From positions 1 to 64,000 of IMG/VR virus record IMGVR_UViG_3300048575_000392: a stretch of 64,000 nt of DNA. One strand, given 5' to 3'. A program made the position numbers and the translations under genes. Positions within the stretch are counted from its first letter, which is position 1, and the number at the start of each line of letters is the position of its first letter. Under the pieces are notes generated by a model, which was not told the DNA's origin, did not search any database, and saw only the letters and a program-made list of their open reading frames with translations. Positions 1-64,000 of the stretch are shown one piece after another. The stretch comes from a virus (Duplodnaviria > Caudoviricetes).

Positions 1-453
1 TCATATAACAGCGCTCCCGGCCGGCGTGGCCGCGGCCTGAGGCGCGGGCTCCTTCACAACATCACCCGCGACGGTCTCGGCCACCCCCTCGACACCCTCC
101 GCCGTCACCTCACCGCCGGAGGTCTTGGAGGTCAGGAGCCCTATGACGAACTTCACGAGAGCGAGGACAAGCTGTACCAAGAGCTGATAGGCGAGCTCGA
201 CGACAGCCAAGGCGACGAGGCCTATCACGACGCCGGCCGCGAGCTTCAGGAGCGCGGAGGCCGGCACGAAGTAGTCGGCGAAGAAGCCGCCGAAGACCGA
301 GGCGACGCCGACGATGAGGCAGAAAACGCCGGAGAGCACCGGCACGAGCCAGCCCGGCAACTTGGCGTTCTTGGTCAACGCCTTAAACCACTCGAGGGCG
401 CCCGTCGCGGCCAGCGCGACGAGTGCGAGAAGAACGAAGAGCTTCGAGAACAT
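1..453 (-). CDS. Holin-like membrane protein
   Basis: 3-4 hydrophobic helices and an acidic/Ala-rich C-tail; GGAGG RBS before the ATG at 453; directly downstream of the endolysin. Confidence 0.6.
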   Translation of the reverse strand: MFSKLFVLLALVALAATGALEWFKALTKNAKLPGWLVPVLSGVFCLIVGVASVFGGFFADYFVPASALLKLAAGVVIGLVALAVVELAYQLLVQLVLALVKFVIGLLTSKTSGGEVTAEGVEGVAETVAGDVVKEPAPQAAATPAGSAVI

Positions 454-506
454 GATGACCTCCATTGCCCCGCGGGGCGAGGCGGGGTTCTCCCCGCCGT
501 AGATTC

Positions 507-1172
507 CTAGAGAATGAAGTGGACCCACTTCCGGCTCACGGAGCCCTGCTCCTTGGTGATCCGGATGAAGTCCCTGAACGGAACGATCACGTCGTTGCCG
601 CGCTGATCGCGGTAGCCGGTCCTATAGTCGCCGAAGGGGTCGTCTACGATCATGGAGACCATGAGGTCGAGGTTGATGTCGCGGGCGGTCTTCGCCTGGA
701 GGATGTCCTCCTGTGCCGACTCGAAGCCGCAGACGCAGACGACGTGGGAGATTCCCTTCTCCTCCCCCTGGGCGTTCTTGTAGGGCCAGACGCCGGACAT
801 AACGCACGCCTTCTTGGAGATGATCGAGAGGATCACGTCCTGAAGCAGGGAGACCCACGAGAACCGGTTAACCTCGCGACCGATCCAGAGGTTCGTCCCC
901 AGGGCCCGCATCGGCGCGAGCTCGTTCGGAGGGACCCCGTTCTTGAACTCGGTCGGGTAGTCGCGCTGATAGGCTTCCTTGACGCGCGGATCGGTCCTGA
1001 TAAACTCGGTGAGAACGTCCTCCTGCTGCCTGTCTCCGCAGTCCGGGAGCTCAACGCCGGAGTAGAGGAGCGCCATGACCATCGAGGTCGTCGCGCAGGT
1101 TCCCATGGGGTCGATAGCGTTGTTCCGCTGAGTGTGATAGTCCTTCCCCTCGGATATGTTGATTCTGACCAT
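507..1172 (-). CDS. Endolysin, C39/papain-like cysteine peptidase
   Basis: YHTQRNN..GTCATTS (Gln/Cys), SHVVCVCGF (His), IVDDPFG (Asp) pattern; next to the holin; RBS GGAGG before the ATG at 1172. Confidence 0.7.
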   Translation of the reverse strand: MVRINISEGKDYHTQRNNAIDPMGTCATTSMVMALLYSGVELPDCGDRQQEDVLTEFIRTDPRVKEAYQRDYPTEFKNGVPPNELAPMRALGTNLWIGREVNRFSWVSLLQDVILSIISKKACVMSGVWPYKNAQGEEKGISHVVCVCGFESAQEDILQAKTARDINLDLMVSMIVDDPFGDYRTGYRDQRGNDVIVPFRDFIRITKEQGSVSRKWVHFIL

Positions 1173-1192
1173 ATAGCCTCCCTCGGGAAGTC

Positions 1193-1972
1193 CTAGCCGA
1201 TCGTGGCGGACAGGTACTCCTCGAACTCGTTCTCCAATGCCTTGCACTCCGCCTCGGTCTTGAGCGAGACCGCCCGCGCATTCCAGAACAGGTCGGAGAG
1301 GACCTCTCGGATCTCCGGCGTGATGCGCTGGTTCTCCTTGTAGACCCGGCTCCTGTCGATGAGGCGGCCGCGGTACATGTCGTTGAGGGCGTCCGTGGCA
1401 CGCTGCATGATCTCGTCGACCTTGTTGTCGACGTAGGCCCGGAATTCCTGCTCGTCCTTCATCGCATAGTGGTTCTCACGGTACGCGACGCGAATGAAGT
1501 CGCGGAGGTCGTCGTAGATCGCCTTCACGCAGAGTTTGTACGAACGGTAGTCCTCGTGGTCGACGATGTTCCGATCCTCAAGGCGCCCCGCTGCTATCTC
1601 CTCGTCGAGGAGGTGTAGGAAGGCCTTCTGGACCATCCCACGGAGGTCGGCGCCGCGACTCTCTGCATACTTCATCTGTTCGGGCATTACGCCGTCGTGA
1701 AGGTCGTGGACGGCGTTGATCATCTCGGCTTGTTTTTTCAATACCATCACAATGTCTCTTCCGTGGACACATGCGGCGTGGGGGGTCGTTTTCTCGGTAC
1801 CGTCCTTCCCGAGGAACTCGACCCCCTCAGTTGAAACCCTCTTGAATCGCGCTTTCTTGATCAGGTACACAATAGCCAGAACGAAGGCCCAGGTGGCGGA
1901 CACGAACACGACCGCAAACCCGGCGACCTCCCAAATGCTCTTCTTCGCCAGTAGATTCCAGAGCGCTTCCAT
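1193..1972 (-). CDS. Membrane-anchored protein of the lysis module (one N-terminal TM helix)
   Basis: MEALWNLL start with RBS; hydrophobic stretch VAGFAVVFVSATWAFVLAIVYLI followed by a helical soluble domain. Confidence 0.6.
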   Translation of the reverse strand: MEALWNLLAKKSIWEVAGFAVVFVSATWAFVLAIVYLIKKARFKRVSTEGVEFLGKDGTEKTTPHAACVHGRDIVMVLKKQAEMINAVHDLHDGVMPEQMKYAESRGADLRGMVQKAFLHLLDEEIAAGRLEDRNIVDHEDYRSYKLCVKAIYDDLRDFIRVAYRENHYAMKDEQEFRAYVDNKVDEIMQRATDALNDMYRGRLIDRSRVYKENQRITPEIREVLSDLFWNARAVSLKTEAECKALENEFEEYLSATIG

Positions 1973-1998
1973 GCTCCGAACCTCCCCTTGTGAATCGC

Positions 1999-2053
1999 AA
2001 AAAGAAAAGGGCCGCACGCCCCGAAGGGTATGCGGCCCGAGTCTTTCGGCACC
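1999..2053 (-). terminator. Conserved leader plus intrinsic terminator, copy 1 (before the lysis genes)
   Basis: GGTGCCGAAAGACTC-GGGCCGCATAC-CCTTCGGGG-CGTGCGGCCC-TTTTCTTTTT on the minus strand; identical to 26587-26635. Confidence 0.85.
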
Positions 2054-2066
2054 AAAGTATGAATCC

Positions 2067-2096
2067 ACTATAGGCACAAGGAAGAACGCGCGTCAA
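2067..2096 (-). promoter_or_regulatory. sigma70-like promoter upstream of leader/terminator copy 1
   Basis: TTGACG-18 nt-TATAGT; the RT stop codon lies inside the -35 box. Confidence 0.7.
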
Positions 2097-3094
2097 CGTC
2101 TGAATCGCTCGGAGGACGCTTTCAGGCTCTCCCAGAGCATCTTTTCCACGAAGCCGTGCGAGGCCGTTCCTTTCGCATGGCCAACCCATGAACCTATCGA
2201 CTTCAGGAACTTTTCGTCCTTCATCTTCCCTTTCTTCCATGCCCGGCACTTCTTCCTCATCCGGACAAGGCTCGACTTCTTGATGAGCCGGTTTTTCGGG
2301 AAGATGCGATAGCCTACGAACTCAATTCCATCTCTCGTGGCTCCGATCTGCGTCTTCCCGTTCAGCTTGAGCGCGAGCTCCTCACCGAGAAAGTGCTCGA
2401 TTTCCTCCTGGAGCGCGCGCAGCCGCGGCGTCGACGAGTCGAGGATGATGAAGTCGTCCATGTAGCGGAGGTAGTATTTCACGCCAAGCCGAACCTTGAG
2501 ATAAAAATCCAGTTCGTGGAGGTAGACGTTCGCGAAAAGCTGCGACATGAGGTTCCCTATCGGAACACCCGAGCCTTGAGCGCTGTCGAGTATCTTGTCG
2601 ATGATTTCCAGAACGTCCTCGTCGTCGAGATACCTACGAATAATCGTTTTCAGAATTGGGATGTTGATCGACTGGAAGAACTTCGTTACGTCGCACTTGA
2701 GATAGCGGTCAGTTCCCGGCTTCCCGATGAAGTACGAAAGGCGATTCGCGGCCGCCAGAGAGCCCTTGCCCTTTCGGCAGGCGTAGGAGTCCGGAATCAT
2801 CAGGCGTTCAAAGATAGGCTCGACGATCCGCGAGACCGCGTGCTGGACGATTCTGTCACGGAACGGAAGCGCTGAAATCAACCGCTCCTTGGGCTCCCAC
2901 ACCTTAAATTGCCTATAGGGACCGACCTGGTATGTTTTCCAGATTAGTTCGTTCTGGAGCACAATCAGGTTCTCCTCCAGGTTGTACCCAAAGCTGAGAA
3001 CTTGACCACGATACCGCTTTTGTTGTCGCGCCTGAAGATAGGACTGGTACAAATTCTCATAATCATAGACGAGCGGATATAGATTGCCTGACAT
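2093..3094 (-). CDS. DGR reverse transcriptase
   Basis: RT motifs PFRDRIVQHA, YACRKGKG, LKCDVTKFF, GVPIGNLMSQLFAN (SQ form typical of DGR RTs), YLRYMDD; no maturase or endonuclease tail. Confidence 0.96.
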   Translation of the reverse strand: MSGNLYPLVYDYENLYQSYLQARQQKRYRGQVLSFGYNLEENLIVLQNELIWKTYQVGPYRQFKVWEPKERLISALPFRDRIVQHAVSRIVEPIFERLMIPDSYACRKGKGSLAAANRLSYFIGKPGTDRYLKCDVTKFFQSINIPILKTIIRRYLDDEDVLEIIDKILDSAQGSGVPIGNLMSQLFANVYLHELDFYLKVRLGVKYYLRYMDDFIILDSSTPRLRALQEEIEHFLGEELALKLNGKTQIGATRDGIEFVGYRIFPKNRLIKKSSLVRMRKKCRAWKKGKMKDEKFLKSIGSWVGHAKGTASHGFVEKMLWESLKASSERFRR

Positions 3095-3133
3095 GATGCG
3101 AATCCTTTCGCGAGATTTACAAATTGTTTTTAC

Positions 3134-3164
3134 AAAAAAGCGGAGGCCCCCGCGGGGGCTCCGC
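3134..3164 (-). terminator. Intrinsic terminator between the TR-spacer and the RT gene
   Basis: GCGGAGCCCCC-GC-GGGGGCCTCCGC followed by TTTTTT on the minus strand. Confidence 0.7.
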
Positions 3165-3368
3165 CAACGTAGTTCCGCTTCGGAGCCTATCGCATCTCGC
3201 GAAGACGATCGGTTCCTCGACTAGGGGCCTGATCTGACGAATCGACAGGGCTTATCGCCCCCTTCTCTCCCGGCCATGCCGGGCGCCCTCCCGCGCCGCC
3301 TACGGCGTCGCGTTTGGGCCGTCACTGCGCGAGCGGACCGTGATCCTCCGCGACTTATACCCGAATCC

Positions 3369-3475
3369 TCACAGGCCAGGCGGCACCCGATGTTCGTGTT
3401 CACGTTCCACGGATAGTTGTTCAAATTGACGCACCGCGGACCACAGTGCACGCCCTCGTTCCAGCCGCCGCCGGC
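3369..3475 (-). ncRNA. DGR template repeat (TR)
   Basis: 107-bp repeat of 3939-4045, rich in AAC codons; starts just after the avd stop codon. Confidence 0.95.
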
Positions 3476-3480
3476 TTCCA

Positions 3481-3879
3481 TCAGGCTCCCTTGATGAGGC
3501 CGCCTATCATGCGGCCGATCTCGGCCACGCTCTTCGCAGCTGTCTCATAGCTCCGTGGCGCGAGATATTTTCTAGTTCGCGCGTGCCGCAGGAAAAACCT
3601 CATCATCTCGAGCTGCACGTCGACCTCATACCAGCCAGCCCGCTTCGCGGACGATTTGTTGGTCTTGATGATCGTCTTCAGCATCTCATACGATAAGTTC
3701 TTCATCTGCGACACGAGCGCCAGCCTTTCCGATTTGGGGAACCGGTCCAGGATAGGAAACAGCCAATCCACGAAATCCTCGACTTTTTGGAATAGCTTGA
3801 GGGTTTCCACCCCATAGACGGCTTTGTTACTCATCGGCGCCTTCGCGGCGTTGCTATCCCCTTCCTGAACCACCGACAC
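3481..3879 (-). CDS. avd: DGR accessory variability determinant (four-helix bundle)
   Basis: LDRFPKSERLAL and C-terminal EIGRMIGGLIK motif; located between target and TR. Confidence 0.93.
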   Translation of the reverse strand: MSVVQEGDSNAAKAPMSNKAVYGVETLKLFQKVEDFVDWLFPILDRFPKSERLALVSQMKNLSYEMLKTIIKTNKSSAKRAGWYEVDVQLEMMRFFLRHARTRKYLAPRSYETAAKSVAEIGRMIGGLIKGA

Positions 3880-3923
3880 ACCCCACCTCCGGAAAGACAG
3901 ATATTCAGATCACAGAGAACAGG

Positions 3924-3938
3924 CGCGGCTACGCCGCG
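3924..3938 (-). promoter_or_regulatory. DGR target-recognition hairpin/cruciform downstream of VR
   Basis: CGCGGC-GTA-GCCGCG, a 6-bp GC stem with a GNA loop, immediately 3' of the end of TR/VR identity. Confidence 0.7.
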
Positions 3939-5122
3939 TCACAGGCCAGGCGGCACCCGACGAACGTGTACACGTTCCACGGATAGTAGCTCAAATTGAC
4001 GCACCGCGGACCACAGTGCACGCCCTCGTTCCAGCCGCCGCCGGCAATGAGCGCCGATAGACCGATGTTGTTCGGGCCGTAGAGGTCGCCCATGCCTGCG
4101 CCGAGTACATCCTGCCAGCCCCACGAGGTGGAGTCCTGCCGGATCGACATCTCGTCGAGCCAGTCGTAGACGTTGCCCACGCAGTCCACGAGGTTGTAGG
4201 CAGAGATGGCGTAGGGTTTGATACCGGAGGCCGCGTCGTAGGCGCCGGTCGAAGCGTTGACCCTCACCCCCGTGCGCGTGCGCGCGGTATTGGTCGTCTT
4301 CGTCCATCCGTAGTTGTCGGCCGCATCCTCGCCCTCCGGATTCCCGAAGGCGCCCTTGATCCACTCGGCGTAGGAAAGCATCCGCTTCGCGCTCCGGGTA
4401 GCGAGCTCGGCGAAGTTGAACCAGCAGAGGCCTTCCGTTCCGGTGACCGGGAGCTGGCCGTACTTCGACTGGAGCTTCCCCGTCGCCACGTGGAGGCCGT
4501 TCGTGCCTGACATGAACGTAACCGCCTCGGCAGCCGAGGACTGGTAGATATCGACCCAGAGCTGGCCGATCTTCACCATGCCCTCGGGGCTGCACTTCGG
4601 CCGGTTCTTGAGATCCCAGACCGAGTTCGGCACGATGCCCGTGGTGACGTTGTTCTTCCAGATCGTGGAGCCGGAACCGAACTTCGTCCCCTCGGAGTCG
4701 ACGGGAATCCAGAGACCGTCGGAGCTCACCTTGCGAATGTGTCCGTAGTGGAAGCCACCGATCTTGCGCGAGGAATCCGCCGAGTAGCCCGCGGGGAACG
4801 TCGAGTTGAGCGAGAGCTTGATGACGCCGTTCGTTCCGTCGTCGCAAAGATAGACGTAGTAGTCCGTCCCGACGGCGAAGGTTCCCGTGTCGAGGTCCGC
4901 CCCGGAGAGCTCGAGGTCGGCGTCCTTCACCACGAAAATCTTCCAGGCCGAGTTCTTCAGCGTGATGATCGTGTCCTGCTTCAGCAGGAGCTTGTTTTCC
5001 GTGTAGGCGAACGGATTCTTCTTCTCGAGGTAGTTCGCTCCCGGAGCCTTCACGTCGTGGAACTGGGCGATCGAAGCGATCGTCGCATCATCCACGGCAT
5101 CCTTGACTTTGTATACCGCCAT
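3929..5122 (-). CDS. DGR target; Mtd-like receptor-binding protein with a C-type-lectin-fold C-terminus
   Basis: GGFHYG N-domain, DCVGNVYDW and GGGWN..GxR C-terminus carrying the VR; lies after the fibre genes. Confidence 0.9.
   Translation of the reverse strand: MAVYKVKDAVDDATIASIAQFHDVKAPGANYLEKKNPFAYTENKLLLKQDTIITLKNSAWKIFVVKDADLELSGADLDTGTFAVGTDYYVYLCDDGTNGVIKLSLNSTFPAGYSADSSRKIGGFHYGHIRKVSSDGLWIPVDSEGTKFGSGSTIWKNNVTTGIVPNSVWDLKNRPKCSPEGMVKIGQLWVDIYQSSAAEAVTFMSGTNGLHVATGKLQSKYGQLPVTGTEGLCWFNFAELATRSAKRMLSYAEWIKGAFGNPEGEDAADNYGWTKTTNTARTRTGVRVNASTGAYDAASGIKPYAISAYNLVDCVGNVYDWLDEMSIRQDSTSWGWQDVLGAGMGDLYGPNNIGLSALIAGGGWNEGVHCGPRCVNLSYYPWNVYTFVGCRLACDAA
3939..4045 (-). repeat. DGR variable repeat (VR) at the 3' end of the target gene
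   Basis: Codon changes relative to TR: AAC>AGC, AAC>TAC (twice), AAC>TTC, ATC>GTC. Confidence 0.95.
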
Positions 5123-5134
5123 GCTGCCTTCTCC

Positions 5135-5404
5135 TTAAAGGTTCCCAATCATGGACGCGATCTCGTCGTCCGTGAGCCCCGAGAGAACGAAGGCGGAATT
5201 CGGGTCCGTCTTCGCCTCGAAATCGTCCGGCGTCTGCTCCTCCGCCGACTTCTTCACGCCAGCCTTGAGCACGAGCATCGTCTTCGTGGCGTTGAGGGCC
5301 TCTAGGCGGGCCTTGAGCGCCTTGCTTCCGCCGTTGTTGATCGCGTACTGATAGGCGTTCAGCCAATCCTCGCGCGTGTTCATGTTGTCCGGTATTCCTA
5401 CCAT
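5135..5404 (-). CDS. Small fibre/receptor-binding-protein accessory protein
   Basis: 89-aa ORF with RBS between fibre and DGR target; function by position only. Confidence 0.5.
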   Translation of the reverse strand: MVGIPDNMNTREDWLNAYQYAINNGGSKALKARLEALNATKTMLVLKAGVKKSAEEQTPDDFEAKTDPNSAFVLSGLTDDEIASMIGNL

Positions 5405-5405
5405 C

Positions 5406-6563
5406 CTACTCCTCCCTTCTGAAGAAAAAGTCTATTGCGATAGATTCGCTCTCGCCGTACTTGAACGCTCCCCACTTCCTGCTTCCCCATTTCACCGGCG
5501 GCGTGCCATCGATGAGCGAGCCGTCCACCTTGGAGACGTAGTATAGGTAGACGGTCATCGACGAAGTGCTCTTGTCGATCGCGACATGGTGAACGAACCG
5601 CGTGTTCGCCCCCATGAGCTGATGGTAGATCGAGTACACATCGTTGGGGATACCACGGTCAGCGAACACGATCGTTGCCGGAGAGCTCGTGAACGAGGCG
5701 CTGATGTGGTAGGTATCCGCGATAGCCGCGATCAGGTTCGCCAGGGTCTGCATGGCCGCCCGCGAGGAGGTCGCCTTCGCGATCGTGCCGTTCGGGATCG
5801 TAATATCGGTCCCGAGCGGAAGATCGTCGGCATTCACTTGGTTGGTGCCCACCCCGAAGTCGATGTGCGAATCCTTGATCGAGGCGGCATTGTGGTCGCC
5901 GGCCTCGGTGTGGTTCTGCCGGAAGGCGGTCTTCAAGACGGACAGTGCCGACAGCCGGAAGGAGGCCGCCTTGTCGGCGACCCAGCCAGAGGTCTCCTCG
6001 CCGTCATAGGTCGCGGTGCAGTTCGCAATGTTGGCCGTCACGATCTGCGTGGCGCTCGCGGGGACGGTGACCTCTGCGAATTTTACCCATCCCGTGGTCT
6101 TAGCCGGAGGGTTGCCGCTCCCCGCCACGCCTTTCTTGGCATGAACGGTGATCGAGACCTTCTGCTTCGTGTTCACGTCGACGTAGGTGAGCGTCCCCGA
6201 GGCGGGGTCCTTGAAGGCCCGCTGCTGGCTATCGTAGTCAACGTCGGTTTCCTGGATTTCGATAATGTCGATCCGGTCCTGGGTGTCGGCCGCCTCGATG
6301 GCGACCGGTCCGTACACGTCGTCGATCATGACCATCTTCCCGGTCGACCGGTTGAGCGCGAAGAAGGCGTCGATCTGCACGTTCATGGAGGGGCTCGCGA
6401 TTTGACGCACGGTCCCACCGTAGACGAGTACGTCCTTCGTCCCCCCAACAAGCCCCCCCAGGGACGAATTGAGGTTGTCCATGTCTTGGGTCTCGCCGAA
6501 GTTGAAGTCGGCGGTCTTCGCGATCTCGTTATCGGAGTACAGCGCCCTATGGAACTTTTCCAT
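5406..6563 (-). CDS. Tail fibre / baseplate fibre-anchoring protein
   Basis: DRIDII..P motif typical of fibre N-domains; follows the wedge genes. Confidence 0.6.
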   Translation of the reverse strand: MEKFHRALYSDNEIAKTADFNFGETQDMDNLNSSLGGLVGGTKDVLVYGGTVRQIASPSMNVQIDAFFALNRSTGKMVMIDDVYGPVAIEAADTQDRIDIIEIQETDVDYDSQQRAFKDPASGTLTYVDVNTKQKVSITVHAKKGVAGSGNPPAKTTGWVKFAEVTVPASATQIVTANIANCTATYDGEETSGWVADKAASFRLSALSVLKTAFRQNHTEAGDHNAASIKDSHIDFGVGTNQVNADDLPLGTDITIPNGTIAKATSSRAAMQTLANLIAAIADTYHISASFTSSPATIVFADRGIPNDVYSIYHQLMGANTRFVHHVAIDKSTSSMTVYLYYVSKVDGSLIDGTPPVKWGSRKWGAFKYGESESIAIDFFFRREE

Positions 6564-6565
6564 TT

Positions 6566-7672
6566 CTACACTCTCCTGTCTCGCTCTACGAACTCGAATA
6601 GGGCCTTCGTCCCCGAAGGCTTGATCATCTGAAGCATGTTTTCATAAATCTGCGAACTGAAGCCCGAGCGCGCCCCGCCGATAAACGACTGATCCAAGAA
6701 GCTCGCGTTCGTGTAGACCGCACCCGTCACCGGGTCGACCTCTCCGGGGAAGAAGTTCATAAAGGCGCCCGACTGGCCGCTCGAAATGATAAGCATCTTG
6801 AAGACCGGATAGGCATTCTTGAGCCCCACCTCGAGTTTGTCGAGATAGACCGTCGATGCGGCCATGGCAGCGAAGGTGATCCTCACGCTGCCGGCCGCGG
6901 GCAGGACGAAGAATAGCGAGTCCTCCGCGAAGGCCGTCCCCACCCCTCGAGCGTTCACTACCTCTGCCGCGGCCCAGGTTCCCGTCGCTTCGTTCCAGAA
7001 GTAGTTATCCGAGAGGCGCTGGACCTTGATTCCATAGGCCGCGGCGCTCGCCGCCGCCCCTCGAGCGAATAGGTTGACGAAATAGGTCCCTGCCGCGCAG
7101 GTAACGTCTTGCCACGCCGAGTCCCCGGCCGCGGTGAAGCGGAGGGAGTACTTCTTTGAGAGCGATTCCTCGGATACCCGTATGGCCCCTCCGCCAAAGT
7201 TCCACTCACCCGCCAGGTCATCCTCGAAGTCGCCGTTCACGAGGATCGAAGACTCGGCCGCGTTCTCGATCACGAAGATGCTGGAATTCGGAAAGAAGTA
7301 TCTGAACACGTCGATCATGTTCCACTTCGTCCCGAACACCATGTCGTTATTCCGGCTCACCAGGGCGAGAAATCGGTTCCTGTAGTTCGCGTCCTCCTCG
7401 TTGTAGTAGCGGCCGATTCCCGAGAAAAACTCAATGGTCTTGTCCAGAATCTTCCCAGCCTGATTTTTCACATCATCGGTCTTGGTGACGAGCTCAACGT
7501 AGGCCCGGAGATATTCGAGCTCGTTGGCGATCGCTCCAGAGTTGAAGTCGGAGCTACCCGATATCGTTGCCAGCGGGTCGCGATCAGGATCTCCGAAGAG
7601 GGCCATGTAGAATTCGTCCTCCTTGTTCACAAAGGAGGGCATCTTCTCATTGAGCGATTCAATTATTTTCAC
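6566..7672 (-). CDS. Baseplate wedge protein with carbohydrate-binding-like beta domain
   Basis: LDKTIEFFSGIGR..EEDANYRNR (gpI/gp7-like N-terminus), NGDFE beta-sandwich start; follows baseplate J. Confidence 0.6.
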   Translation of the reverse strand: MKIIESLNEKMPSFVNKEDEFYMALFGDPDRDPLATISGSSDFNSGAIANELEYLRAYVELVTKTDDVKNQAGKILDKTIEFFSGIGRYYNEEDANYRNRFLALVSRNNDMVFGTKWNMIDVFRYFFPNSSIFVIENAAESSILVNGDFEDDLAGEWNFGGGAIRVSEESLSKKYSLRFTAAGDSAWQDVTCAAGTYFVNLFARGAAASAAAYGIKVQRLSDNYFWNEATGTWAAAEVVNARGVGTAFAEDSLFFVLPAAGSVRITFAAMAASTVYLDKLEVGLKNAYPVFKMLIISSGQSGAFMNFFPGEVDPVTGAVYTNASFLDQSFIGGARSGFSSQIYENMLQMIKPSGTKALFEFVERDRRV

Positions 7673-8757
7673 GACGACACCACCGTATAGTGCGTGGTAA
7701 GCGAAGAATACCTGGCGATCTGCGAATCGCTCACCACTACATTGGCCGCAGGAAGAACGATCTGCAAGTCGACGATCCCGGTGATCTTCATCACCGACTG
7801 CGTGATGCGGCTCAAGATCACGTCCTCGCCGATCTTCAGCCCGTTGATGTAGTTCTGCATGGCCGTGATGATCTCAGCCTCGACGGCTTCCTGAGACACC
7901 GTGTCGTCGATTTTCAGGTTCAGCTCTAGAGCGATAGGCACGACCGTCGGCGCCAGGACGCGCACGTTGATTCCGACCGCCTTGTAGCCCGGATTGGAGT
8001 AGGAGCCCACCCCGGCGATGATGCTCTTGACGGCTGCGATCACATCGGCAGGGGCGTCGCCATACCCATTGTCGACGTAGACGGACGTGTTCCAGACGTT
8101 ATCGATCGGCGGAAAGTGTTCCACGATGCTCACCGAGCGCACGTTGTCCACGCTCAAGCAGGCGGTCGTGATGCCGTAGCGGTTCGTTCGGCCGAGGCCA
8201 AGGATGTACTGGCGAAACCGCGTCTTGAACTCGGTCTCCGACTCCTCGTCCTGACCGCCCGTGCACGGATTGTCATTCCTAACGCTGTCGACCCCGATCA
8301 CGGAGGAATCAATCTTGACGATGAGTCCCTGTAGGACATTTCCTGAGGCGCCTGCATCGACCGCTCGGATGGAGACCGCGTTGGACGCGAGCCCCCCCGA
8401 GGCAATCGTCGCCACAGCTGTCGTCACGAACTGGATACCGGAATTCGTCGAGATGAGGGTCCCGACATCGATGGTGACGACGGTCGTGTAGGCCTTGGAC
8501 CTACTGAAAATGACCTGTCCCACCGCCTTCACACCTGCTTTCTGCTCGAACTCGAAGATCGAGAAGGGAAGGTACTTCAAGAAGGTGTCGTAGCCGGATC
8601 GCGCCTTGATGTAGGCCATCGCAACCTCGCGCCCGACGGCCTCCATGAACGACGCGATCACCGATCCGTCGTTGAAATCCGTCACCTTGTCCTGATGCGC
8701 GAGCATCCAGTTCCGCATGTCCTCGTAGATTTGGTCGAATCGCTTTATATCCATCAA
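7669..8757 (-). CDS. Baseplate J-like wedge protein
   Basis: KAVGQVIFSR, GASGNV, GGQDEESETEFKTR, YINGLKIGEDV motifs. Confidence 0.9.
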   Translation of the reverse strand: MMDIKRFDQIYEDMRNWMLAHQDKVTDFNDGSVIASFMEAVGREVAMAYIKARSGYDTFLKYLPFSIFEFEQKAGVKAVGQVIFSRSKAYTTVVTIDVGTLISTNSGIQFVTTAVATIASGGLASNAVSIRAVDAGASGNVLQGLIVKIDSSVIGVDSVRNDNPCTGGQDEESETEFKTRFRQYILGLGRTNRYGITTACLSVDNVRSVSIVEHFPPIDNVWNTSVYVDNGYGDAPADVIAAVKSIIAGVGSYSNPGYKAVGINVRVLAPTVVPIALELNLKIDDTVSQEAVEAEIITAMQNYINGLKIGEDVILSRITQSVMKITGIVDLQIVLPAANVVVSDSQIARYSSLTTHYTVVSS

Positions 8758-10460
8758 ATTACTCCCATGAAGTGATGCCTTGTCCCGTCATTGCAGACGT
8801 AATCGAATGAAACGATGAGCTTGTCTCCGTCTCCCAAGAACGCGAGCCCTTCGACTTTTGTAATCCGCGGGTCCTGGAGAACAGTGTCCGTGATCGAGAC
8901 GGCGAGGTAGGCAGCCGCGGCCGAGGTTGGATCGCCCACGGAGGCCTTGATGCCGTAGAGATTGAGCCGCACACGGCTCCCCAAGGCCTGGGTAAGTCGC
9001 AGGATGATCGCCTGCTGCATGTTCTCGTACTCGGAAACCGTGGAGGTATCGCCATAAGCAGCGATGACGATGTTCCCGTTGGCGTCGAGCGAGATATCGA
9101 CTCCGAGGACCGTCCGGCTCTCCGGGAAGGCGAAGATGAGATTGAACTTGTTCATCGACTGGGCGCTCAAGATGGGTATCTTGAGCTGCATTCCCGGCTC
9201 GAGATCGTCGTCGCCGGAGATCCCGTTATAGACCGCCAGAAGCAAGACAAGATTCGCGTTCCCGAGATAGGCATCCGCCACGGCTTCGAGGTGGGTTTCG
9301 CTCGTCACCGCGACGGAGCGCGACCCGTAGGTCACATAGGCGACATCGTTCCCATCGCCGTCCGGAAGTATGTTGACCTCCGGAGACGAGGACGATTTCA
9401 AGGAAGCGAAAATCTCGTTGATATAATTCTCCGAGCCCTGGATCAGGGTTTCAGAATTCGCGGCGAACTCGGCCTCGTCCATGGCCAGTTTCTCGAGCAC
9501 GTCGTCTGGAACGATGGACCCATTGTCGAAGTCGTGGTATACGCCGTCGCATTGGTCGCGTATTTCCTTCACGCCGTCGACGACGGTATTCAGAAGATCG
9601 AACGGCATAACGATCTGGAGGGCCGTGTTCCAAAGGGTCTTGTAGGCATCGCGGCCGAGGGCGATGGTGCTCGAAACGGTGCTCAGGAGGTTCCCCGCCG
9701 TGCCGTTGATCAGGCTTTTATAGTACTCGAACTTTGACTTGAAGAGATTAAGGTTGTTCTGAGCCTTGTTGATCGCGTTCAGGACATTCTCGCTCCAGAC
9801 GTACATCTTCTTCAGGAACGCGAGGGCATTGTCGAGCCCCTCGAAAGCATTCTTGATCGTGTTCTCGGTGATTACGGGAGCGGTCCGAGCCGGGGCCTTG
9901 CTCTTCCCCAGCACGCGGAGGCCGATGAATTCGATCGAATAGGAGTAGAAGAACGGGCGATCCTTCCCTTGGGATATTTTGAAGTCCTTAAGGACGACCT
10001 CGTAGGAATCGGGCGATATGAGGTTCCCCGCGGAGATGTCCGTGTCCGAGGCCATCGAGAGGTTGTAGAGGTACATCCTGGCCTCGCCATAGTCGTCGGG
10101 GTGATTCTCCTTGTACCTGATGATGTTGTCTCGGAGATAGAATATTTCCTCCTTCCCGTTCAACCAGAGATCGCCCTGGCCTTTCCTGTAGACCTTCTTG
10201 ATGGCTGAATTGCCCGTGGAGCCTGAGAAGGTGATCTTGCAAGCATCGGCGCCGTAGTCGTCAATGAACATTCCGCCGAAGGTTTTCGTCTCGGAGACGC
10301 GCTGCGGGAAGGTGATCTCGACGGCCTCGGGTGGGAGCGAAAACGTGAAGACCTCGCTCCAGCCCTTGCCCTTTATCTCGAGCATGTAGGACTGCTTCCA
10401 GATGTCGGGATAGTGGAGCCAGGAGCTCTTCCCGTCGCTCATGTTCCTTGTCTTGAACAT
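8754..10460 (-). CDS. Baseplate protein: N-domain + LysM-like + gp25/W-like C-domain
   Basis: LEAVADAYLG..YNGISGDDDLEPGMQLKIP (LysM-like) and C-terminal QQAIILRL..YG..LQDPRITKV (gp25-like). Confidence 0.6.
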   Translation of the reverse strand: MFKTRNMSDGKSSWLHYPDIWKQSYMLEIKGKGWSEVFTFSLPPEAVEITFPQRVSETKTFGGMFIDDYGADACKITFSGSTGNSAIKKVYRKGQGDLWLNGKEEIFYLRDNIIRYKENHPDDYGEARMYLYNLSMASDTDISAGNLISPDSYEVVLKDFKISQGKDRPFFYSYSIEFIGLRVLGKSKAPARTAPVITENTIKNAFEGLDNALAFLKKMYVWSENVLNAINKAQNNLNLFKSKFEYYKSLINGTAGNLLSTVSSTIALGRDAYKTLWNTALQIVMPFDLLNTVVDGVKEIRDQCDGVYHDFDNGSIVPDDVLEKLAMDEAEFAANSETLIQGSENYINEIFASLKSSSSPEVNILPDGDGNDVAYVTYGSRSVAVTSETHLEAVADAYLGNANLVLLLAVYNGISGDDDLEPGMQLKIPILSAQSMNKFNLIFAFPESRTVLGVDISLDANGNIVIAAYGDTSTVSEYENMQQAIILRLTQALGSRVRLNLYGIKASVGDPTSAAAAYLAVSITDTVLQDPRITKVEGLAFLGDGDKLIVSFDYVCNDGTRHHFMGVI

Positions 10461-10467
10461 CTTGGCC

Positions 10468-10710
10468 TCAGCTTATCGTTCCAGCGCCGGTGGAGGTGGT
10501 AGCCCCCGTCTGCGCCGCGGCCGACCCGGCCGTCGACACGGGAATTCCAGACGCCACCGTGACCACCGCATTGGCGGTGATGTGCGCGATGATCTCGCCG
10601 GCGATGTCCGTCCATATTTTCTGCACTTCGGCCTTGGCCTCGGCGCTTGCTCTGCTGTCGCAAACCTTGTTCGCTATCGCGGCCCCGAGGACCGCCGCGC
10701 TCATAGCCAT
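10468..10710 (-). CDS. Small baseplate/spike-associated protein
   Basis: 80-aa Ala/Thr-rich ORF with RBS directly after the spike gene. Confidence 0.5.
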   Translation of the reverse strand: MAMSAAVLGAAIANKVCDSRASAEAKAEVQKIWTDIAGEIIAHITANAVVTVASGIPVSTAGSAAAQTGATTSTGAGTIS

Positions 10711-10719
10711 ATAGACCTC

Positions 10720-11535
10720 CTATGTCCCCGCGACCTTCGACCCTACATGTGGCGCCCCCGTGATCGGACAGAAGGGGAGCGCGCAGAACGGACCGGTACC
10801 CGTAGGCGTCGCGCTTCCGTTCACCTCGAGCGTGCCCCCGGTGATCTTTCCTTGGGCCGTCGTAATCGTCGCTCCTCCCGCGGCGAGCTCGACCTTGTTC
10901 CCATTCTTGTCCTTCACGAGGACACCCGACCCGTCCATCGTGATCTCGTTGCTGTTCTTGTCCGTGACCTTGGCTCCGTTTTCATCGATCAGGAGCTTGT
11001 TCCCATTCCAGTCCGTCAGGTCGATCTTCTTCTCGCTCTTCTTTACGATCAGGACGAAGGAGTCGTCGTCCTCCACCTGGAGGTCGCCCTTCTCCTTGTC
11101 GTAGGTCCGCTTCCACTTACCCTCGATTTCCGAGAGGGCTTCGGATTCTTTGTTCTCGGCCAAGAACTCCTTTTTGATCGCCTCCGAGGCCTTCCCCGGA
11201 AAAAAAGAACAGAGGACGAAGCCATTCTCTATGCGCCCTTCGGGGAGCACGACATAGACGTAGGCGCCAACGGGGGGCAGATCGCGCACACCGCCAACGC
11301 CACTATCGTCTTCCCACACCCATCCACGGCTCGCGACGGGAATGTGCTTTACCATGTACCCGCGCCCTGTCTCGACATCTATCGAATGATCCTCCGAATG
11401 GCGATCTTTCACGCGGGCGTACATCCCGTAGACGCCAGGCGGGTCAGTTACGCCAGCGAGCGAAACCCCCGCCTGGGCAGGAGCATGTGGAGTCCTATTC
11501 GACGTTATGACTATCCTTCGCATTTCAACCCTCAC
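10720..11535 (-). CDS. Baseplate central spike (gpV/gp45-like)
   Basis: OB-fold N-terminus with LPPVGAYV, beta-helix-like DxNGNK repeats, C-terminal CALPFCPITGAPH. Confidence 0.75.
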   Translation of the reverse strand: MRVEMRRIVITSNRTPHAPAQAGVSLAGVTDPPGVYGMYARVKDRHSEDHSIDVETGRGYMVKHIPVASRGWVWEDDSGVGGVRDLPPVGAYVYVVLPEGRIENGFVLCSFFPGKASEAIKKEFLAENKESEALSEIEGKWKRTYDKEKGDLQVEDDDSFVLIVKKSEKKIDLTDWNGNKLLIDENGAKVTDKNSNEITMDGSGVLVKDKNGNKVELAAGGATITTAQGKITGGTLEVNGSATPTGTGPFCALPFCPITGAPHVGSKVAGT

Positions 11536-12956
11536 CCTAAGGACAGGCCGCCCTTCTTGTACTTCTCACCCTCGAACTCGAGTAGCCGTTTCCCGAGATT
11601 CTTGACGGGCCCCTTGAGGCTGCCATCCGTGTCGTAGATATATCCTCGCGTCACGGTGAGCTTCGTTCTCGGGGAGTCCCCGTACTTCCAGCTTCGCTCA
11701 GTCTCCTCGATGTAGAATTCCCCTCCGATGAACGAGAGCTTGTCTCCTATCTTCGGGTATTCCATGACGGCCGTATCATCAATGCTAATCAGGGAGATGG
11801 ACCCATTCAGAAACTCGTCGTTAGCGTGATACCAGTTGTAAAGCGTCTTCGCGGCTTTTTCGAGAACCTTTTCCGTGCTCGTATCGGTCGAGGCGCGGTT
11901 GAAGAACCTGAAGGTTATCTCCATGGGTCTGAATCCATACTTGGGCCACTTGTCTTTGTCTGAGGCTCGTGTATGCTCGTAGCTGTCCAGGGCCAGGGTC
12001 TGGTTGGTGTCGAGCTCGGAGCCCGGCATTTGGCCATAATAGAAGGTCTTGACCTCGGAGTCGTCGCTTCCCATGTCGTAGTCCGTGAGCACGAGCGGAT
12101 GAACCGCCGTCGACTTCAGCGCTACCCAATCTGAGGAATCGAATGGCGCCTGCCGAGCAAAGATCACGTACTTGCCGGAATCGCAATCCCACCTCCCAAA
12201 AAGCTCATACAACGGCGGCGGGATGATCGACTGCCAAATCTGCCAGATATTGTTCTCGCCGACATGATAGAGGCCTATCGCAAGGTCGTACCAGCTTTCG
12301 ATTGAATCCGACATGCCCTTGTCTAGGTCGAGGTAGTTGTCGATGAGGACCTTTACCCCGTAGTTCATGGTTCCAGAATCCGGAACGGTCACCAGCTTGA
12401 TGAAGCTGTCATAGATCGTTTTCAGCGTGGCCTTAAGCTTCCTGCCAGCCTTGCTCTCGAGCTCAATGATGAGTTGCTTCGATGCCGTCTCGGCATCAGC
12501 GCCGTTCACCCAAAGGTGGTAGTTCATTACGAGCTGGAACGAGGCGATGAGATGCCCAAAGCCGTTCCCCGAGATGATGACGCTTCTCGATGGGCCGTCT
12601 TGGCCCATGCGGGCAGAATATCTCACCTGATGGACGACGCCGCAGTACCGGACCTTTCCGAATTCCTCAATGAATACGAGGTCCATCTTGGATATCTTGT
12701 CTAGCCAGGTGAGGCCGTTCTTATCCATCTCGGGAAGCACGGACATCGAGAAAGGCGAGTCCACACTGACGATGGACTCGGTATAGGAGTAGGAAAGGAG
12801 CGCGTCCGCCTCGGCCTCGCTCGCCTTCGCCTTCGCATCCTCCGAGACCGGCCGGGGGACAAAAGTGACGATCGTGGTCTCCTTGTAGGTAGTCGAGGTG
12901 TAGTCGGGACGAACCACCTTGATCGAGAGGGTCGGTCTCCGCTTGATGTAGTCCAT
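11532..12956 (-). CDS. Baseplate hub (gp27/gp44-like)
   Basis: Position between tape measure and spike; KIGDKL..GEFYIEETERSW C-terminal hub pattern. Confidence 0.7.
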   Translation of the reverse strand: MDYIKRRPTLSIKVVRPDYTSTTYKETTIVTFVPRPVSEDAKAKASEAEADALLSYSYTESIVSVDSPFSMSVLPEMDKNGLTWLDKISKMDLVFIEEFGKVRYCGVVHQVRYSARMGQDGPSRSVIISGNGFGHLIASFQLVMNYHLWVNGADAETASKQLIIELESKAGRKLKATLKTIYDSFIKLVTVPDSGTMNYGVKVLIDNYLDLDKGMSDSIESWYDLAIGLYHVGENNIWQIWQSIIPPPLYELFGRWDCDSGKYVIFARQAPFDSSDWVALKSTAVHPLVLTDYDMGSDDSEVKTFYYGQMPGSELDTNQTLALDSYEHTRASDKDKWPKYGFRPMEITFRFFNRASTDTSTEKVLEKAAKTLYNWYHANDEFLNGSISLISIDDTAVMEYPKIGDKLSFIGGEFYIEETERSWKYGDSPRTKLTVTRGYIYDTDGSLKGPVKNLGKRLLEFEGEKYKKGGLSLG

Positions 12957-15265
12957 TATTTCTTCGCCCCCGGTTCGGTGACCACTTCGAGGTACATGTT
13001 CTCCGCGGCCCGCTGCATCGCCTTCGAAGTCTCGCCCATGTTGGCCTGGAACTCGCTCAGGACCGCCCGAAGCATCGCCACGCCCTCGTCACGGGTAACC
13101 GCGGAGCCGCCCGGCGAGTCGGGCTTCGTTGCGGCGGAGCGTGCATCATCGAATGCCCGGAGCGCCTTGGCCCCGCCCACCGTGGCGAAGAACTCGTCCG
13201 GGCCGCCCTTGTAGCGGTTCCAGATCGAGTCCATAAGAATCTTCGCCTCTTCGTTCCCAGAGGCAGCTGCGTTCGCAATGTATTGATGAGCGTCCCCACC
13301 AGGACGAGTAACCTTCTTCCCCATGACGGTTCCGGAAGCTGAACCTTTATAGGACCAGGGGACGGCGGCCGCGAATGCAGCGCCTGCGCCCTCGTCGTCC
13401 ATGCGATCCACACTTGCCGAGTATTTTGAATATTCGGAGGCGATCGTCTTGTTTCCAAAGAGCCCTTGGAGTGTCTGTTCCAAGGCGGGGATCGACTCAA
13501 GCCCCTTCCCCTTGAACATGCCGTTCAGAACGTTGTTCTCGTCGAGGAACGACGACTGCCTCGTCGATAGCGAGCTGATCCAGCTCAGGATGCCGCCGGC
13601 GGCGTTCTGTTCGTCGGGCGTGCCCTCCTTGAAGGCCTTCTGGAGGAGCGCCACCATCGTGTCTCGGTCCGCCTTGTCCGCACTGCTCCCGGCCACCTTC
13701 TCGGTCATGCGCCCCAGGCTCGCCTTCCAGCGGTCGCCAGCCACGGCCGCGACGATGGAATTCAGCGCGCTCATCACCTCTACCTTGCCAGGGAGCACCC
13801 ACTTCCCGATGTTCGCGACGTTCGTGCGGATATCCTGTTGCAGGCTCAAGAGCTTCTGCTCGGGAGACTCAGCGCTGGCCGGTTCCTTAATCGTCGACAC
13901 GGCCCCCTTATAGGACCCGCTCAAGTAGGAATCGTACACGTCGGACGCTGCATTATAGTTGATACCGTACTGCTTCCGGATGCCTTCGATGACGCCGGGC
14001 CGGTTCTGCGTCCCCCCCGCGATCTGCGTCACGATCGTCTTCATCTGCTGCTCGAAGAGCTCGGGCGTAAGGCCGCCTTCCATGGCGCGCATGACCTCGA
14101 CATAGCTGCCCGAGCCGTACTTGGCATACTGACTCCAGGCGCCGTCCTTGTCGTCCTTGAAGCCGCGGCTCCGCGCCTTGTCGATCGTCGACCGCATCGC
14201 CTGGTAGGTGATCACGTCATACTCGCGCTCGAGGCTCGTCGCCCCGGTCACGGAGTCGCTCATCTGCCGATAGCGCTGGTATCCCTGCTCGCCCTTCCAA
14301 AGCTGGCTCCCGTTCCCGAGGGCCGCGACAAAGTTCTGGGTCCGCGTCACCTCACCAAATCCCTTCACGACGCCCTTGGAGAGCCCCTCCTCGAAGATGC
14401 GCAGGGTCGCGTTGAGGTACTCCTGGTACTGACCCTGCTGCATCCCGGACGCTTCCGTGCCGCCGAGGCCGTAGCCCAGGGCGTTCCCCGCGTTGTAGCG
14501 CCTCCCGAGCGCCTCGGCCTGCATGAGGAGGCTCCGGTCGGCGCCGGTACCTCGCTCGTACTGAAAGACGTGAGAGGCGGCGCCATAAGCGCCGTAGCTG
14601 GTCACGCCGAGCTTGGCGAGCTGCTCGACGGCCGTCATGCCTTCCTCGATCGTGAATCCGAACCTGGACGCCGACTTGGCGGCCATGTTGAACGCGAGGC
14701 TGATGGCGTCGGAGTTTTCCTGATACTTGCCCGAGAGGGCCCCCAGCGTGGCCGCGAGGCGCATCGCGGGCTGCATGACCTTCTCATACTGCTCGGAGAG
14801 CTTGTTCGCCGCCATGCCGGCGGCCACTACTGCGACACCGACGCCGGCCGCGGCCAGGGCCCCGGTCGACACTCCGCCGGCGGCGGCGGTCTCTCCTGCC
14901 TTGGCCGCATCCCCGGCGATGCCGAGCGCGGCCCCCGCGGGGTTCCCACCGCCCATGGCGCCGATATAGTTCGGAGCCCGGCTGATGACCTTCGTCGCAT
15001 TCTCGAGGACGCGAAAGAGGGGGCTCTGCTTCAAGGCGGAGACAGCGGTAGTAGTGGCCGTCTGCTCCTCGGCATCCTGCATGCCCACGGCCTTCTTGTA
15101 TTTGAGAAGGGCGCTGGCATAGTCCGTCACGCCTTTCGTGTCCCCCGCGATGGCCGCCTTCTGCATGGCCTGCCCGAGGGAGCCGAGAGCTTGAGTAAGC
15201 TGATTCGCATTCGATACGGCGTCGCCCGTTTCCAGTCTTGCACGTATCGCTATCTCATCGCTCAT
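12956..15265 (-). CDS. Tape measure protein
   Basis: 769-aa Ala/Gly-rich helical protein after the tail chaperones. Confidence 0.8.
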   Translation of the reverse strand: MSDEIAIRARLETGDAVSNANQLTQALGSLGQAMQKAAIAGDTKGVTDYASALLKYKKAVGMQDAEEQTATTTAVSALKQSPLFRVLENATKVISRAPNYIGAMGGGNPAGAALGIAGDAAKAGETAAAGGVSTGALAAAGVGVAVVAAGMAANKLSEQYEKVMQPAMRLAATLGALSGKYQENSDAISLAFNMAAKSASRFGFTIEEGMTAVEQLAKLGVTSYGAYGAASHVFQYERGTGADRSLLMQAEALGRRYNAGNALGYGLGGTEASGMQQGQYQEYLNATLRIFEEGLSKGVVKGFGEVTRTQNFVAALGNGSQLWKGEQGYQRYRQMSDSVTGATSLEREYDVITYQAMRSTIDKARSRGFKDDKDGAWSQYAKYGSGSYVEVMRAMEGGLTPELFEQQMKTIVTQIAGGTQNRPGVIEGIRKQYGINYNAASDVYDSYLSGSYKGAVSTIKEPASAESPEQKLLSLQQDIRTNVANIGKWVLPGKVEVMSALNSIVAAVAGDRWKASLGRMTEKVAGSSADKADRDTMVALLQKAFKEGTPDEQNAAGGILSWISSLSTRQSSFLDENNVLNGMFKGKGLESIPALEQTLQGLFGNKTIASEYSKYSASVDRMDDEGAGAAFAAAVPWSYKGSASGTVMGKKVTRPGGDAHQYIANAAASGNEEAKILMDSIWNRYKGGPDEFFATVGGAKALRAFDDARSAATKPDSPGGSAVTRDEGVAMLRAVLSEFQANMGETSKAMQRAAENMYLEVVTEPGAKK

Positions 15266-15534
15266 CGAAACGACCTCTTGATATCCGCTATCTCGCTCTC
15301 GGAATACCCGAGGGCCCTGAGCTCTGCCTCGTCGAACTGCGGTTTCTGCCGCCGCTCATGCCACGCCTCACGTATGGCTTTCTCGTCGTACTGCGCCCAG
15401 AAATGGAACAGAATAGACGCCTGGGCGTCACTTAGCCGGTCGAGCTTCGGGTCCGTAGGCAAGACCCGAAAATGCTCCATCACCCACAGGCGCTGAAGCA
15501 GGAGCGGGTTCGACTCGTCCAGGGATTTCGCCAA
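15262..15534 (-). CDS. Tail assembly chaperone, downstream (frameshift-extension) part
   Basis: LWVMEHFRVLPTDP motif; overlaps the upstream chaperone in the +1 frame; lacks a clear ATG. Confidence 0.65.
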   Translation of the reverse strand: MAKSLDESNPLLLQRLWVMEHFRVLPTDPKLDRLSDAQASILFHFWAQYDEKAIREAWHERRQKPQFDEAELRALGYSESEIADIKRSFR

Positions 15535-15997
15535 GTCGAGATTCTCGAATTCGCTTCTGCACGTCTCCGCGAAACGTCTCGACCAGATGATAGAGTTCGG
15601 TTACGAACTCCTCATCCGGGCACTCCTCCCAAGTCCAGTTCGGATTCTCATCCCTGGCGGACTTGAACCAGTCCGGGCCGTTGATGATAGTCACGTCGAG
15701 CGTCGACCACACCTCGTTGTTGTAAAGGGCTCCGATGTCGAAGGTCGAGGCAGGAATTCCCCCTCGCCTAAGTGCGCGGAGATGGTCGATGCGCAGCCGG
15801 TCCTTCCCTGACGGGTATCGAGCGGTAAAGACCCCGCGTCGTGTCTCGATCTTCTTCTCGATCGCCTTTCCGAGGAGGAGAACGCCGAGCACGTCGATTC
15901 CGTCCGTCTTGCCAGCGTCGACAGGGGGCGCTTTCTCGGGGGCAGCGGCCGCCTCTTTGGGCTTGTCCACTATGTCGAACTCGAGTTCGTTGGTCAT
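15428..15997 (-). CDS. Tail assembly chaperone
   Basis: Between tail tube and tape measure genes. Confidence 0.7.
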   Translation of the reverse strand: MTNELEFDIVDKPKEAAAAPEKAPPVDAGKTDGIDVLGVLLLGKAIEKKIETRRGVFTARYPSGKDRLRIDHLRALRRGGIPASTFDIGALYNNEVWSTLDVTIINGPDWFKSARDENPNWTWEECPDEEFVTELYHLVETFRGDVQKRIRESRLGEIPGRVEPAPASAPVGDGAFSGLAYGPEARPAK

Positions 15998-16079
15998 ACA
16001 TACTCCTAAGGCTTTTTATTGCCCCTCCTTCAGAGGGAGAAGGCGGCCAGGGCCCCGAGGAGTCCCGGCCGCCATGAAC

Positions 16080-16565
16080 CTACAGCGTCCGCTCGAGAGA
16101 GCGGAGCTGGATGTTCGCCTTCGCGTAGGCGTTCCCGTCGATGTTCATGCCGTCATTCGTGACGATGACGCCCGAGAAGGCCGCGAGGACCACCCCCTCT
16201 TTCTGGTTGTAGAAGTCGAGGTACTGGAACCCCTTCGGCTTACCGGCCGTCATCACGTCGGTGCGGGTCGGCAGGAGCTCGGAGAGCGTGACGTTTCCGC
16301 CGCCCTCGTACTGCTGCGACCCGGTGACGCGCTTGGCCGGGATGAAGGTGCCGATGGTGATCTCGCAGTTGTAGCCGTTCGGGTCGATCGAGACCGGGCC
16401 GAGATGGCCAATGACGACTGCATCCTGCACCTGGAAGTTCTCCGAGTAGGAGACGTTCGTCGCAAGCCCGATCACCTTCTCGGGCGTCGCGGAGTTGATG
16501 CCGACGCGGACCTGTACGTTCGCCCCGGTCGCTATGATCTGCTCTTTGATATTGGGCAGGGCCAT
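16080..16565 (-). CDS. Tail tube protein
   Basis: 161 aa, directly after the sheath; IGLATNVSYSENF beta-rich pattern. Confidence 0.85.
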   Translation of the reverse strand: MALPNIKEQIIATGANVQVRVGINSATPEKVIGLATNVSYSENFQVQDAVVIGHLGPVSIDPNGYNCEITIGTFIPAKRVTGSQQYEGGGNVTLSELLPTRTDVMTAGKPKGFQYLDFYNQKEGVVLAAFSGVIVTNDGMNIDGNAYAKANIQLRSLERTL

Positions 16566-16576
16566 TCAGTTCCTCC

Positions 16577-18310
16577 TTAGACCGAGACGGATTCGGTCGA
16601 TCCCTCGTAGACGTGCTGGTTCGCGGTGATGAAGAAGAAGTTCTTCGGCGCCGTGAGGTAGGTGTGGTACTCGATGTAGGTCGCGCTTCCGCTTCTCCTG
16701 ATCACGAGTCCCCAGGCGAGGCTTCCGTCGTCGGCCTTCACGATGAGGCCTTCCCCGTGCCAGGACTTCACCTTGGTCCAGAAAATGGCCTCCTCGGTGC
16801 CTCCGGAGGAGTCGTCGCCAGCGGAGCCGACGCTCTTCGAGATGGCCTCGCGCAGGTCCCGCGACATGTAGTTGGACTCGCGCCTCATGGAGCGCTCGCA
16901 GCGCTGGAGCTCGTTCCCCTGATAGGTCGTGAGCGAGCGAATCGTCGCCAGGCGGTTGTCCTGGCTCTTTCCGCCCGCGGTGACGCCGGCCTGGATGAGC
17001 TTCACGAGGTCGCCCTTCTTGAGGTCTGCCTCCCACGAGAGGATGTCCACGCTTTTATTGGTCATCGGCTCGTTGATGGCGAGGGCCACCTCCTGGCCGA
17101 TGAGCTTCGCTGCGTACATAGCCGGGCTGTACGTCTTCTTGACCGAGTAGTCGCTGAAGTCGTAGTGGACGAATCCGGGGTACGCGAGGGAGCCAGTGTC
17201 TGTGGCGAGGTTTTTTGCCCGCATGATGGCCTGATCGACCGTCTCGCCGGCGGCTCCTCCGACAAGGAACATGCGCTCCTTGCGGCCTTCTACGGACGAC
17301 ATGTTGATGCAGTGGTTCCTGATGAGGATGTGCACGGCCTCGTCGGTAGCCGAGCTTCCGATGATCTGCACGTCCTCGTTCTCGAGGGCGCTCAGGGACG
17401 CGGTGTACTCGGTCACCGTGCAGGCGCCGTGCGATCCGCCAGAGAAGTACACCCAATCGGTGTCCACGTCGGGAACGACGCGCGTCGGGGCCGCGTCCAC
17501 GAAGACCGCGGAGTAGACGTAGGGGTTCTTGGCGATCGCTTCGATGACGGCCTGGAGGTTCGAGTAGGCCACATAGGACGCGGCCTTGATGGCCTGCCCG
17601 GTCACGCCGTCGAGGTGGGCCGACTTCTGGGTCAGGTCGCCCGTCTTGGCCACGCAGGTGTAAGCCGAGTGGTCGTTGATGTAGCTCACGAGGTCCTCTA
17701 TCGTCGGGAAAGAGGCGAAGTCGACGTTCAGGCTATCGTCGGCTCCCGTGACCGTCGTGGTAAGGCTCGTCTTCGAGATCGACATGGTGGCCGCGGAGCC
17801 CGCTCCTACGTACTGAATCTCGATCGAGGGGCGCACGATGTTGTCGATCGCCGACTCGCTTCCGAGGAAGGAGAGGGTGACCTTCTTCGACCCGGCCGCG
17901 GTTCCGGCCTCGAGCTTCATCTTGAGCTGGTTCGTGTGGAGGCCCCAGTCCCAGGCCTTGACCAGGATGACATCCGTCGTGCTGGCCTTAAGGGCCCGGC
18001 TCGACTGGGTTCCGGGGTTGGTGCGCATCGCACCGACCATCTGGGGAACCAGGTCGCCGCCGGGAGAGAAGGCGCAGAGAACGGCCTCGAGGAGAGGGCC
18101 GCTCCTGAGCGTGTCTATCGCCTCGGAGGGCGAGTAGAACCAGTAGAACGTGTTGGGCTTGCCGCCCTTCGACTCTCCGATGAACACGGCGCGATTCGCC
18201 GAGACCCCGCCACCCGCGCTCTTCACGTAATTCGTGCGAGAGTATGCGCCGGGGATATAATGCTCCGTCCGCTGTCCGGCCGACTGGAACGGTACGCTGT
18301 CGACACCCAT
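16577..18310 (-). CDS. Tail sheath protein
   Basis: HYIPGAYSR N-terminus, FIGESKGGKP, LIQAGV..RSLTTY C-terminal sheath motifs. Confidence 0.92.
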   Translation of the reverse strand: MGVDSVPFQSAGQRTEHYIPGAYSRTNYVKSAGGGVSANRAVFIGESKGGKPNTFYWFYSPSEAIDTLRSGPLLEAVLCAFSPGGDLVPQMVGAMRTNPGTQSSRALKASTTDVILVKAWDWGLHTNQLKMKLEAGTAAGSKKVTLSFLGSESAIDNIVRPSIEIQYVGAGSAATMSISKTSLTTTVTGADDSLNVDFASFPTIEDLVSYINDHSAYTCVAKTGDLTQKSAHLDGVTGQAIKAASYVAYSNLQAVIEAIAKNPYVYSAVFVDAAPTRVVPDVDTDWVYFSGGSHGACTVTEYTASLSALENEDVQIIGSSATDEAVHILIRNHCINMSSVEGRKERMFLVGGAAGETVDQAIMRAKNLATDTGSLAYPGFVHYDFSDYSVKKTYSPAMYAAKLIGQEVALAINEPMTNKSVDILSWEADLKKGDLVKLIQAGVTAGGKSQDNRLATIRSLTTYQGNELQRCERSMRRESNYMSRDLREAISKSVGSAGDDSSGGTEEAIFWTKVKSWHGEGLIVKADDGSLAWGLVIRRSGSATYIEYHTYLTAPKNFFFITANQHVYEGSTESVSV

Positions 18311-18328
18311 GAATTACCTCCTTGCTTC

Positions 18329-18532
18329 CTAGAAGACCCTGCGGTTGATGACCGATTCGATTTCAGTTTTCCAATCGGCCTCGGTCTTGATCTTGCCCCG
18401 ATACATGACCTTGAGCATGTCGCCGATGCTCTTGTCTTTCGGGTTCTTCACCAAGTAGCGGTTGATGTCCATGACGGGAACCGCTACCTCTTCCGTGGTG
18501 GTGTTGTCACCATCGCCGCTACTCTTAGCCAT
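18329..18532 (-). CDS. Small conserved neck/tail-region protein
   Basis: 67-aa ORF overlapping the upstream stop codon. Confidence 0.55.
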   Translation of the reverse strand: MAKSSGDGDNTTTEEVAVPVMDINRYLVKNPKDKSIGDMLKVMYRGKIKTEADWKTEIESVINRRVF

Positions 18533-19226
18533 TCAATACCTCCGCCCATACGGATTCGTTGAGCTCTTGAAGATTGGAATCGAGTATTGTCTGCTCGATC
18601 CAGTAATCGGCCTCGAACGAGACCTGTCCCCCGTAGAGAATCTGCCCAAAGTCGAGGTTGTAGTTCCCGCTTCGCTGCCCCCTGATCGTGTCGTCGAAGA
18701 CCGTGATGCCCTGCTTTTTGCTCAGCTCCACGCGCCTCGGCCCGCAGAAGAAGAGCTCGACGAGGTTGTAGAGCTCGTTCTTGAGCTGGATGTTCTCGCT
18801 CCAAATCTCGACCGTCACACGGTCCCGCCTCGGCCCGAAGCCTGTTACCCCGTAGAGCGCGGAATGGCTGGCGAAATAGGTCTTGAGCCAGGCCAGGGCC
18901 CCCGTGGAGATCTGGTACCCGGCGCCGACGATCTGATCCACATCGGCGGATACAAGGGTGCAGCTCTTCCACTCGTGGACCTCGGCGAGCTGGGGCACCT
19001 TCTCATCGCTTCCGGAGACGACCGTGATCGAGGGGAAGAGCTGCCCGTCGTAGATGGTCCCGTTCGACTTCTGGTTCAGAAGCTGAGCGAACGGATGCTC
19101 GTTGGAGACCCGGACGCTTCCGATCACGGGGTACAGCTCATCAAAGCGAACGTCGGCGAGATACTTCTTGAGCTCTTCGATGAGCACGTCCTCTATGAGG
19201 GCGCCCTTGTTCATGATGACTATCAT
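18525..19226 (-). CDS. Tail completion/terminator-like protein
   Basis: Position immediately before the sheath; FPSITVVSGSD. Confidence 0.55.
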   Translation of the reverse strand: MIVIMNKGALIEDVLIEELKKYLADVRFDELYPVIGSVRVSNEHPFAQLLNQKSNGTIYDGQLFPSITVVSGSDEKVPQLAEVHEWKSCTLVSADVDQIVGAGYQISTGALAWLKTYFASHSALYGVTGFGPRRDRVTVEIWSENIQLKNELYNLVELFFCGPRRVELSKKQGITVFDDTIRGQRSGNYNLDFGQILYGGQVSFEADYWIEQTILDSNLQELNESVWAEVLNG

Positions 19227-20074
19227 GCCAACCCCAAATCGGTCTTGAGCGCGTCCTCGACCATTTCAGAGATGATGTCGCGCGAGTTCTCGGCGACGTG
19301 CTTTGCGACGTTCCGCGCCGGCGTCGCGGGGCGTATCCAGGACCCCTCGGGCGAATCCGCGGAGATGACCCGGAAGGTGAAATAGGTCGAACCGGACTTC
19401 TTCGCGGAGTCGGCATCCATTACCGAGAGCCCCTCGATGTCTCCGCCTACCCCGCGCAGCATGGAGCCCCAGTCGGGCCGCCCGTTCTCCCCCTGATAGT
19501 TCGCGCGCTGGACCGCCTCGCCCCAGAAGTTCGGCTCGACATGAGTCTCCTCAGCGACCTGCGTGCGGATGAAGGACCCGGCCTTGATCTGCGTCCGGAG
19601 CATTGCGTAAATCTGCTCCGGGATGATGTTCCGGAAGTGCCCGCTCGAGGCCCCCGGCGTCCCCCAGCGGAAGGGGACGATGAGATAGGGGACCCAGCGC
19701 GGGTTGGTTCGAGTTCCCTTGTTCGCCACGCGTCCCTTGTTTCCGTAGGGGTGGGTCTGCTTCATGTCGAGCTGAGGGGTCCCGTTTTCGATGCCCGCGG
19801 CCACCTTCGAGTCGTTGTAGACCGTGTAGTCGAAGGGCCCCGACTGCTTCACCTTGACCCCGGCGGCATATCCCCCCGTCGGATTCTTTACGCGGTAGGA
19901 GGTTCCGGGGATCGGGGCTCCCATCGCATAGGACTTCCAAGTCGCCTCCACGATCTTCACGCCGGCCTTGAATGCCTCCTCGGTCGCGGGCATCGCGCCC
20001 GCCCCGATCGTGCTCATGCGCGCCTGAAGCGCTGCGAGGTAGCTGTTTTTCGGCACTACGGAGAGTTGGATCAT
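19223..20074 (-). CDS. Neck / head-tail joining protein
   Basis: IENGTPQLDMK, YLIVPFR, TFRVIS..W.RP pattern seen in large-myovirus neck regions. Confidence 0.6.
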   Translation of the reverse strand: MIQLSVVPKNSYLAALQARMSTIGAGAMPATEEAFKAGVKIVEATWKSYAMGAPIPGTSYRVKNPTGGYAAGVKVKQSGPFDYTVYNDSKVAAGIENGTPQLDMKQTHPYGNKGRVANKGTRTNPRWVPYLIVPFRWGTPGASSGHFRNIIPEQIYAMLRTQIKAGSFIRTQVAEETHVEPNFWGEAVQRANYQGENGRPDWGSMLRGVGGDIEGLSVMDADSAKKSGSTYFTFRVISADSPEGSWIRPATPARNVAKHVAENSRDIISEMVEDALKTDLGLA

Positions 20075-21216
20075 ATCGCCTTCCTCTCCGCATACGTCGA
20101 GAGAAGCTTCAGCGCGACACGGCGCGGAAGGTTCTGGTTCTCTCCCGATCGAACGTTCGGGAATTCCTTCACGACCCGGTAGGTCGGATTGAACTCATAG
20201 AACACGAAGTACGCGGCCCCGGCGGCCGGGCGGTTGCTCCCCAGCCAGCGTATCTTGTTCGCCCCCCAGAGCATGTAGTCCACGTTCGGCAGGTAGATCG
20301 CGCTTCCGCTCTCGATTGCCGGAATGGAACCAATGTAGAACTCGGGGAGCGCGTCGATGTCGCTAGACCCCCGCGAGATGATGCGCTTTCCGACCTGGGT
20401 CGCGGCGAGGAGCGTCACGATGTCGCCCTCGCCGACCTTGTAGCTCTCCGGGAAGGACATGCTGGCGTCGCCCTGCGCCATTTCCAGGAACCGGGCGTCT
20501 GACTCACGGTATTGCTGCCCGGTGACAACGAAGAAGGCCGGCTCGATGTACTCAACATCGGTTGCGGCCAGGACATCCCCAGTCGCGGGTGCGGCGGCGA
20601 CGACCGCGAAGGCGAGGTTCCTTCTCGTCGTGGACACCGCGTACTCGATGGCCTGCGTCTCGTTCTTGAGCGACCCAATGGATACGATGTCCGCATTCGT
20701 CTCCTTGTCCGAAGCGACGCCGGCTGCTCCCGCGATCGAGAGCCCGTCGAGCGAGAAACAGCCGTTCCCCAGGTAGGTAGCGATGGCCCGGTCGAGCTTC
20801 TTGACGAGGGGCTTCATGACCGTCAGGTCGAAGCGTTCGCCCTTCGCCGGAGTTCTCGCGCCGGCGAGACGGACGAATCGGCCGTATCGGCCAACCTCTT
20901 TGAACAGCCCGCCCTTGTAATCGTGAGCCTCGAGCACCGAGGCGCCCGAATATGACTCCGGAAGCTCGACGACAAAACCATCCGCGACCACAAGGGAAAG
21001 CGTCTCCTCGATGGTCTTCTGGAATCGATACTGCCATCCCTCGCCGCCACAGAGACGGCACTGGATGTCGGGGCGGCCGTTCTTGAGTGTGCAGGAGCAC
21101 CGGATAGCCTGGAGCCATCGAACCCACTGCCCGTGGCGCTCGATGAGGGCCTCGTAGTTGTCCTTCCCAAGGCTGAGGTGGACCGGGGAATTCTTGCCGA
21201 GCCCCTGGTTCTTCAT
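20071..21216 (-). CDS. Neck / head-closure protein with CxC...CxxC site
   Basis: AIRCSC..CRLCGGEGW; position in the neck module. Confidence 0.6.
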   Translation of the reverse strand: MKNQGLGKNSPVHLSLGKDNYEALIERHGQWVRWLQAIRCSCTLKNGRPDIQCRLCGGEGWQYRFQKTIEETLSLVVADGFVVELPESYSGASVLEAHDYKGGLFKEVGRYGRFVRLAGARTPAKGERFDLTVMKPLVKKLDRAIATYLGNGCFSLDGLSIAGAAGVASDKETNADIVSIGSLKNETQAIEYAVSTTRRNLAFAVVAAAPATGDVLAATDVEYIEPAFFVVTGQQYRESDARFLEMAQGDASMSFPESYKVGEGDIVTLLAATQVGKRIISRGSSDIDALPEFYIGSIPAIESGSAIYLPNVDYMLWGANKIRWLGSNRPAAGAAYFVFYEFNPTYRVVKEFPNVRSGENQNLPRRVALKLLSTYAERKAI

Positions 21217-21833
21217 ACCGAGAGCTCCTCGTAGAAATGCGGTTGGGCCGTGCTTCCGGTTCGGACCACAGGGAAGCCGCGGCGGGAGAATCCGTCGACG
21301 ACACCCTCGTGCTGCCCGACGCGCACGCGGGACCCCTTCTTGAGCTGGAGCATGGCCGTCTTCCGGTTGTTCAGCATCGCCACGGCCTTGTCGGTCTTCT
21401 CGTGATATTCCCGCTGGTAGTCGGCGGCGTTCTGGGGATGGTCCTTCATCATCTTGAGGTACCAGGCCGTCTGGTAGTCGACCTCGATGTCCTTCTCCTT
21501 CGTGTCCCGGTCGAATTGGTAGTTCTTGTACTTCGCCTCGATGCGCTTCGCGAGCTCGGGATCGTAGGCCGCCACATGGCCGACGAGGGGCTTGATCTGG
21601 TAGTCCTCCGCCACGCGGTCGAGGTGGTCGAAGTAGCCGCGGTCGCCGTTCTTGGACGGCCCGCCGGCGGCGGTCCCCGTGAAGAGGTTCGCCTGTCCCT
21701 TTAGATGCCCTTCGTTCCGGTCTTCAGGAGAGACCCAGTAGGTCATAGAGCGCCCGTCGGCGCGGGTGATCTTCTCGGGCACGAGCCGACCGTACTCCTT
21801 CGATTTGGCCATCATGGGGATGCACAGCGTCAT
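21213..21833 (-). CDS. Small probable internal head protein with capsid-targeting-like N-terminal motif and SH3/KOW-like C-terminus
   Basis: N-terminus IPMMAKS..RLV..I..ADG...YWVSP..QANLF is shared with the giant internal proteins. Confidence 0.6.
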   Translation of the reverse strand: MTLCIPMMAKSKEYGRLVPEKITRADGRSMTYWVSPEDRNEGHLKGQANLFTGTAAGGPSKNGDRGYFDHLDRVAEDYQIKPLVGHVAAYDPELAKRIEAKYKNYQFDRDTKEKDIEVDYQTAWYLKMMKDHPQNAADYQREYHEKTDKAVAMLNNRKTAMLQLKKGSRVRVGQHEGVVDGFSRRGFPVVRTGSTAQPHFYEELSV

Positions 21834-21834
21834 G

Positions 21835-22950
21835 CTAGATGCTCCCCATAACCGTGTATCCGAACTTGTTGCGGTTTTCCTTGAGGTAGGTTTCGATGTC
21901 CTTCAGATAGACCTGGATACGCGCCCCGAAGTAGGCGTTGGTCGCGCTCTGGGTCGAACTGAACGATTCCGAAACGCCATCCATGGACAGTGAAGATGAG
22001 GAGAACCCAGCAATTAGCCCGTCTCCGATGATGTTGAGCAACTTACAGGCCGCCACTTTCCCGATCACGTCCCGTAGATCATTGGGAATCAGGCCGGCGT
22101 GCCCAAAACCTGCGGTATAGTCAACTTTGTAGCCGTGTGGGTAGTCGCCGTTCATCCAGCTCAGTCCCATGGTCATGGCGGCCGGAGCGATCCTGAATTG
22201 CCCATTCTCCCCCGCCTTGGGGTAGAAGCTCACGACGCCCTTACGGTGATCGAGGCGAGCCCAGGAGAACAGGTCGAGGACTTTCTGGTCGGCGATTCCA
22301 AAGAGTTCGAAGCGGTCAAGGGAGAGCACGGGTCGCCGTCGAAGCACAATGCGCCCCGTTCTGTTCCAGAGGTCGTGCCGATAGGTATAGGGGTCTTCAG
22401 CTTCATCATAGTCGCTCCCCAGCGCGAGTTCTGCACCAGGCTGGCACTTGATCCGCGTCTTGAGCAAGGTAACCTTGAGCGCCCGCTCCATTTCAGCGAC
22501 CGCCGAGCGAATTTTTGCCCTCACCTGAGCATCGGAAAAGGTATCTCCGTTCGATGCTCGGAAGTCGACGCCCCAAAGATACGTGTACCGAAGATCGTCC
22601 GCAGTCAGAATCTCACCAAAGAGGCCATCGGGCGGGGCGTAATTCTCGAAGGTCCAGCCGACACGGCCGGACCCGATTTTCACCCAGTCCGAGGAGGCGT
22701 AATCGGAAAGCGTCCCTGTGTCGATGGCGTAGCGGTACTGGTAGATGCCGTTGGCTACGTCGTAGTCGGTGAAGCGATTCGTCTTGATGGGAGAATATCC
22801 GGAGGTGGAGAAGGCGGCGCCGTCCCAGGTGAGCCACGCCCCATCTTCGCGCTTGCGCTCCACTCTGTAGCCGGCGAAGCCAGCCACGCCTGAAGCGTTC
22901 TCGAGCGTGAGGATGATGTCGTTGTTGCTGGAGACGGCGCGAATTTCCAT
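21835..22950 (-). CDS. Head-tail adaptor / neck protein with N-terminal Ig/Fn3-like domain
   Basis: YKVDYTAGF, SSSLSMDGVSESFSSTQSA..YFGARI C-terminus. Confidence 0.7.
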   Translation of the reverse strand: MEIRAVSSNNDIILTLENASGVAGFAGYRVERKREDGAWLTWDGAAFSTSGYSPIKTNRFTDYDVANGIYQYRYAIDTGTLSDYASSDWVKIGSGRVGWTFENYAPPDGLFGEILTADDLRYTYLWGVDFRASNGDTFSDAQVRAKIRSAVAEMERALKVTLLKTRIKCQPGAELALGSDYDEAEDPYTYRHDLWNRTGRIVLRRRPVLSLDRFELFGIADQKVLDLFSWARLDHRKGVVSFYPKAGENGQFRIAPAAMTMGLSWMNGDYPHGYKVDYTAGFGHAGLIPNDLRDVIGKVAACKLLNIIGDGLIAGFSSSSLSMDGVSESFSSTQSATNAYFGARIQVYLKDIETYLKENRNKFGYTVMGSI

Positions 22951-22953
22951 GTC

Positions 22954-23391
22954 CTATGCCTTCTCGTAGCCGGGGACCTGGGCGAGGTAGTCGAAGTCGG
23001 CCCCCTCTACGGAGGCCACCCCCTTCTCGTCGAAGTCGATCGGCTGGCCGCTGGCCGCGAAGACGCGCTGGCCGGCCATGGCCTTGTTCTTGATCTTCCC
23101 GCTCGAGGCCTTCTTGGCGGCCGCGGGGGTCGTCTGGTCGGTGGCCGGCGTGGTGGCGGCGGCCTGGTCGTTCTGAACGGCAGCCTGAGCCTCTCCGCTC
23201 GCCGGGGCGCCGGTATCGGCCGCCTGATCCTGCCCCTCCGCGGGGGTCGTCTGGTCGGTGGCCGGCGTGGTGGCGGCGGCCTGGTCGTTCTGAACGGCAG
23301 CCTGAGCCTCTCCGCTCGCCGGGGCGCCGGTATCGGCCGCCTGATCCTGCCCCTCCGCGGGGGTCGTCTGGTCGGTGGTTCCGCGTGCCAT
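22954..23391 (-). CDS. Head-region protein with 39-aa tandem repeats
   Basis: A/Q/T/D-rich repeated N-terminus and a small globular C-terminus. Confidence 0.7.
   Translation of the reverse strand: MARGTTDQTTPAEGQDQAADTGAPASGEAQAAVQNDQAAATTPATDQTTPAEGQDQAADTGAPASGEAQAAVQNDQAAATTPATDQTTPAAAKKASSGKIKNKAMAGQRVFAASGQPIDFDEKGVASVEGADFDYLAQVPGYEKA
23121..23378. repeat. 117-bp perfect tandem repeat, 2.2 copies
   Basis: Unit starts at 23121, 23238 and 23355 (partial); in frame (39 codons). Confidence 0.95.
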
Positions 23392-23400
23392 GCGCGCCTC

Positions 23401-23595
23401 CTACAGCTTGTCCACCGCGGGGCTTGTCACCACGTTCGTGGCGTCGGCAGCGGTATGGGTTCCGGTCCCCATCGCGCAGTGCGCGTTGTGGTCCGTCTTC
23501 AGCTCGTTGACGAGGGTTATCGTCGCGTCCAGCCTCGTCGAGAGCGCTTTGAGAGCCGGGCAGGCCCGGCACATCTTGTCCTTCAGTTCGGGCAT
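23401..23595 (-). CDS. Small head protein (possible decoration/cement)
   Basis: 64-aa ORF with RBS directly after the MCP. Confidence 0.55.
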   Translation of the reverse strand: MPELKDKMCRACPALKALSTRLDATITLVNELKTDHNAHCAMGTGTHTAADATNVVTSPAVDKL

Positions 23596-23652
23596 CCTTC
23601 TTCTCCTTGCCTTGAGGGAAGCCCGGCCCGCCGAAGCGGACCGGGCCGTAGG

Positions 23653-25068
23653 TCAGTTGTAGAAGCCGTCGTTCGTGTAGCCGACGTTCTTCACGACGCC
23701 GTGGTACCACGGCACCTTCACATCCGGCGTGCCGAAGAGCACGAGGAGGAAGGGCGTGACCGCCGCGCGGGTCGGGTAGAGGTCGAACTTCATGAGCGGG
23801 AGGAACTGGTCGAACTGGACGCTCGGCTCCAGCGCGTCGTGGCTGAGGTACAGAATCTCGCCGGTACCCGGCAGGTCCTCGTTCTGGTCGAGCACGACAG
23901 TGGTCGCGGCGCCCGAGTCGCCGACGCGAACCATCTCCCGCACGTCGGTGCCGCTTCCGGCGTCCTTCTTCGAGCGGCAGATGATGTAGCCGGTTCCCTT
24001 CTTGGTACCGGGGGTGATCGTGATCTTCGCTTCCTTTCCGGCAGCGAGGGCGAGGGACGCGGCGGCCGCTCCCGCGGAGACGCCGTACTCGTTGATCGCG
24101 AAGACCTGGTAGTAGTAGGTCCCGGCCGACGTGGAGTCGAAGCCGCGGCCACCGCCGGCGGTGAGGTCCTGGGCCGCGAGGGCGAAGGTGGGGGCGTTGG
24201 GGCGCTTGGTGGCGTCGCCGGAGGCCGCGATCTTGCCCTTCACGTAGAACATCTTGTCGGGGCCCGCCTCCTTGCCGGCGATCTTGATGTCGCTGGAGAA
24301 GGTGGTCGGGTACTCCATCACGACCTGCGCGCCGCGGCGGTCGTCCGGGTTGAAGCGGAGCCTGTCCTTGGCGAGCTTCTGGAAGTCCTGGGCGATCATC
24401 GAGGGCATGAAGGCGTGGGAGAGGCTTCCTCCGTTCTCGAAGACCTGGCGGGAAATCTCCGTGATGGAGTCCTCGCCGGCGGCGTCGGACATCTTGGCGC
24501 CGCGGAGGTCCACGAGGTTGCGGCGACTCGCGTTCGCCTTGATCTGCTTGCTCACGGAGTCGAACTGGACGGGTACGACCGCGCTGTCGGCCTGGAACAG
24601 GCCGTACTCGCAGCCCTTGAGGACGGTGAGCGTGCCGGCGACCTTCTCGGAGGCCATGGCGTCCTCGAGGGTCTTGGCGACCTGCATCTGGAGCGTGACC
24701 TCGCGGTAGGTCTGCATGTACTTCATGGGCCGGGTCACGCGCTCGAGGGCCTGACTGGAGTCCCCGGCGTCGCCGCCCTCGCTCGTGAAGATGTTCATGA
24801 ACTCGCCGGCGTCGTTCCGGCGGGTGTACTCGTGGACGGTGGAGCCGACCTTGGGCTTCGAGAGGAGGTTCATGAGCTTGAAATCCTCCTGCTTGGCCGC
24901 GAGGGCGTTGACCATGGTCATCTCGATGTCCTGCGGAATGAGAGCGCGGCCGCCAGTCATGGCCGCAGAGTCGGTGCCGTATCCCGCGGAGAGCGCCTTC
25001 TGGAGCTCGCCCTCGGTGACGGAGCCGAACATGTACTCGCTGGCATTGGTGGGTTCGAGGAAGTTCAT
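23653..25068 (-). CDS. Major capsid protein (large-myovirus type with inserted Ig-like domain)
   Basis: LQKALSAGYGTD..GGRALIPQDIE N-terminus resembling processed SPO1/Twort-type capsid proteins; QFDQFLPLMK C-terminus. Confidence 0.93.
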   Translation of the reverse strand: MNFLEPTNASEYMFGSVTEGELQKALSAGYGTDSAAMTGGRALIPQDIEMTMVNALAAKQEDFKLMNLLSKPKVGSTVHEYTRRNDAGEFMNIFTSEGGDAGDSSQALERVTRPMKYMQTYREVTLQMQVAKTLEDAMASEKVAGTLTVLKGCEYGLFQADSAVVPVQFDSVSKQIKANASRRNLVDLRGAKMSDAAGEDSITEISRQVFENGGSLSHAFMPSMIAQDFQKLAKDRLRFNPDDRRGAQVVMEYPTTFSSDIKIAGKEAGPDKMFYVKGKIAASGDATKRPNAPTFALAAQDLTAGGGRGFDSTSAGTYYYQVFAINEYGVSAGAAAASLALAAGKEAKITITPGTKKGTGYIICRSKKDAGSGTDVREMVRVGDSGAATTVVLDQNEDLPGTGEILYLSHDALEPSVQFDQFLPLMKFDLYPTRAAVTPFLLVLFGTPDVKVPWYHGVVKNVGYTNDGFYN

Positions 25069-25083
25069 TTCGTTCTTCCCTCC

Positions 25084-26562
25084 TTACATGGACTTGATGA
25101 GACGGAGCGTGCCGTCGTTGAGGGGCATGCCCTTGTTGAGCCGCTCCTCGATGATGGCTGCGTCCTGCGCCGTCATCTTGCCGCTCTGGACGGCCTGCAT
25201 GGACTTCTGGATGATCTCCTGACGGGTCATCGAGGTCTGCTTGCCGTCGGAGCCCACGAAACTGCGCTCCTGCTTGTTGACGACCGCCTGGCGGGGGGCC
25301 GGGGCATCGGCGAGGCTCTTCACGAGCTTGCCGGTGTTGACGAGGGCGCCTCCCATGGACTTCTGAAAGGCGACCATATCGCCCACGGACTTCTCGAGGG
25401 CGGACATCCGCCTGGAGATGCCCTTCGTGAGGTTGTCGAGGTACGGCGTCACGTCGAGGAAGTCGGCGGACGACTCCCGCATCTCGTCGTACAGGGACTT
25501 CTGCATCCCCTTCTTGGGAGCCTTCGCGGGGGCCCTGGCAGGCTCCTCGTGGGTCTCCTCCTCGCCCTCGCCGTCGAGGTCGTCCTTGTCGTCGTTGGCT
25601 TCGACGGCCTCTTCCGGGGGAAGCTCGGGGAAGCCATTGTCGGTCTCCTCCTCGCCCTCGGCCTCAGCCTTGCCCTTCTTGGGCGGATTCTTCATGGACT
25701 TTTCGAGAGTCGCGATGGACTCGTCGAATGCCTTCTCGAGTTCGGGGTCTTTCATAAGAACCTCCTCCTTGAACTTGTCTTTCTTGGAAAGTACGTCGCT
25801 CAGAATTGCCTTCGCCTCTTCGGGCGAGCATCCACGGTTCTTCAAGAGCTGTTCGGCTTCGTCTTCATCGCTCACGTCTCCGTAGGCCATGGCCATGACA
25901 ACGGCGTAAACATCGGGCTTGCGCCGCTTGCCGCCGTCCAAGTCGGACGGGATCATGGCCCGGCCTCCGGTCATCGCGGAGGAATCGGTTCCGAATCCCG
26001 CCTGAAGGGATTTCACGAACGCGGCGCTCGAGAGCGCCACGGGTTCGAGCGTTTGGTTGACCGGCTTGAAGGTGATCGCGAGCTCGTCCCACAGGACCTT
26101 CACGACCTTCTCGATCGCCTGGCCGATGCGAGAATCCCAGCCCGAGACCACCTCGGGCCGCTTGCCACCTACGGAGGTCTTCAGCCTCGTCGAGCCGTCC
26201 TTGAGCTTTTTCACGATCTCGCGGGCGATCGAGTTCGACTTGTAGAGCTTCGCCTTGACGAAAGTCCGGTCGCCCTCCGACCACACGTCGATGGGCTCTC
26301 CGATGATGTACTTTTCCGGGGACCAGTTCGGGTCCTCAGGGTCGGGGCGGAGGTGGCGATGGTCATAGGAGATGACGCCGTTCGCGAGGAAGTATTCCTT
26401 CGAGCCGAGAAGTGCACGCTGAAGCACGACCTGACCGTCGAAGTCCAGGTTCTCGTTCGACGCTTCGGCTTCGATGATCCAGTTGCCGTGTTCGTCGGTT
26501 TCGATGGCCTTCGACAGACTCAGTTCGAGGTAGACACGCTCTCCGAGCTCGATGTCGTCCAT
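25084..26562 (-). CDS. Prohead protease-scaffold fusion
   Basis: IIEAEASNENLDFDGQ, ISYDH, YIIGEP, TSVGG, LAIT..PVN protease motifs, then an acidic coiled-coil scaffold with repeated hydrophobic-x-KS; ATG at 26562 has an RBS. Confidence 0.88.
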   Translation of the reverse strand: MDDIELGERVYLELSLSKAIETDEHGNWIIEAEASNENLDFDGQVVLQRALLGSKEYFLANGVISYDHRHLRPDPEDPNWSPEKYIIGEPIDVWSEGDRTFVKAKLYKSNSIAREIVKKLKDGSTRLKTSVGGKRPEVVSGWDSRIGQAIEKVVKVLWDELAITFKPVNQTLEPVALSSAAFVKSLQAGFGTDSSAMTGGRAMIPSDLDGGKRRKPDVYAVVMAMAYGDVSDEDEAEQLLKNRGCSPEEAKAILSDVLSKKDKFKEEVLMKDPELEKAFDESIATLEKSMKNPPKKGKAEAEGEEETDNGFPELPPEEAVEANDDKDDLDGEGEEETHEEPARAPAKAPKKGMQKSLYDEMRESSADFLDVTPYLDNLTKGISRRMSALEKSVGDMVAFQKSMGGALVNTGKLVKSLADAPAPRQAVVNKQERSFVGSDGKQTSMTRQEIIQKSMQAVQSGKMTAQDAAIIEERLNKGMPLNDGTLRLIKSM

Positions 26563-26580
26563 GCGTCTCCATGGCGCGGA

Positions 26581-26635
26581 AAAACAAAAAGGGCCGCACG
26601 CCCCGAAGGGTATGCGGCCCGAGTCTTTCGGCACC
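26581..26635 (-). terminator. Conserved leader plus intrinsic terminator, copy 2 (before the head/tail operon)
   Basis: 49 bp identical to copy 1; U-tract TTTTTGTTTT. Confidence 0.85.
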
Positions 26636-26648
26636 TACTACTGCTCTA

Positions 26649-26690
26649 AAATTACCGTATCAGAATGCTCCACGCAAGTGGGAAAGTCAA
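26649..26690 (-). promoter_or_regulatory. sigma70-like promoter(s) upstream of copy 2
   Basis: TTGACT-17-CATTCT and overlapping TTGCGT-17-TAATTT; AT-rich intergenic region. Confidence 0.55.
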
Positions 26691-26911
26691 GCCACCGTTT
26701 TCCTTCCTCGTAACAGGGCCATGTAGGCGGCCTCCGCAGCCACGTTCCCTCCCTGGGCCTTCCGCCTCAGGATCTCCACGTTCGCCTGGTTGTCGTCGAA
26801 GACCTCCCCCGTGGCGGCCTCGATCTCCTTCCCCTTCGCCTCGGCTTCGGCTCGGCGCCGTCCGATGCGCGCAAGGAGCCCGTATAGCTCCTCCCTCCTG
26901 TCCTGCTTCAT
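26687..26911 (-). CDS. Small helical hypothetical protein
   Basis: ATGA overlap with the upstream ORF; 74 aa. Confidence 0.55.
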   Translation of the reverse strand: MKQDRREELYGLLARIGRRRAEAEAKGKEIEAATGEVFDDNQANVEILRRKAQGGNVAAEAAYMALLRGRKTVA

Positions 26912-27210
26912 GCTTCCCTCCATTCGCCATGCTCGAGCCAGCCGTGCCAGGTGTGTTTCGCGGTCCACTCCGGCGGTGAATTCGGATAGCCACCACGGCC
27001 CCAGAAGATCGAGGGGCTAACCGTGATCGTGCCGTCTTCATGTTCGGTAACGCTCCACGTCGAGACATCGGCGGTCAAAAGGAAGCCGTCGTCGTCACGC
27101 GGCACTGGGGCGGCGACCTGCCAATGGCCGTCCTTGTCCTTCCAATAGTTTCCGGGTTCAACGGGCGAGCTGGTGATATTTCCCGGATTCTCTATGCGTC
27201 GCCCCTTCAT
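26908..27210 (-). CDS. Small protein, DUF6527-like
   Basis: WSVTEHEDGTITVSPSI...WHGWLEHGEW pattern; ATGA overlaps at both ends. Confidence 0.5.
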   Translation of the reverse strand: MKGRRIENPGNITSSPVEPGNYWKDKDGHWQVAAPVPRDDDGFLLTADVSTWSVTEHEDGTITVSPSIFWGRGGYPNSPPEWTAKHTWHGWLEHGEWREA

Positions 27211-30200
27211 GCGGCCTTCTCCTTGTCGATCCCCTGATTGTAACGGTCCTGCCGAACGGCCGCGATCGTCGCCGCGAGGCCCGTGTCGTCGAGTACGCCG
27301 GGGTCCTCCTCGAAGATGCTCCCGATGGCTTTCTTGCGCTGGATGCGCTCCCACTTCTTCTTCTCGTGTTCCGTGTCGGACACGATGTCGTGGTACTCGA
27401 TCTCCTTGTGAGCCTGACCCATGCGGTCGATGCGGCCTTCGCGCTGTTGCTTCACCCACGAGGTCTGAGGCAGGTCGAAGTTCATGAGGTAGGCCGCGTT
27501 CTGAAGGTTGAGGCCCGTCGCGCCGGCATCCGAGCACAGGATGATGTCGTAGATTCGGTCTTTCGGGTTCGGGGGGTTGAACCCTACCTTGACCTTCTCC
27601 TTCTCGGCTCCGTTCATGCTGCCCTGGATGATCCCGACCCGGCATCCCTTCGCTTCGAGGGCGGCCCGGAGATTCTCCACGGTCTGGATGTTGTGGGCAA
27701 AGATGACACCGGGCTTCCGGTCGCCCGCTTGGCTTGCCGTCTTCGGGTTGGCCTCCTCGTAGACCTTCTTCTCGATGATGTCGACCGCCCGGCTGATCTT
27801 AGCGTTCTTCTTCCAGTCGAACTGGTTCACGACGCGGTTGAGCGCCTCCTCCTTGATCGTCCCGGAGGACTCCTGGAGGCGTCGCGCGATCTCCTCATGC
27901 TTCGCCTCGGGCTGATTCCTGAACGAGCTCGGGGAGAGCGCCCTCATGGCCTCCACGTCGACGGTGCCCGAGCGCTGCGCCTTGCTCGCGCGCTGGAACA
28001 TCGTCTCGACGTTGGCGTACTCGGCCGCCTGCTCCCCGGTGAGGGGGACGATTTCCTTCTTGGAGACCTTCTTGACCCCAGTCACGGTGGGACTCGCATA
28101 GTTGTAGCGCGAGATGAGCCGCTGTAGGGACCGGCGAGCGAAGTCCGAATCGACCCCGTACCGCTTGATGAACTCGTTCCGGTCGTTGAATCGGTCCGGA
28201 GCTACCTTGTGGAGCATGTCGAAGGCCTCTGAAATGTCGTTCTTGACCGGCGTGGCGGTCTGGTTCATGAAGTACGTGACATTCTGGTTCAGAGCATCGA
28301 TGACGTTCGAGAGCGTCGTGTCCTCTTTCCCCTTCCGGTTCGTCGTGTAGTGGGCCTCGTCCACGGTGAGCATGTCGAAGGCAATGCCCTCCTTCTTCAA
28401 TGCCTCGCCAAGCAGGCGTTGACGCTCCTCGGGCGACTGGGCATTGAAGTGAGCCTTCATCGCCTCCGGGTCCTTGTCGTTGTGCTTGGCCATAAGGTGC
28501 ACCATATCGTCCCGGAGGGACTGGTGCGTGAAGACCACCATATCGAGCTTTCCGTCCTTCATGGCCTGGATGCGATCGTCTCGGGAGAGCGAGGGGTCCG
28601 ACTTCACACGGTACTTTCCCGGCTCGCAGAAGACGTTCACCTCATTGCCGAACTGCGAAAGAACGACCGAGGGAACCGCGAAGATCGCACGTTTCGCCTT
28701 TCCCTTCGACTTCAGCTCCGTGAAGGCGCCGATCGAGATGATCGTCTTCCCTTTTCCGGTCCCGAAGGTGAGGTTCATCCTCTTCGTCGCCTCGAACATC
28801 TTGATGGCGCGCTGGCGCTCGCCCTTCGCCTGCATCGTGGACACGGCGTATCGCTGCCCGCGGAGCTGATTCCTAGACAGGTCGGGGATCATGGATGCGA
28901 GCTGGGTCTCCGCGCGCCTCCCGATCGAGAGAATCTCGGTTCCGTCGTCCTGCTTGAGGTCATCCCCGCCGAACATGTCGCCCTGGGCGGCCTCGGCGCG
29001 CTTCTTCTCCTCGATGTACTCCCCGAGCTTGTCTTTCCACGAGCCCGAGGCGAAGCGGCCGTTGGCCCGGTTCGCTAGCTCGCCTCCGGCCTCGCCCATC
29101 TCGCGCTTGAAGCGATCGGTGTAGGAGTCCCGGACATCCTTGTGGAGCATCCCGAGCACGTGATCCTGGGCGTTCCTGATCTTCTCGACCTTCGTGGCGA
29201 GCTTCTTCCCCGTCACCCTGCCGTAGTTTTTGATGAAGCGCTCTGTGAAATCCCCGCGGATGCGGTCGATGATGGCGGCCTGGGCCCGGTCGGTGTCTCC
29301 GTGCATCCGGGCATACTCACCCCAGGGACTCTTCTCCTGGCGGCTCTCTCCCGCGTTGAATTCCTCCTCGGTATGCCCGGACATCCACTTTAGGTAGTGG
29401 TCCTTCATCTGGCTCTGGTAGAGCTCTTCCAGCTTCCCAGGGAGCTCTCCCTCGAGCTTCTTCACCTCGCGCTCGGCCGCGGCCGCGTCCGTGACCATGG
29501 ACGGGTCGCGCAGGTCGTCGATCGCGTCGAAGAGCTCACGGGCTCCGTCCACATTCGCCCGATACGTCGCCCAGTTGCCGGGTACGACTCGAGCCAGAGG
29601 GGGGATGTCCTTCTCGCCGAACATGTCTTCCGTCGAGTGGTTCTCGATGAGGTCCTGACGGATCGCCGCGAAGGCTGCCTCCTCGCTTCCCCCGTTCTCC
29701 CCCTTGAGGAACTTCGCCCAAGCCCCCTGCCGGGACGCCGCCTTGCCCGTCGCGAGGTTCTGCCCTGACGTGGCCTCGGCCATGCTCCCCTTGTAGATGT
29801 TCCGCTCCCAGTACCGTCGGAGGTCGGTCTGATCCTGCGGGGTAAGGTCTTCCAGGAGCTTGAAGGCAAAGGCCCCTTCGGGCATCTCGCCGAGAGTCCG
29901 GTGAACGGCCTCCTCGGTCTTGTGGATCGCCTCCGCGTCGTCCCCGAGGCTCTGGTTGTCCACGTCTCCTGCCGGGGTTTCGGTGTCGGGGCCGGGGTCG
30001 TCGAAGCTCTCGGCGTCGCGACGGACGAGGCCCGCCGGCAGCCAGTTCTCCTCGTCGCGCTCCCCGGCCTTGATGGCGTCGACTTCCTCCTCGATCTGGA
30101 GCTCCTCGGCGTCGACCGGGTGGATGAGCTTGTCGGGGGTCTTGATCGTCACCACCTTGCTTCCGCCGACCGAATCGATGGCATAGTCGTCTTTCGACAG

Positions 30201-32174
30201 CCCGAGGGCGTGCATCCTGACGATCGCGTCCTCGTTCGAGATATCCCCGAGGTTGACCTCCAGGCTTTCCGGGTCTTTCGAGCCCTTGAGCTCCACAACC
30301 ATAGCCGCGGAGGCTTCGAGGCTCCCAAGGGCCTGGCCGATGATGCGATTCGCCTCATCGAGGTAGGAAAGCCGTGACTCGTTGAGCTCGGCCGCGGCCG
30401 CGAGGTCGGCGGGGTTGGCCGCGATCTCTTCCTTGATCGATTCGGCTCGCGCGAGGAGGTCCTTTCCCCTCTCGATGGCCTCGGAGGCGATGGTCTCGTT
30501 GACGGCTTCGTGGTAGCGCGCCATGCCCTCCGCGAAGGTCTTGTAGTCCTCCGTGGACATCGATCGGCGAGCCATCATCGCTAGGAGCTTCGAACTCGCC
30601 CCGACCCCGAGAAGGTCGACAGCATCGCGGTCGAGGCCTTCCGTCTTCATGGCTGCCAGGGCGATAGAGTTGAAACCGGAGTAGTTGCCGTTGGCTATCC
30701 ACTTCTCGGCGCCGCCGGGGTTCTTCGCGATCGCGTCGAGAAGGGAGGAGTGAACGGTCGCCTGGCGCTCCGTCTTGATTCTCTCAGCCTCGCTCTCGAG
30801 GTCGGCGTCCAGGAGCTCGTGGAAGTCCAGCGTGACGCCCTTGCCGTAGGCGAGGTCCTCGACTGAATCGGCGGCTTCGTCGGCCGTCCCGTCGAGCTTG
30901 ATTTGGGTCCCGCCGTCCTTCTTCTTGTCGAGCTCGGCGAGCTTCTTCTTCATCTCCAGATAGTGCTTCAGGACCTCCGTCTTCTTGTCCACCTCGGCTA
31001 TTGGGGCGCGGGGCGTCTCCTCGCGCTCGTACATGTCGTTCTTGACGCCGTTGATCCGCCGGTTCGTCTCAATGCCGCGGGTGATCATGAAGGCCAGACT
31101 GGGGTTATCCTTTGCGATCTCGGCCATGCGCTCGGAGAACATCTCGTCCTTCTCCTGCTTCAAGGCCTCCTCGTCCAGACCGCCCTTCTTTTCGGCGCTC
31201 TCCCGGTATCCGGCCACGAAGCCCTTGCCGTGCCCGGAATTCTCCTTTTTGAGCACTTCCCCGGCGCCGGTGTCTCCGCCAAGGCCGGCCTCCACCTGCG
31301 CCCGCAGGTCCGCGTCGCCGATGAGCTCGCGCTGTATCTGCCTCACGGCATCCTTAGCTGAGGACATGAAGTTCGCCCTCTGGCTCTTGACGGCGCGCTC
31401 CTCGGCCTTCTTGTTGACTTCGAGCTCCTTCTCCAGCCGCTTCACGGCCACCTTGTCCCCGTCCTCCTCGGCCTGCGTCATCTCTTCGAGGAGGGCCTTC
31501 CGCGGCTGGGCGAAGTCTTCCTCGATCGGGGACGGGTCCCACCCCATGAGGTCGGCCATGTAGGAGGTGAAACCCTCTTCGGCCTCAGCTCGGGCCTTCT
31601 TTTCTTCCGCCACGGCCTGTTTTTGCAGATCCTTGGCTGCCTTCTTCTGGGACTTGTACTCCTTCCGCTCGTCGGCGCCCATGCGGGAGACTTCCTCTTG
31701 CTCTCGGAGCTTCTCCTCGAGCTGCTTCCGCTTCTTGTCTTCCTTCCGCTGCTCCATCGCCTGGGCGTACTCGTCCTTGCTCTTGATCTTGTTCAGCTTG
31801 AGCCCGTTGAGCTTGCCGCCGGCGCCGGCGATGACGTGGGCCGTCCCGCTGCCGGTATCCTGGATTAGGACCGGAGTCCCGTCTTCTGCCCCATTTGGAT
31901 GGACCGTGATCCACCGCGCACCCCGCGGAAGAGCCGCCTTCGCCTTCGGGGCGGCAGCCTGGCGCTCTCCTCCGGTTCCGGCGCCGATGGACTCGGCCTT
32001 CTGGAGGCGGATGTACTCCCGCGCCACGCGGAGCGACTTCTGCATGGTGAAATACTCGCGGATCGAGAGTTCGGTATACCCGTCGGGCTCTACGTCCAGG
32101 ACGCCGGACTTCCGAAGCTGTTCGAGCCCCTCGGGCCTGTATGCGTAGCTTTCGATTCTGTAGAACATGCTCAC
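27207..32174 (-). CDS. Giant (1655 aa) probable head-packaged protein with C-terminal SNF2/SF2 helicase-like domain
   Basis: FGTGKGKT, DEAH, TATPVKN, SDAGATGLNLQ, QREGRIDRMGQ; N-terminal WITVHPNG..PVLI..GAGGKLNG motif. Confidence 0.85.
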   Translation of the reverse strand: MSMFYRIESYAYRPEGLEQLRKSGVLDVEPDGYTELSIREYFTMQKSLRVAREYIRLQKAESIGAGTGGERQAAAPKAKAALPRGARWITVHPNGAEDGTPVLIQDTGSGTAHVIAGAGGKLNGLKLNKIKSKDEYAQAMEQRKEDKKRKQLEEKLREQEEVSRMGADERKEYKSQKKAAKDLQKQAVAEEKKARAEAEEGFTSYMADLMGWDPSPIEEDFAQPRKALLEEMTQAEEDGDKVAVKRLEKELEVNKKAEERAVKSQRANFMSSAKDAVRQIQRELIGDADLRAQVEAGLGGDTGAGEVLKKENSGHGKGFVAGYRESAEKKGGLDEEALKQEKDEMFSERMAEIAKDNPSLAFMITRGIETNRRINGVKNDMYEREETPRAPIAEVDKKTEVLKHYLEMKKKLAELDKKKDGGTQIKLDGTADEAADSVEDLAYGKGVTLDFHELLDADLESEAERIKTERQATVHSSLLDAIAKNPGGAEKWIANGNYSGFNSIALAAMKTEGLDRDAVDLLGVGASSKLLAMMARRSMSTEDYKTFAEGMARYHEAVNETIASEAIERGKDLLARAESIKEEIAANPADLAAAAELNESRLSYLDEANRIIGQALGSLEASAAMVVELKGSKDPESLEVNLGDISNEDAIVRMHALGLSKDDYAIDSVGGSKVVTIKTPDKLIHPVDAEELQIEEEVDAIKAGERDEENWLPAGLVRRDAESFDDPGPDTETPAGDVDNQSLGDDAEAIHKTEEAVHRTLGEMPEGAFAFKLLEDLTPQDQTDLRRYWERNIYKGSMAEATSGQNLATGKAASRQGAWAKFLKGENGGSEEAAFAAIRQDLIENHSTEDMFGEKDIPPLARVVPGNWATYRANVDGARELFDAIDDLRDPSMVTDAAAAEREVKKLEGELPGKLEELYQSQMKDHYLKWMSGHTEEEFNAGESRQEKSPWGEYARMHGDTDRAQAAIIDRIRGDFTERFIKNYGRVTGKKLATKVEKIRNAQDHVLGMLHKDVRDSYTDRFKREMGEAGGELANRANGRFASGSWKDKLGEYIEEKKRAEAAQGDMFGGDDLKQDDGTEILSIGRRAETQLASMIPDLSRNQLRGQRYAVSTMQAKGERQRAIKMFEATKRMNLTFGTGKGKTIISIGAFTELKSKGKAKRAIFAVPSVVLSQFGNEVNVFCEPGKYRVKSDPSLSRDDRIQAMKDGKLDMVVFTHQSLRDDMVHLMAKHNDKDPEAMKAHFNAQSPEERQRLLGEALKKEGIAFDMLTVDEAHYTTNRKGKEDTTLSNVIDALNQNVTYFMNQTATPVKNDISEAFDMLHKVAPDRFNDRNEFIKRYGVDSDFARRSLQRLISRYNYASPTVTGVKKVSKKEIVPLTGEQAAEYANVETMFQRASKAQRSGTVDVEAMRALSPSSFRNQPEAKHEEIARRLQESSGTIKEEALNRVVNQFDWKKNAKISRAVDIIEKKVYEEANPKTASQAGDRKPGVIFAHNIQTVENLRAALEAKGCRVGIIQGSMNGAEKEKVKVGFNPPNPKDRIYDIILCSDAGATGLNLQNAAYLMNFDLPQTSWVKQQREGRIDRMGQAHKEIEYHDIVSDTEHEKKKWERIQRKKAIGSIFEEDPGVLDDTGLAATIAAVRQDRYNQGIDKEKAA

Positions 32175-35100
32175 CTCACGATCAGCTTTTTGCCGTGATT
32201 CGCCTTCTTGAAGGCCTCTTCCTTGAACGCCTCGATGCTCGTCTCATCCATCCGGCCGAAGAATCCGGGCCGGTCATACTGTTTCAAGTAGGCCGCCTTG
32301 GCCTCCTCGGGGCCGTCGAAGCCGAACATGATCTTGTCCTCGTCGTAGTCCCCGGTCACCGGGTCGTTCTGATGGACCACGAAGACCTTCTCCGACTCGG
32401 TATCGGGGCCGATGTAGCAGTCGAGGTGGTCCTTATCCTTCCCGACGGTCCCTCGGATGTACCCGTAGTCGAAGTGCATCTTCGTTTCCCACTCGTGGCC
32501 GTCCTTGTCGACGCCGCGGCGGACGCTGCCCTTCCGGTTCTCGATGCTGATGTCCATGCCCTGGAGCGTCGTCCTGCCCTGGAGCTTATGCCCGCTCCAG
32601 GTCTCGGCCTTCTCTAGGCGGAGAGCCTTGAGGAGCTCGTCGTCCTCAACGAAGAAACGCTCGACGAGGGGGAGGACCTTCGCCTCGTAGACCTCCTGCT
32701 TGGGATGATTCCCGCGCTTGTTCCAGGTTTCCTGGTATTCGGCCTGGGCTTCGCGCTTCGTGGCGAAGAACTGCTCGAGCGCGCGGGCGAAGCACTCGCA
32801 GGTACGGTTCTGGTAATCCGAGGTCTGGGCCGTGGCCATGTTCGAGCGGAACGTCCGCGCGATCTGGCCGGGGAGCGAGGACCAATCGTCCGAGGCGTAA
32901 AAGTGGCGCCCTCCCCGCGTGCCGAGGTAGTTGTCCATGAAGTGCGCCCACTCGTGCGCGAGCGTGAACCCGAAGCCGGTTTCGCCGTTCTGCATGGTGA
33001 CGCCGATCGCATGATGGGCAGGAAAGTAGACGCCGGCCGCGTTCCGGGCGTGCATGAGCACCTTCCCGGAGTGGCTCACCTTGAGGCCGAAGCCTTTGGC
33101 CATGGAGGAGCGGTTCCCATAGATGCTGTATACCGCGTCCAGGGCGGTCTTGATGTCCTGGATCTCCTTCGTGTTGATCGCGTCGCCATTCTGGCGCTTC
33201 ACGAGCACGCCGTACTCGTCCAGGAGGTCCTTCCTCGTCCCCTTGTCGCCGTAGGCCGTCTCCTGCCCCTTGGCATAGGCGGAATAGTTCTCCTCGATCT
33301 GGATGTTCATGTCGGAGAGCTTCTGCTTCATGTCGACGACGGCCTCTCGGATAGGCTTCCACCTCGCCGAGCCCTGCACGTCGAGAAGGGCGGAGGCCAT
33401 GGAAAGCGTCGTCCTCATGGCCTTGTTCTCTCCGAGCATCCTCACGGAGGTCTTCTTGAGCCTCATGCCGGAATAGAGCTTCGCCTGCTTTTCGTCGTAC
33501 TCCTTCGCTCGGACCTTCGCCCGCTTCAGGTAGTAGTCCTGCATCGCAGCCAGGACATCGACCCCGACTCGGGCGTAAAGCACGCCCAAGGAAGCCTTCC
33601 CGTCGCCAAGGCGCACCATGTAGTCGCCGTCGCCGAGCTTCACGGCCTCGACGCGGTTCCCCGAGCTGTCGAAGTACCTGTCGTCGATTCGGGGTATCCA
33701 GCCAGGCGCGGGCTTCCCCAGAATATCCTTCTCGGAGGCGAGGCTGATCTTGACGGGGATCGCATCCCGGAAGTCGAGGTACTCCACCTTGTCGCCCTTC
33801 ACGCGCCGCGGCTCGAAGGTGTAGGGCTCCGGAGGCCGCTCCTCCAGCTTCGCGCCGAAGAGCTGGGCCTCGGTGGCGGCCCGCGTCTCGGGCGAGGCCT
33901 TGGCCATGAGGGCGGCCACTTTGTCGGGTTCCCTCTCAGGGATAATCTCCTTGATGTCCTCGGGCTTCACGGCGAGCATCTCCCTGTCCGCGAGGACGTG
34001 GGACACGCCGCCGGCGAAGTAGCTGATCTTCCCGATGGCCTTCTTACCGTTCTTCCCCTTGAACGACACCTTGGCGCCGTTCTTGAGCTGGGCGAGGAGC
34101 TTCTGGCGCCAGAGGGCCTCCTCGACCTCCGCCTCGGCGAACATGTCGAACTGCACCCCGAGGGGGGTGTCTTTCTTGGCCTCCGCGGGAAGGACCCACA
34201 CGGTCGTCTCGAAGCGCGTCCCGTCCCTCGTCACGAAGACCTTCTTCGGTACCAGCTTCGGGTTCCTGCGCGATTTCTCCAGCATGGGGATGATGAAAAG
34301 GGCCTTCCTGAGCGACTCCGACTCTTGCAAGTCGCTATTAGCGGCGGTATACTCTGAGGTGGAGGGTCTGGAAATGCCTAACATCGAATCCAAAGACATG
34401 GACTTCTTCGAGCGCGAGGACGTGCCCTTCGCCCGCGACAACGCCTCCCGGAAGTGCTTCCGCGTCTTCTCCGACAGCTCCTTGAAGGAATCCCCGATCA
34501 CCCTCGCCGACTTGATGGTGAACGGCCGCGCGATCTCGAAGGACGAGGCCCTGCGGTTGGCGAAAGCCTCCGGAGACTGACTCGCCGCCCACGCTTCCTG
34601 ATACAGCGCTATCTGTGCGCCCCCGACCAATCGAGTGATCTTGTCGTTCTTCGGCTCATCCTTCAGCTCCCGCCACACCTCATAGAACACGTGCCCTTCG
34701 CTCTTGGCCTCGGCCATCGCCTTCGTGGTGAGCTGGACCTCGGATATCATCCCATTCGGTAGCTTCACGTTCATGTTGATGTCACGGTACCCGACCGGCG
34801 AAGGCGTGGCGAAGTTGTTCTTCAGTCTCATCACCCGCGGGTCCGCCATGAAGAACTCCACGGCGGCCGCCATGGATTCCAGCCCGTCGAATATCAGGGT
34901 ATGGCCGTCGAAGTCGTAGACCTGGGAGGCGTCGGGGGCGCAGTCCTCGCGCATCTTCTCCTCAACGCGGCCGCGGTCCTTCAGCTTGTCCCGAGACTGC
35001 ACTTCGAGGGCCCCGAGCTTCTTCGCGGCCTCTTCGACGGAGGCCTTGAACCCCGCCCTGGCGTCCTCCGCGAGGCGGTAGAGCTCCTCGATATCCTTGG

Positions 35101-36016
35101 AGGGCTGCACGAGGTTCTTCTTGTCGATTCTCTTCTGGTAGTCCGGGTCGAGAAGATGCTCCACCTGTTCCGATGAATGCCGAGGGGAGGAGGCCTCTTC
35201 GCCCGCCGGCCGCCGCGGGGTGGCCTCCTCGTCTCCAGGGCGGACGTAGCGCATCTGCTTGACGATGGCCCCGTCCTTTCGATGCACGTCGACGGCCCGC
35301 CGGACCAAGCGGGAGAGGTCACGCGCTTTCGCGAGGATAGGAACCGCGAGGAGCGCCGACATCGCCTTCTTGAGTCCGAGCCTCTTCGCCGATTCGATGG
35401 CCGCCGGCTCGTCAACCAGGCCAGCCTCGATGAGCTTCTTGTAGTAGTCGGGATCTTCCTTGAGGTGGTCCTCGGCGATCTTGCGGGCCTCCGCGCGGCC
35501 TTCGTGGTGCTCCATCTCGACCTTGATACCCACAGCCAGCTCGGGGTTATGGGTTTCGGCTACACCGAGGAGCTCCTTTTCCGTCAAAAGGCCCGCCGAG
35601 GATACTGCCTTCCACACGGGGCTCGATTTCTGAATGACGAGCTTCTTCGCGACTTCCCTGCGCTCCGTCCTGGCCTGGGGCCGAACCTCGTCGAACTTGG
35701 AAATGATCGCGAGCTTCCCGTCCTTGAGCCCTACGCCGAGGACTACTCCGCGCTGCCAGTCGCCACCGGCCTCGAAGTAGGCGATGTCCTTCCCGTAGCG
35801 GATAAGCTCGCAGTTCTCGAGGTCGAGCCCCTGAGGGAATCCATCCAGGTCTTTCAGCTTGCTCTTGTTGCCGTAGATGTCGATCTTCCCATCTTCCCCC
35901 GCGAACAGCTTCATGAAGGCCGCGTAGAATCGGCTATCCAGTCCTCCCTCGGGGATCGATTTCGCTACGAGGCTCTCCTCGTTGTCGGTGTTCTTCCTGA
36001 TATACAATCCGGGCAT
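32171..36016 (-). CDS. Polyvalent protein: DUF5661-like + RelA/SpoT-like nucleotidyltransferase + KOW-like + zincin/LPD1-like + inorganic-pyrophosphatase-like domains
   Basis: EMEH..ARKIAEDHLKEDPDYYKKL; KDRGRVEEK/DFDG/GYRDIN/EVQLTT; AHEWAH and ECFARALEQ; ISIENRKGS..DYGYIRGT.GKDKDHLD..DEDK. Confidence 0.82.
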   Translation of the reverse strand: MPGLYIRKNTDNEESLVAKSIPEGGLDSRFYAAFMKLFAGEDGKIDIYGNKSKLKDLDGFPQGLDLENCELIRYGKDIAYFEAGGDWQRGVVLGVGLKDGKLAIISKFDEVRPQARTERREVAKKLVIQKSSPVWKAVSSAGLLTEKELLGVAETHNPELAVGIKVEMEHHEGRAEARKIAEDHLKEDPDYYKKLIEAGLVDEPAAIESAKRLGLKKAMSALLAVPILAKARDLSRLVRRAVDVHRKDGAIVKQMRYVRPGDEEATPRRPAGEEASSPRHSSEQVEHLLDPDYQKRIDKKNLVQPSKDIEELYRLAEDARAGFKASVEEAAKKLGALEVQSRDKLKDRGRVEEKMREDCAPDASQVYDFDGHTLIFDGLESMAAAVEFFMADPRVMRLKNNFATPSPVGYRDINMNVKLPNGMISEVQLTTKAMAEAKSEGHVFYEVWRELKDEPKNDKITRLVGGAQIALYQEAWAASQSPEAFANRRASSFEIARPFTIKSARVIGDSFKELSEKTRKHFREALSRAKGTSSRSKKSMSLDSMLGISRPSTSEYTAANSDLQESESLRKALFIIPMLEKSRRNPKLVPKKVFVTRDGTRFETTVWVLPAEAKKDTPLGVQFDMFAEAEVEEALWRQKLLAQLKNGAKVSFKGKNGKKAIGKISYFAGGVSHVLADREMLAVKPEDIKEIIPEREPDKVAALMAKASPETRAATEAQLFGAKLEERPPEPYTFEPRRVKGDKVEYLDFRDAIPVKISLASEKDILGKPAPGWIPRIDDRYFDSSGNRVEAVKLGDGDYMVRLGDGKASLGVLYARVGVDVLAAMQDYYLKRAKVRAKEYDEKQAKLYSGMRLKKTSVRMLGENKAMRTTLSMASALLDVQGSARWKPIREAVVDMKQKLSDMNIQIEENYSAYAKGQETAYGDKGTRKDLLDEYGVLVKRQNGDAINTKEIQDIKTALDAVYSIYGNRSSMAKGFGLKVSHSGKVLMHARNAAGVYFPAHHAIGVTMQNGETGFGFTLAHEWAHFMDNYLGTRGGRHFYASDDWSSLPGQIARTFRSNMATAQTSDYQNRTCECFARALEQFFATKREAQAEYQETWNKRGNHPKQEVYEAKVLPLVERFFVEDDELLKALRLEKAETWSGHKLQGRTTLQGMDISIENRKGSVRRGVDKDGHEWETKMHFDYGYIRGTVGKDKDHLDCYIGPDTESEKVFVVHQNDPVTGDYDEDKIMFGFDGPEEAKAAYLKQYDRPGFFGRMDETSIEAFKEEAFKKANHGKKLIVR
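34325..34353 (+). promoter_or_regulatory. Near-consensus sigma70 promoter antisense to the polyvalent gene
   Basis: TTGCAA (34325-30) - 17 nt - TATACT (34348-53); GGAGG at 34361-65, 8 nt before the ATG. Confidence 0.8.
34374..34580 (+). CDS. 68-aa gene nested antisense within the polyvalent gene; candidate immunity protein for the adjacent RelA/SpoT-like domain
   Basis: Promoter + RBS + ATG; normal acidic composition (MPNIESKDMDFFEREDVPFARD...KDEALRLAKASGD) while the host frame becomes Ser/Arg-rich over exactly this interval. Confidence 0.75.
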   Translation: MPNIESKDMDFFEREDVPFARDNASRKCFRVFSDSSLKESPITLADLMVNGRAISKDEALRLAKASGD

Positions 36017-36086
36017 ATTGGCCTCCGTGCACGTTCGGTAATAGGTTTTTTCTATGGCTCGGGCGCCCCAGCGGCGCCCGGCCTAT

Positions 36087-36470
36087 TCAGAATCCCGCGT
36101 TCTCGTCGAAAAGCGTATAGGAATGGTCGACCCCCTCAGGATCGGTCCAGGAATGGTCGCTGACGTAGGCCTCTTGGCGGCCGTGGTAGTAGACCCCGGC
36201 CAGTACCGACCTGAAGAGGTCGCCGTGCCAGGCCCGCTCCTTCATGAGCTCATCGCTGTAGGGGCCCATGAACCACGCCGACTTGTCGGGGTAGAACTGC
36301 CGTAGTGCATCCTTCACGGCCCACCAGTAGACCCCGAAGCTCTTGTAGATGCGGCGGTTCTTCTTCAGCATGTCCCCGATGCTGAGGGCGATCTGCTTCA
36401 GGTACTCGTCACCGCCCGGAACGCGGAGCTTGTTGACGAGGCCATCCACGAATTCATTGTCGTAGAACAT
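36087..36470 (-). CDS. P1 Ulx-like small protein
   Basis: KKNRRIYKSFGVYWWAVKDAL resembles my recollection of P1 Ulx (LKNPRLYRSYGPYWPEIKKLL); adjacent to the DarB-like gene. Confidence 0.55.
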   Translation of the reverse strand: MFYDNEFVDGLVNKLRVPGGDEYLKQIALSIGDMLKKNRRIYKSFGVYWWAVKDALRQFYPDKSAWFMGPYSDELMKERAWHGDLFRSVLAGVYYHGRQEAYVSDHSWTDPEGVDHSYTLFDENAGF

Positions 36471-36473
36471 GCT

Positions 36474-39400
36474 TCAGCCCTCCTTTCTCATTATACCCAG
36501 TCGCGGACCATTCCGGTAGATCATGCGCATCGACTTCTCGACCTGCGGGCGCTTCCTGAACGCATAGCCCGCCCTTCCGCCGTAGGCGCGGTTGTACTCG
36601 ACCTCGTAGTCCGGGTTCATCTCGATGATGTCGTGGAGCTCATAGGCCGAGGCCCCGCGGACCCCGCGGCGCTTCATACGCTCCACGATGTCTTCCACGG
36701 GCTTCCAATAGGTCGAGGCCATGGAGTCGATATACTCGGCCTCCTTGTGGGCCCGGTAGGCCTTCATGGCCGGCTCCTTGAGCGCCTCGGCGATGCCTGT
36801 CTGCTCGAAGACCGGATCGTTGATCGCGCCGCCATCCGCCTCAGCCTCGCCCGAGCGCACGGCCGCGACGATCCGCGCCCGGTCCTCAGCGACATAGGGG
36901 TTGAGCGCCTCCTTGATGTCTTTCTCGGAGAAGGACCATCCCTTCGAGGCGATCTCAACCTTCCCCTCGGCGTTGACCTTGCAGTACCGGGTCTCCCGGT
37001 CGGGCGAGAGCCGGAGCATATCCCGATAGCGGTCCCGCTTGAAGGCTTCCGCCTGGCCGGCGAAGTCCGCCGGGGCATAGAGAGACTTGAGGCCGGACAG
37101 GTCTTCCTTTGTCGGGCTCGCTACGTGCGTCCAGTGCTCCCCGCCGCCCTGCTTCCACTCGACCCAATCGGAAGTCCACCCGCTCCCCTCCTGGGAAGCG
37201 GGCTTCAGGAGCATCGTCTGCTTCTTGTGGTTGATGGTCATGGCGACGAAGGGGCCGCTCCTCATCATGAACACGTCGCCCGGCTTGTAGACCCGACGCT
37301 CCGCCTTGTCGTAGATGAAGTCGGGCGGGTTGTCCTTGAGGAGCTCGAGATTCTGAAATTCCGGGTTGCCTCTGAGGGCCTCTTCCATGTTGTAGAGCTT
37401 CCGGAGGCGGTTCTGGTACTGGACGGTGCCCTTGTCCCCCTCGAAGCCGCGGATCGAGCCCCGCATGAGGCTGAGGGCCGCGAGCGTCTCGTGGACCTTC
37501 TGGGCGTTCGCCTCCTTGATCTTGCCGGTCTTGATCTTCTCCATCTCCGCGCGCCGCTCGTTGGCCTTCTCCTTGTCGCCCCACTCTTCGGTGAGGGCGA
37601 GGAGGAGCTCGTCGGGATCTACGAAGGAGTCGTCGTTCGGGTTGGTGAAGACGTTGGACTTGGTGCGGAGAAGCTGGTCGATCCAGTTCGCCTTGTTCTG
37701 TACGAGGTTGACGGAGTAATTGTCGATCGTCCCCGCGGTGAGGTAGGTGTTGAGCGCCACGGATGCCTGCCTGTTCCCCTGGCGGTCGATACGGCCGTTC
37801 CTCTGGATGAAGTCCGACGGGCGGTAGGGGATGTCGAAGTGGTGAAGGGCAGCGCTGTTGTCCTGGAGGTTCACACCCTCGCCGAGGGTCGGCGTCGTCC
37901 CTATGATTACCTTGTACTTCCCCGCGTTGAAGCCATCGATCGCCGCCGACACCTCCTTCTCGAGCGCCGTGTCGCTCTTCTTCCCGCCGGCCTTCGTGAT
38001 GCCGTTCACCACGACGATCTCGGAGTCCTTGAATCCCTGTGCGACGAGGGCGGCCTTGATCTTGTCGTGCATGTTGAAAGAGCCGTCGCCTGAGAGGACG
38101 CGGTCGCAGAATACGACCTGCCCGCCTCCCGTCGCCTTGAAGCTCTCCATGGCGTTCTCAGCGAGCTTCGACAGCTTCGGGTTCTTCCACCCAGCGTACT
38201 TCGAGGGGTTGTAGAGCTCGAGGTCGAGCGAGGCCGTCCGCATCCGCGAGTAGAAGGTGAGGAAGCTCTGGCCGGGGTACTTCTCGGCCTTTTCGTCGTT
38301 CCCCAGGGCCTTGAATTCCTCGAGCTGGGCCGAGAGATCGCGAAGCACGCCCGTCTGGTCTTCCTGCATGGGGATGACGTTCGGGTTGTTGTTGGCCTTC
38401 GGCTTCGGGAGGCCGATCTTCGTGGGATCGTTCTGGAGGTCGGTGTACTTGAAGAACATGTCCTGGAGGGTCCGCAGGTTCTTGAATCCCTTGAGTACCT
38501 TCGCGTCTATGGTCTTGCCCGTGCCCCAGTCGCACTTCGGCTGCACCTCTATATCGGCGAAATTCCGGATGAAGTCGTCGATCGTCCTTATGTTCAGGCG
38601 GTCGAGCTCCTCCGGCGCGACGTGCATGAGCATGTTGTAGTATTCGAGCGGGCTGTTCGTGAGCGGCGTGGCGGTGAGAAGGAAGACGTTCTTGCCGTCA
38701 TGCCCCCGCCGGATGAACTCGCTCTTCTTGAACAGGCTCATGGCGCGGTCCGAGCGCCGACCGTCGTTCATCCCCGTATCGCGGGAGAGGCTCGAGCTGA
38801 AGAGGTTCTTGTAGTTGTGGGCCTCGTCCACGAACAGGGCATCGCAACCGAAGTCCTCGAAGTTGATGGTCTGGTTCGTCTTCCCGGCTTCGAGCTTCCC
38901 GCGAGCCGTCTCCTTGGCCTGCTCGATCTTTCGGGAGCTCTTCGCGGCCGCCTTGTCCATGATCTGGCCGGCTACGATGTCGTCGGTGATGCGCTGGTCC
39001 TCCTCGGGCCTAAGCTGTATCTCGGAGGCCGCGGACTCGGGAAGGACGATCACGTCGAAGTCCCCGTTCGCGAGCTCCTGGTACATCTTGTAGCGCTTCA
39101 CCTGGTTCGAGTATCCCTCCGTCTCGGGGTCCACGGCGCCCACCTTGAGGCCGGGCATGGCCTTGGCGATCTCCTTGATCCAGTCCTTCACCTTGTTGTT
39201 CGGGACCTGGACCATGGGCCGCTTGATCTTCCCCTCCTGCCGGAGGAGCCCGATCAGGCCGATCGCGGCAAGGGTCTTCCCGAAGCCCGTCCCGAGCGCC
39301 GTGATGCCCTTCCCGGCCCGGTAGAGGTGGTGGATGGACTGCCATTGATGCCCGCCCAGGACGATCTTGGGGCTCCATCCGTCGATTCTCACGGCGTAGG

Positions 39401-42254
39401 TCTTCGTCGGAGCCCCGATCTCCGCGTTGAACTTCCGGTTGTAGAGCTCTTCGAGCTGCTTCCGGACCTCGGGGTTGTTCGACACCCAGTTCTTGAAGTT
39501 GTCCTCGGCGTTCCGGTTGAAGGTCTCGGTGTCGATCCGGCTCGAGCGCTGCTTCTGCATGTTGAGGAAGTAGACGAGCTCGTGGTTGTAGTCCTGCCAG
39601 TCCCCGGCCGCGATGGTATGCCCCGCCTCGCGCCAGTTCTTTCCTCGGACGTACTTGTCCTCGTCGTAGACGACGCCCCACTTCCCCTCCTCATTCCTCG
39701 CGAGGTGGAACTCACCGAAGGCGTACCCGAAGTCCATGCCGTTGCCGTCGCGGGCCCACTGGTCGATGAGCTCCTCAGGAATCCACGAGGACTGGGGCGT
39801 GAACTCCGCTTCCTCGATCGGGACCCATCCGACAGCCTTCTCCAGCTCGTCCACGCCATGCTGCCACTTCTCCCGCGCGGCCGCGAACTTCTCGCCGGGG
39901 TGCTTATCTATCGCCTTGCGGAGGGCGTCAACCTTGTCCCAGGCGTTCCCCGCGATGAAGTCTTCCCGAAGCTGCCAGGCCCCCTCGGGCGTCAGAAAGG
40001 CATCGGCGCACTCCTGAAGGGAGGCCTTGAGCCCCTCGAAGTCATTCGGGAAGTAGGCGCGGAGCTGCTTCGGCGTGGCCTCGATCATGTTCCTCTGGAG
40101 GGTGAGGAGGGCCGTGACCGCCGGATTGTGCCCGTCGACGATCTCGATCTCCTTCGCATAGACGTTCTGCTTCGTGAGGAGGTCGTCGTCTATACCCACG
40201 AGGCCCTCGTAAACGCCCGCCAGAGCCGCATTGGCGTTGAGGACCTTCCGGATATCCTTGTCTTCCCGCGGCGCCACGCCATAGGCCTCCTCGTAGGCCT
40301 GGAGGAGGCGCCGGGCCTCTCTCTGGAGATCGTCGACGGGTTCGTCGGCCCTCATGGCGTCCCGGATGCCTTTGACGGCCTCGGCTATCGCCTTGACGCG
40401 CTCGAGCTTCTCGGCCGCCACCTCGTCGGCGCCCTTCACGCGCTCCCATCGATGGTTCGCGTTCAGGCGGTAGACCCGGCCGTCCTCGCTCTTCGTCGCC
40501 CCCACGGTCAGGGTCTTGGCCGCGACGGCCTCCGCCTCTCCCTCCGTGAGCGCGAGCTCGTCGCCTTTCTTCTTTGGCGCCGCCGCGCCGCCCTTCGTCA
40601 TGGAGCGCAGCCTGTCGAGGTCCTCCACCGTCATGTCCGCCTCGGGCTCGAAGCGGGACGCGGCCGCGTCCATGTCGGCGAGCGAGAGCTCCCCCTCTAC
40701 CACGTCCCGGCCCCAGTTTCCGGCGCCCTCCGCGAGTGCGCCAAGGATGTGCTCGGGCTTCACTTTGTAGTAGGAGCCCTCGACCCATGCCTCATTCCAG
40801 AACCCGGCGGCCTTGAGACCTTTCTCGTCGAGCTGGGCGAGGCGCTGGCGCGTCTCCTCGGGGTACTTCCGGAAAAAGATGATATCCGGCTGTACGCCGG
40901 TCTGCGTATGCTTGAAGGAGCCGTTCGGGAGCCTCGCGGCGCCCATGAACTGCCCCTTCTTGAGCATCTCGGCCCGCCAGTCCCGGTTCCCCTTGCCATC
41001 CATCACGCCGGGATGGACGATCAGCGCCATGGACCCGCCGTCGGCAAGTGCGTCCAGGGAGCGGGAGAGGAAGTAGCGGTCGAGACTCTTCTCCTCGGGC
41101 ATGTCCATGAAGGAGGTGAGGACCGACCGATCGCCGAACGGGGCATTCCCGACCACGCGCGAGAACTGGCGCTCGTTGTAGAGGTTGAACTGCTCGAAGC
41201 TCCCGGAATGGATCGCTGCGCCCTCCTGGAGGATCGAGGCGGCCGCGGCCGTCCTCTTGTCGAGCTCCACGCCGTGAAGATCCAGCCCTTCCGGGGCGAC
41301 CTCGAAGAAAACGCCTGTCCCGCACGAGGGTTCAAGGACCGACTCGCCGGCCGCGATCGGGGCTATCTTGTCGAGCATCTTCCACGTCATCTTCGCCACT
41401 GGAGGGGAGGTGAAGAAGTCGTAGAGGACTCCGCGCTCGTCGTCCGCCTTCACGCCGCCGAAGCCCGAGTACCTCCGGACCTTCTCGACATCCTCGGCCG
41501 AAAGCTCATCGCGCGGCTTAAGGAGGAGCTCGGCGACCTCCTGATTGAGCTTCGCCCTCGCCGCGGGGTTTAGGTGCTTTCCCTTATTTCCCCATGATCC
41601 GTAGTCCCTGAACGGGGTCTCCTTGATGGAGAGCGACAGGTCACGCCGCTTCGTGTCCTCCGGGGAGGCTTCCTTTTCAGCCTTCTTGCGCTCCACGAGG
41701 TCCCCGAGCTTCCGCGCGAGGGAGTCAACGCGGGCCTGCTTCTTATCCCCCGCGGCTTTCCGCTCCTTCAGCTTCGTCTCGCCAGCGGTCCCCGTGATGG
41801 CGTAGAAGGTCGCCCGTCCGTTGTTCCAGGCGAAGGCCTCGCCGGCGGCTACCTTGGCCTCCATGTAGCGCTTGGCCGCCGGCCCGCTTGTCTCGAAGCA
41901 CTTCGTCACATCGGCCGAACTGAGTACGAGGTCCCCGTGGTCCTTCTTCCACTCCTGGAACTTGCCGTCCAGCTTGGAGCTCGCCGCCTTGACTGCCGGC
42001 GTCGGAGTCTTGGGCTTCTCGATGCCGAGCTTCGGCTCCTCCGCCGCGGGGGCGCCGCCATCGAAGAGGTCGAACTGGGCCGCCCGAGGCTTCTCCGCCT
42101 TGGCCTCGCTGGGGAGGACCCATACGCGCTTTCGGTAGGTGGTCCCGTCCTTGTTCGTGAGCGTGATGTCTCTCTGTACGAGGCGGGCGCTTCTCCTCGC
42201 CTTCTCGAGCGCGTCCTGCGCCGGTATCAGGATGAATCGCTGAAAAATGTTCAT
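36474..42254 (-). CDS. DarB-like N6-methyltransferase + SNF2 helicase, probably head-packaged
   Basis: FFTSP, LEPSCGTG, GVELD, GNAPF; LGTGFGKT, VDEAHNYKN, LTATPLTN, GEGVNLQ, QRNGRIDRQGN; real start at 42254 (ATGA overlap with MuF). Confidence 0.88.
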   Translation of the reverse strand: MNIFQRFILIPAQDALEKARRSARLVQRDITLTNKDGTTYRKRVWVLPSEAKAEKPRAAQFDLFDGGAPAAEEPKLGIEKPKTPTPAVKAASSKLDGKFQEWKKDHGDLVLSSADVTKCFETSGPAAKRYMEAKVAAGEAFAWNNGRATFYAITGTAGETKLKERKAAGDKKQARVDSLARKLGDLVERKKAEKEASPEDTKRRDLSLSIKETPFRDYGSWGNKGKHLNPAARAKLNQEVAELLLKPRDELSAEDVEKVRRYSGFGGVKADDERGVLYDFFTSPPVAKMTWKMLDKIAPIAAGESVLEPSCGTGVFFEVAPEGLDLHGVELDKRTAAAASILQEGAAIHSGSFEQFNLYNERQFSRVVGNAPFGDRSVLTSFMDMPEEKSLDRYFLSRSLDALADGGSMALIVHPGVMDGKGNRDWRAEMLKKGQFMGAARLPNGSFKHTQTGVQPDIIFFRKYPEETRQRLAQLDEKGLKAAGFWNEAWVEGSYYKVKPEHILGALAEGAGNWGRDVVEGELSLADMDAAASRFEPEADMTVEDLDRLRSMTKGGAAAPKKKGDELALTEGEAEAVAAKTLTVGATKSEDGRVYRLNANHRWERVKGADEVAAEKLERVKAIAEAVKGIRDAMRADEPVDDLQREARRLLQAYEEAYGVAPREDKDIRKVLNANAALAGVYEGLVGIDDDLLTKQNVYAKEIEIVDGHNPAVTALLTLQRNMIEATPKQLRAYFPNDFEGLKASLQECADAFLTPEGAWQLREDFIAGNAWDKVDALRKAIDKHPGEKFAAAREKWQHGVDELEKAVGWVPIEEAEFTPQSSWIPEELIDQWARDGNGMDFGYAFGEFHLARNEEGKWGVVYDEDKYVRGKNWREAGHTIAAGDWQDYNHELVYFLNMQKQRSSRIDTETFNRNAEDNFKNWVSNNPEVRKQLEELYNRKFNAEIGAPTKTYAVRIDGWSPKIVLGGHQWQSIHHLYRAGKGITALGTGFGKTLAAIGLIGLLRQEGKIKRPMVQVPNNKVKDWIKEIAKAMPGLKVGAVDPETEGYSNQVKRYKMYQELANGDFDVIVLPESAASEIQLRPEEDQRITDDIVAGQIMDKAAAKSSRKIEQAKETARGKLEAGKTNQTINFEDFGCDALFVDEAHNYKNLFSSSLSRDTGMNDGRRSDRAMSLFKKSEFIRRGHDGKNVFLLTATPLTNSPLEYYNMLMHVAPEELDRLNIRTIDDFIRNFADIEVQPKCDWGTGKTIDAKVLKGFKNLRTLQDMFFKYTDLQNDPTKIGLPKPKANNNPNVIPMQEDQTGVLRDLSAQLEEFKALGNDEKAEKYPGQSFLTFYSRMRTASLDLELYNPSKYAGWKNPKLSKLAENAMESFKATGGGQVVFCDRVLSGDGSFNMHDKIKAALVAQGFKDSEIVVVNGITKAGGKKSDTALEKEVSAAIDGFNAGKYKVIIGTTPTLGEGVNLQDNSAALHHFDIPYRPSDFIQRNGRIDRQGNRQASVALNTYLTAGTIDNYSVNLVQNKANWIDQLLRTKSNVFTNPNDDSFVDPDELLLALTEEWGDKEKANERRAEMEKIKTGKIKEANAQKVHETLAALSLMRGSIRGFEGDKGTVQYQNRLRKLYNMEEALRGNPEFQNLELLKDNPPDFIYDKAERRVYKPGDVFMMRSGPFVAMTINHKKQTMLLKPASQEGSGWTSDWVEWKQGGGEHWTHVASPTKEDLSGLKSLYAPADFAGQAEAFKRDRYRDMLRLSPDRETRYCKVNAEGKVEIASKGWSFSEKDIKEALNPYVAEDRARIVAAVRSGEAEADGGAINDPVFEQTGIAEALKEPAMKAYRAHKEAEYIDSMASTYWKPVEDIVERMKRRGVRGASAYELHDIIEMNPDYEVEYNRAYGGRAGYAFRKRPQVEKSMRMIYRNGPRLGIMRKEG

Positions 42255-43534
42255 AGCCCGCCCTCCGTCGTGCCCTTGTAAATCTCGTTGATGCGATCGA
42301 GGTAGCCCGGCGTTGAGTCGTCGAGGCGCTTGACGCCCTTGGCCTCGAACTCGGCCCGAGCCTTCGCCACCGCCGCGCCCCACGCCTCCTGCCGGCCTTT
42401 CAGCTTAGCCATGGCGGCATCGTACATGCTCTTCGCGTCCTTCACCGCCGGGGCCAGCCAGCGGGCCCACGATCCGCGGCACCATGGATGCTGAGAACCG
42501 GCCGCTACCCAGTCGTCGGAGGCGCGCTTCCCGACCCGCGTCTTCCCCTCCCAGATAGCCACCTTCGCGTAGGGGTCGTCGATCTTCTCGTCACCGAGGG
42601 CCTCGTCGGACCAGAGGACCACCATCCCCCGGATGCGCTGGCAATGGGCGCACGTCGCCTCGTCGTGCATCTCGATCCTTTGGAAGTAGAGCTTCTCTCC
42701 CGCCTTTGCATCCGAACGTTCGGATAGGAGGAAGGCGGTGTTCATGTTCTCGTTGATCTCCGTCTCGACTATCCGCTGCCAGTCCCGGTTCAGCCCGCCG
42801 AAGCGGTCGAAGAGGTCCTGAGCCACCTCGCTCTTGGACTTCCGCTCCCTCACGCCCGAGATGAAGCTCTGCGTGATCGCGCTCTTGGTCTTCTGGTCTA
42901 TGTCGCGGATGTACTGCGCGCACGCCGTCTCCGCTACCTTGATCCTATCGGCCTCGAAGTCGCCCACGCCGAACATGCGTTTGAAATTAACGGGATCGGA
43001 CATGTACTCGAAGTTGTGTCTCCAGTACTCGATTTCAGCGAGGCGCTTCGCCTCCACGGCCTCCCATGAGTTGTACTTGAGCATCCGATCAAGGACCTTC
43101 CCGAGGGCGGCCGAGTCGAGGACGATGCGCTCCTCGCCCCCCCACAGCCCCCGGTTCAAGAAGCGCTCGATCGCCCGGGTGAACTCGCCCCACTGCCTCA
43201 TGGACATGGGCCGCCCCGTCTCGGGCGAGTAGATGACCTTCCCCTTGTAGACGAGCGGGTCCGTGTCGGCCGCCTTACTGAAGATCGTTATCCGGGGTAG
43301 GTCGAAGGCATGGCACGCAGCCTCGTAGATGCGGTCTAGGAGTCCCGCATACATGAAGGTCCATTTCTGCACGAGGTCCTCGTAGGACCGGTACGGGAAG
43401 GCCTCCTGATGCTCCGACTTCGGCTTGAGGGTGACGGGGACCTTCATCGCCTTGGCTAGTGAATCGACCGCCGTCAGGTACTTCTCTTTCCGATTCTCCT
43501 CGTCCACATCCCGGACGATCAGCTTGTACTCCAT
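42251..43534 (-). CDS. Head morphogenesis protein (MuF/SPP1 gp7-like)
   Basis: RDWQRIVETE, TCAHC, HPWCRG; directly after the portal. Confidence 0.8.
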   Translation of the reverse strand: MEYKLIVRDVDEENRKEKYLTAVDSLAKAMKVPVTLKPKSEHQEAFPYRSYEDLVQKWTFMYAGLLDRIYEAACHAFDLPRITIFSKAADTDPLVYKGKVIYSPETGRPMSMRQWGEFTRAIERFLNRGLWGGEERIVLDSAALGKVLDRMLKYNSWEAVEAKRLAEIEYWRHNFEYMSDPVNFKRMFGVGDFEADRIKVAETACAQYIRDIDQKTKSAITQSFISGVRERKSKSEVAQDLFDRFGGLNRDWQRIVETEINENMNTAFLLSERSDAKAGEKLYFQRIEMHDEATCAHCQRIRGMVVLWSDEALGDEKIDDPYAKVAIWEGKTRVGKRASDDWVAAGSQHPWCRGSWARWLAPAVKDAKSMYDAAMAKLKGRQEAWGAAVAKARAEFEAKGVKRLDDSTPGYLDRINEIYKGTTEGGL

Positions 43535-43544
43535 GCCCGGCCCC

Positions 43545-45287
43545 TTAGACGATGATCTCTATCACGTCGTCCGAGATGGACTTCCCCATCTCGTCGAAAA
43601 TGCTCCGCTTGCCGCCAGCCTCCGGGCCCGCGCTCCGCCCCCCGCTCCCCCGCGGCCGGGACTGCGCCGACGCCTCCCGGTCGCCGACCTGAGGCTTCCC
43701 GGAGCCCGCCTCGGGGCCCTCCTGCCCGCCGTCACCCATAAGGAGCTTCTTGTAGGCAGCCATGGCGTCCTCGGAGTCGCCCTTGCCCTCCTCGTCGCCT
43801 CCGTCGTACTCCTCGGCCCCCGGAGGCGTGGGCGCCTCGCCGGCGCCGTCCTGCCCGCCCTGAGCCTGCCCCTGGGCCGCCATGACCATCTGCACGACGT
43901 AGGGATTGAGGGGAATCTTGGACCACGGCTGATTGAAGGGCTTCTGGTCCCTCTCCGCCAATAGTTGGTCGATCGACTTGATGGACCGGAGCTCCGCCTC
44001 CATGGTCGTGTTCTTCAGGCCCGGATCGTCCTTCTCGTAGCCGATGAACTCGAAGTCGAAGCGCGGGTCCAGGCGGTCAAGGATCTTCTGATAGTGGGAC
44101 TCCAGGAAGGACAGGACCGCCGCGAGGCCGCGGGATTTCGAGGCTTCGAGCCGGGGCGCCGGGTTCTCGGGGATGACCGATGTACTCTTCGAGGTCCGGA
44201 TGCCGAGTTCCTCAAGGTCGATCCCGAACAGGGCCGCTACGCTCGACCATAGGAACTCCGTCCACTGGGTGAATTCCATGTCCTTGTTCGAGCCCTGAAG
44301 GGACACCCACTCGAACTTCCTGCCCTCGCTTCCGTTGCCCGTGCTCCCCGCAGGGATGATCGGCACGCGCCACTTCGACATGGGCCCGCCGGACATGATG
44401 TTGACGAGGTAGTCCTCGATCATCTCGACCTCTTCCATATCCGCGTCGCCCTGTAGAAGGAGCATTCCGCGGGGGAGGCGGTCCTCGGTGAAGAAGCCCA
44501 TGTTGTACATGAAGGAGTTGATCATGCCCGTTATTAGGTCGATCGCCTGCTCGACCACGGAATAGCCGTAGCCCGCGTGTTCGATGTCCGTCCTCGGGTT
44601 CTGGTAGTCGAAAATCATGTCGTTCCGGGTGTAGTAGGCCGTCACCTGGAGGTCGACCTCCTGCACGAAGCGGATGCGGTCGTCCCCGTTGTAGCCCTCC
44701 TCGGAGCACTTGAAGACCGTCGCCGGGTCCACCGCCCAGAAGGCATAGAGCTTGCCCGCCTGCGTCCGCTGAAGCTCCGTGGTCACCTGGTCGAGGGTGA
44801 GGAGGTCCCGGATTACCTTGGCCGAGAAGTTCGTAAGGTCATCCTCGCGGTCCGGATCGCTTCCAAAGCCGGTCCTAAGGAAGAAGTCCGTGTAGCCCTT
44901 CATGAGCTCCTTCTCGCGCGCCGAAGGGGCCCTCTCGCCGTCCTTCAAGCGAATCTGGAAGCCACGGATGTTGTTGTCGGTCGATGGCTTCAAGAAGGGA
45001 CGGGCCTGGTTGATCTGGTGCCCGATAATGGCGTTGATGATCCACGCCCGCTCGGCCACGACGCGGAGGATGCGGTAGTCCAGCTTCCTGTTCGGCTCAA
45101 TGACGTTCCGCGTCCCCTTGTACATGAGGCGGCTGTAGGGGTTCAGCATGACCGACCGGATCGGCTCAATGGCCCGATCCGGGGAGGCCGCGGGCTTGGC
45201 CGGCACTAGGGCCTTGGCCTCCGGCTTCACGACGCGCGACTTAGCAAGGAAGCTAAGAATTTCATCCTGAGATATGCGGTTCATCAT
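43545..45287 (-). CDS. Portal protein
   Basis: RDLLTLDQ, GYGYSVVE, PRGML, KDMEF..W, ALFGIDLEELG; follows terL. Confidence 0.9.
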   Translation of the reverse strand: MMNRISQDEILSFLAKSRVVKPEAKALVPAKPAASPDRAIEPIRSVMLNPYSRLMYKGTRNVIEPNRKLDYRILRVVAERAWIINAIIGHQINQARPFLKPSTDNNIRGFQIRLKDGERAPSAREKELMKGYTDFFLRTGFGSDPDREDDLTNFSAKVIRDLLTLDQVTTELQRTQAGKLYAFWAVDPATVFKCSEEGYNGDDRIRFVQEVDLQVTAYYTRNDMIFDYQNPRTDIEHAGYGYSVVEQAIDLITGMINSFMYNMGFFTEDRLPRGMLLLQGDADMEEVEMIEDYLVNIMSGGPMSKWRVPIIPAGSTGNGSEGRKFEWVSLQGSNKDMEFTQWTEFLWSSVAALFGIDLEELGIRTSKSTSVIPENPAPRLEASKSRGLAAVLSFLESHYQKILDRLDPRFDFEFIGYEKDDPGLKNTTMEAELRSIKSIDQLLAERDQKPFNQPWSKIPLNPYVVQMVMAAQGQAQGGQDGAGEAPTPPGAEEYDGGDEEGKGDSEDAMAAYKKLLMGDGGQEGPEAGSGKPQVGDREASAQSRPRGSGGRSAGPEAGGKRSIFDEMGKSISDDVIEIIV

Positions 45288-46861
45288 CGTATCCTCCCGA
45301 GTCTCGCCAGCACGCCAGGAGCGACATATCTCTTCGTCGTCGACTTCACGGGCTTGCCCTGCTTTTCTGCGTACTGTTTATAGAAACCGCCATTCCCGGC
45401 CGCCTTCGCGGTGTCGGTGATGGCGAAATTCGCCAGAGCCCACGCCCAGAAGCTGTCGGCGTGGCCTTGTTCGTCCCTCTGGGCGTCATAGCGAAATCGG
45501 CCCGCCAAGGTCGTCATTCGCTTTATGGAGTGGATCTGCTTGTGGAACTTCGGGTCGTTCTGGAGAAGGAACTCGCGCTTCTCGAGCCCTGCCCTGACGC
45601 CTATGGCGAGGGTTTCCTTGGACTCGGGGCTGAAGATGACCCCCTCGATCTTCGCGGCGCCGAACTCGTCCTGGAGTTTCTCGCAGAGCGGCTCTCCCTG
45701 GCCTGTCTGGTCCATGCAGCCGCGGACCACAGGCAGGTTCTTCATGATCTTCCGGATCACGTCGAGCTGGAACTCGAACTTCGTGTTCGTCATCTCGATC
45801 TCGGCCACGCTGCGCTTCTTCCCGTCTTTCGTGACCCCGATAACGAAGACGACGGCCGCGTCTCGGCGGCGCGCCACGTCGTAACCAAGGTATATCCGGC
45901 CATGGACCTCCGGATCGTAGCCGAGAAGGAGGGAGTCCGCGTCCTTGAAGACGTGAACCTCGATGTCCGCTTCCTCGTCCTCGTCCCGGAGCTCCTCCGT
46001 GCGGTCTTCGGGCCTCATCCCCGGCGTATTGGCATGGATCAGGTCCAAGGTGATGTAGCTGCTCGCGCTATCGACGAAGGAGCACTCGAATTCCTGCTGG
46101 AAATCCTCCAGGAACATGGAATTGAAGATGCTCTTGATGGATGCCGAGCCGAAGATGTTGACCCGCTCCTCCGTCTCCATGTGCGGGCAGAGCTTCACAG
46201 CCTCCTCTACGTTCGTGCAGAGAGAGGTCGCAAACCACCACGGGACCACAAATCGGGCGTACTCGGGGTATTTCTGCTTGTCCGTGCAGATTTCGTAGAA
46301 GGTTCCGACCTTCCCGAGCGGCGAGCTCCCCGCCTCGACGCATCCGCCGCGGGCGATCACCGGGAGGCCGGCCGTGTAGATGATCCGCGCCTTGTTGGAC
46401 GGGTAGATGCCCATCTCGTCGAAGGAGATGTCGCCTCCCTTGCCCCGCGGCGGCCGACAGGCGATGGATATCAGGCGGCTTGTCGTCTTCCCGCCGGCAT
46501 CCAGGAACTCGAGCTGGGTCTTTGTGTCCGAGACGATCTTCTTTTTGTACTTCTTGGGGATGCTGTTATAGAATTCCTTGACGTAGTTGATCTTCTCCTT
46601 CGCGTCGTCCTCGTTGTAGGAGACGAACTGCTTCACGTACTTGATCCTGGCCGGGTCCATGGCCTTCACGAAGCCCTTAAGGCCCGTGGCGAAGGAAAAG
46701 CCGGTACGGCGCGACTTCAGGATGCAGGAGTACTTGTAGTTGGCTTTGACGAACTTCTCCTGCCAGAAATCGAGGTCGATATCCTTCCCGTCCACCTTGA
46801 TGAAGGCGTCTATGTAGTTGAGGCGCTCCTCGGGCGTCCAGAGCTTGCCGGTTACCGCCAT
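45284..46861 (-). CDS. terL: Terminase large subunit
   Basis: ILKSRRTGFS (Walker A), FDEMG (Walker B), FQQEFEC, LGYDVAR and HADSFW nuclease motifs. Confidence 0.95.
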   Translation of the reverse strand: MAVTGKLWTPEERLNYIDAFIKVDGKDIDLDFWQEKFVKANYKYSCILKSRRTGFSFATGLKGFVKAMDPARIKYVKQFVSYNEDDAKEKINYVKEFYNSIPKKYKKKIVSDTKTQLEFLDAGGKTTSRLISIACRPPRGKGGDISFDEMGIYPSNKARIIYTAGLPVIARGGCVEAGSSPLGKVGTFYEICTDKQKYPEYARFVVPWWFATSLCTNVEEAVKLCPHMETEERVNIFGSASIKSIFNSMFLEDFQQEFECSFVDSASSYITLDLIHANTPGMRPEDRTEELRDEDEEADIEVHVFKDADSLLLGYDPEVHGRIYLGYDVARRRDAAVVFVIGVTKDGKKRSVAEIEMTNTKFEFQLDVIRKIMKNLPVVRGCMDQTGQGEPLCEKLQDEFGAAKIEGVIFSPESKETLAIGVRAGLEKREFLLQNDPKFHKQIHSIKRMTTLAGRFRYDAQRDEQGHADSFWAWALANFAITDTAKAAGNGGFYKQYAEKQGKPVKSTTKRYVAPGVLARLGRIR

Positions 46862-46893
46862 TTCAGCCTCAAAGTGTATGCTTTTGTATTCAC

Positions 46894-47661
46894 CTACTCT
46901 TCCTCCGGGAGGCTTCTGGAGGCCTCAAGGAAGTCAGCCGCAGCCTCGGCGGTCAGGTCCTTCTTCTTCCGCACGGTCGTCTTGACCGAGAGCTTGTCCT
47001 TGATGATTTCGGCCGTGGTCTCTACATCAAAGCCGTCATCGCCCTTGTCGCCGAAGGTCTTCTGGAACATGGAAACGAGGTCGTCCATGCTCTTCTCGCG
47101 ATTGGCCATGATGTAGACCTTGAGGCCGCGCTGGGAGCGATAGTCGACCGAATCGATGGCCTGGCGCTGTTCGTCCGAGAGCTCGTCTAGGTCCTTGAGG
47201 ACCTCCTTCTGGTATTGCTGCTTCGTGTCCGGGTCGGTGACCGTAACCTTCTTGAAATAGTCCTTGATGTCGTAGTGGACCCGGCGCCTCTTCAGCTCCA
47301 GAATGCGGTGGTACTCCTCTTCCAGGTCGGCTTTGACGGTGTTCTCGACCACCCGGCGAATCACCTTGGCTACTTCGGGGTCATGGCGGAGCTTGTAGCC
47401 CATCTGGCGGCTCTGCCCCTTGGAGTACCCCGCCTTCACCGCCGACTCCGAGGACCGCATGTAGGACGAGCTTCCGGGGTAGGTGTACCAGAAGATAAAG
47501 CGCTTCCGCATGGCCGTCAGCTTTGCGTCACCCCAGTCAATGGAGTCCAGGTCGAGGACCTCCCCGTCTGGGAGGGCGTTCTCCTGTTTCCCCTTCCCGC
47601 GGCCCCCAGCCCCCCGCGCGGCCTCGGCGCTGGCGGGGTCAGCCTTCTTCTTTCTGGGCAT
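46894..47661 (-). CDS. terS: Terminase small subunit
   Basis: RFIFWY..SAVKAGYS..GYKL HTH pattern; immediately upstream of terL. Confidence 0.85.
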   Translation of the reverse strand: MPRKKKADPASAEAARGAGGRGKGKQENALPDGEVLDLDSIDWGDAKLTAMRKRFIFWYTYPGSSSYMRSSESAVKAGYSKGQSRQMGYKLRHDPEVAKVIRRVVENTVKADLEEEYHRILELKRRRVHYDIKDYFKKVTVTDPDTKQQYQKEVLKDLDELSDEQRQAIDSVDYRSQRGLKVYIMANREKSMDDLVSMFQKTFGDKGDDGFDVETTAEIIKDKLSVKTTVRKKKDLTAEAAADFLEASRSLPEEE

Positions 47662-47815
47662 CGGCCCCGTCCTTGCATTGATGGCGAAGATATCCCCGAG
47701 CCTGGCGCCCGGTGTTGGTGATGATGGTCACGAGGGTGTCGTCGACGATGATGATGTCGTCGGAGACGGCGCTATTGATGTACTTCACCTTCTCCCCGCA
47801 CTTCTTGCAGACCAT
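47639..47815 (-). CDS. 58-aa Zn-finger-like protein (CxxC...HxC)
   Basis: MVCKKCGEK...IITNTGRQARGYLRHQC; below the ORF-track cutoff; paralog at 48161-48346. Confidence 0.6.
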   Translation of the reverse strand: MVCKKCGEKVKYINSAVSDDIIIVDDTLVTIITNTGRQARGYLRHQCKDGADAQKEEG

Positions 47816-47835
47816 CCAGCCACCCCTCGCAAATG

Positions 47836-47893
47836 AAAAAGGCCGACACCGCCGCTACTAGGAGCGTGGTGTCGGCCCGAGTCTTTCAGCACC
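47836..47893 (-). terminator. Conserved leader plus intrinsic terminator, copy 3 (before the packaging operon)
   Basis: GGTGCTGAAAGACTCGGGCCG leader; different hairpin (GGCCGACACC/GGTGTCGGCC) followed by TTTTT. Confidence 0.82.
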
Positions 47894-47911
47894 GACTTAC
47901 ATATCGGAAAA

Positions 47912-47941
47912 ACTATAGAACCTTCAAGAATAGACGGTCAA
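47912..47941 (-). promoter_or_regulatory. sigma70-like promoter upstream of copy 3
   Basis: TTGACC-18 nt-TATAGT. Confidence 0.72.
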
Positions 47942-48213
47942 CCGTTGCCGGCCTTGCCTGTCTCCTCTTGCGGCGATGGTTCCGCCGGCCTTCGCACGAT
48001 CACAAGGCGCCGCCGGGGCGAGGCCTCGCTCTCGGGCAGGATCGACCGGATGTCGGCGAGGCGGAGGGAGAACTTCTGTTCGATACCCTCGATGACCCCC
48101 CGTTCGATCTTGATCGAGAGCGTGCCGTAGAACTCGTTCCGGCATATCTCGTCGATGTAGTCATGAACTTCCTTGGTTGCCGGGGCTCCCATCATCGCTC
48201 CTTGGACAGACAT
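47938..48213 (-). CDS. Small DUF2292/YezD-like protein
   Basis: FYGTLSIKIERGVIEGIEQKFSLRL resembles the YGS.T+.I.DG.V..IE DUF2292 pattern; Arg-rich tail; stop codon lies in the promoter -35. Confidence 0.55.
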   Translation of the reverse strand: MSVQGAMMGAPATKEVHDYIDEICRNEFYGTLSIKIERGVIEGIEQKFSLRLADIRSILPESEASPRRRLVIVRRPAEPSPQEETGKAGNG

Positions 48214-48346
48214 GCGGTCGCGCCCCTCGTGCGCTCCGCCCGCTGGCCGTGATTATCTCGATTTCCTCTTTCTCGACCATCATGGGCTCGCCCAAGGTCG
48301 TGACCCAACGGATCAGGGCGCCGCAGTGGGGGCACTTGGCGGTCAT
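48161..48346 (-). CDS. 61-aa Zn-finger-like protein, paralog of 47639-47815
   Basis: KCPHCG...IITASGRSARGARPHVC. Confidence 0.6.
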   Translation of the reverse strand: MTAKCPHCGALIRWVTTLGEPMMVEKEEIEIITASGRSARGARPHVCPRSDDGSPGNQGSS

Positions 48347-48744
48347 GGCGCAACGGCACCCCCCGCCAAGCTCTCCCCCGCATCCATGGAGACGGCTCCG
48401 GGAATGAGCCCCTCGGCTGGCGCCTGTCCGGCCTCCAGGCTCGCCACGAGGCCGGCAATGTACTGGGCGACGACGTGCTGATGGGTCCCCGGCATGGCGT
48501 CGACTAGCCCGAGCGCTCGGAGGGATTTCTCGACCGCTCCCATGTCCTGAGCCTCCACGGGCGCCGCGGTGAGCGCGGGGGCCGTGCCGAGGAAGGCGCC
48601 AATCTCGCGATGAACGAGGGCGAGCGCCAAGATGAGGTCTCGGGGATACTTGGAATCGGTATCGATCTGGGCCTTCATGAGGCCCTCCACTTCGTTCTTG
48701 ATGCTCTTCAGGGTCCAGTTCACCGATGCGCCGGCGTGCGACAT
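48343..48744 (-). CDS. Hypothetical protein
   Basis: ORF overlapping both neighbours. Confidence 0.55.
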   Translation of the reverse strand: MSHAGASVNWTLKSIKNEVEGLMKAQIDTDSKYPRDLILALALVHREIGAFLGTAPALTAAPVEAQDMGAVEKSLRALGLVDAMPGTHQHVVAQYIAGLVASLEAGQAPAEGLIPGAVSMDAGESLAGGAVAP

Positions 48745-49037
48745 GCGCCATCCTCCTTTTCTGATTCACCATAGACGAGATATTCGTGAGCGTATTGAAG
48801 GCGGGCCTCCAGGGCCCTCCTGGCGACGCCCTCCGTAACCATATCGTAGAGTTCGGGAAACCCGAGGGTGACGGCGCAATGGCGTTCCGGCGCTGCGCGA
48901 TTCTCGGGGATGGCGATGATGTCCGCGACGATCGCATTCAGGTGACTCTCGTGCCGGAGCTGAACGATGTACTCGGGATGATCGAGAGTGAACTTCAGGA
49001 TCACGCTGTCAATCTCGGGCATCATCGGGTTGTCCAT
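48720..49037 (-). CDS. Hypothetical protein
   Basis: GGAGG RBS; first gene after the promoter at 49.07 kb. Confidence 0.6.
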   Translation of the reverse strand: MDNPMMPEIDSVILKFTLDHPEYIVQLRHESHLNAIVADIIAIPENRAAPERHCAVTLGFPELYDMVTEGVARRALEARLQYAHEYLVYGESEKEDGACRTPAHR

Positions 49038-49067
49038 TTTCCCTCCATTTTTGCCTTCAAAAACTGC

Positions 49068-49101
49068 CTGATATTATATCAGAATAATGATTTACCCACA
49101 A
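49068..49101 (-). promoter_or_regulatory. sigma70 promoter with a palindromic operator over the -10
   Basis: TTGTGG-17-TATAAT with TGn extension; CTGATAT-T-ATATCAG palindrome at 49068-49082. Confidence 0.7.
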
Positions 49102-49117
49102 TCAATTCAACGTTCAA

Positions 49118-49408
49118 TTACGGATTCATCGCCTCTTTCGCGAGCCTCTCCCATTCCGCCGGCTCGATCTTCTCGAAGACCTCCTCCTTCGAGAACAAGA
49201 TGAGCTTGTGCCCCTTCGGGCATGTGAGCTCGATGCGGCATATCTTGTCGATTCCCCAAAGCGCAGTCAGGATCGTCCTTCCATCCTCAAGCCGATTCAG
49301 CATCGTCAAGCGGCCGCATACCGGGCAGACATACCAGAGATCCCGCTGCTTCGAGAACCCCGGCTCCGTCTTCGGGGCTCGCCGAACCTCCAGCCCAAAC
49401 AGTTTCAT
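49118..49408 (-). CDS. Zn-ribbon hypothetical protein
   Basis: CPVC...CPKGH. Confidence 0.55.
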   Translation of the reverse strand: MKLFGLEVRRAPKTEPGFSKQRDLWYVCPVCGRLTMLNRLEDGRTILTALWGIDKICRIELTCPKGHKLILFSKEEVFEKIEPAEWERLAKEAMNP

Positions 49409-49731
49409 CCTCGCCCTCCCTTCGCAATCCAGGCTCGCACATCACAGAGGTCGAGTACCGGGATACCCATCCCCCGCGCGAACTCCGCCTCCACCCGCGC
49501 CCCGCGGCTGGCCATCGAGCCAGGCAGCGAGACGAGAGCGTCGGCTCCGCGAAGCGCCCGCAGGTCGATGAGCATCCAGTCCGCCCAGTTCCAGCCGTCC
49601 TCCCCGGCGAAGGTTGAGGGGTCGATGATCTCGACTTCATCCCCGAGGTGTCCGAGATACCCCGCGGCCTGGGAGAACTTCTCCTTGTAGTCCGGCACGC
49701 CCGTGATGGGTCCTGAGATGTAGAGCTTCAT
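49405..49731 (-). CDS. DUF4406 / nucleoside 2-deoxyribosyltransferase-like protein
   Basis: MKLYISGPITG..KF..AA, W.D.M..DL..L..ADAL..LPG...SRGAR.E. Confidence 0.75.
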   Translation of the reverse strand: MKLYISGPITGVPDYKEKFSQAAGYLGHLGDEVEIIDPSTFAGEDGWNWADWMLIDLRALRGADALVSLPGSMASRGARVEAEFARGMGIPVLDLCDVRAWIAKGGRG

Positions 49732-50378
49732 GGCCGCGCCTCGTCGAAGAGCTGGGCCTCCGGCTCGTGCTCAAGACGCCAGCCGTCCCGGCGGATCACG
49801 TCCGCGTCGTTGTCGAGCCATCGAATGACAGGCGCGCTCCTCGTTGGCGCGTCTCGGTGCTCCCAGACATACCATGCCCACGTGATCATGCCCGTGTGGT
49901 ACTTCCCGTCCGCCCGTACCCCGTCCTCGAGCATAGCCCGGCGGACGAAGACGTTGAACGAGACGAGCGGCCACTCGTCTACCACGTCGAAGACCTCCCG
50001 GAAGCGGGCCGACCCGTGGAGGTAGTCAATCGGCAGGAGAAGAGCGAACCGGCGACGCGCGACAGCCTTGCACTTCTTAATGAAGTCCAGGGCGAGGGAG
50101 AAGGGCGGATTCGTGATGATCGTCTCCGCCTTCCGGTCCTCGAGAAGGAAGTCGATTCCGTCCTTGATGTCGTAAGCCATGATCCGAGCGCCGGGGTAGC
50201 GCCGCTCGAGCACCTGCACGATCGCCCCTCCGCCGCAAGCCGGCTCCATGACCGGGAAATCGGCCGCCTCCAGGGGCATGAGCTCAAGGAGCCGCTCTGT
50301 CATCGAGAGGGGCGTCTGGTAGAAGTCGTTGGCCTTCCTCTGGCCCAAGTTGTTACGCGAGAAGTTTTTTCGTCCCAT
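49728..50378 (-). CDS. Small DNA N6-adenine methyltransferase-like protein
   Basis: DFYQTP, EPACGGGAI, IITNPPFS. Confidence 0.8.
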   Translation of the reverse strand: MGRKNFSRNNLGQRKANDFYQTPLSMTERLLELMPLEAADFPVMEPACGGGAIVQVLERRYPGARIMAYDIKDGIDFLLEDRKAETIITNPPFSLALDFIKKCKAVARRRFALLLPIDYLHGSARFREVFDVVDEWPLVSFNVFVRRAMLEDGVRADGKYHTGMITWAWYVWEHRDAPTRSAPVIRWLDNDADVIRRDGWRLEHEPEAQLFDEARP

Positions 50379-50381
50379 GCC

Positions 50382-50633
50382 TTACTTCCCCGCCTTCCCA
50401 ATCTCCCGGAGGCCTCGGAGGATGCTTTTCGCGTTCGCTACTACATGCGTGTCGATCCGTACCTTTGTCGTTTCGAGACCAGGCCCCGAGCAGCCTATTT
50501 CCACGGGGCCGACTTTCCCAAGGTTTATGATCGCCTGGATCGCCTTCTTCGCCTCAGGAACCTGGAGCCCCGTCTTCTGGATATAGTCCAGGGCCCTTAT
50601 CCTATCCATTCTCAAATCGTTCTTTTCGTTCAT
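50382..50633 (-). CDS. Hypothetical protein
   Basis: ATGA overlap start. Confidence 0.5.
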   Translation of the reverse strand: MNEKNDLRMDRIRALDYIQKTGLQVPEAKKAIQAIINLGKVGPVEIGCSGPGLETTKVRIDTHVVANAKSILRGLREIGKAGK

Positions 50634-50887
50634 ATCTTCCTCGTTCCTATGGTGGCGCGCGCCCATGCGTCGCAGATCCCAAGAGGGGAAATGAAACCGG
50701 TGGACCACCTCCTATGTGGATTCGCCTTCGAGCATTCGTCGGCGTCTTCGATTGATATCCCAGCCCTGTAGCCTTCACAATTCGCGCAGCACGGGCTCTC
50801 GGATATCCGGTAATGATGCCTTTTGAGGTACCGCTCGGCCTGGCGCTCAGTTCTCATGAGGTCATCGTACTCGGGATCGTCGCTCAT
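50630..50887 (-). CDS. Cys-rich hypothetical protein
   Basis: CCANC..C..CDAW. Confidence 0.5.
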   Translation of the reverse strand: MSDDPEYDDLMRTERQAERYLKRHHYRISESPCCANCEGYRAGISIEDADECSKANPHRRWSTGFISPLGICDAWARATIGTRKI

Positions 50888-51444
50888 GATTCCTCCCCGG
50901 ACAGCGCCTCTTCAGTGCTCGCATCGATGCTCACGCTCGCCCGTAGCCCGTCGGACAGGCTCTTCGTATAGGCCCGGATCGCGATATGCGGGCCGTCCTT
51001 CACCTCCAGGCGCCTCATAACCGACAGGAGGAGCGCTATCTCAGCGTCTCGACGGCAGGGGAATTCTCCGGAGACCCTCGTCGCCGTCACGCGGCCCGTG
51101 TCTCCGACTTCTAGAAGCCCCCAGCCCGCGGGCAGTCGATCGGCCGGAAGGAGCCCCGCGGGGGCGAGGAAGAAGCGGAGGACTCCAATGCCGTCCTCGG
51201 GGATCTGACGGAATGGCTTCGCGGCGTCGGCTCGGAAGTCCGAGATGGAGGTCTTACACTCGATAAGGATGGACCGCCCCTTCGAGACATCCCAGCCAAG
51301 CACATCGGGAATCTCCCCGGTGTAGTTCCACGTGTTCAGCTCCGTGAGGACCACGGCGCAAGCGGAATGCCCCTCGCGAGCCGCGTTCCGCCACGGCCGG
51401 AGGAGCCAGCGGCGACCAACCTCGACGAGCTCATCATGCGTCAC
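50884..51444 (-). CDS. PD-(D/E)xK nuclease-fold (MmcB-like) protein
   Basis: EIPDVLGW..ILIECKTSISDFRAD..K, GVLRFFLAP; GTG start. Confidence 0.65.
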   Translation of the reverse strand: MTHDELVEVGRRWLLRPWRNAAREGHSACAVVLTELNTWNYTGEIPDVLGWDVSKGRSILIECKTSISDFRADAAKPFRQIPEDGIGVLRFFLAPAGLLPADRLPAGWGLLEVGDTGRVTATRVSGEFPCRRDAEIALLLSVMRRLEVKDGPHIAIRAYTKSLSDGLRASVSIDASTEEALSGEES

Positions 51445-51925
51445 GGCCAACCATCTCCCGGAGCTTCGCGAGCGTCGCCAGGAGGTCCTTGTCGTTGTCC
51501 TGGACGGCCTGCTTCTCGTAGAGCTCAAGCTTAACTATGGCCTCGCCGATCGCCTCCTTTGCAGACTGGAGGGCGGCCGGATACCCTTCCCCATGAGCGC
51601 GATACTCCATGCACGCACGGCCGAGGGCCCGGAAGGTGTCGCTGTAGCCGCCCGGCGCTGCTCCCCCGTCGATGTTCAGAAGCTGAATTCCGTCGTTCAC
51701 GGCCGCATGGACGCCGTGGAAAAGGAAGCAGAGCGCATGGTGCTCGCAGGTGAAGCAGGAGCGTTCCGCCTCGCCCTTCATCGTCTCGGCCAGGGCCTTC
51801 ACCCCAATGTAGCCGACGTTCATCGCGAGCGGATGGTCATTTTCGTCCCGGAAATCCGACTTCTCGACCTGCTCGACGAGGAGCCCCATCGCCGCCTTGA
51901 TCGCTTCATGTGTCGTTTCTTTCAT
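51434..51925 (-). CDS. Hypothetical protein
   Basis: ORF with a CxxC..HxxC segment. Confidence 0.5.
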   Translation of the reverse strand: MKETTHEAIKAAMGLLVEQVEKSDFRDENDHPLAMNVGYIGVKALAETMKGEAERSCFTCEHHALCFLFHGVHAAVNDGIQLLNIDGGAAPGGYSDTFRALGRACMEYRAHGEGYPAALQSAKEAIGEAIVKLELYEKQAVQDNDKDLLATLAKLREMVGRDA

Positions 51926-51939
51926 GATTTTCCCACTCC

Positions 51940-52227
51940 CTACCGGTACATCATGTCGCTGGGGCTGCGAAGCTCCCGAACCAGCTGCTGAAATCGCACA
52001 CCGTCCGGCTTGTTCTCGGTCCATTGCCACTGCCACTCGTACCACCTATCTCCGTCCAGGTGCATGATCATCGTGCGGGTGAACTTCGTAGTTTTAAGGT
52101 CGAGCCCATGAACTGCCTTGAGATGCTCCAGCATCTCTTTGTGCTCAAACTCAGGGAGATCGGCGCACGATTGGCAGATGCAGATATTGCAGGGCTTCGT
52201 TTTTCCGCTCTCGTCTCTCTTGCTCAT
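51940..52227 (-). CDS. Hypothetical protein with Cys/His cluster
   Basis: CQSC..H...H. Confidence 0.5.
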   Translation of the reverse strand: MSKRDESGKTKPCNICICQSCADLPEFEHKEMLEHLKAVHGLDLKTTKFTRTMIMHLDGDRWYEWQWQWTENKPDGVRFQQLVRELRSPSDMMYR

Positions 52228-52895
52228 ACGCTCTCCTTTCCTTCACTTGGCATGTTGGGCGGTTCAGGAGCAGGCATCCAGAACGAGGCCCTTGTCCCGC
52301 GACTCGGGAAAGAGAACTCGTGGTCTATCCAGCCATCGCTGAACTGGTACCGATGGTAGTGGCCCTTCTGCACCGATCCCGCGTAGTCTTCGTCTCCAGC
52401 CTCGACGACGAATATGACTTCTTGCCCGTTCTCGGGGTATCGATCTTTCACGCTTATCCAGCCGCCCATGCCAGGAAGCGCAAGCAGGATTCGCATCTCG
52501 CCTACAACCGCCTCGGCCGAACCGCCGGCGCGGACCAGATCATCGAGGGCCCGAGTTAACCGGTCGAACCTTCCATCCAGCGCGGGGGCGGGCACGACCT
52601 GGCCCGAGGCGCTGATCGCGCATCCGCTCAGGTCAGTCTTTCCCTCCCGATCAGCACGAGCACGTTCCTGAAAAAAGGTCGCATAGGCCGTCTGCTTCAG
52701 GTCGAAGTTGGCAAGTCCCCTCTCCCCAGCCTCGGCCACGGCAGCCATGAGCGATTGCCTTGCTCCCTTGTCGCGCGTGTAGACCCGCGCGTGCCATTCC
52801 TCGGCGGCATTGATGCATCGGCTCACGACCTCCATGCGAAGGTCGCTTATCGCCAGCATGAGGCCCAGGGCTTCGACGCTTTCATCGCTTTTCAT
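52224..52895 (-). CDS. Hypothetical protein with C-terminal DUF551-like domain
   Basis: WISVKDRYPE.GQEV...FWMPAPEPP. Confidence 0.6.
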   Translation of the reverse strand: MKSDESVEALGLMLAISDLRMEVVSRCINAAEEWHARVYTRDKGARQSLMAAVAEAGERGLANFDLKQTAYATFFQERARADREGKTDLSGCAISASGQVVPAPALDGRFDRLTRALDDLVRAGGSAEAVVGEMRILLALPGMGGWISVKDRYPENGQEVIFVVEAGDEDYAGSVQKGHYHRYQFSDGWIDHEFSFPSRGTRASFWMPAPEPPNMPSEGKESV

Positions 52896-53476
52896 GCCTC
52901 TATCCTCCTAATCCCGAGAACCCATACCCAGGGATTCGTGCCCCATCCGAAGCCGCGGTCTGAATTGATCGAGTCCCAGAGCTTCCGGAACCGCTCACGG
53001 CAATAACCTGGAATGCTCGCGTTCGTCCTATCGACACCCTCACGCTCCGCGTCCGCGTCGGTGATATCCTGCACCTGTTCTACGCGCTCCTCCTCGATTT
53101 CGAGGAGGATTCGCGACAGCTTGCGCGGCATGTAAATCGAGGGGCGCCAGGACCACGCGAAATCCCCCGGCCCCATTCCGTCGAACATCGGGTCGGCTCG
53201 GTATATCGGCTCCCCTTCCTTGGTGGTGACGAACGTCTCGCGAACCCAAAGCCGACCACCGACTCGGCCGTATGGGCAGTGTTCCAGGATATCGGACCTG
53301 TCGGGGTAGAAGCGGAGCGCGTACAACCCGCCGCGCCACGAGTAGGAAGTCCTTCGCCCGTCGTCGCCGAGCGGCTTCGGTTGGGGCGTTATGACCCGCC
53401 TAGTCATCGTCTTCCGACCTTCTTGTATCTCCCGGATCATGCTTCCACAGAACAGGATGGGATGTTCTAGCTTCAT
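52892..53476 (-). CDS. ASCH/PUA-like domain protein
   Basis: PILF...MIR.I..GRKTMTRR, CPYG.VG.RLWVRET, WRPSIYMPR, NPWVWV. Confidence 0.75.
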   Translation of the reverse strand: MKLEHPILFCGSMIREIQEGRKTMTRRVITPQPKPLGDDGRRTSYSWRGGLYALRFYPDRSDILEHCPYGRVGGRLWVRETFVTTKEGEPIYRADPMFDGMGPGDFAWSWRPSIYMPRKLSRILLEIEEERVEQVQDITDADAEREGVDRTNASIPGYCRERFRKLWDSINSDRGFGWGTNPWVWVLGIRRIEA

Positions 53477-54033
53477 TCTACGCGCCCTCCGCACCCGCCG
53501 TGCCGCTCGTCGTGCGTCTCCTCGAAGGTGACTTCCTCCGCGGGGACCTCCTTATCGCAGGTGGGGCAGTACCACGTCCGCCGCGGCGCCTTCGGAATCT
53601 CCCGCCAGAAGAGCACGTCGAGGCTGTCGCCGAAGCCATTCCGCCAAGAAAAGCCGTTGAAGGCCGCCGTGCCCGGCATGGCCCAGCCCTGGGCGAGCGC
53701 GAGATAGACGGCCGCCACGTCCTCCGTGGGCGGGTCTTTCTTGGCGTCCTTCCAGCCGAAGAGCGCGTGCGCCTCCTTGAGGATCTGCGCGACATCGGCG
53801 CGAGCGTCCTGATACCCATCAGCCCACTCGTCCTCGTCGTCGTCCGACAAGCGCTCGCCGTGGAGCCACGAGTAGAAGCACCCGAACTCAACCTTGAGCG
53901 CCTCGAGCTTCGACGCAACGGCAGCCAGAGCCCACTCCGTCGTCTCGGGATCGGGCACGAACCCCTCCGAGCCGATCTTCTTGGCGTACTCGAGCGCCTC
54001 CCAGTAACGCATGATCCCCTTCGCCTCAGCCAT
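53473..54033 (-). CDS. Hypothetical protein with C-terminal Zn-finger-like motif
   Basis: WYCPTC...H..CGG. Confidence 0.5.
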   Translation of the reverse strand: MAEAKGIMRYWEALEYAKKIGSEGFVPDPETTEWALAAVASKLEALKVEFGCFYSWLHGERLSDDDEDEWADGYQDARADVAQILKEAHALFGWKDAKKDPPTEDVAAVYLALAQGWAMPGTAAFNGFSWRNGFGDSLDVLFWREIPKAPRRTWYCPTCDKEVPAEEVTFEETHDERHGGCGGRVE

Positions 54034-54182
54034 GGTAGGCCCCCAATCGATGCTTGATGTACCCCGGCCCAAGAAGGGGCGGGTTGACCGGCCGCTGTGG
54101 GGCCGGGACGTTCTTCTGCTTATTTCCGGCCTTCTCCGGGTTGATCTTCGGTGATTCCTTTTCCATCTTCACGCTTCCATTC

Positions 54183-54572
54183 TCAAACGATAGGCTCGGG
54201 GAGCACCCCGGCCGGATATACGAAAAGCCAGTAGACGTTGACGAGATCGACGAGTTTCGACTCCTGCGGGAAGTACTGGACCGCAACGGCTTCTTCCCCG
54301 AACACCTCGTTCTTGATTCGCTGAAGGTCCTTCCAGAACACGTCACGGCCGGTGTTGTGCGCCGAGATGTAGGCCTGGATCACGGGCCCCTTCGTCGACC
54401 GGGCGGCGTCGTTCACCATGACTGTATAGCGGTTGTTCTGGTAAACCCGCGTCGCAAAGGCCGGCCAGGGCACGCCCTTCTCCCCACGGACGATCGCCCG
54501 CATGGGCTCCCAGCCTGACTTCGCCATGCTCCGCGCGATTGCCTTTCGGACGGCCTTGTCGCGCGCCATCAT
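54183..54572 (-). CDS. Conserved phage protein
   Basis: WKDLQRIKNEVFGEEAVAVQYFP..S.LVD..NVYWL motif common in phage early regions. Confidence 0.6.
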   Translation of the reverse strand: MMARDKAVRKAIARSMAKSGWEPMRAIVRGEKGVPWPAFATRVYQNNRYTVMVNDAARSTKGPVIQAYISAHNTGRDVFWKDLQRIKNEVFGEEAVAVQYFPQESKLVDLVNVYWLFVYPAGVLPEPIV

Positions 54573-54700
54573 CGGCCTCCCTTCCATCCCAGGATGACAG
54601 ACGCCGCAATCATAGCTAACGAGACGACCAGGAGGAGCACACCCAGGGTCACGCTGATCTCGGTCCCTCCAACCCGAAACCGAAGCCAGATATTCGCCAT
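54569..54700 (-). CDS. 43-aa single-TM protein
   Basis: Hydrophobic VTLGVLLLVVSLAMIAASVILG; overlapping stop/start codons. Confidence 0.45.
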   Translation of the reverse strand: MANIWLRFRVGGTEISVTLGVLLLVVSLAMIAASVILGWKGGR

Positions 54701-55035
54701 TACCGCCCTCCCGCCGCTGCAAGGCGGTCGATCCGCTCCACGAGTTGGGCAACGCAGGCTCCTAGCTGAACAGCTTCCTCTCGGACGGCCGCAAGATCGT
54801 CGGATGCGAACGTCTCCCAGAATTCCTCGGCGCAGATGTCGAAGTAGGTCAGGGCTCCGGCGGCCACATGCTTCCGGCAGCGCTCCTTGGCCTGCATCTC
54901 GTGGGCGCAGAAGCTTCGGGCGTTCCCAATGGGATGATTCTGCTCTCCCCAAAGCTCATTCTGACGCGCCCGCTCCGCGCAGAATTCTTCAAGGACTGCC
55001 CTCGTTCTTTTTTCGTCGAATGTTGCCTTCTCCAT
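54700..55035 (-). CDS. MazG-like nucleotide pyrophosphohydrolase
   Basis: ERARQ..LWGEQNH, EEFWE, REEAVQLGA..QLVE. Confidence 0.6.
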   Translation of the reverse strand: MEKATFDEKRTRAVLEEFCAERARQNELWGEQNHPIGNARSFCAHEMQAKERCRKHVAAGALTYFDICAEEFWETFASDDLAAVREEAVQLGACVAQLVERIDRLAAAGGR

Positions 55036-55044
55036 GGTTGCCTC

Positions 55045-55515
55045 TCAGAACGGGATGTCGTCGGTAAATTGCTGATCCACGTTGTCCGGAGCGTCGGGTA
55101 CATGCCCCTCGCCGCCGGCGGAGCCCTGCCGCTGCGCCTGCCCCGAGGAGGGCCTCGGCGATCCTCCGGCGGCTCCTTCCTGTCGCTCTCCCCCGCCGAG
55201 GAGCTGCACGCTCGCCGCGTTGACTTCGACCTTCGATCGAGCCTTTCCGTCCTGTTCCCAGCGGTCCTGCTCGAGCTCCCCCTGGATGGCGACTTGCTTC
55301 CCCTTCTTGAGGTACTGGTTTAGCGTTTCGCCCTGCTTGCCCCAGAGCACGATATCGAAGAACCGGGCCACGTCGGTCCATCCATCACCGGACTTCTTCC
55401 GCTTATTGTTCGCGATCGAGAACCGGCACACGGCCATTCCCGAGTTGGTATACTTGAGCTCCGCGTCGCGGGTCAGTCGCCCGACGAGCACTACGATGTT
55501 CGTGTCGTTTGCCAT
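55045..55515 (-). CDS. ssb: Single-stranded DNA-binding protein
   Basis: VVLVGRLTRDAELKYT, YLKKGKQVAIQGEL, C-terminal DDIPF. Confidence 0.97.
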   Translation of the reverse strand: MANDTNIVVLVGRLTRDAELKYTNSGMAVCRFSIANNKRKKSGDGWTDVARFFDIVLWGKQGETLNQYLKKGKQVAIQGELEQDRWEQDGKARSKVEVNAASVQLLGGGERQEGAAGGSPRPSSGQAQRQGSAGGEGHVPDAPDNVDQQFTDDIPF

Positions 55516-55877
55516 TTCCCTTTCCTCAGCTTGTCCAAAAAATCTGAAAGTATACTCACGCCGGCGGAGCGCTCCTCATCGGAGATTGGAGCCTCGGGCA
55601 GCGCCTTCGGCTGCGGCCGGTACCCGATCATGAGCCTATCTCCGCCCACCTTGTTCTTGAGCTCCTCGTTGATGTCCTGGACGGCCTTGTCGATGATCGC
55701 GATGTCGGGCGCGAACCGAAACTGGCCGGAGTAGGTCAGCGTGAGCCGGTCGAATATCTTCGAGAGCTCCTCCTCGTTGTAGTCCTTGATGTACGTTTGA
55801 ACGAGCGCACGGCGGAGGGGCAGCTCGTACCTCCCGTAGTACCCCTCGACGTTGCGGATGAACTCGTCGCAATTCAT
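55491..55877 (-). CDS. Replication accessory protein (helicase loader/inhibitor-like)
   Basis: Position after the initiator; FRFAPDIA.I motif. Confidence 0.45.
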   Translation of the reverse strand: MNCDEFIRNVEGYYGRYELPLRRALVQTYIKDYNEEELSKIFDRLTLTYSGQFRFAPDIAIIDKAVQDINEELKNKVGGDRLMIGYRPQPKALPEAPISDEERSAGVSILSDFLDKLRKGKWQTTRTS

Positions 55878-56839
55878 TTCCGAGACGCCCCAATAGCCGA
55901 AATAGCGGCTGCTACCGTGGACTCGTCTAGCCCTTCGACCTTTCCCTCGGCCTTCTCAAGTTCCTTCTTGACCCGAGGCCAGATGCCGCCCGAGGCCAGA
56001 ACCGAGGGAATGAAGGGCTGTCCGGACCAATACCGGTCCTGCGACTCGGTGAGGTTCTTGAAAACGACGAGCATCCGGCGGATGAATTCCTTCGGGTCGG
56101 TGGGGGAGTCCCGCGCAGCGAAGCTCACGATCCGCTTGATCGCGGGGCCCTCGCGCCGGTAGTCCGCGAACGGACCGCCAACGCCCTCGAATGAGTCCTG
56201 GATGAGATGGTAGAGCTCCTTCTCGCCCTCGCTCATTTCGGCCTTGTCTTTTCCCTTATGGCGCGGGAGCGCCGCCGAAGGCGTGGCCGGGGTTGCCCCT
56301 ATTATTATTCTCTTCTCTTCCTTTCCTTTCTCTTCTCTTCCTTTCCTTTCAGGATGAGGCCTCAGTGAGTCCTCAGTGAATAGTTCAGGCTCATTCACTG
56401 TATGTTCATTGAATGGATAGTCGGGGACATGCTTCTCTCGCGTCCCGTCGCCCTTCTTTTCGTAGGTGGTGAAGGTCTGGCGCCAGGCCTCGATGTAGTC
56501 GGGGAACCGCTCCACGATCTTCCGCGGCGGCCGCACGAGCTTGGTCTTCGAGGGGCGGTTGAGAACCTGATGCTTGTACCACGACGGGATGAAGCCGTAG
56601 CTTCCGTATAGGATCACCATCCCCTGGGCCACGACCTCCCCAAAGGCCGCTTGGATCTTCTCGGGGGAGAGCTCGCGCCGGGCGAACTCGTAGAACCAGC
56701 CCTCCGCGTCGGGCTCGATGATGCCTTCGTCGTCGGCCATGGTGATGCAGCCGATCCAGACGATGAAAGCTGCATCGCTAATCCGGACAACCTTTTTATC
56801 TCGCCAAATCTCCGGGGAGATCATTCGTTTTCTAGCCAT
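55874..56839 (-). CDS. Phage replication initiator protein
   Basis: MARKRMISPEIW.D, DDEG, W.KHQ.LNRPS; internal KE-rich linker with DNA repeats. Confidence 0.75.
   Translation of the reverse strand: MARKRMISPEIWRDKKVVRISDAAFIVWIGCITMADDEGIIEPDAEGWFYEFARRELSPEKIQAAFGEVVAQGMVILYGSYGFIPSWYKHQVLNRPSKTKLVRPPRKIVERFPDYIEAWRQTFTTYEKKGDGTREKHVPDYPFNEHTVNEPELFTEDSLRPHPERKGREEKGKEEKRIIIGATPATPSAALPRHKGKDKAEMSEGEKELYHLIQDSFEGVGGPFADYRREGPAIKRIVSFAARDSPTDPKEFIRRMLVVFKNLTESQDRYWSGQPFIPSVLASGGIWPRVKKELEKAEGKVEGLDESTVAAAISAIGASRK
56301..56416. other. Candidate replication origin within the initiator gene
   Basis: 20-bp tandem pyrimidine repeat (56311-56350) beside short CAGTGA/CAATGA repeats in both orientations. 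Confidence 0.45.
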
Positions 56840-56885
56840 GATGCCTTTCCTTCTACTTCTATCCGAACGTTCGGATGGAACCCAA

Positions 56886-57689
56886 TTACCTTGTTCCGTA
56901 GCGATTTGCCGCGAGCTCTCTCGCCCGTTTTACCCTACCTTCGAGATGGGGGTACTTCTCCAAGAAGGCCGCCCACCCATTCTGATGCTGCAAGAACCGA
57001 TGCTCCTCGGGGAGAAGCGCAAGCCAGTTCCATGGTTCGTCAATGTCCGTCGAGTCGGCGCCGCGGCTCACGATGTGGGCCTTCTCGATCGCGCCGCCTA
57101 TGCCCGAGGCGTCGGAGACCATGTGGCTCGCTCGCCATTCCCCCTCGTCGGCGGCCTTGTCGGTCTCCTCGTCGTAATCCAGAGGGTCGCGCTCGAGGCC
57201 GCCGCGCCACCGATGCCACTCCCAGAAGAGCGTCCGCACATCCGCTTGCAGGTCCATGCCCAGGTCGCAGTAGTCGCGGATGATGTCGAAACAAGCCTGG
57301 ATGAGCTTCGCGGCGTGAACGGTGTCGCTCTCCGAGATATGGATGGGCCTCAGGCGGTGGGTGAAGCGAGTGGGCACCCTGTCGGCGTACTCCTCCAGGA
57401 TGTCGAGGTACAACTCCTGCTTCTCCTCCGCCGTCGGCTTCTTCCCGTTCATCGAGACGAAGATGATGGTGATCAGCGCCCAGAGCGTGTTGTTCTGCTT
57501 GAAGGTCCGCCCCTCAGTGGGAAGGTCGAGGGTCACGACGGGAAGAATCTTCTTCTCGAACCGCTCTTCCTTCTTCGCCTTCGTGGAGAAGAACCTCATG
57601 AAGACCTGGAGGTCGGCGGGATTCGGCTTGAGCCAGACCACACCTTTCTGAGGAATCATGACAGCTTCGCACGCTCCGGACACTTTCAT
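56886..57689 (-). CDS. NinB/DUF1367-like + DUF968-like recombination-associated protein
   Basis: RTFKQNNTLWALI; AHIVSRGA..NWLAL..EEH..QHQ.GW. Confidence 0.55.
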   Translation of the reverse strand: MKVSGACEAVMIPQKGVVWLKPNPADLQVFMRFFSTKAKKEERFEKKILPVVTLDLPTEGRTFKQNNTLWALITIIFVSMNGKKPTAEEKQELYLDILEEYADRVPTRFTHRLRPIHISESDTVHAAKLIQACFDIIRDYCDLGMDLQADVRTLFWEWHRWRGGLERDPLDYDEETDKAADEGEWRASHMVSDASGIGGAIEKAHIVSRGADSTDIDEPWNWLALLPEEHRFLQHQNGWAAFLEKYPHLEGRVKRARELAANRYGTR

Positions 57690-57701
57690 CTTCCACCTCG
57701 C

Positions 57702-58709
57702 CTACGAGAAAAGACTGGCCTTGGCCGGGGATGCCGTCGGCCGCGCCGCGGCGGCTACCGACTCGGGCGCCCGCTCCTCCTGGGCCGCCGGGGCTGACTC
57801 GGCCGGCGCCGCCTCCGCGGACGGCTGATCGGCGATCTGGGCCGGGGCCTCTTCCTCATCAGCGGGCGTAGGCTCCTCCGGGGGCTCCGGCAGGGCAGTG
57901 GCGTCGAGGTCGAAGCCGGGCGTCACGTTCCGCATGTCGGCGCGGTCCTCGCGGCTCACGGCCTCCAGGGCCTCCACGCTCATCGGGCAGAGCTTCAGCG
58001 TCTTGATGATGACCGTCTTTAGGGCCATCTCGTCGAAGTTCTTATTCCAGATGTTGTCCTGATCGTCCGCGTTTTGCTGGAACCCCTTCGAGTAAAGGTC
58101 GCGGTGCTTGATCACGTCCTTCATGGTCATGACGCCGAACTGCGTCCCGCCGTTCTCGAGCTCGACGAGGCAATAGTAGGCGATCGGGTCCCCGCGCTCT
58201 TCGCGGATGTCCAGCTGGTGGGTGAGACGCCGCCCCATGCCGAGCTCGACCTCGAACTTGTCGTGATCGTAGACGACCTCCGCGGAGATGGTCTTGATCG
58301 TCTTAGAGCGCCGGGCGAGCATGACGATGCCCTTGTACCCGAGTTGGAAGTGGCAGGTCATCACCTTTTCGGTCGACCCGTTGGCCATCTTCCGCTTCTC
58401 GTTGTAGGGGATAAGCCAGGCCTGCCCGAGGAGGGCCCCGACCTCCAGACCGTAGCGTGCGGCCTGCCCGAGCGATATCGCGATCGACTGGCGATCGCAC
58501 TGCATGAGCTTCGGGGAATTCGCGATCTCGATCGCCGCCGCGGCGATGAACCTGTCTATGTCGATGGTCCCCTTGGGGAGGGCCGCCTCGAACCGGGTCT
58601 TGTTGTCGTTGAGCCAGTCGCGCAGCGTCCGCTGCTTGGGCTTCTCCTGGGTGGCCACGCCAGTGGCCGCCGGAAGCCGCGCCCCGGCGTCCTGTCCATT
58701 CGCTTTCAT
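57702..58709 (-). CDS. recT: RecT-family single-strand annealing protein
   Basis: YGLEVG.LLGQAWLIPY, FQLGYKG, W..NFDEMALKTVI. Confidence 0.92.
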   Translation of the reverse strand: MKANGQDAGARLPAATGVATQEKPKQRTLRDWLNDNKTRFEAALPKGTIDIDRFIAAAAIEIANSPKLMQCDRQSIAISLGQAARYGLEVGALLGQAWLIPYNEKRKMANGSTEKVMTCHFQLGYKGIVMLARRSKTIKTISAEVVYDHDKFEVELGMGRRLTHQLDIREERGDPIAYYCLVELENGGTQFGVMTMKDVIKHRDLYSKGFQQNADDQDNIWNKNFDEMALKTVIIKTLKLCPMSVEALEAVSREDRADMRNVTPGFDLDATALPEPPEEPTPADEEEAPAQIADQPSAEAAPAESAPAAQEERAPESVAAAARPTASPAKASLFS

Positions 58710-58921
58710 GCTTTCCTCCATTCGTGCTTGTTGCACCAAGCCATCTTCTTCACCGCAAACTTGCCGAGGGAGCACCGGAGGTTCTTCTCCACCGGGTACT
58801 CGCTCGTCCCATCCCAACCGGTCCGCTTCTGGATATCGCTCGTGAAGTTCTTGCAGTTTCCGCAGCGAGGCCCCTCCTCGCGGAAGCCGAGCATCTTCTT
58901 CGTCTCTTCGAGCTTCGTCAC
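58706..58921 (-). CDS. Small Cys-containing hypothetical protein
   Basis: CGNCKNF..C..C..H; GTG start. Confidence 0.5.
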   Translation of the reverse strand: MTKLEETKKMLGFREEGPRCGNCKNFTSDIQKRTGWDGTSEYPVEKNLRCSLGKFAVKKMAWCNKHEWRKA

Positions 58922-58923
58922 GC

Positions 58924-59493
58924 CTACACCCTCGCTCTCTCGCGAAGCCTGAGCGCGAGCTCGCGGGTCATTTCGATGTCCGCGAGGGCGTTGTGGGCGT
59001 CCGGGAAGGGCACGCCATAGTGCGCAGCCAGCGTTTCGAGGTTCCGACGGTCGGGCGCCGTGGCGAGGCCGGCCCACTCCATGAAGGGGTGGACCTTGAA
59101 CACGTCGACCGGGAAGTGGTTCACCCACGAGTAGAAGTACCGGTCCCCCGACTCCAGCCAGAGCTCCTCCAGGAAGCCGAGGTCGAAGTCGACGTTGTAG
59201 CCCGCGGCCGTGAACTTGTCGGCCTTGTCGAACTTCTCCACGTACTGGGCCAGGAAGTTCTCGATATCCTTCTTGACCGAGAGCGAGGGCGGGAAGGAGG
59301 CGAGGTCCGCCTCCGAGAGGCCGTGAACGGCCATTGCCTGGGGGTCGAGGACCTTCCCGATGGGGTTCATCTTGAAGTCCCGCTTCTCCTTCACCTGCCC
59401 GTCGATCTCGACGATGAAGGCGGCCTGGATGATGCCGTTCTTGATCGGATCGAGGCCTGTCGTTTCGAGGTCGAGCCAGAGGATCTTCGTCAT
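58924..59493 (-). CDS. DnaQ-like (DEDDh) 3'-5' exonuclease
   Basis: WLDLETTG, GYNVDFD, HNALADI. Confidence 0.9.
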   Translation of the reverse strand: MTKILWLDLETTGLDPIKNGIIQAAFIVEIDGQVKEKRDFKMNPIGKVLDPQAMAVHGLSEADLASFPPSLSVKKDIENFLAQYVEKFDKADKFTAAGYNVDFDLGFLEELWLESGDRYFYSWVNHFPVDVFKVHPFMEWAGLATAPDRRNLETLAAHYGVPFPDAHNALADIEMTRELALRLRERARV

Positions 59494-60776
59494 GCCTGGC
59501 CTCCCGCGCGCTCGGCTACGAGCTGGCCGGCGATCTCCTTCGTGGAGAGGATTTCCCCCTCCTCGATCCAGACGACGCCATCGTCGGTTCCCTCATAGGA
59601 GTCGTCTACGATTTCCATGATGACCTGGAAGTCTTCCGCCTCCGCGAAGTCCTTCACCTTGGCGAGGCTGGCCGCGTCGAGGGCCTCCCCGCGCTTGATG
59701 TAGACGGCGCGGAGTTCGCCCGAGAACGCCACGGCGAGCATGAGGGCGATCTTGAGGGCTTCGGAGTCGCTCCAGTTCTCGTCGCTCACGCCGTTGTGCG
59801 AGAGGCCGGTCTCGGTGATCTGGAGCCCCTCGACGGGGAGCTTCGCAGCCTTCACCATGTCGATGCGCTCCTGCCGGAGGTCGTCTACGCGCTTCCCGAG
59901 CTCCTCGTATTCGCGCTTCTTGGCCTCCTTCTGGTCCCGCTTCGCGATGTACTCGGTGTACTTTCTGGCCTTCTCGTTCGTCGCCTCGGCGTTCGCGATC
60001 TTCCCCTCGACCTCCGAGAAGTCGCGCTTCTCCTGCGGCATGACGATGGTCATGTCCACGAGGCGCTTCTTGTGCTCAGCCTTGGCCGCATCGAGGGCCT
60101 CGGAGAGCCCCTTGATGGAGTCCTTCCCATCGAAGCACCGCAGCATGGCCGCCTTGGCGTCCTGGACGATCCTCGCGAGGGCCGCGGCCGCATTGTCCTG
60201 CCGCGAATTCCAGTCGGCAAGCTCCTTCCGCTTGGCCATGAGGTCCGTCAGCGACACCGCCTCGCAGGGCGACACCGGCGCCGGGTCGCCCAAGGCCTTG
60301 AGCTCGCGGCCGCACACGAGCCGATCCTGCTCCGCCTGGGCGATCTTCGCGTCGATCGCGGTGAAGTCGATCCCGACGTACCCCATGAGCACGGAGCGCT
60401 TCTCGGTTCCCGGCAGCTTCGCGAACCACTCCGGGTCGAGGAACTGCCCGGAGATCGAGTCCAGAAACTCCTGGGGCCGGGCGACCTTTCCCCCCTCGCG
60501 CTCCACGGAGAGCGCGCTCCGGCCGTCGGCCTTGATGGTCCTCCTGACGATGTAGTCGTCGAGCTTCCCCAAAAGGACCGATTCATCGACTCCCTGCGTC
60601 ACCACGCCGCCGGGGATGTCGCGCGTCCCCTTAAGAAGAAAGCGGATCGCGTCGAGGACGGTGCTCTTGCCCGCGCCATTCGCGCCTCGCACCTGTACGA
60701 GATGCTTCCCGTTGAAATCGAGCTCGGCCGCCTTGATCTTCCGGAGGCCCTCGATGGATAGCCCTATCAGTTTCAC
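59490..60776 (-). CDS. SMC/RecN-like ATPase with coiled coil
   Basis: GANGAGKST, central coiled coil, degenerate signature WSDSE, IKRGEALD. Confidence 0.8.
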   Translation of the reverse strand: MKLIGLSIEGLRKIKAAELDFNGKHLVQVRGANGAGKSTVLDAIRFLLKGTRDIPGGVVTQGVDESVLLGKLDDYIVRRTIKADGRSALSVEREGGKVARPQEFLDSISGQFLDPEWFAKLPGTEKRSVLMGYVGIDFTAIDAKIAQAEQDRLVCGRELKALGDPAPVSPCEAVSLTDLMAKRKELADWNSRQDNAAAALARIVQDAKAAMLRCFDGKDSIKGLSEALDAAKAEHKKRLVDMTIVMPQEKRDFSEVEGKIANAEATNEKARKYTEYIAKRDQKEAKKREYEELGKRVDDLRQERIDMVKAAKLPVEGLQITETGLSHNGVSDENWSDSEALKIALMLAVAFSGELRAVYIKRGEALDAASLAKVKDFAEAEDFQVIMEIVDDSYEGTDDGVVWIEEGEILSTKEIAGQLVAERAGGQA

Positions 60777-60788
60777 GTTCTCTCCTTT

Positions 60789-61817
60789 TCAGCTCACCGT
60801 GAGCCGCGACGAGGGCTTGGCCTCGCAGAATTGGTCGTAGACGCCGGGGAAGGCTTTGTCGAACTTCTCCCGGTTGAACGACGCCCTCTCGAAACGGCTC
60901 CAGGTGATCTTGTGGCCGCCAGCTACGCCGACCTTGGCGTTGCCGAGGCGGACCTTGAAATTGGCCTGTAGCCGTTTCTTCTCGTCCTCGAGCTCCTTCA
61001 GATCGCCATTGATCTGGACGTAGCGCTCCGTGTCCGCCGCGAGCTCGGGGGCCTGAACCACGGCCACGTCGTCCTGCTCGCCATAGAGGGTTATGAGGTA
61101 GCTATCCTCGTCCTCGAGCCCCGAGGGGGCCGGGATCGCCTTCGCGACGATGTTGTCGTTCCAGAAAGAGGCCTCGGCCGCTATGAGCTTCGCTATGAAC
61201 TCATCGTTCCTCGGGATGATCCGATAATCGAAGTGGTTCCCGATGAGAACGGGGAGCATGAACCACTTGAGACCGAGGACGGCCATGTAATGCTGAACCT
61301 GGGCATAGTAGGAATCCGGAACACTGTCGTCGTCCCACTCTTTCGCCATGAGCCAGTGGGCCGTCTTGATTTCGAGACCGCCCATGCCTTCAAGATGCAA
61401 GAGCCCATCCGGCGTGGTGTACCCGCCCTCGGGCAGTACGACGAGACCGTCGATGTTTGCGATCATGAAGGGATGCTCGACGGACTGGTAGAAGAACGGA
61501 GACTCGAAGACGCCGATCGGCATCCCGGTCTTCTCGCTGAAGAGGAGCGGGAACTCGCGACGCAGTACGGGCTCCATGCGCTTCCCGTGCTTGATGGCGT
61601 CGTTTTCCTCCATCTCGGGGGCCAGCCCCAGCTTGTCGAGGTAAACCATGAAAGCGCTCTTATAGTGGTTGAGTCCCAGGATGGCTCCGGCGTCCGATCC
61701 GCCAAGGCCACGATGGCGCTCGACCCTCCAATCCGCCTCGGTCATAGAGGAGTTGTCGGAAAGAACGACGCAGGACGGATTTTCGACCTTCAGCCTGTCG
61801 ATGACGGTGATATTCAC
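60789..61817 (-). CDS. YqaJ-like viral recombinase exonuclease
   Basis: GLGGSDAGAILG, HGKRMEP, ANIDG, LEIKT, YYAQVQHYM. Confidence 0.93.
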   Translation of the reverse strand: MNITVIDRLKVENPSCVVLSDNSSMTEADWRVERHRGLGGSDAGAILGLNHYKSAFMVYLDKLGLAPEMEENDAIKHGKRMEPVLRREFPLLFSEKTGMPIGVFESPFFYQSVEHPFMIANIDGLVVLPEGGYTTPDGLLHLEGMGGLEIKTAHWLMAKEWDDDSVPDSYYAQVQHYMAVLGLKWFMLPVLIGNHFDYRIIPRNDEFIAKLIAAEASFWNDNIVAKAIPAPSGLEDEDSYLITLYGEQDDVAVVQAPELAADTERYVQINGDLKELEDEKKRLQANFKVRLGNAKVGVAGGHKITWSRFERASFNREKFDKAFPGVYDQFCEAKPSSRLTVS

Positions 61818-62212
61818 GCAGCTACCCTCCTGGCAGCGGCCGCCGGGACGAGGTATCCCACGGGCTCTCCGTCGTCTACGACCTTGAGGCCGTAGTAGTT
61901 GATGAAGTCCTCAAAGGACACCTGCGTGAACGAATCGGGATCGGCCCCATCGGGGAAAATAGAGGCCTCGAGGCGGTCCCCGATCCAGACAATGCCCCAG
62001 TGGTCGTGTTCGGTCAGCCAGGCCCAGGCCAGATGTACGCTGACCATCCCGTAAACGATGCTGGCGCGGGTGGCGCTCATGACGCGGAGGAAATCCAGCT
62101 TCGGGAATCGCTTCCTCCAGTCGACCGACCCCTTGCCGAGCTCGGGCGCGGGCTTGATTTCGATGGAGACAGACGCTGCTTGCTCGCGCTCGTCTCCGGC
62201 TTGTATACTCAA
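61814..62212 (-). CDS. Hypothetical protein
   Basis: RBS AGGAG; GTGA overlap with yqaJ. Confidence 0.5.
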   Translation of the reverse strand: MSIQAGDEREQAASVSIEIKPAPELGKGSVDWRKRFPKLDFLRVMSATRASIVYGMVSVHLAWAWLTEHDHWGIVWIGDRLEASIFPDGADPDSFTQVSFEDFINYYGLKVVDDGEPVGYLVPAAAARRVAA

Positions 62213-62267
62213 AGTAGGCTCCTTATCCGGATTGCGGTTTCCAGGCCTTTGGTCCGGGTGGGAATCT

Positions 62268-62287
62268 GGCCCCTCGAAAGAGGGGCC
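62268..62287. promoter_or_regulatory. 8-bp GC hairpin (GAAA/TTTC loop) downstream of the second VR-like end
   Basis: GGCCCCTC-GAAA-GAGGGGCC; could be a DGR cruciform or a plus-strand terminator (T-tract follows on +). Confidence 0.5.
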
Positions 62288-62324
62288 TTTCTTTTCAGAT
62301 CCACAGATATGCAGATGGTCAGAT

Positions 62325-63287
62325 TCACAGGAGAAAAGCGGGGCGAAGGCCGATGAAGCTGCTCACGAGCGACCGGCGGTCGCTCAGGTTCAGAGCCGCG
62401 AGCCCATCGAGCGCGCCACTGCTCCAGCTGCCACCCCGGAGCGGAAGCCGCTCGCCGTAGTTGCGAACGAACAGGCCTCCGGACATCTCCGAGAACATCG
62501 ACTTCGCCGCGGGCTCGATCATCATCCTCGCCATCCTCTCGCGGGTGGCCTGGTCGAGCTTCCTATACGAGTCCGAGAGCTCCAGGTCCTCGATATCGCC
62601 GACGTAGGCATAGCCATCGTCGCGGTCATCCGCGGCGCCTTTGGGGTTCGGCTCGGAGAAATTGGTCACCTCAGCCGAGAGAACCGGATCGTCTCCGTCC
62701 GCGTCGAAGCAGGCGCCCTGGAACGGCCAGTTGGCCTCGGGAAGCGCGTAGTCGTTACCGTTCGGGAAGAACAACTTCCCATCCACGATCTTCAGACCGT
62801 CGACCCACTCCCACCAGCCAGAGCGATCGAAGTACTTCTGAAGGCCGTGCTTCGTGACGTAGTAGGCCGCGGCCGCCCAGTCCCAACCGCTCGTGAGGTG
62901 CCAGCCCTTGCCCTTGGCGATGCAGGCAGCGCGCGAGTCGTCGAAATCGATGTCATACTGCGGCTTCTCGTCGGGCAGCGAGTACGCGCGGCCGCTTTTC
63001 ACCATGGCCTGGCAGTGGCCGATGAACAGCTCGCTCTTCTCCTGGCCGTCCACGATGAAGGCCGGGAAGGTCCCCGTGCCCAGGGCGGGATCGATCTCCT
63101 CGCACTGGAACTTCGGGATTACCAGCATGTGGGACGGGTTGTCCCGATCGTCCCGTAGCACCGTCACGTGGCCGTCCGTCTCCTTCTCGACCCGCTCCCG
63201 CAGAGCGTCGCGAACCAGAACCGTCGGGGCCTCTTTCTTGTCTTCTTTCATCGCTCTCTCCTTCCCAGTTTTTTGTACGCATCCCAA
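62325..63287 (-). CDS. Second C-type-lectin-fold (FGE-sulfatase-like) protein with a VR-like C-terminus
   Basis: GKGWHLTS, EWVDG, ERLPLRGGSW..G..G.AALNL..RS..S..IGLRPAF; NNC codons at variable positions. Confidence 0.85.
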   Translation of the reverse strand: MGCVQKTGKERAMKEDKKEAPTVLVRDALRERVEKETDGHVTVLRDDRDNPSHMLVIPKFQCEEIDPALGTGTFPAFIVDGQEKSELFIGHCQAMVKSGRAYSLPDEKPQYDIDFDDSRAACIAKGKGWHLTSGWDWAAAAYYVTKHGLQKYFDRSGWWEWVDGLKIVDGKLFFPNGNDYALPEANWPFQGACFDADGDDPVLSAEVTNFSEPNPKGAADDRDDGYAYVGDIEDLELSDSYRKLDQATRERMARMMIEPAAKSMFSEMSGGLFVRNYGERLPLRGGSWSSGALDGLAALNLSDRRSLVSSFIGLRPAFLL

Positions 63288-63302
63288 CAGATGCGCATGT
63301 TC

Positions 63303-63545
63303 TTAGTCCGTTACGGCGTCCTTCGCCTTGTCCATGATCGCGTCTATGGCTTCGGGCGCCAGAAGCTCGTAGATCGACTTCCCATTGAGGAGGATGTCGG
63401 AGTCCTCGAAGTAGCCGCCGTCAGACGGGTCTCCGGGATCTCCGTGCCGGTTGTACATAGTCCCCGGCGTCGGCGGCTCCCAGTCGCCCGAGACCTCGAA
63501 ATCGAAGCCCTCGTGCGTGACGGTGACCGTCTTCTTCACTGTCAC
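63303..63545 (-). CDS. Hypothetical acidic protein
   Basis: GTGA overlap start; G.PGDP..G motif. Confidence 0.5.
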   Translation of the reverse strand: MTVKKTVTVTHEGFDFEVSGDWEPPTPGTMYNRHGDPGDPSDGGYFEDSDILLNGKSIYELLAPEAIDAIMDKAKDAVTD

Positions 63546-64000
63546 GCCAGAACTCCTTCGGCGGCCCAGCGCTTCACCTGGGGCACTACGCGCGTCCTCC
63601 AGGTCTCGAGCTGGGAGACGAGGACGACCGCCTGTTTCCTCACGGTCCCGTCCGGGCACTTGGTCTCGCGGAGGGCGAGATACCCGGCGTCGATAGCGTC
63701 CTGAGAAGGCATGTCGTCCTTCGTGAGGTACTCGCGATCCCTGAGGTACGGGAAGACGTGGGTCTTGGGATGAAGCCCGAAATGCTTGGCGGCATCCGTG
63801 ATGCTCATGGTCTGCTCCGAGCGCATGAGGGCGTTGAAGCCCTCGATCTTCGGACCGGCCGCCGTCAGTTCGGCGCGCAGGCGCTCGGCCTCGGCCTTGT
63901 GGTAGGCGAGGACCTTGATCGTCATTTCCTCGATATCGAGAGCACTGAGGGCCGAATCAACCTTACTTTTCAAAGTAAGGTCACGAGGGACAAGTGATTT
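63542..64000 (-). CDS. Antirepressor, KilAC (ANT) C-terminal domain; 5'-truncated by the window
   Basis: PKIEGFNALM..MSITDAAK..YLRD..YL..PSQDAID.GY; frame open to the window edge. Confidence 0.75.
   Translation of the reverse strand, partial: KSLVPRDLTLKSKVDSALSALDIEEMTIKVLAYHKAEAERLRAELTAAGPKIEGFNALMRSEQTMSITDAAKHFGLHPKTHVFPYLRDREYLTKDDMPSQDAIDAGYLALRETKCPDGTVRKQAVVLVSQLETWRTRVVPQVKRWAAEGVLA

Follow-up and report, generated by a model that had tools for sequence, protein, structure and literature searches.

How does a gene in the early region of a phage come to end in what looks like the variable region (VR) of a DGR, when the phage's only DGR lies at the other end of the sequence and carries a different type of target? 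The window analysed here is the first 64 kb of a 76,144-bp IMG/VR provirus record, and the genes discussed are all on its minus strand. Near the right end of the window, the original prediction had described an open reading frame whose last codons align in register with the resident TR, six NNC codons among them, and are followed by pentamers and a hairpin, and each of these features is present where it was placed. The early gene and its target-like end comprise the following features.

62325-63251, minus strand: gene for a TaqVP-like (CLec/FGE-fold) DGR variable protein of 308 aa, recognised from the ORF and RBS, homologues, a family profile and AF2/Foldseek
62337-62449, minus strand: VR2, a 113-nt block colinear with TaqVP-type TRs, defined by the frame pattern shared between the window and the TRs and VRs of relatives
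About 62356-62423, minus strand: adenine-mutable span of VR2
62337-62354, minus strand: IMH-like GC-rich 3′ end of VR2, ATCGGCCTTCGCCCCGCT, identical in the TRs and VRs of relatives
62296-62324, minus strand: four ATCTG pentamers at exact 8-bp spacing (62296, 62304, 62312 and 62320), directly after the TGA stop (62325-62327)
62268-62287, no strand assigned: GC hairpin of 8 pairs (7 GC) with a 4-nt loop, terminator-like on the plus strand

The open reading frame spans 62325-63287 on the minus strand, and the ATG at 63251 is the likelier start, since GGAAGGAGAG lies upstream of it and the resulting 308 aa equal the length of P0001, a relative with 91% identity. The neighbouring genes encode an ANT/KilAC antirepressor, a YqaJ exonuclease and an SMC-like ATPase, which places the gene in the early/recombination region. 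The protein itself has no Pfam match, even at an E-value of 10, and belongs to phrog_2889, a PHROG without assigned function. It has 87 homologues, the more distant of which carry PF03781 (FGE-sulfatase). A profile of 23 family members matches PDB 5VF4 (TaqVP) over its full length (E = 2e-67), and the AlphaFold (AF2) model of the protein (pLDDT 89.8) matches 5VF4 in Foldseek (E = 9e-28, TM 0.82), so that profile, model and structural search all give the C-type lectin/FGE-subtype fold of DGR variable proteins. In our alignment of the family (A2), the close homologues (~305 aa) lack an insert of ~55 aa that is present in the 360-370-aa members. The early-gene protein is thus a compact subtype, while the paralogues adjacent to cassettes have the insert, and the absence of the insert is probably why Pfam misses the protein. 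The early gene therefore belongs to a bona fide DGR variable-protein family, and by homology its product is predicted to be a variable ligand-binding module.

The conserved position in early regions and the lack of an obvious signal peptide at the N-terminus, as judged by eye, are compatible with an intracellular role and suggestive of one. The protein could also be virion-associated, because in relatives the same TR also diversifies a full-length paralogue encoded near the tail genes. Bearing on location as well, two Mu-like orthologues (P0006 and P0007, from L002 and L005, in alignment A2) are called with a 40-aa N-terminal extension that holds a hydrophobic stretch and may be either a mis-called start or a membrane anchor. 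A contig from a public sequencing run (X4) joins window position 62286 to 63364 with 96 other letters between them; resting on a 36-nt side at 85% likeness, this joint would come from a relative that lacks the entire variable-protein gene or carries other sequence in its place, and is a weak hint that the gene is a dispensable insert with the hairpin as its border.

NNC codons are common in a GC-rich genome, so those of VR2 are weak evidence when taken alone, and their significance comes from the family as a whole. Across 22 homologues, the last ~37 codons form a fixed scaffold interrupted by hypervariable positions. The C-terminal invariant frame of alignment A2 reads RNYGERLPxRGGxWxxGAxAGLxxLxLxxRRSxVxxxIGxRPAF, where x is variable, and the x columns differ freely even in otherwise near-identical pairs. 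The TRs of relatives encode Asn (AAC) at exactly these columns. Homology between TR and VR stops directly after the IMH-like end at 62337-62354, whose GC-rich sequence GGCCTTCGCCCCGCT is common to the TRs and VRs of relatives; a boundary of this kind, where TR/VR homology ends, is the IMH/IMH* boundary as defined for prophage DGRs (PMC5758913).

Signs of diversification are also found between close relatives of the gene. In a nucleotide comparison with the closest relative (P0001, on contig L003), identity is 95.1% over the gene body (40/816 differences) but 82.4% over the last 36 codons (19/108 differences, with 10 nonsynonymous codon changes), a 3.6-fold excess of differences in the VR. The stretch itself was sought in public runs, which are stored as contigs, and is absent from all of them (best word share 0.18). 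However, a 314-nt contig from another sample (run X3) matches 62151-62355 with 4 differences and 62424-62464 with 2 differences, making it ~98% identical on both sides, whereas the intervening 62356-62423, exactly the adenine-mutable span of VR2, is of the same length but diverged. Flanks this similar around a different VR core point to recent diversification in the VR2 lineage.

What wrote these regions can be seen in relatives. All close homologues lie in early regions, either between Bro/ANT and YqaJ-SMC-RecT genes (L003, L004 and L010) or among the Gam/GemA/Mor genes of Mu-like prophages (L005 and L007). No TR or RT lies within 10 kb of these close homologues (L002-L010 and L012-L014), while many distant homologues have a TR 400-900 nt downstream. 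We counted TR-VR mismatches over the 113-nt block as those at adenines and those at non-adenines. In the first relative, a frame-pattern scan of the metagenome holding L003 recovered a contig with a VR and a TR (L099), and this TR differs from the L003 early gene at 15 adenines and no other positions. Because of this perfect adenine-only match, the two separate contigs probably belong to one phage. In the second, one contig of a spirochaete MAG (JAEZST010000011) carries both the early gene L013 (61% identical) and, 25.7 kb away, the cassette L053. That cassette consists of a TaqVP-like paralogue, bAvd, TR and RT, located behind tape-measure and baseplate genes, and its TR has 14/0 (adenine/non-adenine) mismatches to the early gene and 14/1 to the adjacent VR. 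In the third, a Rectinemataceae MAG, the TR on contig C461 (TR_G002) has 16/0 mismatches to its adjacent VR and 11/2 to the early gene L012 on another contig. The binomial probabilities that the mismatches fall on adenines to this extent are 8e-11, 4e-10 and 5e-6 for the three relatives. By comparison of these sequences, then, three relatives have an early-gene orthologue that serves their own TaqVP-type cassette as a remote target, and the 15/0, 14/0 and 11/2 counts make the orthologues non-adjacent prophage targets in the sense of the published definition (PMC5758913).

Two observations concern the TaqVP-type TRs themselves. The TRs of L053 (11533-11645) and L099 (minus strand) differ at only 4/113 positions, although one prophage is Mu-like and the other lambdoid-like and their early-gene proteins are 61% identical, which suggests that the TaqVP-type cassette moves between phage backbones and overwrites the local VR. 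Another contig (L100, positions 25-137; Ga0272446_1037576) holds a TR-type copy, with TR-type flanks on both sides, that equals the L099 TR except for four AAC-to-AGC changes in the last Asn codons; this copy is an allele of the TR, or else a TR into which mutagenised cDNA was itself incorporated.

The DGR that is present in the window, ~58 kb from the early gene, is of another type.

2122-5158, minus strand: resident Mtd-type DGR module, delimited by Pfam, the TR/VR1 repeat and the limits of homology with L103 and L105
2093-3094, minus strand: RT (PF00078), by Pfam
3369-3475, minus strand: TR, repeated in VR1
3481-3879, minus strand: bAvd (PF22296), by Pfam
3898-3925, minus strand: periodic CTG/ATCTG repeats (CCTG, CTCTG, ATCTG, ATCTG) with spacings of 7, 7 and 8, after the VR1 stop
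3929-5122, minus strand: Mtd-like target, by Pfam
3939-4045, minus strand: VR1, repeated in the TR, inside the Mtd-like target

The resident TR and VR1 are 94% identical and differ at TR adenines only. VR2 does align in register with the same TR, as had been noted, and the six AAC codons of the TR face AGC, AGC, GAC, CTC, AGC and TTC. However, only 58/105 bases are identical, and the mismatches fall at 36 non-adenine and 11 adenine positions of the TR. Thirty-six non-adenine mismatches in 105 nt rule out the resident TR as the VR2 template, in agreement with the original prediction, and the resident module is on this sequence evidence non-cognate for VR2. We ran the proposed BLASTn check for another AAC-rich template and added an adenine-aware scan, and neither found another TR in the whole 76,144-bp record; a TR differing from VR2 at adenines only is thus absent from the record. 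Searches by tblastn and Pfam likewise found no second RT or Avd and one copy of each target, so the one RT and one bAvd of the element are those of the non-cognate Mtd-type module. The suggestion that VR2 borrows this RT and Avd in trans finds no support, there being no cognate TR in the 76-kb record for them to use. Among other repeats in the window is a perfect tandem duplication at 23121-23354, two 100% identical copies of a 117-nt unit in a region of large minus-strand ORFs.

The two VRs of the window also share a signal beyond the coding sequence. The pattern ATCTGNNNATCTG occurs in the window only after the VR2 stop, where the four predicted pentamers lie, and after the VR1 stop (3898-3910), where a like signal had been pointed out; 0.09 matches are expected, and none of 100 shuffles reached 4 matches. 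With [AT]TCTG as the unit, the pattern likewise occurs only at these two places in the whole 76-kb record. We inspected 60 nt of sequence behind the stop at ~70 family loci. At most of them it contains 2-4 copies of (A/T)TCTG with 7-8 bp spacing, and a GC hairpin whose loop is GATA, GAGA or GGTA usually comes next. Counted over 38 nt after the stop, targets verified by a TR (n = 45) have a mean of 1.69 TCTG, with at least 2 copies in 64%, against 0.11 and 0.6% after the stops of other ORFs (n = 2,154) and 0.07 and 2% after TRs (n = 45). The enrichment after verified targets has a Fisher's test value of 6e-45 before any phylogenetic correction, and the distances between CTG units peak at 7 (35 cases), 8 (20) and 14 (10). 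In spirochaete phages, the repeats are found behind remote VRs as well as adjacent ones. In the Mtd-type targets L103-L129, where match ends and reading frames are unreliable, TCTG repeats are clear only in L126 and L112. In the 91% relative L003 the pentamers are missing, owing to a 30-nt gap that falls between two TGA triplets. The VR of L003 nevertheless differs from its TR at adenines alone, and the repeats are therefore either not strictly required or recently lost there.

Since the repeats lie beyond the end of the TR/VR likeness, and are present at VRs and absent at TRs, they suggest by inference from sequence a role in marking the VR as the recipient. A search of DGR papers for an ATCTG/TCTG element returned only a primer and no description of a periodic element, and the repeats may be new. 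As a tentative proposal, which we would put at about one chance in three, (A/T)TCTG repeats of 2-4 units at 7-8 bp, starting from the stop, would be an undescribed target-side element that tells VR from TR across phyla, including at remote early targets that lack the canonical GRNA hairpin, and the compact TaqVP-like proteins would form a group of DGR-diversified phage proteins encoded elsewhere than in the structural module. The 8-bp GC hairpin that had been predicted after the stop of the early gene (62268-62287) supplies VR2 with a downstream GC inverted repeat, although its loop orientation is atypical relative to GRNA: the loop is TTTC on the sense strand of the gene, and GAAA with a T-run on the opposite strand. 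This hairpin also stands behind the L003 and L012 orthologues, which are demonstrably diversified, so this orientation is evidently tolerated or the hairpin is a terminator.

Comparison of the two ends of the DGR locus with other phages offers an explanation for the missing template. Downstream of the RT, the flank at 34-2044 (minus strand) is 83-85% identical by blastn to the flank of the TaqVP-type contig L099, whose positions 1735-3805 match it up to ~50 nt from the RT stop, and this forms the right boundary of the exchanged module. Beyond that point, L099 and the resident cassette have little in common: identity is 46% between the RTs and 30% between the Avds, and L099 has a TaqVP-like target where the resident cassette has an Mtd-like one. 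Conversely, in the phages with relatives of the resident cassette (L103, which has terminal repeats, L105, L126 and others) homology is confined to window 2122-5158, and L103 and L105 are phages otherwise unrelated to the source phage. Five records with a resident-type cassette were tested for an early-gene homologue, and it is encoded in 0/5. A flank shared with L099 around a cassette that is not, and that is instead shared with unrelated phages, argues for exchange of a DGR module of ~3 kb. L099 breaks off within its target gene, so the left boundary would be placed from L103 and L105 only. At the right edge of the exchanged module, within the stretch matched by L099, lies a 55-nt hairpin/terminator unit (1999-2053) that recurs with 96% identity at window 26581-26635 and is also found at L099:3758-3805 and L093:227-281.

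We thus favour, at a probability of roughly two in three, the reading that VR2 is an orphan left by cassette replacement, in which the early gene has kept a VR written by a former template. The early gene would encode a single-domain C-type-lectin (FGE-subtype) ligand-binding protein of the TaqVP family whose C-terminal ~37 codons are a DGR VR. In the ancestor, VR2 would have been rewritten by mutagenic retrohoming, as appears still to happen in the three relatives, from a TR in the phage's own TaqVP-type cassette (target paralogue, bAvd, TR and RT) at the tail end, tens of kilobases off. Recombination at the same genomic position would then have replaced this cassette with a non-orthologous Mtd-type module, whose TR is too different to template VR2. 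VR2 would retain its target-side signals, namely the scaffold, the GC-rich IMH-like end, the four ATCTG repeats and the hairpin, with the frame intact, but with no donor its sequence would be frozen unless another element supplied a compatible cassette. Both the direction of the event, a replacement in the source lineage, and the present inactivity of VR2 are parts of this scheme that we infer. Of the two options that the original prediction had offered, target of a second DGR or relic of a lost cassette, the general claim is borne out by the 5VF4 family, the adenine-only TR matches in relatives and the absence of a cognate cassette from 76 kb, and the non-orthologous Mtd-type module at the cassette position favours the second.

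Some observations do not fit easily with an orphan. The provirus record is 87% complete by CheckV estimate, so a cognate TR could act in trans; the gene and its cis signals are intact, with four perfect ATCTG units and no sign of decay; and the run X3 contig points to diversification that is recent. The foreign TR closest to VR2, that of L099, has 14 adenine-type and 9 non-adenine mismatches to it, which makes VR2 a member of the same TR class but of a different allele, and 4 of the 9 non-adenine differences are states also found in TR_G002, as expected of a distinct TR allele rather than of drift after orphaning.

These points give some weight to the alternative that VR2 is still active, served in trans by a cognate TaqVP-type TR, RT and Avd elsewhere in the host chromosome, such as in another prophage resident there, or in provirus sequence that the record does not cover. 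The components of a DGR work in trans, and published cases include targets that are non-adjacent or remote (PMC5758913). More than one family member can occur in a spirochaete genome, as in G003 with L013, L053 and L054, and TaqVP-type TRs that differ by as little as those of L053 and L099 between unrelated prophages make cross-service conceivable; in addition, the frame and all cis elements of VR2 are intact, and the ~98% identical relative has a different VR core. However, no such TR is present in the 76-kb record, and frame-pattern scans found no cognate TR for VR2 in IMG/VR and, in the JGI metagenomes, only that of the relative L099 with its 9 non-adenine mismatches. In addition, a target served solely by another element would not be co-inherited with the phage, following an argument made for prophage DGRs (PMC5758913). 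We consider continued activity in trans unlikely, at perhaps one chance in several, and retain cassette replacement as the better account.

Diversification of VR2 by the resident Mtd-type DGR through relaxed homology is far less probable. The two VRs do align in register, with six shared AAC/NNC positions and the same kind of ATCTG repeats, and TRs from the two types of cassette share ~75% identity over 87 nt. Against this, real TR-VR pairs of the family show 0-2 non-adenine mismatches where VR2 and the resident TR have their 36, the 3′ IMH-like ends are unrelated (GGGTGCCGCCTGGCC versus GGCCTTCGCCCCGCT), and past homing would have left the non-adenine sequence of the resident TR in VR2, where it is absent; the mismatches and the unrelated ends together contradict the proposal. 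An early gene with no relation to DGRs, an ordinary lectin-fold paralogue whose NNC codons reflect GC3 bias, would account for the lack of a Pfam match to the protein itself and for codons that are common in a GC-rich genome, but is refuted by the full-length profile match to a solved DGR variable protein and by the adenine-only TR matches of three relatives (binomial p 8e-11 to 5e-6), and agrees no better with the VR-specific ATCTG repeats or the 3.6-fold excess of differences in the VR.

Remote targets escape large DGR surveys, which are confined to the surroundings of the RT (PMC8144416). The family described here is a whole subfamily of phage DGR targets in the early regions of lambdoid-like and Mu-like spirochaete prophages, and it broadens phage diversification beyond tail fibres. 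VR2 itself would be a natural case of a cassette swap stranding a target, in which DGR cassettes move as ~3-kb modules and VRs can outlive their templates. ATCTG repeats that are specific to VRs and absent at TRs are a testable candidate for how recipient and donor are discriminated wherever IMH and IMH* are identical (PMC5758913). Non-adjacent prophage targets as such were known; what is added is the early-region target subfamily, the exchange of a cassette that would have stranded one member, and the periodic repeat element.

Among known systems, the closest is TaqVP, the variable protein of a Thermus aquaticus prophage DGR (5VF4). TaqVP is monomeric with a single-domain CLec/FGE fold, and its C-terminal variable residues form a solvent-exposed binding site (PMC6328139). 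The early-gene protein resembles it in the single-domain fold, the C-terminal VR of ~40 aa and homology over the full length. It is ~70 aa shorter, lacking the insert, and is encoded in the early region; whereas TaqVP adjoins an avd-TR-RT cassette, the early gene lacks a cognate TR, and the only DGR is ~58 kb away. For prophages with non-adjacent targets, Wu et al. (2018, PMC5758913) described a second target that is usually <50 kb from the RT and uses the same TR. This is the situation in our relatives (L013/L053, L003/L099 and L012/L093), but not at VR2: the targets of Wu et al. show A-to-N differences only, and VR2 does not, its cassette apparently having been exchanged. Orphaned VRs are not described in the papers that we searched.

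The ends of the VRs can be compared with BPP-1 Mtd (Guo et al., 2011, PMC3240598), where a GC-rich VR end is likewise followed by a GC stem of 7-10 bp with a 4-nt loop. The IMH tail of BPP-1 holds looser CTG repeats (GTCTGTGACCACCTGATTCTTGAG) before a GAAA hairpin, and these lie inside the coding IMH, while VR2 has four exact ATCTG units at 8 bp after the stop. The hairpin loop of VR2 is TTTC on the sense strand versus GRNA in BPP-1, in which a CTTT loop nearly abolished homing (PMC3240598). The BPP-1 record (L102) also has a second "variable region 2" annotated at 33229-33558 in the early gene bbp36, far from the DGR, which is a parallel in position. Lastly, Treponema denticola TvpA (PDB 2Y3C; PMC4891356) shares with the early-gene family the spirochaete lineage, the FGE-type CLec fold and the use of one TR for several dispersed targets. 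TvpA, a chromosomal lipoprotein, resembles the early-gene protein only weakly in structure (Foldseek E = 0.02), whereas the early-gene family lies in the early regions of prophages and lacks a lipobox.
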